From sequence record PZ445521.1: DNA of 64,000 nt; one strand, written 5' to 3'. A model generated the notes under the pieces. The model did not search any database. It was given only the letters and a program-made list of their open reading frames with translations, and had not been told where the DNA came from. How positions within the stretch are numbered: position 1 is the stretch's first letter; the number at the start of each line of letters is the position of its first letter. This DNA is from a phage. The translations under genes were made by a program, and so were the position numbers. This document shows, one piece after another, positions 1 to 64,000 of the stretch.

Positions 1-255
1 CTGGCCAAATTGAATCACCTTCAGTTGACGTTTTAATTCTTTTATCATTTCTTCGTTCATCGCAATATAAAGATCGCGTAAAGCAGGTTTTAGCATGTCA
101 TTTATTATAGAACTAAATGGACATACATAATCTTTTCCTACGAGCTTTTTGGTGAATTCCATATCACAGAACTTAAATCCCGGCTCATTGGTATAAATTC
201 CCCAATTAGTTGACATCATTTTATTGGCATATTCTAGTGCCTGGATTTGATTCAT
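1..255 (-). CDS. hypothetical protein, N-terminal part (runs off window start)
   Basis: Minus-strand ATG at 255-253 opens a frame (MNQIQALEYANKMMSTNWGIYTNEPGF...) with no stop through position 1; not in ORF track because it has no stop in the window. Confidence 0.35.
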   Translation of the reverse strand, partial: MNQIQALEYANKMMSTNWGIYTNEPGFKFCDMEFTKKLVGKDYVCPFSSIINDMLKPALRDLYIAMNEEMIKELKRQLKVIQFGQ

Positions 256-287
256 AATTCCATCAATTTGAAACTTTTTAATATTCA

Positions 288-749
288 TTAGTAAAGGTCC
301 TCAGAGTAAAGTTCTTTTTCACTACCACCACGTTCAATACGTACTTGTCCAGCGTAAGTTGCAATAATCATTGCTTCTTCGCGAGTCCAATAATTACTAT
401 ATTGGTCAATAAATCCTTGGTCATCATCACAAACTTGCTGAGTAACTAATTGGGGTTTAACTACATCTAAAACTGCTGCCATATCTTTAGAATAATGACG
501 AGCACCTGGAATAATAAGAGTTCGTCCATCTTTTAATTTAAAACGGTTGGCTGCACAGACAATTCGTCGTTGATACTTTTGATTTTCATCCCAGTACGCA
601 GTCTGCCAACAAATTTCAGGAACTTCTTTCAGAATATCTTCTTCTGTGCATTTATAACCATGTGCTTTAAACTTTTGAACAAGACTTTCTGGAGTTTCAC
701 GAGATAAAGGAACATTCAGCATTTTTAAACGATTAATAAATGGGTTCAT
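288..749 (-). CDS. hypothetical protein, 153 aa
   Basis: ORF track; stop/start overlap with next gene; position downstream of motA. Confidence 0.55.
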
Positions 750-1075
750 TTAAACCATCCTTTAATACGTTGCCACAAAGTTTTCTGCTGAGCTTTGTTA
801 ACGCCAATTGAGCGAATAACCGGTTGAGATTCCTGGAATTCTTTATAATCGGCAAGGTAAATTTCGTAAGCTGCATCTGTAAAGGAACTTATCGCTGCCA
901 TGAAATTATTGCGAATACCTACTGGAGCATCTTTACTTTCACGAATAATCATGTATTTACCAGTCTTAATCTTTACAATAGTTCCAAGATAAGCTCCATG
1001 ATACCAGATGTCCCACCCCTCTTGAGTGGGTTCTGCGCAACGACGAAGTTCATTGACAATTTCTAACTTGTTCAT
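746..1075 (-). CDS. hypothetical protein, 109 aa (motA.1-like position)
   Basis: ORF track; 4-nt overlap with downstream ORF; directly downstream of motA. Confidence 0.55.
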
Positions 1076-1085
1076 TATTTATTCC

Positions 1086-1721
1086 TCACAGTTCAGATGC
1101 TACAGTGATTACAGCTTCAATGTTTTCTGCCGAGCGTTTAATGTCAAGATACACATTACCGTTTTTAGCGATTTTACATGACATTCCGATGTCAGTAAAT
1201 TTCTGAATATGATGTTCCATCATTTTGTATCCAAAAATTCGCATATTTCCATTGTTGTTAATTTCAAAATTACGAATTCCGTGGGTGCGTTTTTCTAAAA
1301 TAGCGAGATAGTTACTGCGGTAAGTTTCAACCTTTTTAAGAACAAATCCATTTTCATCTAAAAGTTTTAACATGAGGTCTTTATCTTCTTCCATATCAGA
1401 AGTAATCTCGCGAGCTTTACGAGTTGCTCGTTTTTTCAGTAGTTCCGGAGCATTTTCCTGTGCGTATAAAGTTGCTGCGTTTGAAATAATATCTTGCGCT
1501 TCGCCTGTGATGATTAATCCATCACCTGATTTCTCTACCAGGCCTTTTTTGATCAATACCCCAATATTACTATTAACTACTGCGTTACCTAAATCTGGAT
1601 GCACCTCACGAACTTCTGCAGCTGTAATGAAATCTTTCTTAGCAATAGTAATTAAAATCGCAGCAGTTTTTTCATTCAGAACATCGTTAGAAGCTTTGAT
1701 GATGTAAGTTACTTTAGACAT
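1086..1721 (-). CDS. motA: MotA, activator of middle transcription
   Basis: 211-aa ORF, same length as T4 MotA, sequence recognised; early promoter immediately upstream; synteny next to gene 52. Confidence 0.9.
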   Translation of the reverse strand: MSKVTYIIKASNDVLNEKTAAILITIAKKDFITAAEVREVHPDLGNAVVNSNIGVLIKKGLVEKSGDGLIITGEAQDIISNAATLYAQENAPELLKKRATRKAREITSDMEEDKDLMLKLLDENGFVLKKVETYRSNYLAILEKRTHGIRNFEINNNGNMRIFGYKMMEHHIQKFTDIGMSCKIAKNGNVYLDIKRSAENIEAVITVASEL

Positions 1722-1754
1722 TTTCTAATCTCCGTAATTCTGTATCAGTAGTTG

Positions 1755-1795
1755 ATAGTTGTATAGTACCACAGTATGCTTTGGTTGTAAACCGT
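1755..1795 (-). promoter_or_regulatory. early promoter, sigma70-type (-35 TTTACA, 17-bp spacer, -10 TACTAT)
   Basis: Plus-strand tgtaaa at 1786-1791 and atagta at 1763-1768, spacer exactly 17; A/T-rich element upstream; member of the repeated cassette. Confidence 0.6.
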
Positions 1796-1810
1796 TTTGT
1801 GAAAAAAATT

Positions 1811-1843
1811 TTAAAATAAAAAAGGGAGAGCCTCGGCTCTCCC
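1811..1843 (-). terminator. intrinsic terminator-like hairpin with U-tract
   Basis: Stem gggagagc...gctctccc at 1824-1843, followed on the minus strand by a run of U (plus-strand A-run 1811-1823). Confidence 0.55.
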
Positions 1844-1848
1844 TAAAA

Positions 1849-1998
1849 TTACTGCATGACTGTGATAACTGTCATGATAACACGTTGAATGCCGAACGCA
1901 AGAAGACCTCCTGCTACGGCTGGAACAACACCTACCCCCGCTAGTAAAATGCCGCCAGATACTAATGCTGCGCTTGTAATACCTATAAATGGACTCAT
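1849..1998 (-). CDS. small hydrophobic protein, 49 aa
   Basis: Read from DNA: ATG at 1998-1996 overlaps gene 52 stop (ATGA); GAGGAAA Shine-Dalgarno upstream; MSPFIGITSAALVSGGILLAGVGVVPAVAGGLLAFGIQRVIMTVITVMQ; length is a multiple of 3. Confidence 0.4.
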   Translation of the reverse strand: MSPFIGITSAALVSGGILLAGVGVVPAVAGGLLAFGIQRVIMTVITVMQ

Positions 1999-3323
1999 TT
2001 GATTTCCTCTAAATCTTTAGTGTATTCTGTAACTACATCAGTAGTTTTCCAATATTCGTTTTCTTCTTTCTTAGCTTTAGCTTCTTCAGCAAGTTTCTTT
2101 GCTTCGTCGGAAGTCATATGAAAAATATTCATTCCGACTAGTTTATCAACATAAGAAGAATACATATCAATTTTAGAAAGTTCTTCGGTCAGTTCTTTGC
2201 GAGTTTTACCCTGTACAACGATTTCACCTGAAATTACTTTCTTAATGAAATGTGCCTTGGCAAAGGCTAAACGAAATGCTGATTCAGTTTCTTTGATTTT
2301 GTTATCAATTCGTTTTTGGACATAAGTTTTACGAACTTCAACGAAGTCTTTGATTAAATCAACTACGTTATCGTAAACTTGTAGCTTTCCTTTCTCATTA
2401 ATAACGGTAATATTTTGGGAACGACGCTCAATCAACCCGAAGTCTTTCATAATTTTCGCGTGACGTTCTTCTTCGTTATCGCTCAAAGCGTATTCTTTGC
2501 GGAATTTAACTTTAAAGCCAAAACCATGCTCACCACAAGCATCATCCCATGTAATGAAGCCTTTATCTTCAAGTGGGTCTAAGATTTTACTCACATAAGT
2601 TTCACGATCATACTTATACGGAATCTCAGTGATGTGCATTTGAGTTCGTGAAGTAAACTTATATGTTCCACGAATTTCATATTGTCCATCAATTTCAACG
2701 ACTTCACCACGAAATTCTGGGAATTCTACCTTCGGTTTAGTTACTTTCTTTCCTTGAAGAGCTTGTAGTACAGCTTTCTTGACAGAAGAAACACTATGAG
2801 GAAGAATGTAAGTTGCATAACCAGTTGCAATACCGGAAACGCCATTAAGAAGAACAGTAGGAATAATAGGCAAATAGAAAGCAGGCGGAATGTGTTCTTT
2901 ATCTTGATGTACCGGAGCATACTCAGTATCTTTATATACACTATAGAAATTTTTACTTACACGAGCAAAAATATAACGACTTGCTGCTGCTTTTTGGACA
3001 GTACGAGAACCAAAGTTTCCTTGACCATCTAACAGAGGAAAGTTATTATTCCAAGTGTTAGCCATCAAAGCACCTGCGTCTTGCGCAGAGTTTTCACCAT
3101 GATGATATCCAAGGTCCGCTACACCACCTGCAATAGAAGCGAGTTTGTGAAACTTATCTTTATTTCCTCGTGCCAAATCAAGAGCTCGAGCAATAACAAA
3201 TCGTTGAACTGGCTTAAATCCATCAATCATATTTGGAATAGCACGATTTTCAACCGTGTACATAGCATAAGCCAATGCTTCATTATCAATGATACTTTTT
3301 AAATCGCGATTATTCAGTTGCAT
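1995..3323 (-). CDS. 52: topoisomerase II medium subunit gp52 (GyrA-like)
   Basis: 442-aa ORF, same length as T4 gp52; sequence recognised; synteny. Confidence 0.92.
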   Translation of the reverse strand: MQLNNRDLKSIIDNEALAYAMYTVENRAIPNMIDGFKPVQRFVIARALDLARGNKDKFHKLASIAGGVADLGYHHGENSAQDAGALMANTWNNNFPLLDGQGNFGSRTVQKAAASRYIFARVSKNFYSVYKDTEYAPVHQDKEHIPPAFYLPIIPTVLLNGVSGIATGYATYILPHSVSSVKKAVLQALQGKKVTKPKVEFPEFRGEVVEIDGQYEIRGTYKFTSRTQMHITEIPYKYDRETYVSKILDPLEDKGFITWDDACGEHGFGFKVKFRKEYALSDNEEERHAKIMKDFGLIERRSQNITVINEKGKLQVYDNVVDLIKDFVEVRKTYVQKRIDNKIKETESAFRLAFAKAHFIKKVISGEIVVQGKTRKELTEELSKIDMYSSYVDKLVGMNIFHMTSDEAKKLAEEAKAKKEENEYWKTTDVVTEYTKDLEEIK

Positions 3324-3327
3324 AAAT

Positions 3328-3468
3328 TTACCATACTAGTGAATGTAGTGCCATAATAACATCAGAAATGAAAAGCACGACTTGAATTAATCCGAACATT
3401 ACTCCATAATATAGTGCTACTAATAAAGTAGCAAGGGCTAATGAATAGCCCAAGATTTTCTTAATCAT
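3328..3468 (-). CDS. small hydrophobic protein, 46 aa
   Basis: Read from DNA: ATG overlaps ac stop (AATGATTAA); predicted MIKKILGYSLALATLLVALYYGVMFGLIQVVLFISDVIMALHSLVW; sits between ac and gene 52. Confidence 0.35.
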   Translation of the reverse strand: MIKKILGYSLALATLLVALYYGVMFGLIQVVLFISDVIMALHSLVW

Positions 3469-3619
3469 TAGTAGATAACAACACAAATGTTAAATATGCA
3501 CACATACCCTGAGCTAAAGCTTGCGAAAACACACTGCTGGCATCAATACAGATAGTTAAAACACATGCTACTATCCAACAAATAAATGAAATAACTCCTA
3601 ATAATTTTGCAATATTCAT
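3461..3619 (-). CDS. ac: Ac-like small membrane protein (acriflavine sensitivity), 52 aa
   Basis: Read from DNA: GAGGAAAAT-ATG at 3619; MNIAKLLGVISFICWIVACVLTICIDASSVFSQALAQGMCAYLTFVLLSTND; length and position between stp and 52 match T4 ac. Confidence 0.5.
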   Translation of the reverse strand: MNIAKLLGVISFICWIVACVLTICIDASSVFSQALAQGMCAYLTFVLLSTND

Positions 3620-3626
3620 ATTTTCC

Positions 3627-3707
3627 TCACTGGAGTCCGAAGACGCCTTTGGTTTTAAGATTGTTACGATAGAACTGCATCACGTGTTCGTTGTGGAAAT
3701 TACTCAT
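3627..3707 (-). CDS. stp: Stp, 26-aa peptide (activator of host PrrC anticodon nuclease in T4)
   Basis: Read from DNA: [26 protein letters not shown]; start overlaps ndd stop (TAATG); length 81 nt; matches T4 Stp as remembered. Confidence 0.7.
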
Positions 3708-4165
3708 TAATATGCCTGTAAAACAAATTTAAAGTTATCAGCCAACATACGGTTCATTTCTTCAAGTGTTTGATACTCAGAATGATGATTACGAGTAAAC
3801 GCCAAAGCTAACTGACCTTTACCAAATCCCGTCGTCAGAGGTTTCATCTTAGAAGCAGGCAGATAAAACACTGTGTATGGAACATTGTTATTTGCAATAG
3901 TACGCGCAAGTTGAGACCGGCGTTGACGAATATGACTTAAAACCGCACTGAATCCTTGCTTAGAACGCTGATTACCTACATAAAATCGTGCTGACACACA
4001 TGGATTACTAAATGGACGACCATCTAATTTACTTACTAAAAAGTAAAATCCAGGTTTAGATAAAATGTCTTTATGCGGAGTTCCCAAAAACCATTCACCG
4101 CCCTTGATTGTGCCAATAACAGTAGCGCCTGCATTATTCAGATCAGTAACAGTCATGTATTTCAT
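3707..4165 (-). CDS. ndd: Ndd-like nucleoid disruption protein
   Basis: ORF 3707-4213; chosen start MKYMTVTD has GAGGAAA 7 nt upstream, giving 152 aa (T4 Ndd about 151 aa); position upstream of stp. Confidence 0.6.
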
Positions 4166-4225
4166 ATTAATTTCCTCTAAATTATTTTCTACTCCAAGGC
4201 CGCATGAATACACACGGCCATTAAA

Positions 4226-4441
4226 TTACTCGTCGCAGTCGACGCTCAATTCCCAGAATTCTTCTACGGTATAAGTTTCAGTATCATTTTCAATACAGAA
4301 ACGTTCATTACTGTTATTTGCTAAAGTAGCGTTAACTGTCATTTTCTCGCTAGTGCTCTTAAGAGGTGAAATACGAATTAACTGATCACCATTATCTAAA
4401 CAAAAAATTTCACCAACTTTTACATCTTTAAAGCTTTTCAT
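4226..4441 (-). CDS. hypothetical protein, 71 aa
   Basis: ORF track; synteny block between ndd and denB. Confidence 0.5.
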   Translation of the reverse strand: MKSFKDVKVGEIFCLDNGDQLIRISPLKSTSEKMTVNATLANNSNERFCIENDTETYTVEEFWELSVDCDE

Positions 4442-4556
4442 AATTCACCTCAAGGAGTATAAAATCCAAATGCAGTTGTTGACCATCCCATCCAATATGG
4501 GAAATTTGCACCAATGTAAAACATAAGAATATAAAACCAACCGCTCAGCAAATTCA

Positions 4557-4775
4557 TCATTTTACACCGTTCCAAATTGTTTCAACCACAGATTTTAAAC
4601 CATTTTGATGAATATCCATTCCGACTACTGCCATCAAATAGATTCCAACTACAACTGAACCTAAGGCAAAAATCAGCATGAAAATGAATAAAGCCGGAAA
4701 AATATTATCGAAAAACCATTCAATAAATGTAAAAGCACTGCGTTTACGCTTCATATTTTCCTCACATAAATCCAA
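4557..4775 (-). CDS. small membrane protein, 72 aa
   Basis: ORF track; hydrophobic stretch LFIFMLIFALGSVVVGIYLMAVVG. Confidence 0.5.
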   Translation of the reverse strand: MDLCEENMKRKRSAFTFIEWFFDNIFPALFIFMLIFALGSVVVGIYLMAVVGMDIHQNGLKSVVETIWNGVK

Positions 4776-4875
4776 AGTAAACGTTTAATACATCAATCAT
4801 TAAAACGATTGGGAATATACTCAAAACTATTAGTATTATAACTACATTCCATATAGCTTTAACAATCTTTTTCAT
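4762..4875 (-). CDS. small membrane protein, 37 aa
   Basis: Track ORF 4762-5010 trimmed to the first ATG after the promoter (GGAGG Shine-Dalgarno, MKKIVKAIWNVVIILIVLSIFPIVLMIDVLNVYFGFM); upstream part of the track ORF is translated promoter. Confidence 0.35.
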   Translation of the reverse strand: MKKIVKAIWNVVIILIVLSIFPIVLMIDVLNVYFGFM

Positions 4876-4894
4876 TTTCTGTTCCTCCGTAGTT

Positions 4895-4935
4895 GATAGG
4901 GTAATAGTACCACGGAAGAACAGTCTTGTAAACAA
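4895..4935 (-). promoter_or_regulatory. early promoter cassette
   Basis: tgtaaa 4927-4932, atagta 4904-4909, 17-bp spacer. Confidence 0.55.
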
Positions 4936-5118
4936 CTTTTTTAAAAATATTCGTAATAAATGTGAATACCAATCACTACTGCCGAAACTTGTGCAACCAA
5001 CCATGCACACGCAATAAGTACAGAATTCAAAATTTTCATAATAACCTCATCACAAAAGTAAATGTTAAACAAATTACTGGAATACTAATTAACCAAACAA
5101 AACACCACCATAATGAAC

Positions 5119-5382
5119 TCATAGTTCAATCTCAGCGATTTTCATTTCACTACTATTAATAGCCGCTTTAAGACTATCTGAAAGAATTACATTCCAGTGG
5201 TCATTCATATGACCATTAACTAAGCGTGTAATTTCTTCAGGAGTTGAAAAATAAGGCTGATCAGACTCCCAATGCGATAATCCTAAGCGAGTATAAATCA
5301 TGCCTTCATCATCGCTAGAATATTCAACTGACACAAACTCATCAGTTATTTTATGTTTAGCGTAATAAAATTTAAATTTCAT
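5119..5382 (-). CDS. hypothetical protein, 87 aa
   Basis: Track ORF 5119-5484 trimmed to MKFKFYYAKHK after GGAGAATAAA; N-terminal extension is translated promoter/leader. Confidence 0.5.
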   Translation of the reverse strand: MKFKFYYAKHKITDEFVSVEYSSDDEGMIYTRLGLSHWESDQPYFSTPEEITRLVNGHMNDHWNVILSDSLKAAINSSEMKIAEIEL

Positions 5383-5409
5383 TTTATTCTCCAAATCCGT
5401 ATCAGTTGA

Positions 5410-5450
5410 TAGTTGTATAGTACCACGGTCCTTGTGGTATGTAAACTGTT
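5410..5450 (-). promoter_or_regulatory. early promoter cassette
   Basis: tgtaaa 5440-5445, atagta 5417-5422, 17-bp spacer, conserved leader. Confidence 0.55.
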
Positions 5451-5465
5451 TTGTGAAATTTTTTT

Positions 5466-6023
5466 TTAAATGGAAAGATACCATCCGTTGTAGTTGCTTT
5501 TTCTTACAACCTTACGAAGGTCTTCTCTGTCACCGATGAACTTCGGAGTGTACTGGATGACACCTGGATGAATTTCTTTAGTGTTGAATATAATTATACA
5601 GTCAGCGACTTGATGATTTAGAATGGGCCCTAGATTTATTCCAGAACCGTATGGATACTCTCCGCTGCATCCTGTTGTTACAGAAATCCAACGTGAGTCA
5701 GTTTGGTGTGTCTTAACTTCTACACGAAGCCCGCAGTATCTTGGATGCGCCAATACATCCCATGCGTATGTATACGGGTCATTAACATCCTCTTGGCCTT
5801 TATTGACATATCCGCTTAGCCAATCTGCTACAAAAAATTCTGCGTACACAGCGATACGACATCTTTCAATAACTTCTGCTTTATCCTGGTTCGGGTTTTG
5901 TTTTAAAGAGTATCTTGCTGTATCAGCAATTTTGACCTTCATTTCACTAGTCAAGTCACTGTTCGATAGGGTAAATGTCGGAATCTGAAATAGTCTCTGT
6001 AAACCCGGATTCGTTTTCTGCAT
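5466..6023 (-). CDS. denB: DenB-like endonuclease IV
   Basis: 185-aa ORF, same length as T4 DenB; position near rIIB. Confidence 0.6.
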   Translation of the reverse strand: MQKTNPGLQRLFQIPTFTLSNSDLTSEMKVKIADTARYSLKQNPNQDKAEVIERCRIAVYAEFFVADWLSGYVNKGQEDVNDPYTYAWDVLAHPRYCGLRVEVKTHQTDSRWISVTTGCSGEYPYGSGINLGPILNHQVADCIIIFNTKEIHPGVIQYTPKFIGDREDLRKVVRKSNYNGWYLSI

Positions 6024-6285
6024 TTAGACTTTCCTTTTTACCGCTGAGATAAGCGTTATATACTTTAAGAGTGCCATAATAAATTCGGTCATTTTCATCT
6101 AAAGACTCGCGGTCAAGTTCATCGAGCTCCTTTTTATCCATGACTATAACATCATTACAGTAAAGAAACCCAAGTTTTTCGTGACCAAACTCAAATTTAT
6201 TACAGTACACAATATTAGCGTGATGATTTCCGTGCAGTTTAATCTCTTTTATGTCGGAATCACCGATATTCATACAATAAATCAT
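5956..6285 (-). CDS. hypothetical protein, 109 aa
   Basis: ORF track; 3-prime end overlaps denB start by 68 nt. Confidence 0.5.
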   Translation of the reverse strand: MIYCMNIGDSDIKEIKLHGNHHANIVYCNKFEFGHEKLGFLYCNDVIVMDKKELDELDRESLDENDRIYYGTLKVYNAYLSGKKESLNAENESGFTETISDSDIYPIEQ

Positions 6286-6294
6286 AATTTTTCC

Positions 6295-6317
6295 TTAAAA
6301 CAAAAGGGCCGAAGCCC
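6295..6317 (-). terminator. tetraloop hairpin with U-tract
   Basis: gggccgaagccc at 6306-6317 (GGGCUUCGGCCC on the transcript) followed by a U-run. Confidence 0.5.
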
Positions 6318-6323
6318 TTTATT

Positions 6324-6518
6324 TTACTTGAATTGTGCAATTCTTTTCTCTAGACATTCAGCATAAGATTTCATTGAGATGAACTGTGAAAGCAGCAGTT
6401 CTTGCTCAACTGCACTAACTGTTAGAAACTTTGCGCTTTCTAAAAATTTACTCAGTGCATTAATTTTGAGCATTAATTGATCGTATTCTTCTTTTACTCG
6501 TGCTTGATAACCTAACAT
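6324..6518 (-). CDS. hypothetical protein, 64 aa
   Basis: ORF track; between rIIB and denB. Confidence 0.5.
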   Translation of the reverse strand: MLGYQARVKEEYDQLMLKINALSKFLESAKFLTVSAVEQELLLSQFISMKSYAECLEKRIAQFK

Positions 6519-6546
6519 AATTTTCCTTAGTTAAGGGCCGAAGCCC

Positions 6547-7485
6547 TTATTTAAATTGTTCAGTAACGTCTTCAACTACTTCGTATTGGCAGGTACGCAT
6601 TTTAGCATCGTTGTAATCAATCGGAATTGATACTACATCACGCGGATGTACTTTAACTTTTACGACTCGGCTGGTTGAACTGCCAAAGTGACGAATATAA
6701 GATTTAGAACACACATGCAGACCACGAGAACAAGTTTGTGTATCATCGTCATTCACACGAGTACGTGGCATTTTAACTACTTTACCCGGACTGTTATCAA
6801 AGGTGTTTGAGTGACAGTCAAAGTAATTGCTGCGAACTACTTTCCAAGCATAGAAGTAACCATCTTCTGTAATTTCAATATCGTTTGCTACCAAGAAATC
6901 AAAGAGTCGAGATACCGCTTTTTGGCTTGGGTTTTCCAGCAGATTTTCCAAGAACGGAAAATAAAATTCAAAGTTTTCGCCTTTTTCCATCGAATCAAGA
7001 ATACGATCAACTAAACCAGACCGCAATTCAATATTTTGATAGAACAAGCTTCCACCTTCAATTCGAACATCGCCGGAAATATATTTTTCAACAGCGCGAC
7101 GAACATTAATTTTTTGTGCAGCTTCTTCCAGCCTATCCGCTACAAGCAGATTAAGAATTTCCTGGAAGTTTGAATGAGTATTAGGAGTTGCGTTATAAGT
7201 TACACCGTCAACAGTAATTGAAATGAATTTTTTAGATGCATTCCAAATAATGTCAGATTTAGCAACTGGAGCAATAACTGCATCGCTATTAACTTTAACT
7301 GTAATATCACCGCTAATAGTAACTTTAGAGCGTTTAGCTTCTTCAGCATTTTTCAAAACACGACGGATTGTGTCAACCGATACATCCTTCCAATAAGCTA
7401 ATTCCTGTTGGGTATAATTACCACTTGAATACAGTTTAACAATTTCAGCTTGTTCGTTTTTGGTCAGGCATTTAATATTGTACAT
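6547..7485 (-). CDS. rIIB: RIIB
   Basis: 312-aa ORF, same length as T4 rIIB; directly downstream of rIIA. Confidence 0.9.
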   Translation of the reverse strand: MYNIKCLTKNEQAEIVKLYSSGNYTQQELAYWKDVSVDTIRRVLKNAEEAKRSKVTISGDITVKVNSDAVIAPVAKSDIIWNASKKFISITVDGVTYNATPNTHSNFQEILNLLVADRLEEAAQKINVRRAVEKYISGDVRIEGGSLFYQNIELRSGLVDRILDSMEKGENFEFYFPFLENLLENPSQKAVSRLFDFLVANDIEITEDGYFYAWKVVRSNYFDCHSNTFDNSPGKVVKMPRTRVNDDDTQTCSRGLHVCSKSYIRHFGSSTSRVVKVKVHPRDVVSIPIDYNDAKMRTCQYEVVEDVTEQFK

Positions 7486-7496
7486 AATTTTCCTTA

Positions 7497-9674
7497 TTAG
7501 GCCGCAAGGGCCTTCATAGTTTTAGCGATTTGGGAAACTTCATCATCACTTAAAGAGTTGCGATAACCGATGAAGTCGGAAACAATACGGAATTTCTTGG
7601 TAAACTCAGCAACCATTTTATCACTATTTTTTGAAGCATTACGTGATAATTCATCAAAAAGATTAGTTACCGTCCAGATGTCATGACCGATGGTATCTTT
7701 TCCACCATTAAAATATACACCGCGCAATGAACTAACTATATTAGCGAGTCGTGTATATTCTTCAGAAACTTCATCTGTACTGAAGTACTTCATCATAAAA
7801 TCTAGTTCAGGATGCTTGATAATTTTATCAATATATCGTTGAGCTGAACTTGAATAACCTACATACTTATCATAATCTACATCATCAAAAGCATCTACAT
7901 ATAAATCACGCAAAGCTTCAAAAATACATTGGCACTGACCAAGCTCTTTTACCTTTTTCTGCAAAAGCGGACGAATAACATAAAATTCATTAATGCCAAT
8001 AAGATTAGCCATACGAATCAAAATATTCATAGATGGATGACAAAGCGATGTAGTACCATCCATAGAGAAAATATCAGAACGATGCATATACGCTACATAA
8101 CCAGTAATTTCATCTGCTTCTGACGTAAGTGTAAATAGTTCCTCTTTTTCCCAGCGCCCGTCTTTAATTTCAAACTTAAATGCTGTAGCAGCTTTAGGAC
8201 GAGGAGCTTTACTTTTAACTACCTTTGGAATATAACTTTTTACTAAAGCTTCAATTTCTGACAAATAGTGAATGTTAACTTCATCACTTTCAAACATCGC
8301 CATAATATCAGGGAGTAAATCAATCTGCGATTCTACTTCCGGATTAATAAACAGAAGACGCTCATTGTGATGAATATTTAAAGTGTTATTAAATTCACTA
8401 TCATCTAACGCATGTGCTAATCCACGGACAATATTAACACGATTTTTAATATTATCAATAACGATATTAATTTTTGTTGTATTAATACCAAACAGACGAT
8501 AACTTGATGCAACGGCTGAAGTTTCATGACTTTGCTTAATACGCTTCAGTCGAGGGTCAAGATTTACTTCATACACAACCCCTGCATTGCATAGCTTACT
8601 GTCAGGTTCAAACATGCTCTGCATTTTCTTATATGACAGATTTTTAGTCGTGAATTTGACTGAATTACTAATCATATAATCTCGAGCAGAATACCCCATC
8701 TTCATCAATTCACGATATGTATGACGAGGAGATGTAGATTCTTTAAATCGTTTTACATCTTCATTAAATGCTTTCTCACTGAGTTCTTTAACTCGTTCAA
8801 TAATATTTTTACGAGTACGATCATCAAGTGAAAGAGCCTCACGAGATGGAGCAATATCCAGTGAACCCATTGGAAACTTAATGTAATTCACTTCATTGCG
8901 AATGCTTAGCCAGTTACGGTCTCTAATAACACCATCGATAGGATAAACGATACCGCCGTAGATAGCATATAATCCACCACGATCTGGCCAGTATCTTTCT
9001 GGATTTACACCGTAATAATCATCAAAATCCGGAAAATAATCAATTTCGCGGTCAAGACCATTAATGATAGCCAAATCTTTGAATGGTCGCATGATATAAG
9101 AAACTTCATAAGCAAAGTTTCTAAAGTCTTTTTCTTCAACTGGAACTACGATTTCAATACCAGTTTTATCATCTGGACCCATTTCTTTTACGAATGTAGG
9201 TTTAATTTGTGGACCATCGCCATCCATGTAAGCTACATAACCACGAATTTCACCTTTATGATACGAAGTAATACTAAATGTATCAGTATAACTAAACGGA
9301 GATTTAGAACCTAAACCAAATCCGCCAATGAAATCGTTAGATTCAGCCTTAGATGAACTGAAGTATGAATTATACAAACCAGGAGAATTATCATCACCTT
9401 GAATATCAAAATCACTCATACCCGGACCAAAATCTCGACAAACAAATCGTGGGTCTAAACGTCCAGGAACTTGTATGATAAATTTTTCAGGATTTCCATT
9501 AAGTGCATGGGCATCAATCATGTTAGTAATCAATTCACGGACTACTGCGCGAATCTTGTTTGTATACAAATCAGATGACAGAATTTTAAATACTTTAGGA
9601 TTTGCTGCGATGCTAAATGCTTTTGATTTAGAACCATTACCAAGAATTGTTTCTTTTTCAGTGGTGATAATCAT
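7497..9674 (-). CDS. rIIA: RIIA
   Basis: 725-aa ORF, same length as T4 rIIA; synteny rIIA then rIIB. Confidence 0.9.
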
Positions 9675-9684
9675 AATTTCCTCA

Positions 9685-9888
9685 TTAATTCATATTACGC
9701 TTAATAACTTCAGCAACTTCTAGTAGTTCATCTTTAGTTGCAGTGTCGGATTGAATTTTATCTCTAATATCTTTAAAGCGGTTTTTAAATTCTTCGGCTT
9801 CTCCCATATCGAAAAAGCGTTGAATGATTCTATATTCTCGATGAACTGCTTTATCAAAAAGTTCTAAATTTACTTTATATGATTTCAT
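9685..9888 (-). CDS. hypothetical protein, 67 aa (rIIA.1-like)
   Basis: ORF track; between the early promoter and rIIA. Confidence 0.55.
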
Positions 9889-9907
9889 TTCAATATCCTC
9901 ATTTGCC

Positions 9908-9945
9908 CAATTAATTATACCACATCCTTGTGGTAAAGTAAACTA
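9908..9945 (-). promoter_or_regulatory. early promoter (-35 TTTACT, -10 TATAAT)
   Basis: agtaaa 9937-9942, attata 9914-9919, 17-bp spacer; overlaps the 3-prime end of gene 39. Confidence 0.6.
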
Positions 9946-11763
9946 CTGGCTCATCCATTCTTTACGAAGGTCAGCATTATCTCCCATGAGCATTTCAAAA
10001 AGCTCTTTCCAGTTCTCAGGAAGTTTAACAACATCATATACTGGATTTTGAATCATCTCACGATATTCAGATTTTTCCAAAGAGCCAAGTCCCTTAATAT
10101 AACGGATGCTATGTTTAGGTAGAGCATCTTTGGCACTCTCATATTCAGCGACTGTATAAAACCATTCTTGTTTTTTACCGACCTGAGCGATGATTACAGG
10201 AGTTTTGACAAAGCGAATTCGTCCTTGCTCAAACAATTCTGGCCAATTACTAAAAAACCCGAGCAGAGAAGGATAAATGCTTCCTAGACCATCATGGTCA
10301 GCATCGGTCATAATAGCAATATTATGATAATTCAAGTTTTCAGCTTTTTCACCAAGAACTAATCCAGTGATTGCGCAAATATCAAACAGTTCTTTGTTTT
10401 TAAGCATATCAGCATATGACATACCCCAACTGTTGAGAACTTTACCACGCAATGGATAACCACCATGAAGTTCTTTATCACGAACATCAATAAGATATCC
10501 GATAGCAGAATCACCCTCAGTCAAGAAAAGAGTAGTATCAGCATCTTTACCACAAAGATTCGCTTTGATATGTTTATGAACCTTAGCTTTAGAAGCCTTT
10601 TTAGCTGCTTTAGTTTCTGCTGCTTTTTCTGCTGCCAATTTACGGGCCAAGGCAGCTTCAATAATCGGCATTAAAATTGCTTCATTATTTAGAATAGCGC
10701 GTGAAATCTTTTTAGCATCAAGTTGAATATGACTACGAATTTCACCAAAAGGAGAAGTAAGTCGTTCTTTAGTTTGAGAATCAAATCGCATGTTTTTCAT
10801 ATCACGGACAAACATAACGATAGTCAAACATTCTTTAACGCGTGCTTTAGTTACATCAATTTTGAACTTACGTTTGATTTGTGGAATAAGGTCTTCACAA
10901 ATATCATCCATAACACAGTCAATGTGATGGCCACCATTCTTAGTGTGAATGTTATTCACATAAGTTAATTGGCGAAATCCATCCGGTGAACGACCAACCG
11001 CAATAGAACAATTTTCTTGTTCTTGAACAATAGCATGTTCATCATACTGTCGTGCATATTTCTTAAAATTGCCCTGAACCTTTTTACCATTAAAGGTAAA
11101 TTGAATATCAGGATAAACAACAGCAAGTGTCTGGAGACGATCTAGTGTAATGTCAAGATAAACTTGGGACAGCTCATTAGTTTCAAATGACATAAAATCA
11201 GGAATGAAAGTAACACGGGTTCCTTTCCATTTTCCTGGAATAGTTTCCCATGATTTATTTTCCATGCCATTTGAACAACGAACTACAATATTATTTTGAC
11301 CATCGCCAGTTTCACCGACAAACATCACAGAAAAAATGTTAGTTAAACTAGAACCAACACCATTCATACCACCGGTGACACGTTCTTTATCATCACCGAA
11401 GTTACCACCCGCTTTTGGAATAGTCCAAGCAGCAACTGGACCAGGAATTTCTTCACCGGTAGGTGTTTTAACCATCGCTTGTGGAATACCGCGACCGTTA
11501 TCTTCAACTGTTACCTGATTATTTTTAATGGTAACATTAATTTTATTCGCGAATTTAAACTTAGTACGAATACCTTCATCGACTGAGTTATCGATAATTT
11601 CATCAATAAGCTTAACAAGACCAGGTACATACTGAACACTTTCCCATTTACCAAACAGAAAGCGCTCATGCATTTCATTAGCAGAAGAGCCAATATACAT
11701 GCCGCTACGCTTTTTGATATGTTCAATATCGCTCAGAATTTTAATTTCATTCTTAATCATCAC
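9943..11763 (-). CDS. 39: topoisomerase II large subunit (GyrB-like), single 606-aa ORF
   Basis: GHKL ATPase-type sequence (GGMNGVGSSL) plus TOPRIM-like region in one continuous ORF; T4 splits this into genes 39 and 60. Confidence 0.92.
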   Translation of the reverse strand: MMIKNEIKILSDIEHIKKRSGMYIGSSANEMHERFLFGKWESVQYVPGLVKLIDEIIDNSVDEGIRTKFKFANKINVTIKNNQVTVEDNGRGIPQAMVKTPTGEEIPGPVAAWTIPKAGGNFGDDKERVTGGMNGVGSSLTNIFSVMFVGETGDGQNNIVVRCSNGMENKSWETIPGKWKGTRVTFIPDFMSFETNELSQVYLDITLDRLQTLAVVYPDIQFTFNGKKVQGNFKKYARQYDEHAIVQEQENCSIAVGRSPDGFRQLTYVNNIHTKNGGHHIDCVMDDICEDLIPQIKRKFKIDVTKARVKECLTIVMFVRDMKNMRFDSQTKERLTSPFGEIRSHIQLDAKKISRAILNNEAILMPIIEAALARKLAAEKAAETKAAKKASKAKVHKHIKANLCGKDADTTLFLTEGDSAIGYLIDVRDKELHGGYPLRGKVLNSWGMSYADMLKNKELFDICAITGLVLGEKAENLNYHNIAIMTDADHDGLGSIYPSLLGFFSNWPELFEQGRIRFVKTPVIIAQVGKKQEWFYTVAEYESAKDALPKHSIRYIKGLGSLEKSEYREMIQNPVYDVVKLPENWKELFEMLMGDNADLRKEWMSQ

Positions 11764-11784
11764 TTATCCTCGTTTGGTTTCGGG

Positions 11785-11815
11785 AATATTATACTCCAGT
11801 AATCATAAAGCTAAA
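11785..11815 (-). promoter_or_regulatory. middle promoter-like (MotA-box-like AGCTTTA, 12 bp, TATAAT)
   Basis: Plus-strand taaagct 11806-11812 and attata 11788-11793; upstream of the gene 39 start. Confidence 0.5.
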
Positions 11816-11830
11816 GGCCCGAAGGCCTTT

Positions 11831-12100
11831 TTATTTAAAACGAATAGTTGAATCCTTAAAGAACAGCCCAGAACATACTGTTCCTTCTACTTTCTGCCCG
11901 GTAGGTCCAACAGCACGAAATCCAGTATGTTGGAAATCATTTTCAGAGCAACCGAACCAGTTATATCCAGTGATTTCAATATTCGTAAAACCACTCGATG
12001 ATAAAATTTTAGTTGCATTATCAGCATCAGTACATCCTACTAAAGATACTGCTAATACTAATGCTGCGATAGAACGATTAACATATTTCATAATTTTCAC
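11831..12100 (-). CDS. putative lipoprotein, 89 aa
   Basis: Signal peptide with lipobox LVGC; ORF track. Confidence 0.55.
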   Translation of the reverse strand: MKIMKYVNRSIAALVLAVSLVGCTDADNATKILSSSGFTNIEITGYNWFGCSENDFQHTGFRAVGPTGQKVEGTVCSGLFFKDSTIRFK

Positions 12101-12468
12101 TTAAATTTAATGGCTTGAAGGAGACTAATAATTCTTAAACGGCTTCTTTCATCTTTAACTGTAAAAGAAAGAGGATCGCCAGATTTCATAGTGATAGTGC
12201 ATTCAAAATCAAAATCTTCGGAAACTTCTTTGAAGAAGTCAAATTCTTCATCATAAATTAGAACATTACTCTGACAACTATGAAGAATTTTTCCATCATT
12301 TCCAGATGCTGTACTAATCATTGTAACATTATGACCTTTCATATCTTCAACGATAAATTCACTAGTCAATATTACAGCATTAATAGAACTATTCCTATTA
12401 CTAGCAGAAAGTAGATATTTCTGTTCTTCACCTTCACGAATGCGATATTTCTTACCAATTTTAAACAT
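12097..12468 (-). CDS. hypothetical protein, 123 aa
   Basis: ORF track; 4-nt overlap coupling. Confidence 0.5.
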   Translation of the reverse strand: MFKIGKKYRIREGEEQKYLLSASNRNSSINAVILTSEFIVEDMKGHNVTMISTASGNDGKILHSCQSNVLIYDEEFDFFKEVSEDFDFECTITMKSGDPLSFTVKDERSRLRIISLLQAIKFK

Positions 12469-12470
12469 AA

Positions 12471-12647
12471 TTACCCTTTAAGTAAGTCGTAAAAACCACC
12501 ATTCACATGCTTAGGAGCAGAAGGCCGACGAGTAGACAAACGATGACATTTAGGGCAAACATCATTTTCTCGTTCAGAAATCTTTTTAATTTTTTCATAT
12601 TCATGCCCGCAATCTTCGGATTGGCATTTATAATCATACATTGGCAT
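12471..12647 (-). CDS. FmdB-like zinc-ribbon protein, 58 aa
   Basis: Read from DNA: MPMYDYKCQSEDCGHEYEKIKKISERENDVCPKCHRLSTRRPSAPKHVNGGFYDLLKG; two CxxC pairs; AAGGAATAATT-ATG start. Confidence 0.5.
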   Translation of the reverse strand: MPMYDYKCQSEDCGHEYEKIKKISERENDVCPKCHRLSTRRPSAPKHVNGGFYDLLKG

Positions 12648-12649
12648 AA

Positions 12650-13075
12650 TTATTCCTTAAAGTGTGCTTTCAACATTTGATACAAGGACCATGCCTGTTC
12701 ATTATTTTCAATAGTAACTTTCATGACAGGAAATTCTGTGAAATCTTCTATTTGTTCTTGCTCTTTCTCTTCCTGCTCTTGCTCTTCAGCTGCCTGGTAT
12801 GGATTTTCAACTTCATCAAAGAATTCAGCTTCGCTAGTAGAAAGCCAAATAAAATCTTCATCCAAAATATCTTTACCGGAGGATAATGCCAATCTTCCAG
12901 TAGATGACATAATTTTAGTTGGACGACCAAGATAGTCAATATCTATAACTTTAAAAGGTTCCATACCTAAACGTCGTGCATAAATTCCGTTTTCAGTATG
13001 GTCTTTAATAAAAGCTTCTTGAGCTTGTTTATTTTTAAATTGATACCATTTATTAACTTCAAATCTAATAGCCAT
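12650..13075 (-). CDS. GoF-like protein, 141 aa
   Basis: Length matches T4 goF and position is downstream of gene 39; acidic repeat region. Confidence 0.55.
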
Positions 13076-13290
13076 TAATAAATTTCCTTCCAGTAAGTTG
13101 TACCGTCTTCAGTGATTTCACGGAATACACCGTAAATCGGTTGTTTATCACCAACCTTTTCATACACATAAACCGAAGTCAAGTGAGTAAACTTGATGGT
13201 GTGTTCCTTTTGAACTACTACCAAATCTGGATTGAATAATACATCTTCAAATTCGTCATTAGTGCAGTTCTGAACAATTTTACGTTTCAT
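13075..13290 (-). CDS. Cef-like protein, 71 aa
   Basis: Length and position match T4 cef; ORF track. Confidence 0.5.
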
Positions 13291-13303
13291 TACAATTTCC
13301 TCA

Positions 13304-13585
13304 TTAATTGAACAGTGGAGCGATGCGTTTCAGAAGAGTAGCAGCACCTTTGGCAAATTTTACATCATGAAAAACAGTTTCTTCTTCCGTTACAACACGA
13401 GCTTTAATGTTTTCACAATCCCAATTTTTGCGAACAATCTTCAAAAGCTGCAGTAAATCTTTACATTCAGCAATATCAATAACACATCCACGAGAATCTT
13501 CCATTATCGCACGATAACCGTAAGCCATACCATAATCATTAAAAGATTGCTCGATGATAATTAAGTTTTCCATTTTATTCTCCAA
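13304..13585 (-). CDS. hypothetical protein, 93 aa
   Basis: ORF track; preceded by promoter cassette. Confidence 0.5.
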   Translation of the reverse strand: MENKMENLIIIEQSFNDYGMAYGYRAIMEDSRGCVIDIAECKDLLQLLKIVRKNWDCENIKARVVTEEETVFHDVKFAKGAATLLKRIAPLFN

Positions 13586-13609
13586 GTTATTTTCTGTATC
13601 AGTAGTTGA

Positions 13610-13648
13610 TATTGATATAGTACCATAATCAACTACTGATGTATATAG
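13610..13648 (-). promoter_or_regulatory. early promoter cassette variant (weak -35 TATACA) with flanking inverted repeat
   Basis: atagta 13617-13622; 17-bp spacer; cagtagttgat ... atcaactactg inverted repeat flanks the -10. Confidence 0.45.
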
Positions 13649-13670
13649 TTTTATGAAAAAATTTTAAACT

Positions 13671-14162
13671 TTATGCATAGCGAGCTTTGCTGTAGTGTTT
13701 AATCCAACTTTCAGGAATGACTTTGTATGTTCCTAAAAATACCGCGTTGTATAACTTAACGCCATCTTCTACCCATTGATCGGTAATGTATGCACACATA
13801 GCGCGAGTACGGTTAACAACACCTTCCTCACCTTCAGTAAATTCAAACTCATAAGGAGCAACGAACTTGATAGCTTGACCGAGTTTCCACTTAAAGTCTA
13901 CACCTACATGCGAAGTATCAATCGTTTCAATTCCTTTAGCGGGAACAGCTTTCAAAAACGCAGGCTCAAGAAATTTCCATCGAACATAACCAAACTGAGG
14001 TTTAGACATTCCATCTTTAGGAATGATACGCACTTTTACTTCAGAATCTTCATCTTTAACACCATGTTTAAGCTGAATGCTTACGACTTCAACCAATTTT
14101 CCTGCTGCCTTAGAACGGGATTTATCAGATACACGAGCAATTTCACCGATATTAATATTCAT
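13671..14162 (-). CDS. MotB-like protein, 163 aa
   Basis: Length close to T4 MotB (162 aa); early promoter upstream; paralog of the next ORF. Confidence 0.55.
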   Translation of the reverse strand: MNINIGEIARVSDKSRSKAAGKLVEVVSIQLKHGVKDEDSEVKVRIIPKDGMSKPQFGYVRWKFLEPAFLKAVPAKGIETIDTSHVGVDFKWKLGQAIKFVAPYEFEFTEGEEGVVNRTRAMCAYITDQWVEDGVKLYNAVFLGTYKVIPESWIKHYSKARYA

Positions 14163-14199
14163 AATTATCTCTCACTTGTTAAAAAGATTTTATACTCCA

Positions 14200-14240
14200 C
14201 AGGACCATTATACTCTGGTCCCAAGAGTTTGTAAACTAGC
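14200..14240 (-). promoter_or_regulatory. early promoter (-35 TTTACA, -10 TATAAT)
   Basis: tgtaaa 14230-14235, attata 14207-14212, 17-bp spacer. Confidence 0.55.
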
Positions 14241-14739
14241 TTACACGAACATTAATCACTGCGCTACGAGGAACTACAGAGTATTCTCCAGCATGAACTA
14301 CGTTCAGAAGTTCAACGCCATCTTCAATCCACTGGTCAGTTACCCAACCACCGACCGGATTCGCGAATGGACGACGAATGTAAACCGCCTTACACAACAA
14401 ATCAGTCGGGTCTTCAATTTTTTCAACTGGTGCCACATACATAGAAACTAAATCCATATCAATATGGAATTTTTCCTGTTCTTCTTTTTCAATTTCTGTC
14501 AATAGACTAAAATCTTTTTCATAAATAATAAGCGATGACACCATTCCATAATAGTTTCTAATTTCAATATACATCATGCCGATAAGAATTCCGCTATTAA
14601 CACTAATAACAGTAAAAGGATATCCGCCAGTTAAAGCAAGAAGTTCACAAAACTTATTATGAGCTGTATTAGACAGTACCGGAAAATTCTTAATTTCATC
14701 AAATTTTTTCAATTGATAAACAGCATTATTTTTAATCAT
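14236..14739 (-). CDS. MotB-like paralog, 167 aa
   Basis: Shares YITDQWVEDGVKLYNAVFLGTYKVIPESW / WVTDQWIEDGVELLNVVHAGEYSVVPRSA with the 13671-14162 ORF. Confidence 0.55.
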   Translation of the reverse strand: MIKNNAVYQLKKFDEIKNFPVLSNTAHNKFCELLALTGGYPFTVISVNSGILIGMMYIEIRNYYGMVSSLIIYEKDFSLLTEIEKEEQEKFHIDMDLVSMYVAPVEKIEDPTDLLCKAVYIRRPFANPVGGWVTDQWIEDGVELLNVVHAGEYSVVPRSAVINVRVS

Positions 14740-14749
14740 AATTTTCTCT

Positions 14750-15253
14750 TTAATCTAAGGTAATAAAGCCTTTTAGTTCGGCATGAGATTTGCGGAACAT
14801 TACTTGATGCCCGCCAACGATAACTTGGTCATCTGGTACTTCGTATACAGCAAGATAAAATCCTTTAGAAGCTAATTCTTCACGCTCTTCTCGTGTGAAC
14901 CATCTCATCATATCATATTCGCTAGCGAAAGCAAAATGATAAAGAGCTATAAACCATCCTGGAATATAGTGATCTACGCCTACATATTCTTCTTTCTCAA
15001 AATTAGTATTAATTGCTATATTAGCATTTTTAACTAATAATTTGTCTTCATGCGGCACAGGAATTCTTTTATTATCATTACTATGATGCATAAAATTGGG
15101 TCTGTCATAACCTACGCGTAATAACCACTCTTCACTCCATGAATCTATTATACTCCTGTACGGAGTTATTTGAACACAAAGATCTCGACGTATTGTTATA
15201 GCATCTTCATAATTAAGAATACTAAACGATGATTCAACACGATAAATTTTCAT
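14750..15253 (-). CDS. hypothetical protein, 167 aa
   Basis: ORF track; promoter cassette upstream. Confidence 0.55.
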   Translation of the reverse strand: MKIYRVESSFSILNYEDAITIRRDLCVQITPYRSIIDSWSEEWLLRVGYDRPNFMHHSNDNKRIPVPHEDKLLVKNANIAINTNFEKEEYVGVDHYIPGWFIALYHFAFASEYDMMRWFTREEREELASKGFYLAVYEVPDDQVIVGGHQVMFRKSHAELKGFITLD

Positions 15254-15274
15254 TTTATTATCCTCAGTAGCTAT

Positions 15275-15312
15275 GGTGTTATAATACCATAACTAACCGA
15301 GGAAGTAAACAA
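15275..15312 (-). promoter_or_regulatory. early promoter (-35 TTTACT, -10 TATTAT)
   Basis: agtaaa 15303-15308, ataata 15280-15285, 17-bp spacer. Confidence 0.55.
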
Positions 15313-15316
15313 CTTT

Positions 15317-16000
15317 TTATCGTTTTGTTGGAAGAGATAGAGGATCGCACTCTTCCTCTGACGGAGCATCTTCAAGACCCATAGCATAGCGCAAAGCATA
15401 CTTCATCATCAGGATGTCTTTCGCACAGTCATGAATAGAATCATGCGCAACGAATCCATCTAAAGTTCCTTTTGGAAGAGGACACGTGGTCATATCACGA
15501 ACAAGGAGAAGTGCTTCAATTCTGGTACGAATATCACGCTGATTCCAAAATTTACAAGGTTCTAACTTAAATGTATCAAGCTCATTCTCGGAAACGCCGT
15601 TAAGACGTTGAATATCGCGAATGAGATCGACTAAAATTGGAAAATCAAAAGACATTCCACGGCACCAGCCTTGAGATTTCCAAGGATCGATATTATGCGC
15701 ATTGATGTAATCATTAAATTTTGCAATACCATCGATAGTGCTTACATCTTCATCTGATGGCGCAATATTTTTTCGAGCTTCAGGAGATTGATTCTTCCAC
15801 CATTCGATAGTGCTTTTAGTAAAAAGACGATGTCCTTTTTGGCTTTTTAAATCAAATTTGATTTTAATGCCACGTGAAACTAATTCATCAAATGTTTCAA
15901 CGACTTCTGGATTAGGGTCAAAAGCAATTACAGCCAAATCAATAACAGCTGCTTTTTCACCGCTTCCCATTGTTTCAAAATCTATAATAAAATCAAACAT
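15317..16000 (-). CDS. dexA: exonuclease A (DnaQ-like 3-prime-5-prime exonuclease)
   Basis: 227-aa ORF, same length as T4 DexA; N-terminal DFETMG exonuclease-type motif; synteny with dda. Confidence 0.85.
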   Translation of the reverse strand: MFDFIIDFETMGSGEKAAVIDLAVIAFDPNPEVVETFDELVSRGIKIKFDLKSQKGHRLFTKSTIEWWKNQSPEARKNIAPSDEDVSTIDGIAKFNDYINAHNIDPWKSQGWCRGMSFDFPILVDLIRDIQRLNGVSENELDTFKLEPCKFWNQRDIRTRIEALLLVRDMTTCPLPKGTLDGFVAHDSIHDCAKDILMMKYALRYAMGLEDAPSEEECDPLSLPTKR

Positions 16001-16275
16001 TAAATTTTCCTTGCTAAATCGCGAATTTGACCTACAGTATAATCTTGGATATAAACTTTATTAATAGGCTCATCAATAAATTTTGCCATAGATTCAATAT
16101 CTTTTTGTATCTCTTCAAGACTGTATACTATCTTTAAAGCTTTTTCGCGAATAGTAATATTTTCAGGACTAGAATTTTCCTCAATGACAGCTTTAACATT
16201 TGTCATAAGAGATTTAAACTGATGCAAACTTAATTCAATCATTAATAACCGCCTTATAAAGATGGCTAATTTCAC
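16000..16275 (-). CDS. hypothetical protein, 91 aa (dexA.1/.2-like)
   Basis: ORF track; paralogous to 16235-16495 (LEEIQKDIESMAKF ... DYTVGQIRDLAR versus LEEIERDLIALEFF ... DYVLGEISHLYK); true start may be internal. Confidence 0.45.
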   Translation of the reverse strand: MKLAIFIRRLLMIELSLHQFKSLMTNVKAVIEENSSPENITIREKALKIVYSLEEIQKDIESMAKFIDEPINKVYIQDYTVGQIRDLARKI

Positions 16276-16495
16276 CTAAAACATAATCACTGATTGTGAC
16301 AGTTTTCACTTCACCACAAAAGAATTCTAACGCAATTAAATCTCGTTCAATTTCTTCTAATTGAAGCATTAACTTGCCAGATTCAATTTTTACATTTCTA
16401 CGATTTTTACTATAAGCTATTTCATAAATTTCGCTCACTTTATCTTGAAGCAGATAAAACTGGTCTTTAGTTATTTCCACGAATAGCTTCCTCAA
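16235..16495 (-). CDS. hypothetical protein, 86 aa (paralog)
   Basis: ORF track; paralog of neighbouring small ORF. Confidence 0.45.
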   Translation of the reverse strand: MRKLFVEITKDQFYLLQDKVSEIYEIAYSKNRRNVKIESGKLMLQLEEIERDLIALEFFCGEVKTVTISDYVLGEISHLYKAVIND

Positions 16496-16727
16496 ATTTA
16501 ATTAGTAATTTACAGACACTTTCATCTAGTGTAATTACCGTATCTGTATTACTGTGATATGATTGTTTTTCAATTCGTTTAATTGCTAATATAGTATCAC
16601 TTATAAGATAAAGCTTATGAAGGAGCTCAGCTCCTGTTACCATAACATCGAGATTATCTTGCTTATTAGTATGCTTCCTTATACCATCTATTAGACGATT
16701 TAAATATTTTGAATTAATGTTAATCAT
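16467..16727 (-). CDS. hypothetical protein, 86 aa
   Basis: ORF track. Confidence 0.45.
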   Translation of the reverse strand: MININSKYLNRLIDGIRKHTNKQDNLDVMVTGAELLHKLYLISDTILAIKRIEKQSYHSNTDTVITLDESVCKLLIKFEEAIRGNN

Positions 16728-16733
16728 ATAGCC

Positions 16734-18053
16734 TCACACATAAAACACATCATAACGACCACGTGTTACACCAACATAAAGAAGCTGCTGAGCTAGTTCA
16801 GCATCTGCATAATGAATACAAGGCGTATAAATGAAAGCACGGTCTACAGACATACCCTGGGCTTTATGGAATGTTGATGCAGGAAGTGCTTTCACTTTAC
16901 TAAACTGTGATTTAGCATCCCAAAAATCACTCCACGGAGCCTTTCCGCCTTTATTCCAATTTTTATAAGTTTCTGCCGTTTTACCTAAAAACAGGTTAAA
17001 CTTATATAGCTCTTCATCAGATGAAATTATTTTAATCTTTTCACGATAATATTCATCATCGCCGTAAGTTTCTACTGTTAAATCCCAATGACGAATTAAG
17101 TATTCTCCAGGAACACCACGAGCTTTAACAAACGTTGATGTATACTCTGCTTCTATAATACGAACTAATTGTCCATTATTAAAAATAATTTCTGATACCG
17201 GTTTTCCGTCAATTTTATACGTTTTAATTAACGGTTCTTGCATTACAATAATTTCACCGACAATAAAGTCTTTATCAGTTTCAAAAATCTTTTTGCGAAT
17301 AATATTGTTTAACTTATCAACAGATTTATTCGTAAATGCCATTACGCGATTTTCAAACAAATCATCTAATGATTTTACGATTGAAAAATAATTTACCATA
17401 AAATCACGTAAAGCGGTATCACCAGTAAATCCACGTACTCCATGCCCGTCAACAACTTTATCATAAATCCACTTACCGTTGCGAACATCAGTAGCTACAT
17501 CAATAATAGGAGCATTACTGCGTTTAACTTCAGTAAGTTCACACTGATAAAAATCTTTGTGTGTAAAGAATGGACTGATATAAGCAGTATTTTCTCCTGG
17601 GTCAACAGGTCTAATTTGCTTATTATCGCCTATTCCAATTATAGTACACCACGGTGGAATAGTTGAAAGCAAAATTTTGAAGAGCTTTCTATCATACATT
17701 GACACTTCGTCGCAGATTAATACCCTGCATTTAGCTAAATCTGGTACTTCCTTCTGTTCAAAAAGAACGTTTTCTTCATACGTAACTGGGTTAATTTTAA
17801 GAATACTGTGAATAGTACTCGCTTCTTTCCCTGACAGTTTTGAAAGAATCTTTTTAGCTGCATGAGTAGGAGCTGCTAAAATAATACCAGTTTCACCCGT
17901 AGATATTAAAGCTTCAATGATGAATTTTGTAAGAGTAGTCTTACCAGTACCAGCAGGTCCATTAATAGTTACATGATGTTTCTTTTCTTTAATAGCCCTC
18001 ATAACGATGTTAAAGGCATTTTTCTGGCCTTCTGTCAAATCATCAAATGTCAT
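16734..18053 (-). CDS. dda: Dda DNA helicase (SF1)
   Basis: 439-aa ORF, same length as T4 Dda; Walker A GPAGTGKTT; synteny. Confidence 0.88.
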   Translation of the reverse strand: MTFDDLTEGQKNAFNIVMRAIKEKKHHVTINGPAGTGKTTLTKFIIEALISTGETGIILAAPTHAAKKILSKLSGKEASTIHSILKINPVTYEENVLFEQKEVPDLAKCRVLICDEVSMYDRKLFKILLSTIPPWCTIIGIGDNKQIRPVDPGENTAYISPFFTHKDFYQCELTEVKRSNAPIIDVATDVRNGKWIYDKVVDGHGVRGFTGDTALRDFMVNYFSIVKSLDDLFENRVMAFTNKSVDKLNNIIRKKIFETDKDFIVGEIIVMQEPLIKTYKIDGKPVSEIIFNNGQLVRIIEAEYTSTFVKARGVPGEYLIRHWDLTVETYGDDEYYREKIKIISSDEELYKFNLFLGKTAETYKNWNKGGKAPWSDFWDAKSQFSKVKALPASTFHKAQGMSVDRAFIYTPCIHYADAELAQQLLYVGVTRGRYDVFYV

Positions 18054-18361
18054 CGGAAAGTCCCTGCAATTGGAATACTAACAATACGCCCAGTATCTAG
18101 AATTCGTTGATATAATCTTTGTGTATCTACATCAGGCTTAACATGTTTAACTTCTATTTTATTAAACCAAAACTTGCGTGGAGTCTCAACTAGTCTTGGA
18201 ATTCCCATACCTAAAGCTAGTTTATATTGGTCTTTGAGAGTAGTAAAAACTCTATCAGCAATCTCTCTTTCAAAAAACACAGCAGGACGATGTTCATCAA
18301 GTGGAACTGGCGCCGTAAATCCGTCTTTGTCTCGGTAAACTATCGCGTATACATAAACCAT
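18050..18361 (-). CDS. hypothetical protein, 103 aa (dda.1-like)
   Basis: ORF track; 4-nt overlap with dda. Confidence 0.5.
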   Translation of the reverse strand: MVYVYAIVYRDKDGFTAPVPLDEHRPAVFFEREIADRVFTTLKDQYKLALGMGIPRLVETPRKFWFNKIEVKHVKPDVDTQRLYQRILDTGRIVSIPIAGTFR

Positions 18362-18362
18362 A

Positions 18363-19109
18363 TTATCCTCGGATAAGTTTAAACATTGAACAATTTAGCG
18401 GGTATCCTCTTTTCAGTTTAAGTTTATCAATAAAAGACAAATTTTGATACCGCTCTACACCTTGAATAATTTTATCACACATATCATATTGCATTTCTGC
18501 TTCTGACAGCTTTTTCACAATTTTCCAATCCGAGCCTTTAAGAAGAACGTTCAATTTAACAACTTCAGCGCCTTCTGCTATGCGAGAACCATCAATACGT
18601 GCTTTAAGTGCTATAATCCTTAGCTTAATGTCAGAGGTCTGTTTTGATTTAGAAAGCTGAGAAATGTGTTCAATTCGGTTTTCACGTTTTTTCTGTATAG
18701 CTTTAATTTGATTATAAGTCTTTTTGATTTTAGCCCATTTCTTTTCATCTAAATTTAGTTTATGAACTTTTTTCGCAGATGAACGACCAATTCGCAAAGC
18801 AAACAAATCACGTTTTTCAATTAACTCCTCTAAAGTATAATCAGAACGAAATGTATTATACTTTTTCTTTACTGCAATAACATTCCCTTTAATGTATCCA
18901 ATGTTATTATCAAAACGTTCTAATGATAATTTCTCTCCTTCAATACGATTATCAAAAGGTTCTCCTGAATAGGCACAAACTTTTTGATCTAAAATATTCT
19001 TAATGTAATTGAAGTCTAAGTTAAAATCTTTAGAACGTCTTTTTGCAGATGCCTGAGTGTGCTCTAAACGACGTTTAATTTTACGAATTTGATTATTAGA
19101 CAGTTTCAT
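18363..19109 (-). CDS. srd: Srd-like protein, 248 aa
   Basis: Length and position (between dda and modA) as for T4 srd; very basic protein. Confidence 0.55.
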   Translation of the reverse strand: MKLSNNQIRKIKRRLEHTQASAKRRSKDFNLDFNYIKNILDQKVCAYSGEPFDNRIEGEKLSLERFDNNIGYIKGNVIAVKKKYNTFRSDYTLEELIEKRDLFALRIGRSSAKKVHKLNLDEKKWAKIKKTYNQIKAIQKKRENRIEHISQLSKSKQTSDIKLRIIALKARIDGSRIAEGAEVVKLNVLLKGSDWKIVKKLSEAEMQYDMCDKIIQGVERYQNLSFIDKLKLKRGYPLNCSMFKLIRG

Positions 19110-19139
19110 ATTTTCTCACATCTTACGGACGATTGACTA

Positions 19140-19175
19140 CTATATTATAACATTTTTACCTTGGCTTGTAAACAA
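19140..19175 (-). promoter_or_regulatory. early promoter (-35 TTTACA, -10 TATAAT)
   Basis: tgtaaa 19167-19172, attata 19144-19149, 17-bp spacer. Confidence 0.55.
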
Positions 19176-19182
19176 TTTTATG

Positions 19183-19212
19183 AAAAATGCTTCAAAAATT
19201 TCATGGTATAAT
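19183..19212 (+). promoter_or_regulatory. plus-strand MotA-box middle-promoter-like element
   Basis: Plus strand aaaaaTGCTTCA (19183-19194), 12 bp, TATAAT (19207-19212); would transcribe antisense into modA. Confidence 0.35.
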
Positions 19213-19229
19213 GAATCTAAGTCCTTCCG

Positions 19230-19832
19230 TTATAGATTAAATCCTTCAAAATCAAGAGTATAGATAGTATATGTTGAATACTTTTTATACTCATATCTAT
19301 CTGCAATTCTAAATACACTTCCAGCTGGTATCATTACTTCTTGTTCATCTGAAACTAATTCCATATTACGATAACGATGGCTATCCGGAAACTTAAAGTT
19401 TGGATTGTATTCTTTACAGCGTAGAGCTTTTATAGCATACTCCTGGAAATTGAATACCATAGGAGCTTTGAATTCAAAAATAACTTGTGTGTTATACTCT
19501 AAACCAGAAGCAAAATGTAGAGCTATATTTTTATCATATGAAGCTGATACTACTTTATCAAATGTAATAATATCAATTCCTTGATTTAACACCTGCTTAG
19601 TCTCAGCTGGAACACCTCTCCAAAGAGGTTTATCGTTTGGAACCAAACGAGATTTGATTATTTCATTTAACCAAGAATGATCGTCTGGTTTATTAGTAAT
19701 ACAATGAATTAAAAGTTCAATTTCAGATAAATTAAACCCTTCAGAAAGTAATTCTTCACGAATAGAAGCACGCACCGATGCATCCATTGATTTTATTTTA
19801 AAATCTTTTAGTTGCATTACTGAGTATTTCAT
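19230..19832 (-). CDS. modA: ModA-like ADP-ribosyltransferase
   Basis: 200-aa ORF, same length as T4 ModA; paralog of adjacent 207-aa ORF; synteny. Confidence 0.65.
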   Translation of the reverse strand: MKYSVMQLKDFKIKSMDASVRASIREELLSEGFNLSEIELLIHCITNKPDDHSWLNEIIKSRLVPNDKPLWRGVPAETKQVLNQGIDIITFDKVVSASYDKNIALHFASGLEYNTQVIFEFKAPMVFNFQEYAIKALRCKEYNPNFKFPDSHRYRNMELVSDEQEVMIPAGSVFRIADRYEYKKYSTYTIYTLDFEGFNL

Positions 19833-20452
19833 TCAACTACCTCAATATCATAAACTTTAAATGTTCCAAATGAATCGTGTAATTTTTCTTTTGAAATAGA
19901 AGTTATTCTATACTTTCCAATTGGAATCATCCATTCTTGTTCACGCACAATCATCATTAAGTTATCAGTACGCTCTGAATCTAGCCCATCAGTATCTTCA
20001 TACGTGTACTTAAACTCAGTATTAGGAGAAGAAAGTATAATATCGCTGATATGGTCAGAATAATTAAAAGCTTTATTAGTTTTTAAGCGAAGTATTATTT
20101 TAGTAAAATATTCAGCGTAAGAAAAAGAACATGCTGTGAGCAAACTAGTAGTAAATGAATCTACTCTATTCGTTGAAAACACTTCTCCAACTTGTAAATC
20201 TTTAATAAGTTCTTCTGTTGATTTTGATATACCACGATATAACTGATAAGGTGATTTAGTTAAATGCTTTTTAATGATTTTATTCAACTGCCGATGAAGA
20301 GCTTCATTCTTTTTGGCTTCCATACATTGCCAAAGAACTGACTGCTCAAAGTCAGTAAATTTTTCACAGACCTTTTTATACATATCATATTGAAAATCGA
20401 CGCTTTCAGCTTTTATAGATAACTGTTCAACATCTGCAAGATTAATAATCAT
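19829..20452 (-). CDS. modB: ModB-like ADP-ribosyltransferase
   Basis: 207-aa ORF, same length as T4 ModB; 4-nt overlap with modA. Confidence 0.65.
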   Translation of the reverse strand: MIINLADVEQLSIKAESVDFQYDMYKKVCEKFTDFEQSVLWQCMEAKKNEALHRQLNKIIKKHLTKSPYQLYRGISKSTEELIKDLQVGEVFSTNRVDSFTTSLLTACSFSYAEYFTKIILRLKTNKAFNYSDHISDIILSSPNTEFKYTYEDTDGLDSERTDNLMMIVREQEWMIPIGKYRITSISKEKLHDSFGTFKVYDIEVVE

Positions 20453-20474
20453 GATAGCCTCCGTATACTTCAGA

Positions 20475-20510
20475 AGCTATCATATCATCGTTAGAAAGGA
20501 AAGTAAACAA
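20475..20510 (-). promoter_or_regulatory. early promoter (-35 TTTACT, -10 TATGAT)
   Basis: agtaaa 20502-20507, atcata 20479-20484, 17-bp spacer. Confidence 0.45.
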
Positions 20511-20519
20511 CTTTTTGAA

Positions 20520-20702
20520 TTATTTTGCCCAGGGAGCCCAGGGCGGAGGGTCAAGATGGTATGAAGCTAGTTCTTCTAGAAGAGCATCTGGGGCTTCAAT
20601 TCCATAATTCTGTAATACTATACGGTACTCTTTCTTATAATCACTGGAATCATTCTGGTTATTCGTAGAATGATTATCTTCTAACATCTCAAATAAATCC
20701 AT
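20520..20702 (-). CDS. hypothetical protein, 60 aa
   Basis: ORF track. Confidence 0.45.
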   Translation of the reverse strand: MDLFEMLEDNHSTNNQNDSSDYKKEYRIVLQNYGIEAPDALLEELASYHLDPPPWAPWAK

Positions 20703-20710
20703 ATTAATTC

Positions 20711-21181
20711 CTAGCGATAAAAACCAAATTGACGATTAGCTTCAATAATCTTTCTTTCTTCTTCGGACATTCTCCAGCGTAGTCCAACGTCAAAATGAGC
20801 CCAGACCATCTTAACAAATGCATTTATATCTTTAATATCTTCAATAATGAATGTTTTACTTTTAAAAGGCTGACTCGCTAATTTAACTTTATCATCTTCA
20901 AACAGGTCAAAAAGACCATATTCATGAGCTCTTTTATAGCCTTTAATAGTTAAAGCTTCAGAAGAAGAAAATGGTGAATCTGTATTCTGCAAAATATCTT
21001 CAGTATGCTTTATAATTAGAATAATATTTTCTGGATATTTTCTTTCTTTTATATCTTTAATTAAAATATCCGGATTTTCTGCTAAAGGAATAATTAATGA
21101 GCATTTTTTATCAAGTGTATTTACTGATTTACCTTCTTTAGACATAAATTCTATTGAATAATGTTTTGCTACTTCAATCAT
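20711..21181 (-). CDS. hypothetical protein, 156 aa
   Basis: ORF track. Confidence 0.5.
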
Positions 21182-21326
21182 GGGATTTCCTTTTGCCTAC
21201 TAATGGACCATCGGGAATTTTGTTTTCCTGGATATATTTCTCATTTTCTTCCATCATTTTACTGCCAATTTTAAGAAGCAAATCCAGTGCTTCATTTGCT
21301 TTAGCTTTAGCCTCTTCCAGCGTCAT
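21174..21326 (-). CDS. hypothetical protein, 50 aa
   Basis: Read from DNA: [50 protein letters not shown]; stop overlaps next start (CATGATTGA); below the track length cut-off. Confidence 0.35.
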
Positions 21327-21334
21327 ATCTTTGT

Positions 21335-21538
21335 TCACGATTTATCCCCATAGATGTCTCTCATCAATTTAAGCGCTGAGCGTTCTAATTTCTTTTCTTT
21401 CTCAGCACTAATCATTGATTTCATCCATTCTTCCGATTCGTTCTGCATTTCTTTATTTGCTTGTTCAACCCAACCATCATCAATGTACATTGAGTTTGGT
21501 CTATTGAACCATTCAAGAATCTTCTTGAGAGCTTTCAT
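21335..21538 (-). CDS. hypothetical protein, 67 aa (srh-like position)
   Basis: ORF track. Confidence 0.45.
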
Positions 21539-22010
21539 TTATTTTACCTAAAACAATAGTAGGAGCATTGTCAAATTTATGAATTTTTAGCAAATTTGGA
21601 TTTAAATTATTCCATAAAGAGGTAATAAAATATGATAGCGCACTTTCGTCCGTAATTATAAATTTATTTCCTTTATCTATTTTCCAATCATATATTGAAT
21701 CATATGAATAGAAGGATAACGGTTTATTATTATAATATGCTTCAGCAACATCAATATAGTTAGATTTAGTAAATGCTTGAATTGCCATAAATGGAGAATT
21801 TTGTACAGTTTCAATAATTCCGATCTTTTTAAGTTTTATTTCAACATCTTCTGGAATTGGCATTGAAATAAAATCTTCTACTAGATACATGTTATTGTCA
21901 TATCTTTTATCAATCATTACTGCTACGGTAATTGGAACATCCTTGACAAACGCCATACTAATGCTATTGATAGACATTTCAAACAAAATTGCTTCCATAA
22001 TTTTCCTCAA
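21513..22010 (-). CDS. hypothetical protein, 165 aa (mrh-like position)
   Basis: ORF track. Confidence 0.5.
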
Positions 22011-22348
22011 TCACAAGATGTAGATGAACAACTAGAATCACAAGAACTTCCACATGAATCGCCCGTCCATACATAAACAGGAACATTAGTATCATATGAA
22101 TCAGAACTAGACTGTGTTTTCTGTGTGTTAGATGATGTAGTAGGTACTGACCAGCGCCAAGGATTTTTATAATATTCTTGGGCTTCTTCATAAGTCATAG
22201 TAACTGCTTCTACTGTTCCATCTCCCATATAAACATATTCAACTACAGTTAAAGGAAGGTAGTCATTTGAAATAGGAACTACACCTTCCCCAGGAGTCGT
22301 AGAGAAAAAATCCGTAAAGAAACTTTTAAACCAGTTAAAGATAAACAT
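22007..22348 (-). CDS. hypothetical protein, 113 aa, Cys/Ser-rich C-terminus
   Basis: ORF track; C-terminal [18 protein letters not shown]. Confidence 0.5.
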
Positions 22349-22554
22349 TACAAAAAGCCTCTTTTGAATTCGACTTGCTTTTCACCATAATCATATCGAA
22401 TCTCTGCATTAAATTCGACAGAACCATCTGCGTACATCATAAATGAATGCACAACAACTTCTGTAGACCATGGTTGCAATTCATATTTCTTCATTACATG
22501 TCGTGAAATGATAATATCTAAATCTTCATTCGGTTTAATCCAACGATTTAACAT
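22348..22554 (-). CDS. hypothetical protein, 68 aa
   Basis: ORF track. Confidence 0.45.
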   Translation of the reverse strand: MLNRWIKPNEDLDIIISRHVMKKYELQPWSTEVVVHSFMMYADGSVEFNAEIRYDYGEKQVEFKRGFL

Positions 22555-22574
22555 AGTGCTCTCCTCTATAAGAT

Positions 22575-22612
22575 AATTCTATTATACCATACTCATTTTG
22601 GAAAGTAAACCG
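22575..22612 (-). promoter_or_regulatory. early promoter (-35 TTTACT, -10 TATAAT)
   Basis: agtaaa 22604-22609, attata 22581-22586, 17-bp spacer. Confidence 0.55.
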
Positions 22613-22620
22613 TTTAAATG

Positions 22621-22647
22621 AAAAAAAAAGGACTCCCGAAGGAGTCC
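22621..22647 (-). terminator. intrinsic terminator downstream of soc
   Basis: Stem ggactcc cgaa ggagtcc at 22630-22647, followed on the transcript by nine U. Confidence 0.6.
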
Positions 22648-22653
22648 TTGAAT

Positions 22654-22899
22654 TTATTCACCAGTTACTTTCCACAAATCTTCATTTGCAGCAATCCATT
22701 CAGTACGTTGATTTTCTTCATATACTGTAGAATATGCTGCTTTTTCTGAAGGGAATGTCTGGTAATGAGCTCCAGAAATTTTGTGAACGTCAGAATAAAG
22801 AGGGAAAGCTACGGAAATTTCCTTTCCTTCAATTTTCTTATTTCCATCTAATTTCTGCTCAAATGTTTTGATATTAACATAACCGCGAGTACTAGCCAT
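22654..22899 (-). CDS. soc: small outer capsid protein Soc
   Basis: 81-aa ORF recognised as T4 Soc; late promoter TATAAATA about 30 nt upstream. Confidence 0.85.
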   Translation of the reverse strand: MASTRGYVNIKTFEQKLDGNKKIEGKEISVAFPLYSDVHKISGAHYQTFPSEKAAYSTVYEENQRTEWIAANEDLWKVTGE

Positions 22900-22929
22900 G
22901 TAATTCTCCTTTTATTTAAATTACATGAT

Positions 22930-22937
22930 TATTTATA
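22930..22937 (-). promoter_or_regulatory. late promoter core TATAAATA
   Basis: Plus-strand tatttata at 22930-22937 is TATAAATA on the minus strand, upstream of soc. Confidence 0.5.
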
Positions 22938-22982
22938 ATAAATTCTCGCGGCTTTTAAGTCGTCGTTTAAATAAACGAGCTA

Positions 22983-23501
22983 TTAATAGCCTCGATCTTG
23001 ACGTGCGAAATTTTCGGCATTTTTCAGATAATAAAGTTTAAAGATTTCCTCAGCTGACATTCCAAGAGCAATAAATTTATTCATAAAAAAGTGAAATTGG
23101 TCAATCAGTTCAAATTTAATTTCAAGCTGATCTTCAGGAGATAAGTCTTGAATTTTCTTGGATTGCATTTCAGAATAACGTTTCTTCCAAGGTTTCCATA
23201 CGGCAGAAGCTTCTTTTTCACCATTACTCATACCACCAAGAGAAGTATATAGCTCGCGAGTTTCATCTGCGATATAATCGTCTTGGTTTCGCAGCCAAGC
23301 AAGAACTTCTCCTGCGGTTTCAAGTGAATCAGGATGACGATTTGTTTCTGGCTTATCATTAGCCAAACGAATCTGTAAAGACCGCTGCATATCAAGCATA
23401 ACCTGCAATGGGTCTTTTTCATCACCGAGAATATCCCAGTATTCATTTTGAGCTTTATCAACACCTTCGATCAAATGAGCGCATTCATTAAAGTGAGCCA
23501 T
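22983..23501 (-). CDS. 56: dCTPase/dUTPase gp56 (MazG-like)
   Basis: Track ORF 22983-23594 trimmed to MAHFNECAHL (AGGAAA Shine-Dalgarno), giving 172 aa against T4 gp56 171 aa. Confidence 0.8.
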   Translation of the reverse strand: MAHFNECAHLIEGVDKAQNEYWDILGDEKDPLQVMLDMQRSLQIRLANDKPETNRHPDSLETAGEVLAWLRNQDDYIADETRELYTSLGGMSNGEKEASAVWKPWKKRYSEMQSKKIQDLSPEDQLEIKFELIDQFHFFMNKFIALGMSAEEIFKLYYLKNAENFARQDRGY

Positions 23502-23529
23502 TATTTTTCCTTTCAATTCATGGGTTAGT

Positions 23530-23562
23530 AGATTAATTATACAATAAATATATAAAGCAATA
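23530..23562 (-). promoter_or_regulatory. middle promoter (MotA box TTGCTTTA, 11 bp, TATAAT)
   Basis: Plus-strand taaagcaa 23553-23560 and attata 23536-23541; upstream of gene 56. Confidence 0.55.
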
Positions 23563-23572
23563 AGGAGGACAT

Positions 23573-23773
23573 ATGGTACAAAAATTAATGGCACTTGTTG
23601 ATGCCATAAAAGGTAATAAGAAACGTATAGCTTTTACTATTTCTGCTATGGTAGGAATTTTACTCTGGAACTTTATTCTATCACCTGTTGCGATTGCACA
23701 TGGTATTAATATTCCAGTAGTTACTCTTGATACATTCGTAGATTTAGCATTTGCTTTAGTTGGGTTAATTTAA
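23573..23773 (+). CDS. small membrane protein, 66 aa (plus strand)
   Basis: AAGGAGGA Shine-Dalgarno 4-5 nt before ATG; two hydrophobic helices; stop overlaps primase stop; only well-supported plus-strand ORF in the window. Confidence 0.4.
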   Translation: MVQKLMALVDAIKGNKKRIAFTISAMVGILLWNFILSPVAIAHGINIPVVTLDTFVDLAFALVGLI

Positions 23774-24798
23774 ATCTTGGCATATTTAGATAGCCGCATT
23801 TTAGCCATCAACCCCTGGGCAATATTATTTTTCATATATTCCATAATTTGTTCAGTGGTTGCACCTTCCTTTCTAATCATATCATTAACATCTTTTGATT
23901 TCCAGGGAGATTTATCCCAAAACATAACCCTTTCTCCTGCATCAACTAATTTAGTCATTCGCTTAATAGTGTCAGGATGACGAGGTTCATTATCTAAAAC
24001 CCACACACGTCTATCTTTAAATGGAACAACTTCTAGGTCTAATTGACCACCCGTAATAGCTATACCATTTTCAATAAAAAGTGAATCTATAGGTCCTTCT
24101 AGAACATATACATCACCATCTTTAACTCGTTCTACTCCATAGATTTTTGTTGCCTCAGGATAAGCTTTGATGGTGATATATTTTTGAGGAGCATCTTTCT
24201 TTAATGCACGTCCTTGAAAAGACTCAGCTTTTCCATTAGCATTATAAATTGGAATAACAAGACGAGGCTCAGAAATTTCCTTTTTATATGTTCCCGGTGC
24301 TATACTATTAACTAATTTAGGCCATTCGGTTGTAAACCAAAGATATTTCCATTTATCCTTTGGAATACAACGAGCTTTTACGTATTTTATAATTGGATGG
24401 TCTTCCGCCAGTTTATCTAATCTAACACATGACGGAAGAGATTTAATTATTTTCTTCTCAGGTTGTTTAGGAAGTTCTTTAGGTTTTTCTACTGGACGAC
24501 TTTTACCTTTTTCTTTTCTTATTTCAAAGATATACTCACGATATAAATCAGGTTCAAACTCCTTTAAATATATTCCGATTGGTGCATGATAGTTACAGTT
24601 ATAACAATGAATATTTCCTTCATTATTATCGCCATAATACCATCCACGAGCTTTATTCTGGTCGGTTTTTGAATCTCCACAAACAGGGCATCTAAACCGT
24701 AATTTAAAAGTTGAACTATTATTTACTTGTGTGAATTTAGGTAAATGGGCTAATGCACGATACGCAAACTCATTATCAATCCAAGGTATTGATGACAT
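23770..24798 (-). CDS. 61: DNA primase gp61
   Basis: 342-aa ORF, same length as T4 gp61; zinc ribbon CPVCGDS ... CYNC; TOPRIM-like EGPIDS / LDNE. Confidence 0.9.
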   Translation of the reverse strand: MSSIPWIDNEFAYRALAHLPKFTQVNNSSTFKLRFRCPVCGDSKTDQNKARGWYYGDNNEGNIHCYNCNYHAPIGIYLKEFEPDLYREYIFEIRKEKGKSRPVEKPKELPKQPEKKIIKSLPSCVRLDKLAEDHPIIKYVKARCIPKDKWKYLWFTTEWPKLVNSIAPGTYKKEISEPRLVIPIYNANGKAESFQGRALKKDAPQKYITIKAYPEATKIYGVERVKDGDVYVLEGPIDSLFIENGIAITGGQLDLEVVPFKDRRVWVLDNEPRHPDTIKRMTKLVDAGERVMFWDKSPWKSKDVNDMIRKEGATTEQIMEYMKNNIAQGLMAKMRLSKYAKI

Positions 24799-24800
24799 TT

Positions 24801-24965
24801 TTACTCTTCTTTTTCTTTAGATTCCTCTTTTTTCTTTTTAGGAATCTGTTCAGGACCTTTATTTACTACAGCACCTGATGTTGTTCCAGTAGAGATATTT
24901 TCAGGATTACCACCTGAATCTCCAGCAACCATATCTTCTTTAATAAATTCTTTATATGTTTTCAT
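24801..24965 (-). CDS. hypothetical protein, 54 aa (61.1-like)
   Basis: Read from DNA: MKTYKEFIKEDMVAGDSGGNPENISTGTTSGAVVNKGPEQIPKKKKEESKEKEE; TAATATG junction with upstream gene. Confidence 0.5.
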   Translation of the reverse strand: MKTYKEFIKEDMVAGDSGGNPENISTGTTSGAVVNKGPEQIPKKKKEESKEKEE

Positions 24966-24966
24966 A

Positions 24967-25323
24967 TTAACCTCTATTCATAAAAGCATTAAAAATTTGG
25001 TCATCAATAGATGGCGCAGTAATATTTTCTGCATCATTTAGCAAATCATTAATTTCATCGGATAGCATAACACATGTACCTTTATTTCCTGTAATTGTTA
25101 CTGCACAATTACGAACGTTTTCTTTATCAAATTTTAGGTTAATATTTTCGTAGTGAAAATCCTTTAATGCCGAATATATCTTTAAAATGAAATTGTCTTT
25201 TACTACAATAAACCCAACCTCACTATTAAAACGCGGTTCATGGAAACTGTAATAAACCTTTTCATCTATAAAATCGTATGAAATTTTTTCCATTTTTAAA
25301 TATGAAAATTCAGAACTATACAT
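24967..25323 (-). CDS. hypothetical protein, 118 aa
   Basis: ORF track; C-terminus SIDDQIFNAFMNRG encoded by the duplicated junction cassette. Confidence 0.55.
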   Translation of the reverse strand: MYSSEFSYLKMEKISYDFIDEKVYYSFHEPRFNSEVGFIVVKDNFILKIYSALKDFHYENINLKFDKENVRNCAVTITGNKGTCVMLSDEINDLLNDAENITAPSIDDQIFNAFMNRG

Positions 25324-25324
25324 A

Positions 25325-25957
25325 TTAACCTTTATTCATAAAAGCATTAAAAATTTGATCGTCAATAGAAACTTTTACTTTAGGCTGTTCTTCAAACGGT
25401 AATTCATATCCACATATTACAATTTTGTGATCGATACCAAAATACACAGAAGCAATATTATTAATATTATTTTCAGTGAAATCTAAATCAACATCAATAT
25501 CTTTTTGACTAACGCTCAAAGGATAATTAATACGAATAATTCGATTATCTTTAACAAAGATTCCACCGACATACTCTGTGCTGCGTTTAAAGTTTACACG
25601 TTTCCTAAATGAAAAATATTCAGGTTCTTTATGGGCTCGACTCATAGGGCTTAAAGTGTATTCCGAATATGAAATATCAAATCCTACACCTTCAATATGA
25701 GCCAAAGTATCATGATTAAACCAATTATAATCGTATGCCAAATCCATTAAATTGTAATATGTGAAAGGCACCGGATTAACATCATATGTTGTACCTTTAA
25801 AATCTGCCCAGGCAACGATTTCGTTATCTTTAACAATTACAAAAATTGTGCCAATAAGATATCCACGGTTATTTTCATCAGGTGTTATATTATAACATTG
25901 TGCATCAGGAAATTTACCGTATTTAAACGGTGGATTTTTGTGCATATAATAAATCAT
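25325..25957 (-). CDS. hypothetical protein, 210 aa (61.2-like position)
   Basis: ORF track; length close to T4 61.2; C-terminus SIDDQIFNAFMNKG. Confidence 0.6.
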   Translation of the reverse strand: MIYYMHKNPPFKYGKFPDAQCYNITPDENNRGYLIGTIFVIVKDNEIVAWADFKGTTYDVNPVPFTYYNLMDLAYDYNWFNHDTLAHIEGVGFDISYSEYTLSPMSRAHKEPEYFSFRKRVNFKRSTEYVGGIFVKDNRIIRINYPLSVSQKDIDVDLDFTENNINNIASVYFGIDHKIVICGYELPFEEQPKVKVSIDDQIFNAFMNKG

Positions 25958-25958
25958 A

Positions 25959-26252
25959 TTATTCGCCTGTGATTTCGGTTACGATATTTTTGTTATTAAA
26001 GTTTTTATCGCAATACAGAACATAATTATACTGCATTACACCACCAGACTTAAGTTGTTTTTGCACTTCAGCTTTCATTTCAGGACGATCGCGCTCAACG
26101 ATATTCATAATATCCGCTTCAATTTGAGTTTCAACTTCAGTCTGATCTGCAGTCATAGACCATTCACACAAATCTTTATCATATCCTGCCATAGCAGGCT
26201 GAGCAGCACAAGAAGCCAAAGTAAAAATTGTAGCAAAAATAAATTTTTTCAT
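25959..26252 (-). CDS. sp: Spackle periplasmic protein
   Basis: 97-aa ORF with signal peptide, recognised as T4 Sp. Confidence 0.8.
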   Translation of the reverse strand: MKKFIFATIFTLASCAAQPAMAGYDKDLCEWSMTADQTEVETQIEADIMNIVERDRPEMKAEVQKQLKSGGVMQYNYVLYCDKNFNNKNIVTEITGE

Positions 26253-26312
26253 GATAATCTCCTCAGTAGTTTATGTTTATATAGTATCTCAATTTCCAAC
26301 AAAAGTAAACAG

Positions 26313-26570
26313 CTATTTTAAAACTTCTGCGTAATCACATGTTACAAACTGTTTCTCTAGCTTAACGATTTTACGAAAATACCTTTTATACTGACGAATC
26401 TGCCTCTTCGTAGGACGTACAGCAAACTTAATAAATTCCACTCGACCAAATGGAGGACTTTCTTCTGCTGGAATATCTAGCACCAATTCCCACGTATCTG
26501 CAATAAGTGCTTTGAATTGAGTATTTTTCCTGACGTTATACGGAGTAGGTTTAAATAAAACAATATGCAT
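26313..26570 (-). CDS. hypothetical basic protein, 85 aa (61.4-like position)
   Basis: ORF track; immediately upstream-adjacent to dmd. Confidence 0.55.
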   Translation of the reverse strand: MHIVLFKPTPYNVRKNTQFKALIADTWELVLDIPAEESPPFGRVEFIKFAVRPTKRQIRQYKRYFRKIVKLEKQFVTCDYAEVLK

Positions 26571-26571
26571 A

Positions 26572-26754
26572 TTATCCTCGGCAATCTACTTCACATACTT
26601 TCTTGTCATCAATGAAAGCTTTAACTAATGCTTTATTAACTTCAGCATATTGAGTAGTAGCCCATTGAACGTCATCTTTCATCATTGTGGTTTCTTTAGT
26701 AAACATGCTTTCATTCTTAAACCACCCCATAAAAACTACCTTTACCAATTCCAT
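26572..26754 (-). CDS. dmd: Dmd antitoxin (inhibitor of host RnlA/LsoA)
   Basis: 60-aa ORF MELVKVVFMGWFKNESMF..., recognised as T4 Dmd; early promoter upstream. Confidence 0.8.
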   Translation of the reverse strand: MELVKVVFMGWFKNESMFTKETTMMKDDVQWATTQYAEVNKALVKAFIDDKKVCEVDCRG

Positions 26755-26777
26755 AACAATCTCCTCATTTAACCAAC

Positions 26778-26815
26778 AAGACTACTATACCATAGTCTCG
26801 TCAGCTTGTAAACTA
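26778..26815 (-). promoter_or_regulatory. early promoter (-35 TTTACA, -10 TATAGT)
   Basis: tgtaaa 26807-26812, actata 26784-26789, 17-bp spacer; lies just after gene 41 stop. Confidence 0.55.
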
Positions 26816-28240
26816 AAATTTTAATTCATTCGCCAAAGCATCTAACTGAGCTCGAGTGGATTCATTTCTTTGATAGCGATTCTGCTCAGCCTGAATCTGT
26901 TGTGAACCTGCTACTTCACTCACTTCAGTTGGAGTAGAATCTTGTTCGATTTCTACCCATTTCTGATTTCCCTTTTGAACACCCATCAAAAACTTATTCC
27001 ATTTATTTTTATCACCATATCGTGATTTGATTTGCTTAATGAGTTGTTGTTCAGCAGCTGCTAACTCCTCGGTTTCAATGACCGCAAGCATAAAATCGGC
27101 TGTTGCTGGAAGACCGGCAGATTCTGCAATATCGCTCATGTTAACATCGGAAGAGTCCCAAGCTTGTTTACCAACCTGTGCTGCAGTCCAAAGAACAGTT
27201 TCGGTTTCAACAGCAAGAGCACGCAATTCCTCTGCAATAGCTTTAACAGTTGTGTAACTATTTTCTGAATAAACTCTAATGCGGCAAGATTTACAAATAC
27301 CCAGATAGTCGACAATAATGATTGTTGGAACAAAATTCTTCTTAAGCTTCAATTCGTTTAAAAGTGATCGAAATGTATTAGCATCTGCTCCACCAGTAGG
27401 ATACTGTTTAACGATTAAACGACCGAGAGTAGATTTCTCGCGCCATTTTTCCATTTTTCCTTTATACTCAGCGTAAGAAATATGCCCATCATCAATGTCA
27501 TCAAGAGAAACATCAAGCATGTTAGCGTCAATACGCTTAGCACAGACTTCTTCTGCCATTTCCATGGAAATGTAAAGAACATTATGTCCGAGCTGTAAAT
27601 AATCTGCCGCTAATGAACACAATCCTAATGATTTACCAACGTTAACGCCAGCCATTAAAACGTTCAGTGTTCCAGTTTCAGCTCCGCCTTTAGTAATTTT
27701 GTTTAGAATTCTGAGTTTAAATGGAACCTTACGAGCTTTATTCATATAAGATAGCCAACGCGCTTCATAGTCATCCATCCAATCATGACCAACGTAGCTA
27801 TCAAATGAAATTGATAATGCTTGGCGCATGATGTCAGGAATAGCACCTACATCTGGCATTTTCTTATTTCGTTTTTCCGGAGGAAGCTCAGCATTAGTTT
27901 GAATTTCGATTATTTTAGACGTAGCATTAAACATCGCCCTTTGCTGAACATATTTTTCTGTTTCTTTTACTAACCAGCTGTGGTCTTCTGGAGAATCAGC
28001 CAGTTTTGAAATAAGTGTTTTTACACCAGAATATTCTGTTTCAGTAAATGAACTATTTTCTAATGCAACATTTAATGCATTAATAGATGGAACGCTATGA
28101 TACTCATTAACATGAGATTTAATTAATTTGAATGTATTTTTAGCTGGACCACTTTCAAAATATTCTGAATCCATATATGGCCAAACTTTTGAAAAATAAG
28201 CTTGATCAAATATAAGATGAGAAAGAATAATTTCTACCAC
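26813..28240 (-). CDS. 41: replicative helicase gp41 (DnaB-like)
   Basis: 475-aa ORF, same length as T4 gp41; Walker A GVNVGKS. Confidence 0.92.
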   Translation of the reverse strand: MVEIILSHLIFDQAYFSKVWPYMDSEYFESGPAKNTFKLIKSHVNEYHSVPSINALNVALENSSFTETEYSGVKTLISKLADSPEDHSWLVKETEKYVQQRAMFNATSKIIEIQTNAELPPEKRNKKMPDVGAIPDIMRQALSISFDSYVGHDWMDDYEARWLSYMNKARKVPFKLRILNKITKGGAETGTLNVLMAGVNVGKSLGLCSLAADYLQLGHNVLYISMEMAEEVCAKRIDANMLDVSLDDIDDGHISYAEYKGKMEKWREKSTLGRLIVKQYPTGGADANTFRSLLNELKLKKNFVPTIIIVDYLGICKSCRIRVYSENSYTTVKAIAEELRALAVETETVLWTAAQVGKQAWDSSDVNMSDIAESAGLPATADFMLAVIETEELAAAEQQLIKQIKSRYGDKNKWNKFLMGVQKGNQKWVEIEQDSTPTEVSEVAGSQQIQAEQNRYQRNESTRAQLDALANELKF

Positions 28241-28249
28241 ACTTACTCC

Positions 28250-28612
28250 TTAAAAGAATTTAAACTTTTTCTTTGACCTTTTATTAAATGCATCTTGTAG
28301 TTGCATTGTAATACATTTTTCTACATGAGGAGCTAACTCAGCTTTTCTTTCTTGGTCAAGAACAGCAAAGTCCATTACAACCTTTCCATCAACCCAATCC
28401 AGTTTTGTTACATACACTATATGTGTAGAACCATCTTCTAGTTTAATGACAATCTCCTGGATAACATTTTCCATGGCAGATTTAATTATCTTAAGAGACT
28501 CATTAAAAAGACGTTCTTTTCTTTCTTCTTCCCCCTCCGAAGAGGGGGATTCATCGATAATTTCTAGATCTAAATCTAAATCATCTTTATTCATTAAATT
28601 CTTCCATATCAC
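28250..28612 (-). CDS. gp40-like protein, 120 aa
   Basis: Position between 41 and uvsX as for T4 gene 40; start may be internal (overlaps uvsX 3-prime end). Confidence 0.55.
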   Translation of the reverse strand: MIWKNLMNKDDLDLDLEIIDESPSSEGEEERKERLFNESLKIIKSAMENVIQEIVIKLEDGSTHIVYVTKLDWVDGKVVMDFAVLDQERKAELAPHVEKCITMQLQDAFNKRSKKKFKFF

Positions 28613-29768
28613 TTAACTGTTCGAGGTCAGTTTCTAAATCAGCTGCTGATTTACTTTTACTTTCTGGAGATTTAAATTTTTCAACCTTTGAGTTAATCAA
28701 TTCATCAACTTCAGCTTCAACAATTTCATTACTATCAATAGCACCTAACTGATAAGCACGTTTAATAGCATCTCGGAATGGTTGATGCTTAAATAAAGGA
28801 CCCCAGAATGTAGTGCAGTTGGTATCTTTTGCACGCCAAGATTTTTCTTCGCGAATCATCTCGCCGGTTTCTTCATCAAGAAATTCACGAGCATACCAGC
28901 CATTTTTAGGTTTTACCACGAATCCTAATTCTAGAGCCATATCTAACAATCCAGAATAAGGATCGATACCACCGTCAAATTTAACATCAATAAAGAATTT
29001 ACTTTTTTCTTTAACGGTACGAGATTTTTCTACATTTAGAACAAATTGATACCCCTGAAGATCAGAACCATCTTTAATCTGACGCTTACCGATAATGAAT
29101 ACGGTATCAGCCGAATACATTACGCCTGTACCACCTGTCATCACGGTTTTACTAAACATTTCAATTGTTTCAATTGTATGATTAACCGCAACACATGGAA
29201 TATTTTTAATGCTAAAGTAAGGAGTAACAATACGGAATAATGACTTCAGTGATTTAGCACGAGTCATATCTGCCACAGATTTTTCATTCAAGGCATCTTC
29301 CGTTTCTTTCTTAGAAGCCATATTACCGATTGAGTCGATGAATACAATAACTTTTTCACCGCGCTCAATAGCTTCAAGCTGATTCACCATATCAATTTTC
29401 AGCTGTTCAACTGACTGGATTGGCGTATGAATTACTCGTTCCGGGTCAACTCCCATGGATCGTAAATAAGCTGGAGTAATACCAAATTCACTATCATAGA
29501 ATAGACAAACCGCGTCAGGATATTTGTTCAAATATGCCGCAACCATAGTCAAAGACATATTTGATTTAAAGTGTTTAGAAGGCCCTGCGAAAATAGTTAA
29601 ACCAGACTGCATACCGCCATCAATCGCGCCAGAAATAGCAATATTAAGCATTGGGATTTTTGTACGGATTACATCCTTTTCATTAAAGAATTTAGATGTA
29701 GTCAGTTCAGCAGTCATTTTAGAAGTGGAAGCTTTAATCAAACGGGATTTTAAATCTGCAATAGACAT
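28587..29768 (-). CDS. uvsX: UvsX recombinase (RecA-like)
   Basis: 393-aa ORF with RecA-type Walker A region (GPSKHFKS); T4 UvsX is 391 aa. Confidence 0.92.
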   Translation of the reverse strand: MSIADLKSRLIKASTSKMTAELTTSKFFNEKDVIRTKIPMLNIAISGAIDGGMQSGLTIFAGPSKHFKSNMSLTMVAAYLNKYPDAVCLFYDSEFGITPAYLRSMGVDPERVIHTPIQSVEQLKIDMVNQLEAIERGEKVIVFIDSIGNMASKKETEDALNEKSVADMTRAKSLKSLFRIVTPYFSIKNIPCVAVNHTIETIEMFSKTVMTGGTGVMYSADTVFIIGKRQIKDGSDLQGYQFVLNVEKSRTVKEKSKFFIDVKFDGGIDPYSGLLDMALELGFVVKPKNGWYAREFLDEETGEMIREEKSWRAKDTNCTTFWGPLFKHQPFRDAIKRAYQLGAIDSNEIVEAEVDELINSKVEKFKSPESKSKSAADLETDLEQLSDMEEFNE

Positions 29769-29845
29769 TCATTTTTTCCATAGGCATCATTATATTTTCC
29801 TCACTGGTTAAAGATAGAGTAATTATAACACAATAAATTTAGGCA

Positions 29846-30694
29846 TTAATCAACTGCTATTGGATGAATAGCATTAAACTTATGAAATGCTTCTGATTTT
29901 TCTTTACGTGAAACACACATGCGAAGAACCTTTAATGGCTCGTCTTCTTCACCCAACGATTTTCGTTTTTCAATATTCGATGTTTTCCAACGAGCTTGCT
30001 CTGGAAACTCTCTATTGATTTGCTCAAGCGCTCTATTATGTTTAGAATTACTACGAATTGAACTGCACCCGCCAGGAGCTTGTGCTTTTCCAGATACAAC
30101 CAGATATTTGAACAAGGCCAAATGCGGATAACCTTGATTAATTAAATTGAGAAATGCATACATATCTTCGCACAAATCAATTTTTCCATACCCAATTTGT
30201 TCTGTCGTAAGTTTTCCAAGGTCATACCATGTATTCGTGAATCCATATGAATTTTCACGATAATTACCCCAAGATGAAGTAATTTTAAAAATTGGTAGAC
30301 GAGCATGGCCATGATAATACCCGCAATCCATGGCATCTTCGACGTATTGAATCAATTCATAGAACTGTTCACGGGTTAATTGATTGACTTTATCTACACA
30401 ACGACGGTCATCTCTTTTTCGCATTGAACTCATACGAATAGTAGTATCATCGTCAATCATCCAGATTCGTTGACCTGCATACATATCAGTAATTGCTTTA
30501 CGAGTACCAGCAATTCCATTTACATCGTCAGGAATAGTTATAATTTTAGCTCTAGACCCATAGGCATCATAATAAGCTTTTTCTTCATGTTCACGCACTA
30601 CAATATGGGGTTCATAATTAGTCGGAAACATATCAAGGGCAGAAACTGCCCCGACACGCTGATAACTTGGAATTACGAATTGAATCATTTCCAC
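29846..30694 (-). CDS. GT-A/GT2-like glycosyltransferase (DxD), 282 aa, in the beta-gt slot
   Basis: N-terminal FVIPSYQR strand and IWMIDDDTT DxD motif; sits between uvsX and 42 where T4 has the 351-aa beta-gt. Confidence 0.6.
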   Translation of the reverse strand: MEMIQFVIPSYQRVGAVSALDMFPTNYEPHIVVREHEEKAYYDAYGSRAKIITIPDDVNGIAGTRKAITDMYAGQRIWMIDDDTTIRMSSMRKRDDRRCVDKVNQLTREQFYELIQYVEDAMDCGYYHGHARLPIFKITSSWGNYRENSYGFTNTWYDLGKLTTEQIGYGKIDLCEDMYAFLNLINQGYPHLALFKYLVVSGKAQAPGGCSSIRSNSKHNRALEQINREFPEQARWKTSNIEKRKSLGEEDEPLKVLRMCVSRKEKSEAFHKFNAIHPIAVD

Positions 30695-31425
30695 TCACCT
30701 TTATAGTCTTTTTTCACAATATGAGTTTCGCCAGTATTCCACCAATGATCAACCAAGTAAAAATGACGAGAATATACATGAAGACTTCCAACATTCCATA
30801 TAATAGAACCTGCTTTATACTGACGAGTTGAATCGCCTGCATTCAAATCAGATACTAATTTATCTAATACGTATTTTTGCCATGCATAATCATTACGGAA
30901 TCCGAAGACCACGTCATTTGAGCGCATGCTTACTACTGCATTGACTTTCTTATCACGAATCAGGTACTGTACTGTATTAGTACACATGAAATCTGACATA
31001 CCATCTTTATTGTAGTCAAATTGCATGGATGGACGAGTATAAATCATGATACCACGCCGAGAATCAGGATTTTGACCAAGTTCAGCTAAACACATATCAT
31101 ACTGGGCATAGTTATCTTCTGACCAAATAGCCCAACCATAATTCGAGTTAATTTCGCCTTTAGAAGATGCTACCTGCTGCCAAATCTTTGGTGTTTCACC
31201 TGGAATATCTTTAACAAACAAGCTCTTAGATTTATACCATTCAAGTTCGCGCTGAATGTATTCATCATTAAGAGCACCAAAAATAAACGGTTCATCTGCT
31301 ACAAATGATGCGCCAATAATTTCAATAGTTTTAACACCAGTTTTATCAACTACGAAATCTTTTTCTTTTAATGCAAGCCCCAAATGAAGACGGATTTCTT
31401 CAACTGTCATAGAGTCACTAATCAT
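30685..31425 (-). CDS. 42: dCMP hydroxymethylase gp42
   Basis: 246-aa ORF, same length as T4 gp42; thymidylate-synthase-like sequence. Confidence 0.92.
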   Translation of the reverse strand: MISDSMTVEEIRLHLGLALKEKDFVVDKTGVKTIEIIGASFVADEPFIFGALNDEYIQRELEWYKSKSLFVKDIPGETPKIWQQVASSKGEINSNYGWAIWSEDNYAQYDMCLAELGQNPDSRRGIMIYTRPSMQFDYNKDGMSDFMCTNTVQYLIRDKKVNAVVSMRSNDVVFGFRNDYAWQKYVLDKLVSDLNAGDSTRQYKAGSIIWNVGSLHVYSRHFYLVDHWWNTGETHIVKKDYKGEWK

Positions 31426-31432
31426 TTAAACC

Positions 31433-31582
31433 TCAATTGATACATTCATATTTAACTTGTAACAGTAATAAACCCCAACCTAAAATAATAGTTGGAATCA
31501 TAAGAGGAACCGTTACACTATAGTATATACTTATTATAATCATCAAGATTAAAAGCAACACTGTTATAATTTTGCTTTTCAT
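31433..31582 (-). CDS. small membrane protein, 49 aa
   Basis: Read from DNA: MKSKIITVLLLILMIIISIYYSVTVPLMIPTIILGWGLLLLQVKYECIN; ATGA overlap with imm stop. Confidence 0.4.
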   Translation of the reverse strand: MKSKIITVLLLILMIIISIYYSVTVPLMIPTIILGWGLLLLQVKYECIN

Positions 31583-31830
31583 TCCTTATCTCTGATGATA
31601 ATTACCTGATTTGGTTGTGCAGACTTTTTAGTTTCACCCGCAATTGACCAAATAAATGTAATAAACCAACCAATAATTGACCAGTTAAACAGTAAAGATG
31701 TGAAAAAGATTCCTACTGTCGATTTTGACCCACGCATCAAAGCAATAAACCATGGAAGCATGTATATAATAATAGCCAACACACCTGAAACTAAAACCAT
31801 AAAAATTGAACCTGCTACTAAAGTTTCCAT
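31579..31830 (-). CDS. imm: Imm superinfection immunity membrane protein
   Basis: 83-aa membrane ORF, same length as T4 Imm; synteny between 42 and 43. Confidence 0.8.
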   Translation of the reverse strand: METLVAGSIFMVLVSGVLAIIIYMLPWFIALMRGSKSTVGIFFTSLLFNWSIIGWFITFIWSIAGETKKSAQPNQVIIIRDKE

Positions 31831-31837
31831 ATTTTCC

Positions 31838-32218
31838 TCACTTAGTCAAATTTTTTACGCATGAATTATAAGAATTCACTACATACTCCATCGGAGCATT
31901 TTTACCAGTACGCCATTGGTAATTATTGGCCCAATTAGCCCAAAGCTCGGCGCAGTAGTTTTCAATTTTTTCTTCGCGTGTAATTACATCCGAATTACGA
32001 TATGCTTGAGCAGATTCATCTGGACGAATAGCTTCGTCAAAATTCGCCTGCATTTGTTCGACTGTTTGCTTTGGAGCTTCTTTATAACACTTGACATTAG
32101 GATTATAAAATTTGCTTGAACAGTTTACAATTTTTCCTGCATCAGACTGATTTACTACCGGTCCTTGAGCTACACAACCAGTAAGACCTAATGCAATAAC
32201 CAAAATAGCGATTTTCAT
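31838..32218 (-). CDS. putative lipoprotein, 126 aa (imm.1-like position)
   Basis: Signal peptide with lipobox LTGC. Confidence 0.55.
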   Translation of the reverse strand: MKIAILVIALGLTGCVAQGPVVNQSDAGKIVNCSSKFYNPNVKCYKEAPKQTVEQMQANFDEAIRPDESAQAYRNSDVITREEKIENYCAELWANWANNYQWRTGKNAPMEYVVNSYNSCVKNLTK

Positions 32219-32228
32219 AATAATTTCC

Positions 32229-32465
32229 TCAAATGCAAGTAGTAATTACTCCAGTAGTGCTTATGCAGGTATTACCCATTTGCACACCTAAAGATCCATT
32301 TGTATTCACATGAAGATTATCATCAATTTTAACTGATATTTTACCATTAGTGTGAATAACAGTGCTAGATTCAATCACAGGTTGAGTATCATTTTCAACA
32401 CTAACAAATGGAACTGCTGCTAATGCAACTAAACAAACTGCTAAGCATCCCATAACAATTTTCAT
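32229..32465 (-). CDS. secreted small protein, 78 aa
   Basis: Track ORF 32229-32522 trimmed to MKIVMGCLAVCLVALAAVPF (GGAGAATAAA Shine-Dalgarno); signal peptide. Confidence 0.5.
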   Translation of the reverse strand: MKIVMGCLAVCLVALAAVPFVSVENDTQPVIESSTVIHTNGKISVKIDDNLHVNTNGSLGVQMGNTCISTTGVITTCI

Positions 32466-32494
32466 TTTATTCTCCAAATCCGTATCAGTAGTTG

Positions 32495-32533
32495 ATAGTT
32501 GTATAGTACCATGGAAGAACATTCTTGTAAACA
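32495..32533 (-). promoter_or_regulatory. early promoter cassette
   Basis: tgtaaa 32525-32530, atagta 32502-32507, 17-bp spacer; conserved leader and Shine-Dalgarno. Confidence 0.6.
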
Positions 32534-32613
32534 GTTTTGTGAAAATTTTTTAGGGAATTCTAAATGTCCAGAATCATCTGTTTTTCATAAGTATAGATTT
32601 ATATTACTTGTAT

Positions 32614-32635
32614 GAAAAAGGGACCCGGAGGTCCC
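32614..32635 (-). terminator. terminator hairpin downstream of gene 43
   Basis: Stem gggacc cgga ggtccc at 32620-32635 plus U-tract. Confidence 0.55.
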
Positions 32636-32648
32636 TAGATTTATTCTA

Positions 32649-35345
32649 TCAGCCAAACAGGAAGTCTAACGAAGCTTTTTCTTCATAGTCCATACCAGCC
32701 GATTCACACATGCCCGCAAGCGGTTTAACAAACGATTTTTGGAACAAAGTTGAGTAGTCAATCCAAGACAGTACGTCAGAACGAATTTCTTTTGGAAGTT
32801 CTGTACCCGACGGCCAAGCAATGCATTTGTCACCAAATGGATTTCCTTCACGCAATGGAAGAACCATTACTTTATTTCCATCCAAAATTGGAGCTACACC
32901 TAAACCGCTAACAGCTCGACGATAAGTTAGCACACCACGAATATGGAACGGACATTTAAATCCTGGCCAACCTTTATCATCATATTTCGCTATATCGTTC
33001 GCAGTTTTTACTTCAGCAATAACTTTATAGTCAAGTTGACGATATTCTTTCTCGAAGTTCTTGTAATATTCTTGGACAGACTCTTCACCTTCCTGAAGAA
33101 TACGACGAATACTTTCTTCGAGAGCTTCTTGGACCGCTTTAGGCGTTGAACTTTGCTGAGTTTCCATACCCATGATTTTTAGATGCGGTTCAGCAAATCG
33201 CTTATCTTCCATATCATAAACGTTCAGAGCATAACGCTTTTTCGCTTTCCAAAATCCACCAACGCCCTTTGAACCAAGTGGAGGGCAAGAAATAGCTTCA
33301 CGGTCCATATGCATCAGATGCTCGCGGTTATTCATATAATCACATAACTCACGATATGCAACATCAATCATAGGTTCCATCTTTTTCTTACCGAACTGAT
33401 TCATGAATTCAACTAAATCGTTCTGCTCTTTGAATCGGTCAAGACCAACTTTTTCAATAACTTTATCTACACAAACATATACCGAATCAGTATCACCTGC
33501 TGCGATGAAATCTTCGCCATTAGTTCCGCATACTTTATTCAGATATTCATTAATTTTACGAGCAATCCACTGAATACCAACTTGGCCGAAAATTGTGATA
33601 GCAGTAGCATTTCGCAAATCATAGTAACGGAAATGAATATTACCAAGAGCACCGTAAAGGCTGTTAATAAGAATTTTACGGTTCAGCTGATTTGTATTAG
33701 CAAGTGTAGCAGCTTTTTCACATTCTTCAATCAGACTATTGAGAACAGATTCAGTATAATTCGATAGTTCATTTAAGAAATCATCACTGAACTTAACATA
33801 TCGTTCAACTTCAGGTTTAGTTGAACAAGACCCTGCGCCTTTCATAATAATCTTTTTAATAGCTTCGGCATTCATTTCTTCAGCGAACATTTTCTTTTTC
33901 CAATCTTTACGCTGGAAAAATACTTTAGCGATTTCCTTTGGAATGATACCTTCTTGATGCTTATCATACATCCATCCATTCGGAGAACAAGAATATTCAT
34001 CACTCGGTTTAGGAGCTGTTCCTGCGATATATTCATGAATTGGATGAACTTTAAACTGACCACGAATAGTCTCAGGACTAATGTTAACCTGACGAATAAT
34101 GCTCGGATACAGAGACGTCAAGTCAAAACTCATAATATATCGACGAGCAATTGGTTTAGGTTCAAATACGAATGCACCCGGAAAACTCTGTTTAACGTGC
34201 GAACCTTGTTGAGGAATAACCTTATGTTCACCTTTCAATGAGTTAAAAATAATAGCATCCCAGGTTTTAATAGGACTCATTACACCAGAAAAAGGCATTT
34301 TAGCGTAATAAGACATACTTAAAACTAGATCGATAAACCCGCGAATTTTATCAATTGCTTGAACTGATTCTACGTCAATGATGTTATAACTAATGTATCG
34401 TTGATGATTAGTCTCACGAAGTTTATTAATAGGACCGTCGTATGGTAATTTACCTTTTTTGGTTTCATGTTGAGCAACTGATTCCAAAGAGAATGACGGC
34501 AAATTAGTAAAAGCGAATTTCTTGTACAAATCTAAATAATCAAGAATAGATACGCCATCAATAGAATAAATTTCTTTGCTACCGTACATATTTTGAATTA
34601 GTTTAGATTTTACCCGACCGATTGGAGAGAAACGTTTCATACTGCGTTCACCGAGAACCATTTTAACGCGATTCATGATATATGGAACGTCAAACCCCTC
34701 AATATTCCAACCAGTAAAAATAGCAGGTCGTTTCTGTTCCCAGAGATTGATATATTCCATGAGCATATCACGCTCATTATCGAATGGCATATAAATTACT
34801 CGGTCAAGAATTTCTTGAGGAACTTCATCACCACCTTCGCAGTCAAGCTTAGCAGCTAACTTTGCATCCCATTTTGATACTGAACCGTACATTGAATTCA
34901 AAAGGTCGAAAACATAAAAACGATCATCAATTGAATCGTAATGAGTGATAACATCAATTTCATATTCAGCTTTCATTGGGTCAGGAAATTTATCACCAGT
35001 AACCTCAATGTCACAGTTAGCTACACGAACAAATTTTCGGTCATAAACAATTTCTGAACCGTATGTATCACTGATATAAGCGAGTTTAAAATCGTTCATA
35101 CCGAGAGCTTCGAGACCGATGTCTTCCATTCGCTTCATCCAATCTCGAGCATCTTTCATTGATGGAAATTTTTGAGGAGCGCAATTTTTACCATAAATGT
35201 CTTTGTATTTTGACTCTTCCTTACAATGCCTAAACATAGTCGGAAGATATTCTACTTCACGAGTACGTTCCTTTCCGTTTTCATCAATATAACGTTCAAC
35301 AATGTTATTTCCGACTGTTTCGATAGAGATATAAAATTCTTTCAT
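32649..35345 (-). CDS. 43: DNA polymerase gp43 (family B)
   Basis: 898-aa ORF, same length as T4 gp43; N-terminal sequence recognised. Confidence 0.95.
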   Translation of the reverse strand: MKEFYISIETVGNNIVERYIDENGKERTREVEYLPTMFRHCKEESKYKDIYGKNCAPQKFPSMKDARDWMKRMEDIGLEALGMNDFKLAYISDTYGSEIVYDRKFVRVANCDIEVTGDKFPDPMKAEYEIDVITHYDSIDDRFYVFDLLNSMYGSVSKWDAKLAAKLDCEGGDEVPQEILDRVIYMPFDNERDMLMEYINLWEQKRPAIFTGWNIEGFDVPYIMNRVKMVLGERSMKRFSPIGRVKSKLIQNMYGSKEIYSIDGVSILDYLDLYKKFAFTNLPSFSLESVAQHETKKGKLPYDGPINKLRETNHQRYISYNIIDVESVQAIDKIRGFIDLVLSMSYYAKMPFSGVMSPIKTWDAIIFNSLKGEHKVIPQQGSHVKQSFPGAFVFEPKPIARRYIMSFDLTSLYPSIIRQVNISPETIRGQFKVHPIHEYIAGTAPKPSDEYSCSPNGWMYDKHQEGIIPKEIAKVFFQRKDWKKKMFAEEMNAEAIKKIIMKGAGSCSTKPEVERYVKFSDDFLNELSNYTESVLNSLIEECEKAATLANTNQLNRKILINSLYGALGNIHFRYYDLRNATAITIFGQVGIQWIARKINEYLNKVCGTNGEDFIAAGDTDSVYVCVDKVIEKVGLDRFKEQNDLVEFMNQFGKKKMEPMIDVAYRELCDYMNNREHLMHMDREAISCPPLGSKGVGGFWKAKKRYALNVYDMEDKRFAEPHLKIMGMETQQSSTPKAVQEALEESIRRILQEGEESVQEYYKNFEKEYRQLDYKVIAEVKTANDIAKYDDKGWPGFKCPFHIRGVLTYRRAVSGLGVAPILDGNKVMVLPLREGNPFGDKCIAWPSGTELPKEIRSDVLSWIDYSTLFQKSFVKPLAGMCESAGMDYEEKASLDFLFG

Positions 35346-35363
35346 AGATATTCCTTAGTTTAT

Positions 35364-35382
35364 AGCCCGAGTTATTAGGCTC
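35364..35382 (-). promoter_or_regulatory. gene 43 translational operator hairpin
   Basis: Transcript reads GAGCC UAAUAACUC GGGCU just 5-prime of UAAGGA and the AUG; loop matches the classical T4 gp43 operator loop AAUAACUC. Confidence 0.6.
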
Positions 35383-35405
35383 TTGATATATTATACTCCA
35401 AATAA

Positions 35406-35419
35406 GGGGCCGAAGCCCC
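35406..35419 (-). terminator. tetraloop hairpin
   Basis: ggggc cgaa gcccc at 35406-35419, U-rich 3-prime side. Confidence 0.45.
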
Positions 35420-35425
35420 TTTGCT

Positions 35426-35662
35426 TTAAATTTCTATTGTACGACGCGATATAACGGACTTGCCATCTGTATTTGTGGTTTTGATAATCGCATGAAATGC
35501 GCGTTGGCGTGGGTAAACTAATCGTTGGAATTCTTTTTGGAATTCTATTTGTTTATCTTCCGGGAGGTCAAAAACCAGTTGGGTAGAAGACAGACCATAT
35601 GTTTGTTTTAGATTTTCGAATATTAGAAAAGCTTCGGTAAACTGAATCTCTGATTGTGTCAT
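35426..35662 (-). CDS. hypothetical protein, 78 aa, between regA and 43
   Basis: Track ORF 35426-35713 trimmed to MTQSEIQF (TAAGGT Shine-Dalgarno, start 11 nt after regA stop). Confidence 0.45.
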   Translation of the reverse strand: MTQSEIQFTEAFLIFENLKQTYGLSSTQLVFDLPEDKQIEFQKEFQRLVYPRQRAFHAIIKTTNTDGKSVISRRTIEI

Positions 35663-35672
35663 ATAATTTACC

Positions 35673-36041
35673 TTAATTACCAATCGTATATTTAGGAACG
35701 AGTTTCCATTCATGTTTTTGCTTAAAAGAAATAACTCGGAAGTTATTAGTTAAATCTTTCATAAAAGTTCTTTGACCAGGAACGATTTCAATCAGTCCCC
35801 AATCTTCTAACAACCATGCTATTGAATCACGACGAACTTCATCTTCTTCTGTCATTTCAACTTGGCGACCATCCATACGAAGCATTTCTTTAAAATGAAC
35901 GATATAGTATAGTCCTTTTTTCTGAAGAATATGACAGGACTGATACAGAACTTTATCTTTATTATTAGCAATTCCCATACGAGTCAAAGTTTCTTTTACT
36001 TTCAGAAAATCTTCAGGTTTTTTAAGAGTAATTTCAATCAT
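35673..36041 (-). CDS. regA: RegA translational repressor
   Basis: 122-aa ORF recognised as T4 RegA. Confidence 0.9.
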   Translation of the reverse strand: MIEITLKKPEDFLKVKETLTRMGIANNKDKVLYQSCHILQKKGLYYIVHFKEMLRMDGRQVEMTEEDEVRRDSIAWLLEDWGLIEIVPGQRTFMKDLTNNFRVISFKQKHEWKLVPKYTIGN

Positions 36042-36042
36042 T

Positions 36043-36606
36043 TTACCATTCCAATGCTAGTTTTTTGAGTTGTTTCTGTTCTTTTACGTTCTTAGTCACT
36101 TCTTTCAAAAAATCATCCGTGACTAATCCTTTAAGTTCTTTTAATACTAAAGGAAGTTTTCCATTTTTAGTAAGAATTGATTTATAGTTAATTGCATCAT
36201 TTGTATTAACTTGATACCGCTTAGCAAGTAACTTAATAATCAATACTTCGGTGGAATCTTCAACTAGTTTTGCCCATTTACCATATCTTTTACCACGAGG
36301 AACTGCAGCCATTAGATAATTAAAATGAGCTTCATCACTTAAGCCTGATCCAATTAAATTCATAGCATATACAGCTGGCATGCACTCTGGAAATTGTGAT
36401 AATGCATTTTCGACCATGAATTTTGAATAATCTTTTTGAGCAATTGAGCATTTAGTTTTATTATTGATAGCTCCAATTATTTCAAAAAATTCATTTTCAG
36501 CTTTTTCTTTAAAAGAATCAGCAGCGGATTGGACAGCTGTCCAATCTTTTGAATACCAAGCAATTTGATGCTCGTTTAATTGAATATCATCTTCAAATAA
36601 GCTCAT
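36043..36606 (-). CDS. 62: clamp loader small subunit gp62
   Basis: 187-aa ORF, same length as T4 gp62; synteny. Confidence 0.9.
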
Positions 36607-36607
36607 A

Positions 36608-37567
36608 TCACTTCCACTGCATTTCGCATGCTAATTGAATGAAAAGATAAGCTAAATGCAATTCAGTATTAGCTGCAATACCATGATACTGATTATTTTC
36701 GCCGACAATTTCGTACATACGAATAATACTTTGTGGAGTTACACGTGAATAGATTTCTTCGGCAAGTTTACCCACGAACCACGAATAATCGGCTGCATAT
36801 TTTGGTGCTAAAGCTCTGAGTTGTTTAACATCTTTATTTTTGAGAGACTCAAGAACATCATCAATAGCACCACGATCGTTAGTAACCAGTGATAAAATAC
36901 CAGCATCCAAAACACCTTTAGATGAATAACTATCGAGCTCGCCAATAGTTTTACGAAAATCAGGAAAATTCTTTTTAACCAAAGCTGCCACAACTTTCAT
37001 ATCAGCTATAGCAATACCTTCATGTTTACAGATTTCAGTCAATCGACGAATCATCTGCTTCATCATTTCAATTTTATCTTCATCGGTCGGTTGACCGAAC
37101 GTAATAACTCGGCAGCGTGACTGAAGTGGTTTAATAATACCATCAATATTGTTAGCAGTAATAATAATACTACAGTTTGAACTATAAGCTTCCATAAAGG
37201 AACGAAGATGTCGCTGAGATTCTGCTAAACCTGAACGGTCAAATTCATCAATAACGATTACTTTTTGACGACCATCAAATGAAGCGGCGCTGGCAAAATT
37301 AGTCAAAGGACCACGAACGAAATCAATTTTACAGTCTGATCCATTCACAAACATCATATCAGCATTTACATCATGACACAATGCTTTTGCTACAGTTGTT
37401 TTACCTGTTCCTGGAGAAGGAGAATGAAGAATAATATGTGGAATCTTACCTTTACTTGTAATAGATTTAAAGGTTTCTTTATCAAAGGCGGGAAGAATAC
37501 ATTCATCGATAGTAGATGGACGATATTTCTGTTCAAGAATGTGTTCTTTTTCATTTACGGTAATCAT
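36608..37567 (-). CDS. 44: clamp loader ATPase gp44 (AAA+)
   Basis: Track ORF 36608-37582 trimmed to MITVNEKEH (GAGGAAATT Shine-Dalgarno), 319 aa as in T4; Walker [11 protein letters not shown]. Confidence 0.9.
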
Positions 37568-37602
37568 AATTTCCTCATTCAAGTTTTAGTGTAAATTATA
37601 AA

Positions 37603-37614
37603 GGGCCGAAGCCC
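37603..37614 (-). terminator. tetraloop hairpin between genes 45 and 44
   Basis: gggccgaagccc at 37603-37614. Confidence 0.45.
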
Positions 37615-37618
37615 TCTA

Positions 37619-38305
37619 TTAAAAATCATGGGTAGAATCAGCTTCAAGAGCTACTACATAATTCGCATGTTCACCTTCAAATTTAGCAGCGCCTTGTTTA
37701 CCTTTTGCCCAAAGCAGAAGTTTATAATTTCCTGGTTGCATTTTCATATTTGCCATATTGATAATGAAATTAAATGTGTTTTCACCATCATAATCACCAA
37801 GAGTCAAAGAATATTTAACACGAGTCAAAGCAGAATCTTCTACTTTATTAAAACCGTTAATTACGATTTTACCTTCTTTTACTGTGATAGCAATTGTATC
37901 AATCTGCAGACCGCGAGATACACGCAACAGCTGTTGAAGGTCTTCAGCTTTAATTTCGGTAACAACAGATGCTACCGGGAATGGAATTGGTTTATTAGGA
38001 GCAACTACTGTACTCGGATCGGCTGCTGGCCAAAAAATTGTTGAACGGGCATCAGCAATTTTAATATTTCCATCTTCTGACTGGGAAATTTCTGCATCAT
38101 CATTAACTAGAGACAGAATACCGAGAAAACCGTTCAAATCGTAAATTGCTACATCAAAATCAATAACGTCAGAAATATTTGCTTCCGCATAAGTTGTACC
38201 ATTAACTGCGCGAGTCATAATAAATTGACCGGATTTAAGCATAATACCGGAGTTAATAGTAGCGAAATTTTTAAGCAGAGCAGTAGTATCTTTAGACAGT
38301 TTCAT
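37619..38305 (-). CDS. 45: sliding clamp gp45
   Basis: 228-aa ORF, same length as T4 gp45; synteny. Confidence 0.92.
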   Translation of the reverse strand: MKLSKDTTALLKNFATINSGIMLKSGQFIMTRAVNGTTYAEANISDVIDFDVAIYDLNGFLGILSLVNDDAEISQSEDGNIKIADARSTIFWPAADPSTVVAPNKPIPFPVASVVTEIKAEDLQQLLRVSRGLQIDTIAITVKEGKIVINGFNKVEDSALTRVKYSLTLGDYDGENTFNFIINMANMKMQPGNYKLLLWAKGKQGAAKFEGEHANYVVALEADSTHDF

Positions 38306-38329
38306 GTAATTTCCTTCAATTCAAATGAG

Positions 38330-38362
38330 ATTTAATTTTATAACTAATTTAATAAAGCAATT
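38330..38362 (-). promoter_or_regulatory. middle promoter (MotA box TGCTTTA, 12 bp, TAAAAT)
   Basis: Plus-strand taaagca 38353-38359 and atttta 38335-38340; upstream of gene 45. Confidence 0.55.
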
Positions 38363-38750
38363 AACGATTAAAATCAGCCGCAATTGTTTCCGCAACAATT
38401 TGTGCAGCAACAATTAGACGTTCATCTGCATTACCGCAATAATCATCTTCAAGGCGTTCACCACATGAAGTCATAATAAATTTAGCACCGGCGTTTAGTG
38501 ATTCTGCAGTATGTTTGCGCATTAGTTCAATCCATTTATTACTTACTTCACGATCGATAGCTTCATAATACGCATGGCGAGCAGGTGCAGATTTAATTTT
38601 GTTCTGAATAACTTCCATTGCGTTATCAGAAAGAGACAAAACCCATGCTCGACGAATTTTATTTTGGTTTTGTGGATTTGATTCAGAACGCACGTGTTTT
38701 GGCTGAATATCTTTTACGTCAACAGTATAATTCACAGTAATTTTAGTCAT
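38361..38750 (-). CDS. rpbA: RpbA RNA polymerase-binding protein
   Basis: 129-aa ORF, same length and position as T4 rpbA. Confidence 0.8.
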
Positions 38751-38759
38751 AATACACCT

Positions 38760-38948
38760 TTAGTCATAATAATCAGTAACAGTCCAAGCTTCATTTCTAT
38801 TGGACATTATTTTTGTATATTCTGCTTTAAATGCATTCCTAAGCATAGATTCAGTAACTATATGCTCTTCATTAGAAAAATTATTTCTCAGAATATATCG
38901 TTTTATTTCAGGAATAGTTAATAGATGTTGTCCAGTTGAATATTCCAT
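38760..38948 (-). CDS. hypothetical protein, 62 aa (45.2-like)
   Basis: ORF track; synteny. Confidence 0.5.
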   Translation of the reverse strand: MEYSTGQHLLTIPEIKRYILRNNFSNEEHIVTESMLRNAFKAEYTKIMSNRNEAWTVTDYYD

Positions 38949-39003
38949 GTTTTTCCTCCACAGAGATTATACTCTAATAAATTAAAGCATAATCTCTTAT
39001 AAA

Positions 39004-40686
39004 TTAAACCATTACAGTAAATCGACCAACTTTCTTCATTTGAAGATGCTGACCATATTCTTGCGGGTCATGGTCTTTATGCGAAATTATAAAAACATTA
39101 GTGTTTTTCATTGAATTTATAATATTAGCTACACCTTTAATACCTTCGGCGTCAAATGACCCATCAAACACTTCATCGAGTATTAATGTACTAATACTAA
39201 CACCAGATACAATAGAAGCAATATCACGCCAAGTAAATAAAAGAGCAATATCAATTCTTGCCTTTTCACCTTCACTAAATGAAGCATAACTAAAATCTTC
39301 ACGACCACGGGATTTAATTGTCTCATTAAATTCTTCATCTAATGTAAACACATAATCCGCTTCCATTATTTTAAGATAATGGTTAATCTGCTTATTAAAT
39401 AATGGAATGTACTTTTTAATAATAGCACCTTTAATACCAGAATCTTTGAGCATATCAGTCAAAATTCCTCTGTGGTATTTTTCCATTACTAAATTAGTTT
39501 TTGTCTTAACAATTTTATCAAGTTCTTCTTGAAGCAGTGCTATTTCATCAGCATGGTCAATAAACTCAGAAGATGCTTTTTCTATAGCCGCTTTAACCTT
39601 TTTAGCTTTATCTACCGTCGTGATTAGAGATTGCTTTTTATTGCGAATATCATTTGCCAACGACTGTTGGGTTTTAATATTATCTCGGTATTCATCAACA
39701 AGAACTTTTAAATTATCACGGTGTGTTGAAAGCTGTTCAAACGAATGCGTACATTCAGAAACTTTATCTTTAATTTTAGAAACAACTTTATCACCGGAAC
39801 TTAATTGTGACAAACAGGTTGGACATAATCCACCTTCGTGATACATATTAATGACTTTATTATATGAGTCAATTTTTGATTTAATTAAAACTGCTTCTTG
39901 ACCGATTTTATTAAATGCATCAGTCGGGTCTTCATCCAAAACAATATTAACTAATCTTTCATTAGCTTCTTCTATTTCCGATTTTAGCGTTCTAGCTTCT
40001 TTTGCCAAATCATCGTACATATTTTGCAGACGAGTAAGGTTGTCACCCGTTAATTTTTTCTGGCGTTCAACGTTATCATTATATATTTTAATTTGTTGGA
40101 TAATACTATCTTTTTTAACATCAAGCACTTGGTTCTGCGAATTTAATTCACGTATTAGTGCTTTATTAAGCTTATCCATTTCAGCTAATGTTCCTACCTC
40201 GAGCAGGTCTTCCACAAGCTTTCTTCGCGCAGGGGTCGACAAACCCATGAAAGGGGTATACCCTGCTGTACCAAGGACAACAATCTGCTTGAAACTGGCA
40301 TATGACATTCCGATAAGCTGTTCAAATTCTGCTTGGAAATCTTTACTGCTGGCAGATTCATTAAGACGCGTACCGTTAACGGTGATTTCGAAAACGTTTG
40401 GTTTTTGTCCTCTTTTGATATAGTACTTTTTCTCATCATATTCCATCCACAGTTCAACTAAAAGTTCTTTCTTATTTGTGCTGTTTATTAATTGACCTTT
40501 CTTTACATCGCGAAATGGCTTGCCAAAAAGCCCAAATGTGATGGCTTCTAGCATAGTAGACTTACCACCGCCATTTCGTCCAGTAATAAGAGTTTTTTGA
40601 ACCTTATCTAATTGAATGTCAATAGGATTTCCACCTACTGACATTATATTTTGATACCTAACTCGATTTAGTTTAAAATTCTTCAC
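39004..40686 (-). CDS. 46: recombination nuclease subunit gp46 (Rad50/SbcC-like)
   Basis: 560-aa ORF, same length as T4 gp46; Walker A GRNGGGKST; coiled-coil middle. Confidence 0.92.
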   Translation of the reverse strand: MKNFKLNRVRYQNIMSVGGNPIDIQLDKVQKTLITGRNGGGKSTMLEAITFGLFGKPFRDVKKGQLINSTNKKELLVELWMEYDEKKYYIKRGQKPNVFEITVNGTRLNESASSKDFQAEFEQLIGMSYASFKQIVVLGTAGYTPFMGLSTPARRKLVEDLLEVGTLAEMDKLNKALIRELNSQNQVLDVKKDSIIQQIKIYNDNVERQKKLTGDNLTRLQNMYDDLAKEARTLKSEIEEANERLVNIVLDEDPTDAFNKIGQEAVLIKSKIDSYNKVINMYHEGGLCPTCLSQLSSGDKVVSKIKDKVSECTHSFEQLSTHRDNLKVLVDEYRDNIKTQQSLANDIRNKKQSLITTVDKAKKVKAAIEKASSEFIDHADEIALLQEELDKIVKTKTNLVMEKYHRGILTDMLKDSGIKGAIIKKYIPLFNKQINHYLKIMEADYVFTLDEEFNETIKSRGREDFSYASFSEGEKARIDIALLFTWRDIASIVSGVSISTLILDEVFDGSFDAEGIKGVANIINSMKNTNVFIISHKDHDPQEYGQHLQMKKVGRFTVMV

Positions 40687-40946
40687 AAAAGATTCCTTTT
40701 AATGTATCTTTTAGACCATTCTATCATATCATCATAATCTAAAAAGTATTCGTCAAATTCAGCCATGCAAACAACGCCTTGTGCTGTTTTTGATGTAATG
40801 TAAATTATTCCAACATATCTAGAATCTTCTTCGATATAATCAATATTTGCTATGAATTCATCATTAATGTCAAATGTCGAAAACTTCACAGTATGCATCC
40901 TTAATACAAGATACAGCCATATCTCGTAATGATTTAGGTGTGTCAT
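40683..40946 (-). CDS. hypothetical protein, 87 aa
   Basis: ORF track; start probably internal. Confidence 0.45.
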   Translation of the reverse strand: MTHLNHYEIWLYLVLRMHTVKFSTFDINDEFIANIDYIEEDSRYVGIIYITSKTAQGVVCMAEFDEYFLDYDDMIEWSKRYIKRNLL

Positions 40947-41133
40947 TATCTAAAATGTTGAAGTTAAAAGATACAGCCCAGTCAGTGCAGACTGTAACCT
41001 TTTTAATACAATTATCTTCAACCTCTAACGGTTCAAACCAATATTCAATAATTTCTTTATGCCCAATATCATCTTTTACTTCGCATTCAAAATGCTGACT
41101 CATCATAACATTTTTAAATTCATCAAAAGTCAT
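40870..41133 (-). CDS. hypothetical protein, 87 aa
   Basis: ORF track. Confidence 0.45.
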   Translation of the reverse strand: MTFDEFKNVMMSQHFECEVKDDIGHKEIIEYWFEPLEVEDNCIKKVTVCTDWAVSFNFNILDNDTPKSLRDMAVSCIKDAYCEVFDI

Positions 41134-42149
41134 TGTGTTGCCTCTACATATAACTGATTTGCATATTGAATAAGTGCTTCACGGTCAGAATCAGTGATGT
41201 CTGGAATTGCATTAATGTATTCTTCCATCAACGTCTGAAGAGATTGAACTTCAACTTCTTCACTGTCATCTGACTCGACAGAGTTATCAATCTTTGACAC
41301 AACTCGTAATGAATGCACAACTTTTTCTAGTTCAGATTCGAACTTCGTCAGATTTTTGTCTACTTCAGTTACTATAACACGTACTGATAGATTTGTAAAA
41401 TCTTTATAGTCAATTTTTCCTTTAAATGGATAATGAATTCTACGATGCCAGGTAGTATTGTTTGGAATAAATTCCATTCGTTCTGTTTCTGTATCAAACA
41501 TCCAGAACCCACGAGGGTCATTCTCGTCACCTGCAGTTAGTGTCCATGGTGTCCCAATATATCTGACGTTAGCAGCCTCAGAAATAGTATGGAAGTGACC
41601 AGACCACACCTCTTTATAAGTCTTAAGGAAATCAGGTTCAAGACCGTGAGATTTCATTCCTTTATAAAAATAAAATCCATTCAGCTCCCAGTGACCAACA
41701 CAAAAAGAAGCAGATGAAGTTTTGATGTGTTCAAGAATTTCACCAGTATTTTCTTCACACATCCAAGGAATTAAATCAATCAAACATCCGTCAAAATCTA
41801 CTGTAGTAGGCTTATCATATACTTTAACATTATGATATTTAGCCAAAAGCTCAGTAGAGGCATTTGGAGTTAAAGTATTTTTAAAGTGCATATCATGGTT
41901 TCCTACAACAGTATGTAGGGTAATACCAGCATCATCAAGCATTTGAACTATTTCACGAGCGAACTCCATAGTTTTATGCGTGATTGCTTTTCGCACATCA
42001 AAAATATCGCCGTATTGAATCCATGTAGTAATTCCATTTTTCTTAGAATATTCTATTGCTTGTTTAATTCCATCCAACTGAATGGATTGAACCCACTCAT
42101 CATCGGCTTTAACGCCTAAATGCCAATCACCTAAATTTAAAATTTTCAT
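41130..42149 (-). CDS. 47: recombination nuclease subunit gp47 (Mre11/SbcD-like)
   Basis: 339-aa ORF, same length as T4 gp47; phosphoesterase motifs GDWH, GNHD. Confidence 0.92.
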   Translation of the reverse strand: MKILNLGDWHLGVKADDEWVQSIQLDGIKQAIEYSKKNGITTWIQYGDIFDVRKAITHKTMEFAREIVQMLDDAGITLHTVVGNHDMHFKNTLTPNASTELLAKYHNVKVYDKPTTVDFDGCLIDLIPWMCEENTGEILEHIKTSSASFCVGHWELNGFYFYKGMKSHGLEPDFLKTYKEVWSGHFHTISEAANVRYIGTPWTLTAGDENDPRGFWMFDTETERMEFIPNNTTWHRRIHYPFKGKIDYKDFTNLSVRVIVTEVDKNLTKFESELEKVVHSLRVVSKIDNSVESDDSEEVEVQSLQTLMEEYINAIPDITDSDREALIQYANQLYVEATQ

Positions 42150-42279
42150 ATATCAAGAACCGTCATTGAAATGCAAAATAAAATTATTGAAATAAATCCA
42201 TCTGGAGTGCTAAAGAACCCAATCCAACATGCTCTAGTGAATAGATAAAATGCAAGAAAAAGTATCACATATCCAAGAA

Positions 42280-42312
42280 ATATCATTATATCAAACTCCG
42301 TATAAAGCTAAA
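42280..42312 (-). promoter_or_regulatory. middle promoter-like (AGCTTTA, 12 bp, TATAAT)
   Basis: Plus-strand taaagct 42303-42309 and attata 42285-42290. Confidence 0.5.
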
Positions 42313-42324
42313 GGGCCGAAGCCC
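42313..42324 (-). terminator. tetraloop hairpin downstream of alpha-gt
   Basis: gggccgaagccc at 42313-42324, U-rich flank. Confidence 0.5.
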
Positions 42325-42325
42325 T

Positions 42326-43528
42326 TTATTTTGTAATAATGTCAAACTGTTCTTTAAAGCAGAAGCTTGAATCTTGATGCTGATACAAAAATTCATATGC
42401 TTTTTCTCGCTCACGGTCATAAAGAGCTCGGTCAGATGACAGTTCTTTAATACGCTCGAATGTTGATTCCATGTCATTTTCATCAAACCAAATGATACCG
42501 CTATCATGCGAGGTCAAAGGAGTATTATCAACACGGAATTTTAAATTTTCGCCAGTAGATTTCCAAAATACCGGAATTGTTCCACATGCACCAAGCTCGA
42601 GATGAGTATATTCTAAAGAGCGCTGTAGATATTTTTTATCCAACTTACTCAACTGATAACCAAATCCGGATTTACTCATACGTTCAAGCATTTCGCTATT
42701 TACATAACGATCGAGAATTTGCGTTGGTAAATTAGGAGCAATTTTAATTTGGTCTACTTGATGAAGACGATAATACTCGTATGGAATTCCTTTTTCTTTA
42801 ATAGGAATGAACGCTGGAGAACGTTCCAGACCTTCCATAATAGTACTTAGTCCTGCAGGTTTAAGATGTTTTTCATGAAAATCAAACATCTGATAAAAAC
42901 CTTTCCATGTAGTCGTACGACCAATCCAACGATTGATATTCATGTTAATTTCAGAAACATCTTTCCAGTAGGTTGACCGAACCTTCGCAATATCCATAGG
43001 AGGCTGAAAGTTATATACTGTCGGTGCTTCTTCAATATCATCAAACAGAGAAACTGTTTCAGGATACCATTCTTTCATCAGAACTTTATTAAAATCACCA
43101 TTATCAGAATGGCTAAAAATAACATCAGCTCGACGAACAGTTTCTTCTAATCCCAAATTTCGGCGCAAAGAAAGAGAAGAATGGTCATGTTGATAAACTA
43201 CAACACGAACAGAAGGTTTAATGTTATCAATAATTTTTTTATAGTTATTAATAGTGTCTTCTTCAACCGAAGTAGCAGGAACTGAATTGATAATTAGAAT
43301 ATCACAATCATTTACCAGCTTAAGTGTTTTATCGTATTCTTTTGCCAATAAAACCGGAATTGAAAATGATTTATAATCATGCGCACAGTTACGAGTAAAT
43401 GATTTATCTTTGGCATAAACCAAAGTTACTTCATGACCATTTTTAATAAACCAATCACGTTGCTCAAGAGAAAATTTAGTTACACCGCAACCTTCAAGAC
43501 CTCGAGCCATAAAAATACATACTTTCAT
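42326..43528 (-). CDS. agt: alpha-glucosyltransferase
   Basis: 400-aa ORF, same length as T4 alpha-gt; sequence recognised. Confidence 0.88.
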   Translation of the reverse strand: MKVCIFMARGLEGCGVTKFSLEQRDWFIKNGHEVTLVYAKDKSFTRNCAHDYKSFSIPVLLAKEYDKTLKLVNDCDILIINSVPATSVEEDTINNYKKIIDNIKPSVRVVVYQHDHSSLSLRRNLGLEETVRRADVIFSHSDNGDFNKVLMKEWYPETVSLFDDIEEAPTVYNFQPPMDIAKVRSTYWKDVSEINMNINRWIGRTTTWKGFYQMFDFHEKHLKPAGLSTIMEGLERSPAFIPIKEKGIPYEYYRLHQVDQIKIAPNLPTQILDRYVNSEMLERMSKSGFGYQLSKLDKKYLQRSLEYTHLELGACGTIPVFWKSTGENLKFRVDNTPLTSHDSGIIWFDENDMESTFERIKELSSDRALYDREREKAYEFLYQHQDSSFCFKEQFDIITK

Positions 43529-43549
43529 TTAATATCCTCATTGTTTTGG

Positions 43550-43580
43550 TTTATTTTACCAAAAATTTATAAAGCAATAT
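43550..43580 (-). promoter_or_regulatory. middle promoter (MotA box TTGCTTTA, 11 bp, TAAAAT)
   Basis: Plus-strand taaagcaa 43570-43577 and atttta 43553-43558. Confidence 0.5.
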
Positions 43581-43581
43581 A

Positions 43582-43595
43582 GGAGCCGAAGCTCC
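43582..43595 (-). terminator. tetraloop hairpin
   Basis: ggagc cgaa gctcc at 43582-43595. Confidence 0.45.
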
Positions 43596-43771
43596 TATCC
43601 GCATAATACGCCATACAAAGGCTCATTAGAACTTCTAAATTTTATGCGCTTATATGTTATAGTTCCTTCTGCTTTAGCTTTATCATAAGACTCTTTAAAG
43701 AGTCTCATCATTTCCTCTTTAGAGGAACGAATTTTATTATAATCTATTTCAGAAGTCTGGGTGTTCATCTT

Positions 43772-43978
43772 TCATAACTGCCACCATTTTTTGACTTGAT
43801 AAGAATCAACCCACACTTTCATATTAGGGTCTGCTCTTACAATAGGAGGATTAACTTCTTTAATTGAACTATCATGGTATTCTTTTTCAGAAATTTTCAC
43901 ACAAAGATGACCATTCAAAGATTCAGTAAATCCTGCATTAATTTTAAGACGCTTGAATTTTACGCGTGTAAGCATCAA
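43772..43978 (-). CDS. hypothetical protein, 68 aa
   Basis: ORF track. Confidence 0.45.
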   Translation of the reverse strand: MMLTRVKFKRLKINAGFTESLNGHLCVKISEKEYHDSSIKEVNPPIVRADPNMKVWVDSYQVKKWWQL

Positions 43979-44261
43979 TCATATCCTCAATTTGCGATCT
44001 AGTAGTCTTCCAAAGAATACTGATGAGTTCATCGTTATATGGCTGTTTTAGAATATCCCGACTTTTCTTGATAGCATATTCGTATTGAGCAAAATTATTG
44101 TTTTCAGCTGCGATCTGAGCGTGCTTATAAAGACGATTCAGTTCGCGTTTGTTTTTAGACAATAACTTATTTGCTTTTCTTTCTGCTTCAAGACGGTTCT
44201 TTTCTTCAATAGAAGAAATAAGCTTTTCCACTTCATCATTAATTTCGGGTTTATCAGTCAT
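43944..44261 (-). CDS. hypothetical protein, 105 aa
   Basis: ORF track. Confidence 0.5.
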   Translation of the reverse strand: MTDKPEINDEVEKLISSIEEKNRLEAERKANKLLSKNKRELNRLYKHAQIAAENNNFAQYEYAIKKSRDILKQPYNDELISILWKTTRSQIEDMIDAYTRKIQAS

Positions 44262-44262
44262 A

Positions 44263-44481
44263 TTATTTCTCTAATATAAAATAAAAATCATCATCTGTTA
44301 AATGATACCTGTAATTTAATTCTACACCATTAGATTTAAAAGCGGTATCATACGGATTTTCTGGATCAATATCAATGTCAAGAGCTAAAACTTCCCTGAG
44401 ATACATTTTAAGTAAATAGGGAATAGCTTCAACTTCAGGTATTTCTTCCAAGAATCCGGAGAGGTTAATCGTTAGCCTCAT
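44263..44481 (-). CDS. hypothetical protein, 72 aa
   Basis: ORF track. Confidence 0.5.
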
Positions 44482-45022
44482 ATAAAAAATCCAAACTAGG
44501 AGAATCGTCTACAACACTTTTCTTTTCAGCCCCCGGTGTTCTATAGGTTGATTCTTCGTAATGCGTCATTTTATCATAGATGTCTTGAATAAAAGTTTCA
44601 TCTACTAACGCAACCATATCGTCGTCACGACTGTCATAGACATTGTGAACGAAGTAACTATATTTCTTTGCAACTTCCTTACGTTCTTTTTTAATACGTT
44701 GGACGAATGCATTAAAACAAGCTTGAGTTATATATGCATGTGGGTTTTTATATTTCGTTTCATCAAAATTATGAAGCCCCTTAATAGAAGCTTCTATACC
44801 ATCTGCAATCATTTCTTGTTTCCAAGACTGGGTGTATCCTGAAAAGTTGAAACGTTTAGATAAGCCTTCTGCAATAAGCATAATGGCTAATCCAATAGTA
44901 TCATTTTGACGAACTACTTTATTTGGGTCTTTATTATTTGCTAATTCTGTTTTCCAATCAATAATAGCTTGTAAAAGCTCTTTATTGTTTACGTAATTAT
45001 ATTTAGGCTTAGTTTCTGACAT
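44465..45022 (-). CDS. 55: late sigma factor gp55
   Basis: Track ORF trimmed to [10 protein letters not shown], 185 aa as in T4 gp55; sequence recognised. Confidence 0.88.
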
Positions 45023-45100
45023 TTTCACCTCTTAGCTCAATTCATAGATCTATTATATCATAATATTTGAAGATCTATCTTAAAGCATAGAGGATATCAG

Positions 45101-45370
45101 TTATCTAAGTAAACAGTATGCTTGGAATACTTTTTCCATCATCTTTTTAAATTCATGAATATCTATATAATGACTAGTTAAATCAGCATGATATAAAAAG
45201 TCTAAAAACTTTTCATGTGTACTAACATATTCACTTTCATTTAATTCAGAAACATGACTTTCCCAATATCCAACACCAGTTTTATTTGGGAAAAATGAAA
45301 TTTTCATGTATTGGTCAACATAGAAAATGCCATAATTTTCAATAGTAATAGAAATATTAATAAATTTCAT
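45101..45370 (-). CDS. hypothetical protein, 89 aa
   Basis: ORF track. Confidence 0.5.
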   Translation of the reverse strand: MKFINISITIENYGIFYVDQYMKISFFPNKTGVGYWESHVSELNESEYVSTHEKFLDFLYHADLTSHYIDIHEFKKMMEKVFQAYCLLR

Positions 45371-45582
45371 ACATTCATCAACTTAGCCGCTTCAAGAGCT
45401 GCATCTAGTGAATCAAATTGGTCAACATATTCAATCAATTCGCCATAATTGGCATATAACCACCATTGGCTAAATTCATACTCAAGGATGAATCCATTTC
45501 CTTCAATTTGAGTTAAACCATTGCCGTTTGTATTTACTTCATATCCGGCAAGACGCAAATCGTTAATAAGAGCTTCGTTCAT
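45367..45582 (-). CDS. hypothetical protein, 71 aa
   Basis: ORF track. Confidence 0.5.
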   Translation of the reverse strand: MNEALINDLRLAGYEVNTNGNGLTQIEGNGFILEYEFSQWWLYANYGELIEYVDQFDSLDAALEAAKLMNV

Positions 45583-45584
45583 AA

Positions 45585-45911
45585 TTATACCTTAGTAATT
45601 TTCAGGTCTGCAAATTTTTTCTTGCGTTGATTTTTCATGCGACGAATAGTTTTATCGGAAATTTCATGCTTTTGATAAGCTTTAGATTCTACACCAAAAG
45701 CTTTAACATCAAATTCTGACAAGATATATTGAACCAACAATTCACGGACAGTATTGCGTCCAATCTTCTGATCATTCTGTTTCATCGTCTGATGAAGCTC
45801 TTTTTCCCATTTATCCAAAATTTGAGGAGTTACAATATCGCCTTTTTCTAGCAAAGAAACTACTTTATCATATGCGTAAGAATTAATGACGTTTTTAATT
45901 TGAATAGTCAT
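45585..45911 (-). CDS. hypothetical protein, 108 aa
   Basis: ORF track. Confidence 0.5.
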   Translation of the reverse strand: MTIQIKNVINSYAYDKVVSLLEKGDIVTPQILDKWEKELHQTMKQNDQKIGRNTVRELLVQYILSEFDVKAFGVESKAYQKHEISDKTIRRMKNQRKKKFADLKITKV

Positions 45912-45946
45912 ACATTATCCTCAATTACGTTAAAATTTTATTATCC

Positions 45947-45963
45947 AAAAAGGGCCGAAGCCC
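45947..45963 (-). terminator. tetraloop terminator
   Basis: gggc cgaa gccc at 45952-45963 followed by a U5 tract. Confidence 0.55.
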
Positions 45964-46164
45964 TTAGCTAAACTTTTTGGCACCCTTCCAGCCTTCATAC
46001 ATCATTGCGGCTGATATTAATATTGCTCCTGAGCAACTTGAATATTTGTGATTCCAAAACCAGTTTAGAAAAACTTCATCATCAATACCTTGGGCTATCA
46101 TATTTTCAAAGAACTGACGACGAGATTCGGCAATTCGTTGTGATAATTTAGATTCAGGATTCAT
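45964..46164 (-). CDS. hypothetical protein, 66 aa
   Basis: ORF track. Confidence 0.45.
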   Translation of the reverse strand: MNPESKLSQRIAESRRQFFENMIAQGIDDEVFLNWFWNHKYSSCSGAILISAAMMYEGWKGAKKFS

Positions 46165-46380
46165 TTAAATTTTCCAGTTACCATTTTCATCAATAAATTT
46201 AATCCAGTCATTTACTGACCACTTAGTTGTATCGCCTTTTGGAGTAACATTTAAAGTGTATAACCCCTGCTTAAAAAGCATTCGTTTAATATTCATATTT
46301 TCCTCAGCTGTAACGATAACATTCGTTTGATTTGCGCTTAGCAACCCATTGAGATGTATTATAATCAAAATCATCGTCAA
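46165..46380 (-). CDS. hypothetical protein, 71 aa
   Basis: ORF track. Confidence 0.45.
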   Translation of the reverse strand: MTMILIIIHLNGLLSANQTNVIVTAEENMNIKRMLFKQGLYTLNVTPKGDTTKWSVNDWIKFIDENGNWKI

Positions 46381-46636
46381 TGTAAACTGATTTTTTCAAC
46401 TTTCTTACTTCACCACGCAGTTGACGATTCAATTCATTCTTAACCTCTGAATCAACACCTCGCATACGTCGCCATTTATCTGAACGAAAAATGTTTTCAA
46501 CCATATCTTTATGACTTACCCCATCAGGAGCTTTACGCTTTCCGAAATAGTCATAATCACGCACTTTTAAGTCTTTACGACGATACGTTTTACCCATGGA
46601 GTTTAATTTCCTTAGCAACTGAACTAAATGCAGCAC
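46304..46636 (-). CDS. hypothetical basic protein, 110 aa
   Basis: ORF track; overlaps next ORF, start may be internal. Confidence 0.45.
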   Translation of the reverse strand: MLHLVQLLRKLNSMGKTYRRKDLKVRDYDYFGKRKAPDGVSHKDMVENIFRSDKWRRMRGVDSEVKNELNRQLRGEVRKLKKSVYIDDDFDYNTSQWVAKRKSNECYRYS

Positions 46637-46772
46637 GATCGCAAATCATGCGTTTATGTAACTTGAGTATAATATAGCAAACTTCAAAACTATTTACATG
46701 AGTAACACGAACAGCATTACCATTAATGAGATAATACTGTCCCTTTTTAATTTCTTTATCAACCATAACCAT
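46590..46772 (-). CDS. hypothetical protein, 60 aa
   Basis: ORF track; promoter upstream. Confidence 0.45.
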   Translation of the reverse strand: MVMVDKEIKKGQYYLINGNAVRVTHVNSFEVCYIILKLHKRMICDRAAFSSVAKEIKLHG

Positions 46773-46797
46773 ATCAATTCCTCAAAGGTAATTCATA

Positions 46798-46835
46798 TGT
46801 TAATAATACCACGGTTTGAACTTGTTGTAAACAAC
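46798..46835 (-). promoter_or_regulatory. early promoter (-35 TTTACA, -10 TATTAT)
   Basis: tgtaaa 46826-46831, ataata 46803-46808, 17-bp spacer. Confidence 0.55.
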
Positions 46836-46903
46836 TTTGTGAAAAATATTTTAGGGAATGATAAGAAAGGAACGATAGCTTAGAATGGTAATATACAGAA
46901 TGT

Positions 46904-46926
46904 GAGAAAGAAAGGCCCAGAGGGCC
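46904..46926 (-). terminator. terminator-like hairpin
   Basis: ggccc aga gggcc at 46914-46926 with U-rich 3-prime tract. Confidence 0.5.
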
Positions 46927-46930
46927 CGTC

Positions 46931-47225
46931 TTAATCTTCTATGATATCTCTATCATATCCAAGTGAAATGAGAGTTTCTTTGAAGTGTTTAATGTTCTTT
47001 TGTCTAGAATCATTAATGAAAATGACTGGATAACGAATGTTAAGAGATGTGAATCCAGCGCGTTTAGCAAGAGATACAATCAGTGGACGATCATACTCAA
47101 TCTTACCATTATTAGTAAGAACTTTATAAAAAGTAAAAGGAGCATTGAGCTCCTTTAGAAGTTTTGTAACTGATTGACATCCAGGACAACGACCTACTTC
47201 ATCTGGAATTCCATAGACTTCAATC
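46931..47225 (-). CDS. glutaredoxin-like redoxin (CPGC), start codon unresolved
   Basis: KIEVYGIPDEVGRCPGCQ glutaredoxin-type motif; no in-frame ATG/GTG/TTG between the upstream stop at 47226-47228 and the motif. Confidence 0.5.
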
Positions 47226-47537
47226 TTATTCTTTAAGTTCGAGTTTTGTTCCACGAGAAATAATTCCTTGGTAAGCCCAATAAGGAGGATTAACAGAATC
47301 CTCACCAGAGTTTTCTTCAGGAAAATAAACCTGGATAACGAAGCCGGATTCATCAAAGGTAAAATAAACCGTAGGCAGTTCACCTAACAATTCGGCACGA
47401 GCATTAATTTCTTCGAGATCTCGTTCACGTCCAGCCCAAAAACTAGGATTTAGACTACATTCGTAAAAATAATAGTCATTACCGAACATATCAAAACCCT
47501 TCCAACTCTCTACCACATACCGCTCAAAACTAATCAT
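47226..47537 (-). CDS. hypothetical acidic protein, 103 aa
   Basis: ORF track. Confidence 0.55.
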   Translation of the reverse strand: MISFERYVVESWKGFDMFGNDYYFYECSLNPSFWAGRERDLEEINARAELLGELPTVYFTFDESGFVIQVYFPEENSGEDSVNPPYWAYQGIISRGTKLELKE

Positions 47538-47539
47538 AA

Positions 47540-47755
47540 TTAAGCCTTTTTATCAAGAACAGAATTCAGCTTGTTAGTAATTTTATCCAGACGCTCATTG
47601 AACTCACTAGAAGATAAGCCCTTTTCTGGAGAAATCAAACTAATCACGAAAAATATAGCAATAAAAGGAATAAGGAAAATAGCTCCAACTGCCATAAACA
47701 GAAAGAATGTTACAGTTGTAAGAAAATCAGCTAAACCTTTACGAAATTTATACAT
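47540..47755 (-). CDS. small membrane protein, 71 aa
   Basis: ORF track; hydrophobic helix. Confidence 0.5.
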   Translation of the reverse strand: MYKFRKGLADFLTTVTFFLFMAVGAIFLIPFIAIFFVISLISPEKGLSSSEFNERLDKITNKLNSVLDKKA

Positions 47756-47870
47756 ATTTTACCCTTAATTGATTAACCAAGCATTGATAAGCACTAAACT
47801 ATATTGCGAATAAAATTCTGGACCAAAATGAAAAATCATATCATTTATAGTATCCATAATGTAATTCAAT

Positions 47871-48341
47871 TTAATCATGTGTCCACACCCCATCGGTATT
47901 TGACCAAAGTCGCTGATTATCTGATCCTCGCCACAGCTTTTTAGTCGGAAGATTTTTCTCATACTTCCCATCAATAATAACATCAACATATTTAAGCATT
48001 TCTAGTTGTTTAATATCTTCAAACTTATATCCTGTCCACAACCAAATGCTTTTATTGGGATAAAGATTTTTAATAGTTTGAACCACAGAGTGAATCACGT
48101 CTCTGTTATCAGGATAAAGAGGGTCACCTCCGGTTATAGTCAATCCTTCTATATAATCATTATTCAAACATTCAATTAATTGTTCTAGTGTTTCACCAGT
48201 GAATGGAACACCATTTCTAGCATTCCATGTTGATTTATTATAACACCCTTCGCATTTATGCAAACAACCTGTAACGAAAAGAACGACCCTGCATCCAGGG
48301 CCATTCACAAAATCACAGGGATAAAATCTATCGTAATTCAT
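47871..48341 (-). CDS. nrdG: anaerobic ribonucleotide reductase activase NrdG (radical SAM)
   Basis: 156-aa ORF with Cx3Cx2C (CLHKCEGC); 4-nt overlap with nrdD. Confidence 0.85.
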   Translation of the reverse strand: MNYDRFYPCDFVNGPGCRVVLFVTGCLHKCEGCYNKSTWNARNGVPFTGETLEQLIECLNNDYIEGLTITGGDPLYPDNRDVIHSVVQTIKNLYPNKSIWLWTGYKFEDIKQLEMLKYVDVIIDGKYEKNLPTKKLWRGSDNQRLWSNTDGVWTHD

Positions 48342-50155
48342 TGGTGTTTAACCCTATGCATGATTTCTTTATTTTTACCGAGATTAAATCCGCGTTCGTT
48401 CGGATTTCCCAAATAACCACATGTTCTTCTTATTGTGTTCATCTTTTTAGGATCAGTTTCTCCACAAATAGAACAAACAAATCCGTTTTCAGTAGGAGTC
48501 ATTTCATGGGTACTTCCGCATGTAAAACATTTATCTACTGGCATATTAACACCAAAATAATCTAAATGTTGTGCAGCATAATCCCATACGGCCTCAAGAC
48601 CTTTTAGGTTATTTTTCATATCAGGAAGTTCAACATAAGAAATGTGGCCGCCTGTCGCAATGAAATGATATGGTGCTTCGCGAGAAATCTTTTCAAACGG
48701 AGTAATATTTTCTTCTACTGAAACATGGAAACTGTTAGTGTACCAGCCTTTATCAGTAACATCCTTTACACTTCCATATTTTTCTGTATCAAGTTTACAG
48801 AAGCGATAACAAAGGTTTTCAGCAGGAGTCGAATATAAACTAAAAGCAAATCCGGTTCTTTCAGTCCACTGCTTAAGATGAGCATTCATTTTAGTTAAAA
48901 TTTCTTGTCCAATATCACGACCGACAAGAATATTTAATTCGTGAATACCAATGTATCCTAGAGACACTGAACTTCTACCGTTTTTAAATAACTCAATTAT
49001 ATCGTCATCGGGTTTAAGACGAACCCCGAATGCACCTTCTTGGTAAAGAATAGGAGCAACAGTCGCTTTAACTCCTTTTAAGGAACTAATTCTACACATC
49101 AAAGCTTCAAAACACAGATCCATTCGTTCATTAAATAGCTCAACAAATTTCTGCTCATTGAATTGAGTTCCAATATAAGAATCTAATGCGATACGAGGAA
49201 GATTCAGTGTTACAACACCGAGATTATTACGTCCATCAAGAATTTCATTACCGGTTGAATCTTTCCACACACTCAAAAAACTGCGGCAACCCATTGGAGA
49301 AACAGGAATAGATGAGCCGGTGATAGCTTTATTGTTCTTAGCTGAAATAATATCAGGATACATTCTTTTGCTTGCGCACTCTAGAGCAAGCTGTTTAATA
49401 TCATAGTTCGGATCGTCTTTATAAAGATTAACACCTTCTTCAACAAACATAACAAGCTTAGGGAAAATAGGAGTTATCCCATCACGACCAAGACCTTTAA
49501 TACGATTTTTCAGAATTGCTTTCTGAATCATTCGTTCAGTCCAGTCAGTTCCTGTACCAAATGTAATTGTTACAAAAGGTGTTTGTCCGTTTGAACTAAA
49601 GAGAGTATTTACTTCATATTCATAAGCTTGGAATGCATCGTATACATCTTTTTCTGTTTTAGATTGAGCATAATTCAACGCATCAGCGATTTGCCATTTT
49701 TCTGCATCCTCAATATGTTTTGCATAGGTGCGTTTAACATAAGGAGAAAGTACTTTATCTACATTCGCAAAAGTCGTTCCGCCGTATTGGTGAGAAGCAA
49801 CTTGCGCAGTAATTTGCGCCATAATTGCAGTAGCAACTCCAATTGATTTAGGAGTTTCAATCTGTGCATTACCTAGCTTAAATCCGTTTTCAAGCATTCC
49901 TTTTAAATCTACTAAACAACAATTAGTAAATGGAAGAGCAGGGGAATAATCAATATCGTGGAAATGGATAATTCCGCTTTCATGCGCTTTCATAATAAAA
50001 GACGGGACCATATTTTTGGCAATGTGTTTAGACACAATACCAGCCATAAGGTCCCGTTGAGTTGGAAAAACACGAGAATCTTTATTAGCATTCTCGTTCA
50101 AAAGGTCTTTATTAGTTTTATGAATCAATCCTTCAATTTCTTTTTCAATTGTCAT
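48338..50155 (-). CDS. nrdD: anaerobic ribonucleotide reductase NrdD, uninterrupted
   Basis: 605-aa continuous ORF; C-terminal glycyl-radical region RRTCGYLG and Zn-ribbon cysteines. Confidence 0.92.
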   Translation of the reverse strand: MTIEKEIEGLIHKTNKDLLNENANKDSRVFPTQRDLMAGIVSKHIAKNMVPSFIMKAHESGIIHFHDIDYSPALPFTNCCLVDLKGMLENGFKLGNAQIETPKSIGVATAIMAQITAQVASHQYGGTTFANVDKVLSPYVKRTYAKHIEDAEKWQIADALNYAQSKTEKDVYDAFQAYEYEVNTLFSSNGQTPFVTITFGTGTDWTERMIQKAILKNRIKGLGRDGITPIFPKLVMFVEEGVNLYKDDPNYDIKQLALECASKRMYPDIISAKNNKAITGSSIPVSPMGCRSFLSVWKDSTGNEILDGRNNLGVVTLNLPRIALDSYIGTQFNEQKFVELFNERMDLCFEALMCRISSLKGVKATVAPILYQEGAFGVRLKPDDDIIELFKNGRSSVSLGYIGIHELNILVGRDIGQEILTKMNAHLKQWTERTGFAFSLYSTPAENLCYRFCKLDTEKYGSVKDVTDKGWYTNSFHVSVEENITPFEKISREAPYHFIATGGHISYVELPDMKNNLKGLEAVWDYAAQHLDYFGVNMPVDKCFTCGSTHEMTPTENGFVCSICGETDPKKMNTIRRTCGYLGNPNERGFNLGKNKEIMHRVKHQ

Positions 50156-50625
50156 TTTAAACTCTTTCTAAGCTGCTTCTTGAATGAAGCTATTAATTGT
50201 GTTTTGGTGTCAGATTCATTATATTCAAATCCTCTTTGAAGCATCTCGGCCATCATTTCCTCTTTTCCTAAACGAGAAAATTCCTTTGATTTATCTCCAA
50301 CGAAGTTAGGGTGAATATTATTTTGGGTGTAATCGGATTTTAAATAAGTAAGTAAATTTTCTAACCATTCAAGATAATCAACACCTTGTCCCTTTAAGCC
50401 AGAACGATTAAATTTATGCTTCATTTGACCTTCTGCGGCATTGCAGAGATTACAAAGCAATCCACGTACCTTTCCTGCTTTTGGTCCATTTAATTCATGG
50501 TCATGGTCGAGGTGATTAGCTTGAACGTCAGGATTTAGTTCTCGTTGGCAAATTAAGCATTTACCATTTTGTGCATCATAAAATTTCTGTTTTTCTTCTT
50601 TGTATAATTTGCCAGTCAATAACAT
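50152..50625 (-). CDS. 49: endonuclease VII gp49
   Basis: 157-aa ORF recognised as T4 endo VII; cysteine/histidine zinc motif. Confidence 0.9.
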   Translation of the reverse strand: MLLTGKLYKEEKQKFYDAQNGKCLICQRELNPDVQANHLDHDHELNGPKAGKVRGLLCNLCNAAEGQMKHKFNRSGLKGQGVDYLEWLENLLTYLKSDYTQNNIHPNFVGDKSKEFSRLGKEEMMAEMLQRGFEYNESDTKTQLIASFKKQLRKSLK

Positions 50626-50667
50626 AATAAAACCCTTACCTTAAATAGATAAGGGTATTTATTATTT

Positions 50668-51153
50668 TCAAGTATTGTAAAACATTTGATTCAATCGCTT
50701 ATATTGCCGAATCTTTTGGTCAGAAAAAGAAATTTGGGTTTCAAGCCATTCAATATATTCTGCCGCAGCTTGCATCAAATTTCCTTCATAGCCATCGTTA
50801 TTTTCTTGTGCAGCTAATTTAGCTAATGCGTATGAAATACGTTCACCTTGAAAATCGGCTTTAGGCTTCTGAACAACTTGATTAGTTCTCTCTACAACTT
50901 CTTCAATTTCGCCATTTTCTACTGATTCAGTATTCCACAAGCACCAATACGTAATTGGCTTATCGTAGATGTTAATAATCTTTCCATCAGAAAGTTCAAT
51001 TTCAATAATTCCAGTATCAGGTTCTATATCATCTTCACATTCTTTTGCAAGTTCACGAACTTTAAAGACAGTACCTGCACTAAGTTCCGGCCAGTAATTA
51101 CACAGCCCTGTATCAGCACGATTAATTCTAAACCACTTATCTACTGTAATCAT
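50668..51153 (-). CDS. pin: PinA-like protein
   Basis: Track ORF trimmed to MITVDKWF (GGAG Shine-Dalgarno), 161 aa; position after gene 49 as T4 pin. Confidence 0.6.
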   Translation of the reverse strand: MITVDKWFRINRADTGLCNYWPELSAGTVFKVRELAKECEDDIEPDTGIIEIELSDGKIINIYDKPITYWCLWNTESVENGEIEEVVERTNQVVQKPKADFQGERISYALAKLAAQENNDGYEGNLMQAAAEYIEWLETQISFSDQKIRQYKRLNQMFYNT

Positions 51154-51276
51154 GTCCCATCTCCATATCAATTAAGTCATTTATCGTTGGTTCATTATAT
51201 ACTGTTTCTTCATCAGTGTAAACCGGTTCTTCCGGCTCTGGCTCTACAGTTTCCCATCTAGCCGCCCACCAAGGTT

Positions 51277-51597
51277 TTATAGCGTAATCCATTCTCGTAC
51301 TGTCTGAGTTACTACACGTTCACGGGGCTCGACTAGTTCAACAGTCGGAACTGCATAATACCAATCAGAATGATAAGAACCTGACCGAGATTCATTTACA
51401 GCCACATGTACATTATGTTTTGGACTAAAGTAAACACACTGACGATATTGACATTTACCATCTTGCACCCAGTCTTCTATTTCGACAGGTTTAAGATAAT
51501 CGGAAAAATCGAAATCATAGTTTTCCGAAAATGCATCATGGTCTTCAATGATTTCGCTCAGAACTGCATCAACATCTAATTTATTTTCAATAGTCAT
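51277..51597 (-). CDS. hypothetical protein, 106 aa
   Basis: ORF track. Confidence 0.5.
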   Translation of the reverse strand: MTIENKLDVDAVLSEIIEDHDAFSENYDFDFSDYLKPVEIEDWVQDGKCQYRQCVYFSPKHNVHVAVNESRSGSYHSDWYYAVPTVELVEPRERVVTQTVREWITL

Positions 51598-51607
51598 TTT
51601 TCACCAA

Positions 51608-51778
51608 TTAATTTCGCAATTTATTAAGTTCTTCATCATCAATCCAGGATTCTAATCCTGATGGCAGGTCACATTCAATTTCCCAAAGAAGTTCTTCAAT
51701 TTTATGAAGACGATCTAATTCTTCAACAGGAATAGTAACCATTGATGGAGCTCTTGCTGCACTAATATCGTATATCAT
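51608..51778 (-). CDS. hypothetical protein, about 56 aa
   Basis: Track ORF 51608-51817 trimmed to the internal Met after the upstream stop. Confidence 0.45.
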   Translation of the reverse strand: MIYDISAARAPSMVTIPVEELDRLHKIEELLWEIECDLPSGLESWIDDEELNKLRN

Positions 51779-51780
51779 AT

Positions 51781-51996
51781 TTACCCCAGTTTGACCATGC
51801 AATCGCCGTATTTCCACTTAGAAATAGACTTTTCACCATTAGAATAATAAACTTCGAGTTTAGCACGATTATTTTTAATTTGAATAACCTTGGCTGTCAT
51901 CAAAGTTCCATACCCATAATAAACTGCAACCTCATCACCTACATATACCGCGCTTCCGCGGTAATCATGGATATAATCAGTTCCTTCGAGAATCAT
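51781..51996 (-). CDS. hypothetical protein, 71 aa
   Basis: ORF track. Confidence 0.45.
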   Translation of the reverse strand: MILEGTDYIHDYRGSAVYVGDEVAVYYGYGTLMTAKVIQIKNNRAKLEVYYSNGEKSISKWKYGDCMVKLG

Positions 51997-52256
51997 TTAA
52001 AGTATTCTCGCAATTGGTCAAATCCACCAATATGACTTCCATCAGGAGCAAATACCTGGGGCATTGTCAAGCCGATTTGAGTATCACGACCTAGTTTAGT
52101 CAGAAGCTCAGCGATTTTCTCATCATCAAAAACACCTTTTTCCGGCATAATGTTGATAAATTCAAACGGCTGTTTCTTCACGGTCAAAAGACGTTTTGCA
52201 TTATCGCAATACACACATTTATGAATGTTGCTATCATAACCATATACTTTAAACAT
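51993..52256 (-). CDS. nrdC: thioredoxin/glutaredoxin NrdC
   Basis: 87-aa ORF with CVYC active site, recognised as T4 thioredoxin. Confidence 0.85.
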   Translation of the reverse strand: MFKVYGYDSNIHKCVYCDNAKRLLTVKKQPFEFINIMPEKGVFDDEKIAELLTKLGRDTQIGLTMPQVFAPDGSHIGGFDQLREYFK

Positions 52257-52257
52257 A

Positions 52258-52500
52258 TTATTCCTTAATTCCTAGTACTTGTTTAAAAGTCTCGTCGTAA
52301 TCAAGACTTTGGCCCGTTTGTTCTTTATGTTTGTATATAATATCACTTACTTCTGATAGCATATTTTTATATGAACGAGTTAAAGCAGATTTAAGCACGC
52401 TGTATCTATCAGGAAATTTACCGTGTTCATTATAATAAGCTATTGCTAATTCACGGACTGCCTTTTCAGCAGCCTCCATATATTCTTTACGCTTGGTCAT
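52258..52500 (-). CDS. hypothetical protein, 80 aa
   Basis: ORF track. Confidence 0.5.
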
Positions 52501-52502
52501 TT

Positions 52503-52892
52503 TTAATCCAAAATATTATTAGGCATTGGTTGAACACTCACAAGTTCTTTAAAGAACTCAGTAGAGTCAGGCAATTTAACCATTTCCGGAGCATGCTTAC
52601 TGAATTTATGTTTACATTGACGGCATTTATATTCAAGCTCTGGTTTACGCCAGTTAATCAACTGAACTTGTTCAGTACCGCATTCAGGGCAATTAGGAAC
52701 GTTTTTAGAAGCTCTTTCACGTCGTTCAACCATAGCCATAATAGCATCCCATGCTGGAGGTTTAAAATCTAAATCGTCGCAGCCGTGAATCTTTCCACGC
52801 ATTTCCATATCATCTTCCTCACCAGCCATAATAATTTTAATTAAACTGGAATTACTTGAAGCTGCAATGTCTTCTAATAAACGCTTTTTCAT
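52503..52892 (-). CDS. zinc-ribbon protein, 129 aa
   Basis: CPECG ... CRQCKH motif. Confidence 0.5.
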
Positions 52893-53818
52893 TTCAATAC
52901 CTCAATAGCATTACGTAAACCATTTGCTTTTGCATTAAGAGCTTTTAACAATTTGGTGTGTTCTGCAATTTGGGCTTCAACTTCAATCAAACGGGCATTG
53001 AGATATTCACGTTCTTCACTCAGATTATCAACCTTTTCCACTTTAGGCTCTTTTACAACTGTCTTATATGTATTAGGGTTCTTCAGTTTAATTAGAATGC
53101 GTGAACTGTATAACATTGAACCATTATCTTCGGTTTCGTCATACATTTCCACTACGTCCATAATTTTTAACATCATGCGGAGTTTATAAGACAACGAACG
53201 AATAGTTTTGTTGTGCTTATTAATTTCTTTAGCTGTCATGGTGCCAAGATTACGTGAGTAATAATAAGGAACCTGGATATTAATTAATACTGATGAACCA
53301 CCTGGCTTGTGTGTTACTTCATCAGCAATAACCCAGTCCTTAACATGAACTGTATTTGTACGGTCATCGCCCGCGGTAAATAGTTTGCGAGCATGCTTAA
53401 AAAGCATATTCACTTGGGTATTGAATTGACAAGCAAATTTATCAGCAAATTTAGTTTCAGGAATGGTAGATAACCAATCAGCCAAATGGGTCTTTTTAAC
53501 ATCGTTAACAATAGTAAATTCAACCAAATCGGTTATAGATGTCGCAGTTTTAATGAATCTCGGCTTCATAAAGTTTTCAATGTTATCACGAGCTACAGTA
53601 GAAGATAACATACGAGAACGTTTAAACCATTCAAGCAAATTGCCTAACGAATGAGAATAAGCGTTTTGAGTATCTTTACAGATATGATTTTCCTGGCCAA
53701 CATATTGAAGGAAATCACGAAGAATATTATTGATTACTGCTCTGTGTCCTATCTGATAATTACGATGTTTAGTAATAAGACTGTCAAAATAATCAATATA
53801 ATGTTTACGAGTTTTCAT
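52889..53818 (-). CDS. coiled-coil family protein 1, 309 aa
   Basis: N-terminus MKTRKHYIDYF; C-terminal heptad coiled coil; tandem family member. Confidence 0.6.
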   Translation of the reverse strand: MKTRKHYIDYFDSLITKHRNYQIGHRAVINNILRDFLQYVGQENHICKDTQNAYSHSLGNLLEWFKRSRMLSSTVARDNIENFMKPRFIKTATSITDLVEFTIVNDVKKTHLADWLSTIPETKFADKFACQFNTQVNMLFKHARKLFTAGDDRTNTVHVKDWVIADEVTHKPGGSSVLINIQVPYYYSRNLGTMTAKEINKHNKTIRSLSYKLRMMLKIMDVVEMYDETEDNGSMLYSSRILIKLKNPNTYKTVVKEPKVEKVDNLSEEREYLNARLIEVEAQIAEHTKLLKALNAKANGLRNAIEVLK

Positions 53819-53870
53819 GTTCTTCTCACTTGGTTAATGATTTATACTCCGAGCCATCCTTGGCTTTAAA

Positions 53871-54872
53871 TTACTTAATTAACTGTAAAGCTTGTTCAAG
53901 ACGATCCAGGCGATTAACAGATTCTTCCCAAATCCTTTTAGCCTGCTCATATTCTTTCTGCGCTTTATTAGAAATTTCTAGAACTTCTTTATAAGCTTTT
54001 TCTAATGCAATAACTTCTGGACGAATTTCTACCGGTTCAGGCGAATCATCAAGATTATCCATTAGTTCCTCAAGGGTAGTTTCTTCTTTAGGAGTATTCA
54101 CAATTTCATCACATTTTTGTTGGTAAATTTCTTTATCAGTAGGTGAATAAGCACATTTCACTTCACGAAGACTAATTACAATTTTATATCCTTCCCAGCC
54201 GCATATATTCTTAAAAGGATATGTATGAATATTTTCTACTGTTTCCATACAAAGTAATGCGGTCTCTAATTGACGAGTTATAGTGCTAGCAATTGAGAAA
54301 AATTTATTAATATTCTTTTGGTTAGTTTCTGGTGTAAAAAATCCATAATTCACAAAAATAGATACTTTATTTTTATCAAGTTCATATTCTTTTATGATAA
54401 TCATGTCAGAAGCCAAAGGATGAATTTGACGATAATCACCATAACATAATTTAGAAGCTGATTTTAGAATTTGCTTCTTAAAAAGTCTGAAATTACTAAT
54501 CCAACGACGAGTAAAAATATTCTCAGGGTCTTCTTTATTATTAAGATGATAAGAATTAACATCACCGAACCAATTATATCCTACTACATCTTTGGTTCGT
54601 TTAATTTCTTTCCCAAAATTACCAAGAATATCCCGATTAACCAAATATGAAAGAAGACGAGACTCTTTAAAGGTTTTCTTGATAACATCTTTATCTACAC
54701 GACTAGAAATTTTACGAATTTCATGAATAAATTTAGTAGAAGAAACAATACTTGCATCAACACTATTGAGCCATTGATTGATAATAGAAAGAACGATATT
54801 TTGACCAAACATCGGTATAGCTTTATCATCAATAACGCTATTGAATGATTTGATATATTCGTTACGAGTCAT
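53871..54872 (-). CDS. coiled-coil family protein 2, about 333 aa
   Basis: Track ORF trimmed to MTRNEYIKSF (GAGGAG Shine-Dalgarno); shares FKKQILKSASKL-type block with next ORF; C-terminal coiled coil. Confidence 0.6.
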   Translation of the reverse strand: MTRNEYIKSFNSVIDDKAIPMFGQNIVLSIINQWLNSVDASIVSSTKFIHEIRKISSRVDKDVIKKTFKESRLLSYLVNRDILGNFGKEIKRTKDVVGYNWFGDVNSYHLNNKEDPENIFTRRWISNFRLFKKQILKSASKLCYGDYRQIHPLASDMIIIKEYELDKNKVSIFVNYGFFTPETNQKNINKFFSIASTITRQLETALLCMETVENIHTYPFKNICGWEGYKIVISLREVKCAYSPTDKEIYQQKCDEIVNTPKEETTLEELMDNLDDSPEPVEIRPEVIALEKAYKEVLEISNKAQKEYEQAKRIWEESVNRLDRLEQALQLIK

Positions 54873-54894
54873 ATTAATCTCCTCATTAGAAAGT

Positions 54895-54932
54895 AAGAAC
54901 ATTATACCACATCCTTGTGGCGAAGTAAACTA
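54895..54932 (-). promoter_or_regulatory. early promoter (-35 TTTACT, -10 TATAAT)
   Basis: agtaaa 54924-54929, attata 54901-54906, 17-bp spacer; near-identical to the promoter at 9908-9945. Confidence 0.55.
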
Positions 54933-55955
54933 GTTTAGTGCATTTAGTGCATTGTTCAGTTTAGAACGTTGCTTTGTCAGATTTTGAACCCTTGACTGAG
55001 CTTGTTCTAACACCTTTTCAGCTTCTAGCACTTCATTGGTCGCTTTAACGAGTTCATCATCTACTGCCTTAAGAGACTTCTCAATCGCGTCAGCGTGCCA
55101 TTTTTCTACAGGTTTAAGACTCGGATTTTCAACAGGAAGAAAATTCACTTTATTGAATTTCCATGCATCATTATTACCTGAACTATACATCCAAAATTTA
55201 GAATCGTTTGATGAGTAATTGGATAAATTTAAATTTAAGTTATCTTGCACTTCTTGCTTTTTCTCTTGCGGGACTTCGTCCTTTCTCAAAAAATCGTATT
55301 TAAATGAAACGATCATATCAAGTTCATATGTTGTCGTATCTAACTTAAATCGTTCAAAACGAGGTAAAATCTTAGATTGAACAGCAGCAACAACATCCAT
55401 ATACTTAAATGCTTCTGTCAACTGTGATTTAAGACATTCACAAATTGAAAGAGAATTTTTAGTATTAGGCTTAAAGCTAATTCGTGCAGTTCTATTATTT
55501 TCTTTAGATGGTCTTACTTCCATTTGAAGAGTATAACCATCAAATTTCAAATTCTTTAAGTTAATATCAGAACCTTTTAATCGACTAGCAGTAGACAAAA
55601 TTTGCTTTAATTGTTTACGGAATAGAGCAATAAATCTCCATTCAAGACGATAATGATTTGGATTAAAAAATCCTGTTGATAAATCAACCTTACTCTGACC
55701 AATGCCTTGAACAAATAGAGGATTTTTATAATCAATAGTTTTACAGAAATCGGTGAGCTGCTCACGAGCAGTCATTTGTGTAATATATCCCGCTTTACTA
55801 AAATGACGTAACCATTCACTGCTATTCATATATTTAAAGTGAATATCACGATTAACTTTATCAGGGTCTAAATTATTTTGGCACAAAAATGTCATAACAT
55901 CACGAGTATAGCTGGCATTACGAACCATATCTTCAATTTGAGAACGAGTTTTCAT
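54930..55955 (-). CDS. coiled-coil family protein 3, 341 aa
   Basis: MKTRSQIEDMV; RKQLKQILSTASRL block; C-terminal coiled coil. Confidence 0.6.
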   Translation of the reverse strand: MKTRSQIEDMVRNASYTRDVMTFLCQNNLDPDKVNRDIHFKYMNSSEWLRHFSKAGYITQMTAREQLTDFCKTIDYKNPLFVQGIGQSKVDLSTGFFNPNHYRLEWRFIALFRKQLKQILSTASRLKGSDINLKNLKFDGYTLQMEVRPSKENNRTARISFKPNTKNSLSICECLKSQLTEAFKYMDVVAAVQSKILPRFERFKLDTTTYELDMIVSFKYDFLRKDEVPQEKKQEVQDNLNLNLSNYSSNDSKFWMYSSGNNDAWKFNKVNFLPVENPSLKPVEKWHADAIEKSLKAVDDELVKATNEVLEAEKVLEQAQSRVQNLTKQRSKLNNALNALN

Positions 55956-55963
55956 GGTGTTCC

Positions 55964-56866
55964 TTAAGATTTAAGTAAATCAACAATTTTAATTAACTTT
56001 TCACGCTCAGATTTAGCTTTACTACTCAATCCAGATAGTCTGAATATTTCATCATCATATTGTTGAATAGAAATATTTAGCTCTTCTATTTGTTTACTGA
56101 AATAATCAATCTGCTCGGAATATTTTTCATTACTGCGAACTGGTACAGGTTTTGTAGGAAATTTAGTTAAACTGGATTCATCCGGGCGATAAATTAAAAT
56201 GCAATTTGAACCAATCGGGCATTTAGCACCAGATGAATATTCTAACGTTCCAGCTTCTTTTAAAACTTCAAAAGCTAAACAGAGATGATGCCCCATATTA
56301 ACATAATCTGTAGAGCGAGCTCTGACGTAATAATCATCGCCGCGAATACTAAATTTAAAGCATTTAAGGTCTTCTGTATTATTGGTCTTAAAAATCATTT
56401 GTTTATCTAGACCTTTAGCTAATCGAGCGCCTAATGCTAATAATCGTCGTTGATTTTCCCACAAATCCGTAATCATTTGATCGAATGATAATTTAGGCAT
56501 TAGTCGACCATAAAGGTCATATCCTTTATTATAATTGCGAAGGATTTCACTCGCATTAATACGAGACAACGCTCCAATTTTATTAAGGGCTTTCATGATG
56601 CGATTAGATAAACCCATTCCAGACCCATTTGTTCGTTGTAAATGTTTTTCTAATCCAAATCCAATATCAACTTTAAATTTATCTAAAATTTCAGCATGAA
56701 CATCTCTGTCAATAACATTCAAATCCAAAGTTGGGTTAAATCTATGAAAAAATTTATCTGGCTCTCCACGACGAAGTACAGTCCATTCATTTAATTTTTT
56801 ATTAACTAAAGATTTAATTACTGCATTGACATTATTAATTACTACTGACATATTTTTCTCACTCAA
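55964..56866 (-). CDS. coiled-coil protein, 300 aa
   Basis: ORF track; C-terminal coiled coil (QIEELNISIQQYDDEIFRL...). Confidence 0.6.
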   Translation of the reverse strand: MSEKNMSVVINNVNAVIKSLVNKKLNEWTVLRRGEPDKFFHRFNPTLDLNVIDRDVHAEILDKFKVDIGFGLEKHLQRTNGSGMGLSNRIMKALNKIGALSRINASEILRNYNKGYDLYGRLMPKLSFDQMITDLWENQRRLLALGARLAKGLDKQMIFKTNNTEDLKCFKFSIRGDDYYVRARSTDYVNMGHHLCLAFEVLKEAGTLEYSSGAKCPIGSNCILIYRPDESSLTKFPTKPVPVRSNEKYSEQIDYFSKQIEELNISIQQYDDEIFRLSGLSSKAKSEREKLIKIVDLLKS

Positions 56867-57267
56867 TTTTCAATTTTACTAAATACACAGAATATGATGG
56901 AAAAGACTATATAAGCACCGCATACAGATTGAACTAATACCATTCCAAAGAACCAAACAATATTATCAAACAATGTCTGTTTTACGTCGAAAGGACGTAA
57001 ACTTACAGTAATATTATCGCCTTTTTCTATTGATGAATACATCTCTGGTGAAATATATTCACTAAATCTATAACCGTCTTTGAGTTCATATACGGCAATA
57101 AACGATAAACTAGACCCCTTTCCTTGAGTTCCTGTAAGGGTATTAACTACAGTAACATCATAATCTTTATAATGCATATAATCATTAATTGCATAATAAC
57201 CATATGCAACTACTACACATAAACAACATATCAATAAATTCAATCTTTTAATTATCAACTGTTTCAT
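56863..57267 (-). CDS. membrane protein, 134 aa
   Basis: N- and C-terminal hydrophobic helices; 4-nt overlap coupling. Confidence 0.55.
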   Translation of the reverse strand: MKQLIIKRLNLLICCLCVVVAYGYYAINDYMHYKDYDVTVVNTLTGTQGKGSSLSFIAVYELKDGYRFSEYISPEMYSSIEKGDNITVSLRPFDVKQTLFDNIVWFFGMVLVQSVCGAYIVFSIIFCVFSKIEN

Positions 57268-57296
57268 AATAATCTCAATTAAAAGGGCTTAGAACC

Positions 57297-57320
57297 ATTA
57301 TACCATCCTTGGTATAAAGC
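57297..57320 (-). promoter_or_regulatory. middle promoter-like (GCTTTA, 12 bp, TATAAT)
   Basis: Minus strand reads CGCTTTATACCAAGGATGGTATAAT. Confidence 0.4.
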
Positions 57321-57322
57321 GG

Positions 57323-57850
57323 TTATGCGAGTACCGTCTTTAACCGTTCTTCAAACTTCCGAAGAGTATTTTGGCGTTCAGCTCTTTGCTTTTTGTAAGT
57401 TTCAATACGCTCTGAAATGAGAGTGTATCGTTCATTTACTGATTCTTTCATAAAATCAGGAATTTCACGAGAAGCTTTAATCTCATCAAATTTATCAATA
57501 ACAGCTTGCTCTTCAGCAATTAAGTTATCATACATCAAAATATCTTTCTTGATGAACTCAATATCTTCTTGAGTTACACGAGATAATTTAGATGCTTTAT
57601 CCTTTTTGTACTGTTCGTTAGTATCACGAGACCAGTGTAATGTACGATTTTTATTCGTATTCTTGTAAATTTCTACAATACCAATCTCATCAATAATAAC
57701 GATCCAATTCCAACGAGATTTGTAAATTTGTCCTCCGTCAACCGTGATTTCACCTCCGATTGAGATGTCATTAAAGAACTTGCTTTGTGCTTCAGATTTA
57801 AATTTACCATCGTTGTAATTTACCAGGTTGAAAATATCTTTAGCGTTCAT
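57323..57850 (-). CDS. hypothetical protein, 175 aa
   Basis: Track ORF trimmed to MNAKDIF after the promoter/leader; C-terminal coiled coil. Confidence 0.55.
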   Translation of the reverse strand: MNAKDIFNLVNYNDGKFKSEAQSKFFNDISIGGEITVDGGQIYKSRWNWIVIIDEIGIVEIYKNTNKNRTLHWSRDTNEQYKKDKASKLSRVTQEDIEFIKKDILMYDNLIAEEQAVIDKFDEIKASREIPDFMKESVNERYTLISERIETYKKQRAERQNTLRKFEERLKTVLA

Positions 57851-57871
57851 TTTGTGTTCCTCCGTAGTTGA

Positions 57872-57910
57872 TAGTTGTATAGTACCACAGAGGAACGGTC
57901 TTGTAAACAA
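57872..57910 (-). promoter_or_regulatory. early promoter cassette
   Basis: tgtaaa 57902-57907, atagta 57879-57884, 17-bp spacer. Confidence 0.6.
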
Positions 57911-58225
57911 CTAAAAGAAACTTCTTTCACAATTTTTTCCACTGAACCACGCACTCACTGCTTTCTTAGTCTCAGGAGCAGTGTTATCCATAAACCATTC
58001 AAAGGCAGCCTTTTTATGATTCTGGAGGGCTTCTCGGGCTTTAATCTGCTCACGGTCTATTAACACTAACATATGAGCCTTTCTTGTCACCATGGGCTTC
58101 TTATGATTTTTTGAATACTCCCAATCATTTGTCCATCGCATCGTTGTTGCGAACTGAAATACAGCTTCTTTAATTTTAGTTTCGTAAATTTCACGAGCCT
58201 TTGAGTATAACATCACTACCTCCAT
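57911..58225 (-). CDS. hypothetical protein, 104 aa
   Basis: ORF track. Confidence 0.5.
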   Translation of the reverse strand: MEVVMLYSKAREIYETKIKEAVFQFATTMRWTNDWEYSKNHKKPMVTRKAHMLVLIDREQIKAREALQNHKKAAFEWFMDNTAPETKKAVSAWFSGKNCERSFF

Positions 58226-58314
58226 TTATCAGTTTAATTCTAATCATCTTTTTGATGGCAGTCCATATAATCTATTTCTGAACTGCCTTTTTGTCATAGA
58301 AGGCCTCTTATGAA

Positions 58315-59283
58315 TTATTTCAGAAGAGTAACCTCAGCAATTTCTTCCCAACCGTTTTTGTCTGTCATAATAAAGTCAGCAAGATAAAGAGCAGTACGCA
58401 GTGAAACATTACGTAAACGATTAACATTGACTTTCATCCATGATAATGCTTTATAAGTTTCTTCATCAGAAAGACCGCGCTTTTGCATCATGTCAGTTGA
58501 AAGAATAACATCTTCAACCCTGACCATAATTTCTTCATTAGTGTGAACACCCAAATCCAAATAAACTGAGCGGGACACTAATGCTTGTAAATGTGGAGCA
58601 AGTTTAGTACCACGGTCTAATTCGCGGTCAATGTCAACGTTTGTGATAAAAACAATCGTTCCTTTAAATTCAAACTCACGCTCAATGCCTTTTTCTTCTA
58701 AGTAAGAAGATGCGGTGCTCCAGCAGACTTTACGGGTCTCTCCGGTGTCCAGAGCAGCTTTCAGAAGATTAAGAATGTCCATATCAGAGAAAACATCCAC
58801 ATCATCAATCAAAAGGACAGAATTCTCTTCACGATTATTCCAAAGCTGCTCATAAAGACCAATACCAGAGATTTTACCATTAATGCTTTTATATTCAATG
58901 TATCCAATATCATTTGCTTTATTTAAAGCTTTATCTAAAGAATACGTTTTACCAATACCCGCCGCACCAGAGATAATTAATGAACGAATATTTCCATTAA
59001 TAATACCATTCGTCATCATTCCCATAACATTAAATCTTTTATTAATGCGGGTTTTCATATCTTCATACGATTCTTTAACTTCTTCAACTTTTACACCATC
59101 ATATGAAATGTCTGATTTGTAAACCCAAACACCGCGACGTTTACCGTCAATTTCAACAAAAACTTTACCATCTCCTTGTGCATCTACCGGAGCATTATCT
59201 GGGAACCATTCGCCTAAGAGCTCAAAAGTTCCAGAGATTTCTTTACCGAAGTAGATACCCTTATTGATAGTTACAGTTTTCAT
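58315..59283 (-). CDS. P-loop ATPase (AAA-like), 322 aa
   Basis: Walker A GAAGIGKT and Walker B LLIDDVD after a roughly 100-aa N-terminal domain. Confidence 0.7.
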   Translation of the reverse strand: MKTVTINKGIYFGKEISGTFELLGEWFPDNAPVDAQGDGKVFVEIDGKRRGVWVYKSDISYDGVKVEEVKESYEDMKTRINKRFNVMGMMTNGIINGNIRSLIISGAAGIGKTYSLDKALNKANDIGYIEYKSINGKISGIGLYEQLWNNREENSVLLIDDVDVFSDMDILNLLKAALDTGETRKVCWSTASSYLEEKGIEREFEFKGTIVFITNVDIDRELDRGTKLAPHLQALVSRSVYLDLGVHTNEEIMVRVEDVILSTDMMQKRGLSDEETYKALSWMKVNVNRLRNVSLRTALYLADFIMTDKNGWEEIAEVTLLK

Positions 59284-59340
59284 TTTATTCTCCTTTGATT
59301 TGATAGGACTACTATAACATAGTCCTATCAGTTTGTATAC

Positions 59341-59541
59341 TTATTTTGACATTTCTTCGATGTCACGACGATACCCGTCACGAACTTCACGAAGAGCTTC
59401 AAGGCCACACATAGGCTCGATACCAGTAATGTGAACTTGATTAATCTGATACTCTACATCTTCTAACTGAGCGAAAACATAACGACGTTCAGCTGCACAA
59501 CCAGGTTTAGCTTTACCGAAACGTTTATTCAAAGTAGTCAT
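59341..59541 (-). CDS. hypothetical protein, 66 aa
   Basis: ORF track; first gene after the promoter at 59573-59611. Confidence 0.5.
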   Translation of the reverse strand: MTTLNKRFGKAKPGCAAERRYVFAQLEDVEYQINQVHITGIEPMCGLEALREVRDGYRRDIEEMSK

Positions 59542-59572
59542 TTTGTATCTCCAATTTACTCATTTGTTTTGA

Positions 59573-59611
59573 TAGTTGTATAGTACCATAAAGCTTTATG
59601 CTTGTAAACAG
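59573..59611 (-). promoter_or_regulatory. early promoter cassette
   Basis: tgtaaa 59603-59608, atagta 59580-59585, 17-bp spacer. Confidence 0.6.
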
Positions 59612-59630
59612 TTTTGTGAAAAATTTTTGA

Positions 59631-59657
59631 AATAAAAAAGGGAGCCCGAAGGCTCCC
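59631..59657 (-). terminator. intrinsic terminator downstream of the nucleotidyltransferase gene
   Basis: Stem gggagcc cgaa ggctccc at 59640-59657 followed by a U6 tract. Confidence 0.6.
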
Positions 59658-59659
59658 TA

Positions 59660-60673
59660 TCATTTATAATAACTTCGGTGGTTTTCAAGATAGACCTTCT
59701 CAAGGAAGTCATCCCAGAAACTCATGTCTACTGTTTTAGGCATACCGTTCTTAGAAGCTTCAGTAGATGCTGCTTCTACTTGATCGACCACATCTTCCAA
59801 AAACTCTTGAACTGTTTTAAATGGATGTTTACCCAACTTCACGTCGAGAATAAATGGAGCATCTTGAAGTGGATAGACTAAGTCACCAGTTTTGTAAATT
59901 TCCAATAGTTGAAGTCCACCACGACAAGCATGGCTCAGAGCTTTCCAGTCAATGCCTTCATTGGCTTCGGCCTTACGAGCGCGTTCACCATATTCAGCAT
60001 CTAATTTGTTCAGTGACTGCTTAAGCTCAATAAGAGAAAGAGTTGTCTGATATTTACGACCCAACACTGTGTAAAACGTCTGTGGGCCTGTTTTCTCATG
60101 ATTATGGAACACCCATTCACAGAATTCGTTTTCTGGAAGACGATGCTTAATATCTTCAACTTTAGTACGACGCTGCTTAATGGAACCGTCTTCTTGGTAA
60201 TCAACCCATTGCTCAGGGATTTGATTAACTACTTTCAATACATCACGTAATGCAGCCAAACGAGAACCCTTGACACCGTATTTAGAAGCTTGCTTGCGAA
60301 CATATCCTAAATAGGATTTCATGTTAGTCGTATAAAAACGAGAACGGTTGTCTTGAATAAACTTCCACACATCAGGCAAATCAGATTTAACCACTAGTTC
60401 AGGTGGAGTATGAAGCATATCTAATGCTACAGTTTCACCATCTGCAGCTAATTTAAAGAAATATTTAAGACTGTATAGTTCATGGTCAATATCATCTTTA
60501 GTGTTTTTAGATGATGTGTTGTTGGTGTTTTTACTCATGTGCTCTTTGACATTTCCGATAAGAATATCGCGAGCAGGAGGAACAAAAATTTCTTTAAAAT
60601 CTACATCAGATTCTGGGGTAGAAGTTCCATAAAGATGACTACCAAAATAGCTTTTCATTACTGTTTTCATCAT
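59660..60673 (-). CDS. MNT/ANT-type (Pol-beta superfamily) nucleotidyltransferase-like protein, 337 aa
   Basis: N-terminal GSHLYGTSTPESDVDF fits the GS-x3-G-x5-SD-x-D nucleotidyltransferase signature; long helical C-terminal region; start overlaps upstream membrane ORF (ATGA). Confidence 0.65.
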   Translation of the reverse strand: MMKTVMKSYFGSHLYGTSTPESDVDFKEIFVPPARDILIGNVKEHMSKNTNNTSSKNTKDDIDHELYSLKYFFKLAADGETVALDMLHTPPELVVKSDLPDVWKFIQDNRSRFYTTNMKSYLGYVRKQASKYGVKGSRLAALRDVLKVVNQIPEQWVDYQEDGSIKQRRTKVEDIKHRLPENEFCEWVFHNHEKTGPQTFYTVLGRKYQTTLSLIELKQSLNKLDAEYGERARKAEANEGIDWKALSHACRGGLQLLEIYKTGDLVYPLQDAPFILDVKLGKHPFKTVQEFLEDVVDQVEAASTEASKNGMPKTVDMSFWDDFLEKVYLENHRSYYK

Positions 60674-61131
60674 TCAGCCTTATATTCAATAACAGGACAT
60701 ACTTTAGCTTTACGAGCTTTTAAAAATTCGACGATAATCGATTTCTTGGGTTGAATAGGAGGTAAACCTTTATACGCTCTATCAATATTTTCTACGTGTA
60801 AAGCATAATCCTTTTTCCATTTATAATCTTTATATTTTTCACGCAAATGTGCAGGAATAACAAATGAACCGATAATAAGTAAAACAACCAAAAGTGCAAG
60901 TATAAATGCCGATGGAAGAAGAGTCCATAAACTACCGAAAATAAGCCAACGTTGTAGGCTTTCTGCACAAATAATTGTTAACCCTACGAGTATAGCACAC
61001 CCAAAAATAGAAACGAAAAATGTAGGAATGGCAATAGACCAAAAATATGCGCATAGTGTCTTAGGTCGTTGCCATTCGTCGTTAAACAATTTGAATAATT
61101 TATAATGCCAAGAGTTTTCATTAATAATCAT
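60670..61131 (-). CDS. membrane protein, 153 aa
   Basis: Two to three hydrophobic helices; translationally coupled to the nucleotidyltransferase ORF. Confidence 0.55.
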   Translation of the reverse strand: MIINENSWHYKLFKLFNDEWQRPKTLCAYFWSIAIPTFFVSIFGCAILVGLTIICAESLQRWLIFGSLWTLLPSAFILALLVVLLIIGSFVIPAHLREKYKDYKWKKDYALHVENIDRAYKGLPPIQPKKSIIVEFLKARKAKVCPVIEYKAE

Positions 61132-61133
61132 AA

Positions 61134-61655
61134 TTATCCTTTCATTGAAGGAGTAATGGTTGTTAAATACTTAATCATAGCTTCAGCTTCTGATTTTGAT
61201 AATGAAATTTCTCCATTGTTTTGACGAATAGAAATAAAATCCGGATGACGGTCACCACCAGCTTTTAAAACACACATATAAGTATCAACTTCACCTTCAA
61301 TATTTGAAATGATTGAAGCAGTTCCGCATGAATGTGGTTTTTGATAAATCAATGCAGCTTTTCTTCCACCATTTGACTGTTCATAGGCTTTTAATACATC
61401 AAACAAATCAGTTCTTTTATCAATAGCTAAAATGTTATTTTCATCTTCAATGTTAAATCCTTCGGATACTTCATAAAGCGTTACCCATAAATCACCGATG
61501 TCAATAACAGCATTTACTTTTCCACGGCTTTCAAGAGTATGACAAATTTTCTTGATTTCGTCATAACTCATTTTAATAATATCATCTCCTTGACTAAGGA
61601 AGATGTCATTTTTAAATTCAACACGAATTAAACCACTTTCACTTGAAATAAACAT
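61134..61655 (-). CDS. hypothetical protein, 173 aa (paralog pair)
   Basis: Shares GFNIE(D/S)E and a C-terminal block with the next ORF. Confidence 0.55.
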   Translation of the reverse strand: MFISSESGLIRVEFKNDIFLSQGDDIIKMSYDEIKKICHTLESRGKVNAVIDIGDLWVTLYEVSEGFNIEDENNILAIDKRTDLFDVLKAYEQSNGGRKAALIYQKPHSCGTASIISNIEGEVDTYMCVLKAGGDRHPDFISIRQNNGEISLSKSEAEAMIKYLTTITPSMKG

Positions 61656-61661
61656 ATTTCC

Positions 61662-62207
61662 TCACTTTGAAATCATAGTTGGAATAACAGAATCAAGATA
61701 AGTCTTTAGTGCAATAGCTTCGTCTTTGGTAAATGTGACAATATGTGCTCGAAAATCATCAATTTGACGAATAGTTAAGACATCTCCATCTTCATAACAT
61801 TTTGATACGTTTAAAACAGTTTCATCATTCTGATTGCAAGCGTTAGTAATAATAGCATTGCAATTTTTAAACCATTTTAAACTATGTTTTCTTTCATTAG
61901 AATAATAAAAATATTTAATCTTATCTATAAAACTATCCCAATGGATAACTGATAAGCATATTGACTCGCTTTCAATATTAAATCCTGGGCATGAAGAATA
62001 AAAATGAATTTTATGCTCATCATTAATGCTTACAATTTTATCAGTATAAGGATTTTCAATTTTGGTTAAATGAATGATTTCACTAGGCGTAAAATACAGC
62101 ATATCGTCTTCTTGTGTCAAACGATACATATTATTTACTTTTTCTATAGCCAATTCACCAAAAAGTGAACTAACTTCTAATACTAATCGTTTCGCCGCTA
62201 CCGTCAT
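61662..62207 (-). CDS. hypothetical protein, 181 aa (paralog pair)
   Basis: C-terminus TKDEAIALKTYLDSVIPTM versus SKSEAEAMIKYLTTITPSM in the neighbour. Confidence 0.55.
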   Translation of the reverse strand: MTVAAKRLVLEVSSLFGELAIEKVNNMYRLTQEDDMLYFTPSEIIHLTKIENPYTDKIVSINDEHKIHFYSSCPGFNIESESICLSVIHWDSFIDKIKYFYYSNERKHSLKWFKNCNAIITNACNQNDETVLNVSKCYEDGDVLTIRQIDDFRAHIVTFTKDEAIALKTYLDSVIPTMISK

Positions 62208-62332
62208 TACATACTCCTCTGAATCATATCAATAATGTTGTTCACCAGATTATAAGTAAACATTGGGTAATTATATTGAATCACCACATACACAACAAAC
62301 AAAACTTTCATTCTCTTCTCCTTGGCAGTTGA

Positions 62333-62370
62333 CAAGATTACTATACCATAACCTTGCCAACTTGTAAACC
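62333..62370 (-). promoter_or_regulatory. early promoter (-35 TTTACA, -10 TATAGT)
   Basis: tgtaaa 62362-62367, actata 62339-62344, 17-bp spacer. Confidence 0.5.
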
Positions 62371-62534
62371 ATTAAATGACGTTTTCGATAAAATTCTGAA
62401 GCTTTGTATGAGCATCAACCATGATTTTCATTTCTTCCTTTGCGAAAGCTGTACCTCTTTCACGAGAAGAACATTCATAGTCAGAAACTGCATTAGCATA
62501 TTCTTCAATTAGCTTCATTAAAAACATCTGCTTT

Positions 62535-62729
62535 TCAGTTTTCATTATTCCACCTAATCATTTCAAGATATTGAACTAACTTAGCTTTGGATTTATCCAA
62601 ATCCTTTTTAGCTGCTTCTATACCGTCGTATGAATATCCTTCACAATGCTCAACTGCTAATTGATATGAATCTATTTCAATATCACGTGCTAATTTAATG
62701 ATTTTTTCAAACTGTTCGCGTGTTAGCAT
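62535..62729 (-). CDS. hypothetical protein, 64 aa
   Basis: ORF track. Confidence 0.45.
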   Translation of the reverse strand: MLTREQFEKIIKLARDIEIDSYQLAVEHCEGYSYDGIEAAKKDLDKSKAKLVQYLEMIRWNNEN

Positions 62730-62731
62730 AC

Positions 62732-62971
62732 TTAAACTCTCGTATTATGATCGATAATTTCATCAAGAAACATATCTAACGCTTCTACAGCATTATTAAC
62801 TTTATCTTCAAGTTCTTCAATACTTTTATTTGCAATGCCTGACGAAAACCAAGCAAAGTCACTAAGTTCCTCATCTGCTTTACGAATTAAAGCTACCAAT
62901 TCCTTAATTTTATCCGCTTGTTCGATACTAATCATTATTCCACCACATATGAAAGAGAGAATATTGCACAC
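62732..62971 (-). CDS. hypothetical protein, 79 aa
   Basis: ORF track. Confidence 0.45.
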
Positions 62972-63123
62972 GCCATGTGAGTTGCAACTTCATCACACAT
63001 ATTATAACGTTTCTTAAGAAATTCTACAAGTTCTTCACTAGTAACTTCATCCATGTCGACGAAAAAATCACCATTAATGATGACGTAGATATTTCCTTCT
63101 TGATTAAGTGCTTCAATTTTCAT
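62935..63123 (-). CDS. hypothetical protein, about 62 aa
   Basis: Track ORF 62935-63168 trimmed to MKIEALNQ after the promoter/leader (AGAGGAGAACATC-ATG). Confidence 0.45.
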
Positions 63124-63144
63124 GATGTTCTCCTCTTTATCCGA

Positions 63145-63183
63145 TAGTTGTATAGTACCACAGCTCAAACGGAAAGTAAACCG
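63145..63183 (-). promoter_or_regulatory. early promoter cassette
   Basis: agtaaa 63175-63180, atagta 63152-63157, 17-bp spacer. Confidence 0.55.
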
Positions 63184-63190
63184 GTAAAAT

Positions 63191-63213
63191 GAAAAAAGTC
63201 TCCCGAAGGAGAC
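63191..63213 (-). terminator. intrinsic terminator
   Basis: Stem gtctcc cgaa ggagac at 63198-63213 followed by a U6 tract. Confidence 0.6.
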
Positions 63214-63218
63214 TAATG

Positions 63219-63605
63219 TTATTCGAGGGAAAGAAGATACTTACTCTGGTAAAACATTCCAGTAATATCATCTATCGTGCTTTGGATGGCTGGAGGCATT
63301 TCTTTATAAATGCTGTTAGATTGGTCTAGTATGTGATCAATCATTTTAATTGTGTCGGTAGGAAGTTTACTGGCATCTGGAATTGAAGGTGTGTATTTTC
63401 TACCAGAATACCCCAAATATTGCTCACCAAATTTATCAATCAAATCTGGCAACTCGGAGAAAATAAAATCGTATGCTTTGTGTCTAGCATAACTTTTAGT
63501 TTCAAAATGTGCAGAATGAAAATAAGCTTGTGCAGCCATTAATAAACCTAAGTATTCATCTGCCTTTGAAGGTTTTCCACTTTGTGAAAAGTCGCTGAAT
63601 TTCAT
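63219..63605 (-). CDS. hypothetical protein, 128 aa (rI.-1-like position)
   Basis: ORF track; 4-nt overlap with rI. Confidence 0.5.
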
Positions 63606-63895
63606 TCAGTCTCCAATTTAATGTTCATAATTCTAGCGTATGATTGTGCCATCTCCGCGCCTCGCTCTATACATTCAAAATCAGAAGAGCACGGGTCATT
63701 TTTATAGGTCGTTCTCATAAAACTATAGAATTGTTCAGACGATTCTACGCTTTTATTTTCAAAAAGCATATAAACGTGCCTAATACCAGATTCCATAAAT
63801 TTATCAAAATGAGGATCGACATTCGCTTCAATCGGTGGAGATAAAACAAATGACAATCCTAGCATGGCAAATAGTGCCGTTGCTTTTAAGGCCAT
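63602..63895 (-). CDS. rI: RI antiholin (lysis inhibition)
   Basis: 97-aa ORF with N-terminal signal-anchor MALKATALFAMLGLSFVLSP, recognised as T4 RI; TAGGAGG Shine-Dalgarno. Confidence 0.8.
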   Translation of the reverse strand: MALKATALFAMLGLSFVLSPPIEANVDPHFDKFMESGIRHVYMLFENKSVESSEQFYSFMRTTYKNDPCSSDFECIERGAEMAQSYARIMNIKLETE

Positions 63896-63910
63896 AAAGG
63901 CCTCCTATCA

Positions 63911-64000
63911 TTTTTGTCCTGTATTTACTTTATGCCGATGCACGGCCTTAACTTTATCAAGGTATTTTTCAAAATTTCGCAATCTAGTATAGTCTGCCGG
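63911..64000 (-). CDS. hypothetical protein, C-terminal 29 codons (rI.1-like position; runs off window end)
   Basis: Open minus-strand frame from the window edge to TGA at 63911-63913. Confidence 0.3.

Follow-up and report, generated by a model that had tools for sequence, protein, structure and literature searches.

The Pnk and Rnl1 proteins of bacteriophage T4 were the first RNA repair system to be discovered, and the tRNA repair that they perform counters the anticodon nuclease PrrC. [quoted passage not shown] A protein family relevant to such lesions is RlaP, which Burroughs and Aravind named in 2016 (quoted in PMC12776372 and PMC7824862) and whose name stems from the position of its genes next to RNA ligases. 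It was predicted that RlaP restores the nucleotides removed by RloC before ligation (PMC7824862). A preprint of December 2025, which is not peer-reviewed, reports that bacterial RlaPs add one or two NMPs to RNA 3'-OH ends; this was demonstrated for PfRlaP and PaRlaP only, two members of SSN cluster 1a from Pseudomonas rtcB-rlaP-rtcA operons (PMC12776372). According to the same work, RlaPs act preferentially on the 5' half in a mimic of cleaved tRNA and with Mn2+, show little NTP specificity, label rRNA-, tRNA- and fragment-sized RNAs alike in vitro, and leave E. coli DNA and protein unlabelled. The crystal structure of PfRlaP has an N-terminal nucleotidyltransferase (NTase) domain and a C-terminal helical domain with a cleft between them, and T4 NrdC.11 is named as a family member in SSN cluster 5 (PMC12776372).

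In this paper we describe the nrdC.11 locus in a window of 64,000 nucleotides of phage DNA. The stretch is 100% identical to the DNA of Shigella phage JK38, and its source is a T-even phage. A first-pass annotation, made from the sequence alone, had described a nucleotidyltransferase gene coupled to a membrane-protein gene and had proposed a comparison with T4 nrdC.11. The 337-aa gene (59660..60673, minus strand) is the ortholog of nrdC.11: its product is 98.2% identical to NrdC.11 of T4T and equal in length to the T4 protein, which UniProt lists as an 'uncharacterized 38.9 kDa protein in nrdC-mobD intergenic region' (P39242). The statement in the annotation that no assigned function was known is dated at the family level, as the family has had a name since 2016 and assay data since 2025, T4 NrdC.11 being counted among its members. 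In many GenBank records nrdC.11 carries the label 'thioredoxin', which is wrong.

The N-terminus of the protein, read from the ORF translation, is MMKTVMKSYFGSHLYGTSTPESDVDF, and the GS...SDVD signature is present where it had been reported. The codons for G11-S12...S22-D23-V24-D25 (60599..60643, minus strand) cover the glycine-serine loop of the NTase as well as the first two aspartates that bind metal. Among 88 aligned relatives (28-88% identity), G11, S22, D23 and D25 are invariant and S12 is conserved in 98%. Position 63 (codon at 60485..60487, minus strand) is Asp in 86 of the 88 sequences (98%) and Glu in the other two, and hhalign pairs it with the Asp that is invariant in the 'LDxNGWD' strand of canonical RlaPs. 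D63 is thus the putative third catalytic aspartate. At the junction with the upstream 153-aa ORF the sequence reads GCT GAA TGA TG, and the ATGA at 60670-60673 is common to the first ATG of nrdC.11 and the upstream stop, as the annotation had noted. Most database records place the start one codon downstream, at the second ATG, which gives a TGATG overlap of one base and a protein of 336 aa.

The Pfam search assigns the protein to RlaP (PF10127) with an E-value of 3e-11 and 43.9 bits against a gathering cut-off of 23, so the motif match is not due to chance. Residues 7-135 align to positions 23-142 of the 249 in the profile. Precomputed annotations carry PF10127 on all homologs among the matches listed, apart from four of the weakest, and the protein also matches PHROG 388 (E 7e-138). 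In a comparison with canonical RlaPs, hhalign gives a probability of 95% and an E-value of 3e-8, with the GS, the DSDYD and the third Asp in register. Both methods confine the similarity to the N-terminal 90-130 residues and leave the C-terminal half unaligned. Judged by these alignments, NrdC.11 is a diverged member of the RlaP family of Pol-beta nucleotidyltransferases. The earlier assignment was right about the Pol-beta superfamily and wrong in calling the enzyme MNT/ANT-type. NrdC.11 shares with PfRlaP and PaRlaP the PF10127 assignment, the GS...DxD motif and a third Asp, and probably also the order of an NTase domain at the N-terminus with helices behind it; relatives of both types are encoded beside RNA ligases. 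It differs from them in being about 70-80 residues longer, in having a beta-rich insert of its own and in its SSN cluster.

In the AlphaFold2 model (pLDDT 92) the NTase domain is followed by a helical domain and, at the C-terminus, by a long helix, and comparison with known structures confirms the NTase fold. The C-terminal region of roughly 250 aa had been described as helical, but it is not so throughout, as a beta-rich insert lies between its helices at about residues 152-212 (60038..60220, minus strand). The insert is specific to the NrdC.11 subtype, and no structural neighbour was found for its predicted structure. The top PDB neighbours of the protein are HalB, KNTase, 3c18, LinB and MNT, all of them Pol-beta NTases with helical C-terminal domains. 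KNTase/ANT(4'), the MNT antitoxins and Hailong HalB share with NrdC.11 the minimal NTase fold and a helical bundle. This similarity is at fold level only, with 8-16% identity and a best Foldseek E-value of 7e-3. Queried by sequence, with the protein itself or with a profile of 88 sequences, the PDB yielded only noise to ribosomal protein S6 (E >= 0.067), and searches by sequence, profile and structure turned up no entry for an RlaP.

We also compared the protein with other NTase families. For MNT/MntA of the type VII toxin-antitoxin systems, the NCBIfam MntA model gives 13.2 bits (cut-off 60) and Pfam NTP_transf_2 gives 13.6 bits (cut-off 21); no HEPN-family match was found among the neighbouring genes with Pfam and PHROG. 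NrdC.11 is not a member of the ANT/KNTase family, nor of Hailong, which pairs the HalB NTase with the membrane effector HalA. AbiEii, CD-NTase and other defence NTases gave no PADLOC match at E-values up to 0.1 (v2.0.0, 2023). More generally, five proteins, namely the four largest of the transcription unit and nrdC.10, had no significant PADLOC or NCBIfam match.

The transcription unit begins at an early-type promoter (62340..62368, minus strand) with TTTACA, a 17-nt spacer containing TG, and TATAGT. It scores 10/12 and is the top-scoring sigma-70-like site within 58-64 kb; the same sequence stands unchanged upstream of mobD.2 in T4T. The unit ends at an intrinsic terminator (59639..59658, minus strand), GGGAGCC-TTCG-GGCTCCC with a T-run, whose stem has eight pairs, six of them G-C. 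The terminator is identical in T4T and annotated as such in KAW1E185. Both elements agree with the first-pass annotation, which had placed them at 62333-62370 and 59631-59657. The annotation listed two paralogs, the membrane-protein gene and the NTase gene, all of which belong to the unit, but omitted the first gene after the promoter, the mobD.2 ortholog (34 aa; 62207..62311, minus strand), which is a CDS in both KAW1E185 and T4T. The mobD.2 TAA overlaps by one base the ATG of the mobD.1 ortholog (181 aa; 61662..62207, minus strand), whose y05I-like product matches Pfam T4_y05I_N (E 5e-38) and T4_y05I_C (E 9e-21) and is 83% identical to T4T MobD.1. The 173-aa y05I-like protein (61134..61655, minus strand) matches the same two Pfam families and is 29% identical to the 181-aa protein (E 1e-10), which bears out their paralogy; the comparison with T4T found no counterpart of it there.

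Around nrdC.11 the two phages are otherwise much alike. The early promoter, mobD.2 and mobD.1 are found upstream in both, and the terminator, a promoter and nrdC.10 downstream. T4 has the homing endonuclease gene mobD directly upstream, overlapping the nrdC.11 start by 17 nt, whereas the phage studied here has at this position the y05I paralog and the membrane-protein gene. It also has a 66-aa ORF downstream of nrdC.11 that T4 lacks. The early expression that had been proposed agrees with data on the T4 ortholog, as the T4 mobD.1, mobD and nrdC.11 RNAs are of the early class and NrdC.11 protein was detected (PMC9697503 supplements). On laboratory hosts T4 tolerates the deletion of the nrdC.11-mobD.3 region (PMC9825161).

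One of the main questions raised by the locus is whether the membrane protein is a partner of the enzyme. The 153-aa ORF (60670..61131, minus strand; PHROG 944/22816) encodes, as the annotation had proposed, a membrane protein, whose hydropathy profile shows two strongly hydrophobic stretches (about residues 30-58 and 63-97). The first-pass annotation saw in the two genes a two-component early module acting at the membrane. The ATGA overlap is real, the same adjacency with the same 4-nt overlap recurs in the Mosigvirus PhAPEC2, and Merlin and Acinetobacter phage Stupor encode a divergent homolog of the membrane protein further upstream, with one other gene in between. However, T4 lacks this membrane gene, mobD occupying its site, and still keeps NrdC.11 at 98% identity. 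The gene is also missing beside the enzyme in Aeromonas, Vibrio and jumbo phages (Aeromonas phage 25, Vibrio phage K571 and Klebsiella phage Miami), and phage records number 852 for the membrane gene against 1518 for the enzyme. Within the same phages the membrane protein diverges much faster (26-48% identity, against 53-78% for the enzyme), and the hydropathy profile of NrdC.11 is free of hydrophobic segments. The prokaryotic loci described below show no enrichment of membrane genes upstream either: only 2 of 48 upstream same-strand genes encode at least two hydrophobic segments, with no excess over other positions. The overlap is not distinctive, because 30 of the 85 annotated junctions (35%) in JK38 20-64 kb overlap, 15 of them as ATGA. 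The membrane-gene overlap is ordinary T4-type gene packing and does not speak for joint function, and we regard a two-component module as very improbable. The membrane protein and the y05I-like proteins are encoded next to NrdC.11 on the same transcript and stand outside the mechanism considered here.

For information about function we turned to the prokaryotic relatives, using a sample of 80 loci with full-length NrdC.11-type proteins (32-54% identity) and about 6 kb around them. At least one of RtcB, Rnl1-type ligase, Pnk, Pnkp-ligase fusion and Ro60 lies within this distance in 14 of the 80 loci (RtcB in 7, Ro60/TROVE in 4, a Pnkp-ligase fusion in 3, a T4-type Pnk in 2 and an Rnl1-type ligase in 1). 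On one contig, L012, a single strand carries genes for an NrdC.11-type RlaP, NT5C, a T4-type Pnk, a 143-aa ORF and an Rnl1-type ligase. This supports an association with RNA-repair genes that holds for the NrdC.11 subtype specifically. A canonical RlaP is nearby in 19 loci, in most of them immediately downstream of the NrdC.11 type, and this frequent side-by-side arrangement suggests that the two types are non-redundant and may act differently.

The linkage to repair genes has no counterpart in the phage, where nrdC.11 lies about 80 kb from pseT and rnlA (JK38). JK38 does encode Pnk and RNA ligase, and among T4-like phages the numbers of NrdC.11, Rnl1 and Pnk records agree closely by host genus: 286, 287 and 286 in Klebsiella, 83 of each in Shigella, 69, 69 and 70 in Acinetobacter, and 56 of each in Enterobacter. 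This near one-to-one co-occurrence is weak evidence, since it largely reflects common descent inside a single virus family. For Streptomyces phages there are 132 Rnl1 and 133 Pnk records, and this genus is outside the ten leading genera of NrdC.11.

Taken with the family assignment, these contexts point to NrdC.11 as an RlaP-type enzyme that would add NMPs to RNA 3' ends as an auxiliary step of T4 tRNA repair, before the sealing by Pnk and Rnl1. We consider this reading somewhat probable. In this mechanism D23, D25 and D63 would bind two divalent metals, probably Mn2+, and the enzyme would move one or two NMPs from NTPs onto the 3'-OH of a broken RNA, the likeliest substrate being the 5' half that results when a tRNA is cleaved in its anticodon loop. 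The reaction would give T4 'healing and sealing' a third, optional step: Pnk strips the 2',3'-cyclic phosphate and adds a phosphate at the 5' end, NrdC.11 would replace a nucleotide excised by an RloC-type host anticodon nuclease, and Rnl1, which needs a 3'-OH and a 5'-P, would then join the tRNA halves. An NMP-extended 3'-OH end fits these requirements of Rnl1. With the Pnk/Rnl1 pathway NrdC.11 would share a cleaved anticodon-loop substrate and the purpose of undoing damage by host ribotoxins, but it is encoded far from the two genes and would be relevant only to lesions in which nucleotides are removed, as by RloC. We infer that it may share the RlaP activity, act on this substrate and counter RloC-like nucleases. 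Against this reading weigh the separate SSN cluster of NrdC.11, its divergent C-terminal half, the pairing of its type with canonical RlaP, the distance from pseT and rnlA, the Streptomyces counts and the deletion that T4 tolerates. Restoration of the correct nucleotide would be inefficient because characterised RlaPs show little NTP specificity, and a restored wobble base would presumably be without its modification.

Instead of serving anticodon-loop repair, NrdC.11 might act at other RNA 3' ends, rebuilding trimmed 3' CCA ends of host or T4 tRNAs or tailing host or phage RNAs and so changing their stability. RlaP chemistry places one or two NMPs on any RNA 3'-OH, and RNAs of varied sizes are labelled in vitro. 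The distance of nrdC.11 from pseT and rnlA would fit such a role, as would the distinct C-terminal domain with its insert and the tandem pairing with canonical RlaP, which implies a different substrate or step. On the other hand, no CCA-adding or poly(A) polymerase family was matched in Pfam at E-values up to 0.1 and none is among the top structural neighbours. Where CCA is not encoded in T4 tRNAs, the cca enzyme of the host has to supply it, and this counts against a CCA-adding activity of the phage. The association of the prokaryotic relatives with ligases, Pnk and Ro60 speaks for the repair of breaks rather than the maturation of ends, and we regard this alternative as unlikely. Less probable still is that proteins or small molecules are the targets of nucleotidylation by NrdC.11, or that it produces an oligonucleotide signal against host defence, by AMPylation as in MntA, in the manner of ANT, or as oligo-dA like HalB. 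The structural neighbours recall these enzymes at fold level alone and without a sequence match in the PDB, even by profile; the MntA and NTP_transf_2 models stay below threshold, PADLOC is silent, and the genomic context of the relatives is RNA repair. The modification of host proteins suggested by the first-pass annotation is likewise unlikely, because characterised RlaPs label RNA and not protein or DNA (PMC12776372). Its broader suggestion, a role in counter-defence, is plausible.

The idea that such enzymes restore nucleotides is already in print, in Burroughs and Aravind 2016, as far as it is cited in PMC12776372 and PMC7824862, and in the 2025 preprint. As both the idea and the family assignment are published, the window adds an ortholog and not a discovery. 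What our analysis adds is that the link to the membrane protein is incidental, that the RNA-repair association is specific to the NrdC.11 subtype and that this subtype is commonly paired with canonical RlaP in prokaryotes. We tentatively suggest that the NrdC.11 type, with its own C-terminal domain and a beta insert that lacks structural neighbours, may be a functionally distinct branch of RlaP, although this is rather doubtful. Its place upstream of a canonical RlaP could reflect two non-redundant nucleotide-adding steps or a heteromeric enzyme, and in T-even phages, which have this branch alone, it could act with Pnk and Rnl1 to reverse RloC-like excision. Whether phages can also reverse the action of nucleotide-excising 'smart' anticodon nucleases has been a question since 2008 (PMC2610378), for which NrdC.11 is the obvious candidate. 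If this is true, a phage would for the first time be seen to counter damage that has long been considered beyond repair by T4.

The 337-aa protein encoded at 59660-60673 (-), with the N-terminus MMKTVMKSYFGSHLYGTSTPESDVDF, is the ortholog of T4 NrdC.11 and almost certainly belongs to the RlaP family. Pfam PF10127 (RlaP, 'RNA repair pathway DNA polymerase beta family') scores 43.9 bits over residues 7-135 (gathering score 23), and PHROG 388 'nucleotidyltransferase' covers the full length (E 7e-138). The family is large, with 3508 clusters (50% identity) matching at E <=1e-3 and 832, mostly full-length, at E <=1e-30. The first-pass annotation had recognised the Pol-beta nucleotidyltransferase (NTase) superfamily, which the fold also supports, and had suggested a comparison with T4 nrdC.11, to which we find 98.2% identity in the T4 genome used for comparison (T4T). 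Its narrower MNT/ANT-type label has to be replaced by RlaP, as NTP_transf_2 (13.6 against 21 bits) and MntA (13.2 against 60) stay below threshold. The AbiEii, CD-NTase and defence relationships it raised are not borne out by the PADLOC defence models, none of which matches NrdC.11.

In an alignment of 88 relatives (28-88% identity), G11, S22, D23, D25, Y132, R231, K244, H248, R251 and P268 are invariant and N57, D61, D63 and D85 nearly so. A profile-profile comparison with eleven canonical RlaPs of 250-270 aa aligns the N-terminal 90 residues (95% probability, E 3e-8), placing DxD on DxD and D63 on the invariant Asp of the canonical 'LDxNGWD' strand, and we therefore infer that D23, D25 and D63 are the metal-binding triad. 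The AlphaFold2 model is confident (pLDDT 92, pTM 0.76) and combines an alpha/beta NTase domain at the N-terminus with a helical domain ending in a long C-terminal helix; residues ~152-212 form a beta-rich insert. All of the closest solved structures are Pol-beta NTases that have a helical partner domain, among them KNTase (1kny, E 7e-3), 3c18 and Hailong HalB in Foldseek, with fold-level likeness only at 8-16% identity throughout.

According to the accounts in PMC12776372 and PMC7824862, RlaP was named in 2016 by Burroughs and Aravind after its linkage to RNA ligase genes, and was predicted to put back, ahead of ligation, the nucleotides missing from broken RNA, such as a wobble nucleotide excised by RloC. 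A December 2025 preprint studied two RlaPs from Pseudomonas rtcB-rlaP-rtcA operons. These enzymes label E. coli RNA, not DNA or protein, and add one or two NMPs to RNA 3'-OH ends from any NTP, and also from dATP; their NTP specificity is low. Of a cleaved-tRNA mimic they favour the 5' half, their activity is highest with Mn2+ or Co2+, and they partially rescue aminoacylation of repaired tRNA that has lost one anticodon-loop nucleotide. The same preprint explicitly places T4 NrdC.11 in the family, in SSN cluster 5 (PMC12776372). The earlier remark that no function was assigned is superseded at family level, by a family with a name, a predicted role, first biochemistry and a citation of the T4 protein.

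We scanned one genome per prokaryotic species and obtained 80 loci with full-length relatives at 32-54% identity, in which ORFs were called and searched with profile and phmmer queries and neighbours within about 6 kb were counted. A canonical RlaP (Pfam E 4e-75 for a representative) is found at 19 loci, 17 times directly downstream on the same strand. Other neighbours are RtcB (7 loci), Ro60/TROVE-vWA (4), a kinase-phosphatase-Rnl1 ligase fusion (3), T4-type Pnk (2) and Rnl1-type ligase (1); any such RNA-repair neighbour, canonical RlaP excluded, occurs at 14 of the 80. In the tandem pairs (loci L013, L014, L024, L030, L031, L036, L038, L042, L060, L065, L068, L072, L075, L079, L081, L084 and L088) the canonical gene, of 250-270 aa, lies just past the match (~6000-7000), immediately after the NrdC.11-type gene and frequently overlapping it. 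Each pair joins two diverged paralogs of the family, and their pairing suggests distinct, cooperating activities and a role for NrdC.11 that is not identical to that of canonical RlaP.

At one locus, L012, positions 62-3803 (+) hold, tightly packed on one strand, an NrdC.11-type RlaP, an NT5C(-like) nucleotidase, a T4-type Pnk (kinase and HAD phosphatase), a 143-aa ORF without a Pfam match and an Rnl1-type ligase. This is the T4 repair set together with an NrdC.11-type enzyme. The 4-kb contig is binned as Bathyarchaeota and may be a phage contig. Among T4-like viruses, record counts of NrdC.11, Rnl1 and Pnk are nearly equal genus by genus, and the genome of Shigella phage JK38 encodes Pnk and RNA ligase; this co-distribution is weak evidence because it is largely common descent. 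Phage records with a canonical RlaP number only 86; most come from Pseudomonas jumbo phages and T4-like genera contribute none, and T-even phages therefore carry the NrdC.11 branch only.

The transcription unit starts at the top-scoring promoter of the region, a sigma-70-like TTTACA-17-TATAGT with a TG (62368-62340), and is closed by a G+C-rich terminator hairpin with a T-run (59658-59639). Directly after the promoter lies a 34-aa ORF (62207-62311), followed at 61134-62207 (-) by MobD.1 (181 aa) and its 173-aa paralog (29% identity, E 1e-10). Both match T4_y05I_N and T4_y05I_C, the Pfam N- and C-terminal domain families of the 'y05I-like putative transcription factor'; in Citrobacter phage Merlin a fragment matching only the C-terminal domain lies upstream of the membrane gene. 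That gene (60670-61131 (-)) encodes 153 aa with two strong hydrophobic segments, and its stop shares ATGA with the first ATG of the enzyme. The first-pass observations were correct, since ORFs, overlap, promoter, terminator and paralogs all read as described; its list of the unit's genes omitted the 34-aa ORF. Downstream lie a promoter-like site (59608-59580), a 66-aa ORF (59341-59541 (-), PHROG 6200) and nrdC.10 (58315-59283 (-)), beyond the terminator. NrdC.10 is a 322-aa P-loop/AAA-like protein (PHROG 1250; weak AAA_14, AAA_22 and nSTAND3 matches). No other neighbour of nrdC.11 is as well conserved: NrdC.10 keeps 66-99% identity across T4T, PhAPEC2, Merlin and Acinetobacter phage Stupor. 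The 66-aa ORF is also annotated in KAW1E185 and, at the equivalent position, in PhAPEC2; it is missing from T4T, where the nrdC.11-nrdC.10 gap is just 115 nt.

Over 3 kb the sequence matches JK38 at 100% identity and many Tequatrovirus genomes at 96-98%, and promoter and terminator sequences are the same in T4T. T4 differs in lacking the 173-aa and 153-aa genes and in carrying mobD, a free-standing HNH homing endonuclease gene, between mobD.1 and nrdC.11, whose start it overlaps by 17 nt (PMC2988022). In T4T (L002) mobD, at 3741-4520, occupies the exact site of the two genes (60670-61655), an insertion/replacement polymorphism among Tequatroviruses. In GenBank the label 'thioredoxin' is wrongly given to the nrdC.11 ortholog in JK38, MLF4, WL-3 and many other records, and to several further nrdC.x genes, apparently because of the locus name nrdC; a 'putative HNH homing endonuclease' label in one record has been carried over from mobD. 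The homolog appears split or interrupted in OZ038339.1 (Acinetobacter phage Konradin-v2) and KY683735.1 (Escherichia phage ECD7), one with two 'nucleotidyltransferase' features and the other with a two-piece match of 72% coverage.

The ATGA overlap had been read as coupling the NTase to a membrane partner. The overlap is real and uninformative. In JK38, 30 of the 85 annotated junctions between 20 and 64 kb overlap, 15 by ATGA and 5 by one base. The membrane gene lies directly upstream of the enzyme in Mosigvirus and in Tequatrovirus except T4, which keeps the enzyme at 98% identity without it; Merlin and Stupor have one other gene in between, and no copy lies beside the enzyme gene in T4, Aeromonas phage 25, Klebsiella phage Miami or Vibrio phage K571. 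Phage records number 852 for the membrane gene against 1518 for NrdC.11, and the membrane protein diverges much faster. Among 48 upstream same-strand genes at the prokaryotic loci, only 2 carry at least two hydrophobic segments, with no excess over other positions. Synteny inherited within a tightly packed early region, with an incidental membrane partner, would explain the arrangement most simply, and an NTase-membrane module is very improbable.

Most probably, NrdC.11 lengthens RNA at its 3'-OH end by 1-2 nt, using D23, D25 and D63 with Mn2+. Its substrate would be tRNA halves from host anticodon nucleases, once Pnk has taken off the cyclic phosphate, and Rnl1 would then reseal the anticodon loop at normal length, the route that suits a 5'-P/3'-OH ligase. 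We regard the addition of NMPs to RNA 3' ends as reasonably probable, and lean towards the whole account of RlaP-type 3'-OH extension in tRNA repair with Pnk and Rnl1. Wobble excision by RloC 'could defy reversal' by T4 enzymes (PMC2610378), and a specific role against RloC may be proposed tentatively. Points of caution for these readings are the C-terminal half and insert, which are distinct from the assayed Pseudomonas RlaPs, the frequent pairing with canonical RlaP, the low NTP specificity of the assayed enzymes and the dispensability of nrdC.11 in the laboratory, where loss of the nrdC.11-mobD.3 block from T4 is tolerated (PMC9825161). A different task at RNA ends, for instance repair of CCA ends or tailing of RNA, is unlikely. 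HalB is among the fold-level neighbours and the Pseudomonas enzymes did not label protein; that NrdC.11 nucleotidylates a protein or small molecule, or makes a HalB-like signal, seems improbable.

In T4 time-resolved omics, nrdC.11 RNA falls in the early class, as had been predicted, and its protein product, which was detected, in the middle class (PMC9697503 supplements). From the first interpretation, superfamily, early expression and a possible counter-defence role are retained, and the MNT/ANT family and membrane partner are not. The finding is already known, the RlaP family being published with T4 NrdC.11 named in it; the remaining novelty is the distinct NrdC.11 branch and its proposed role in T4.
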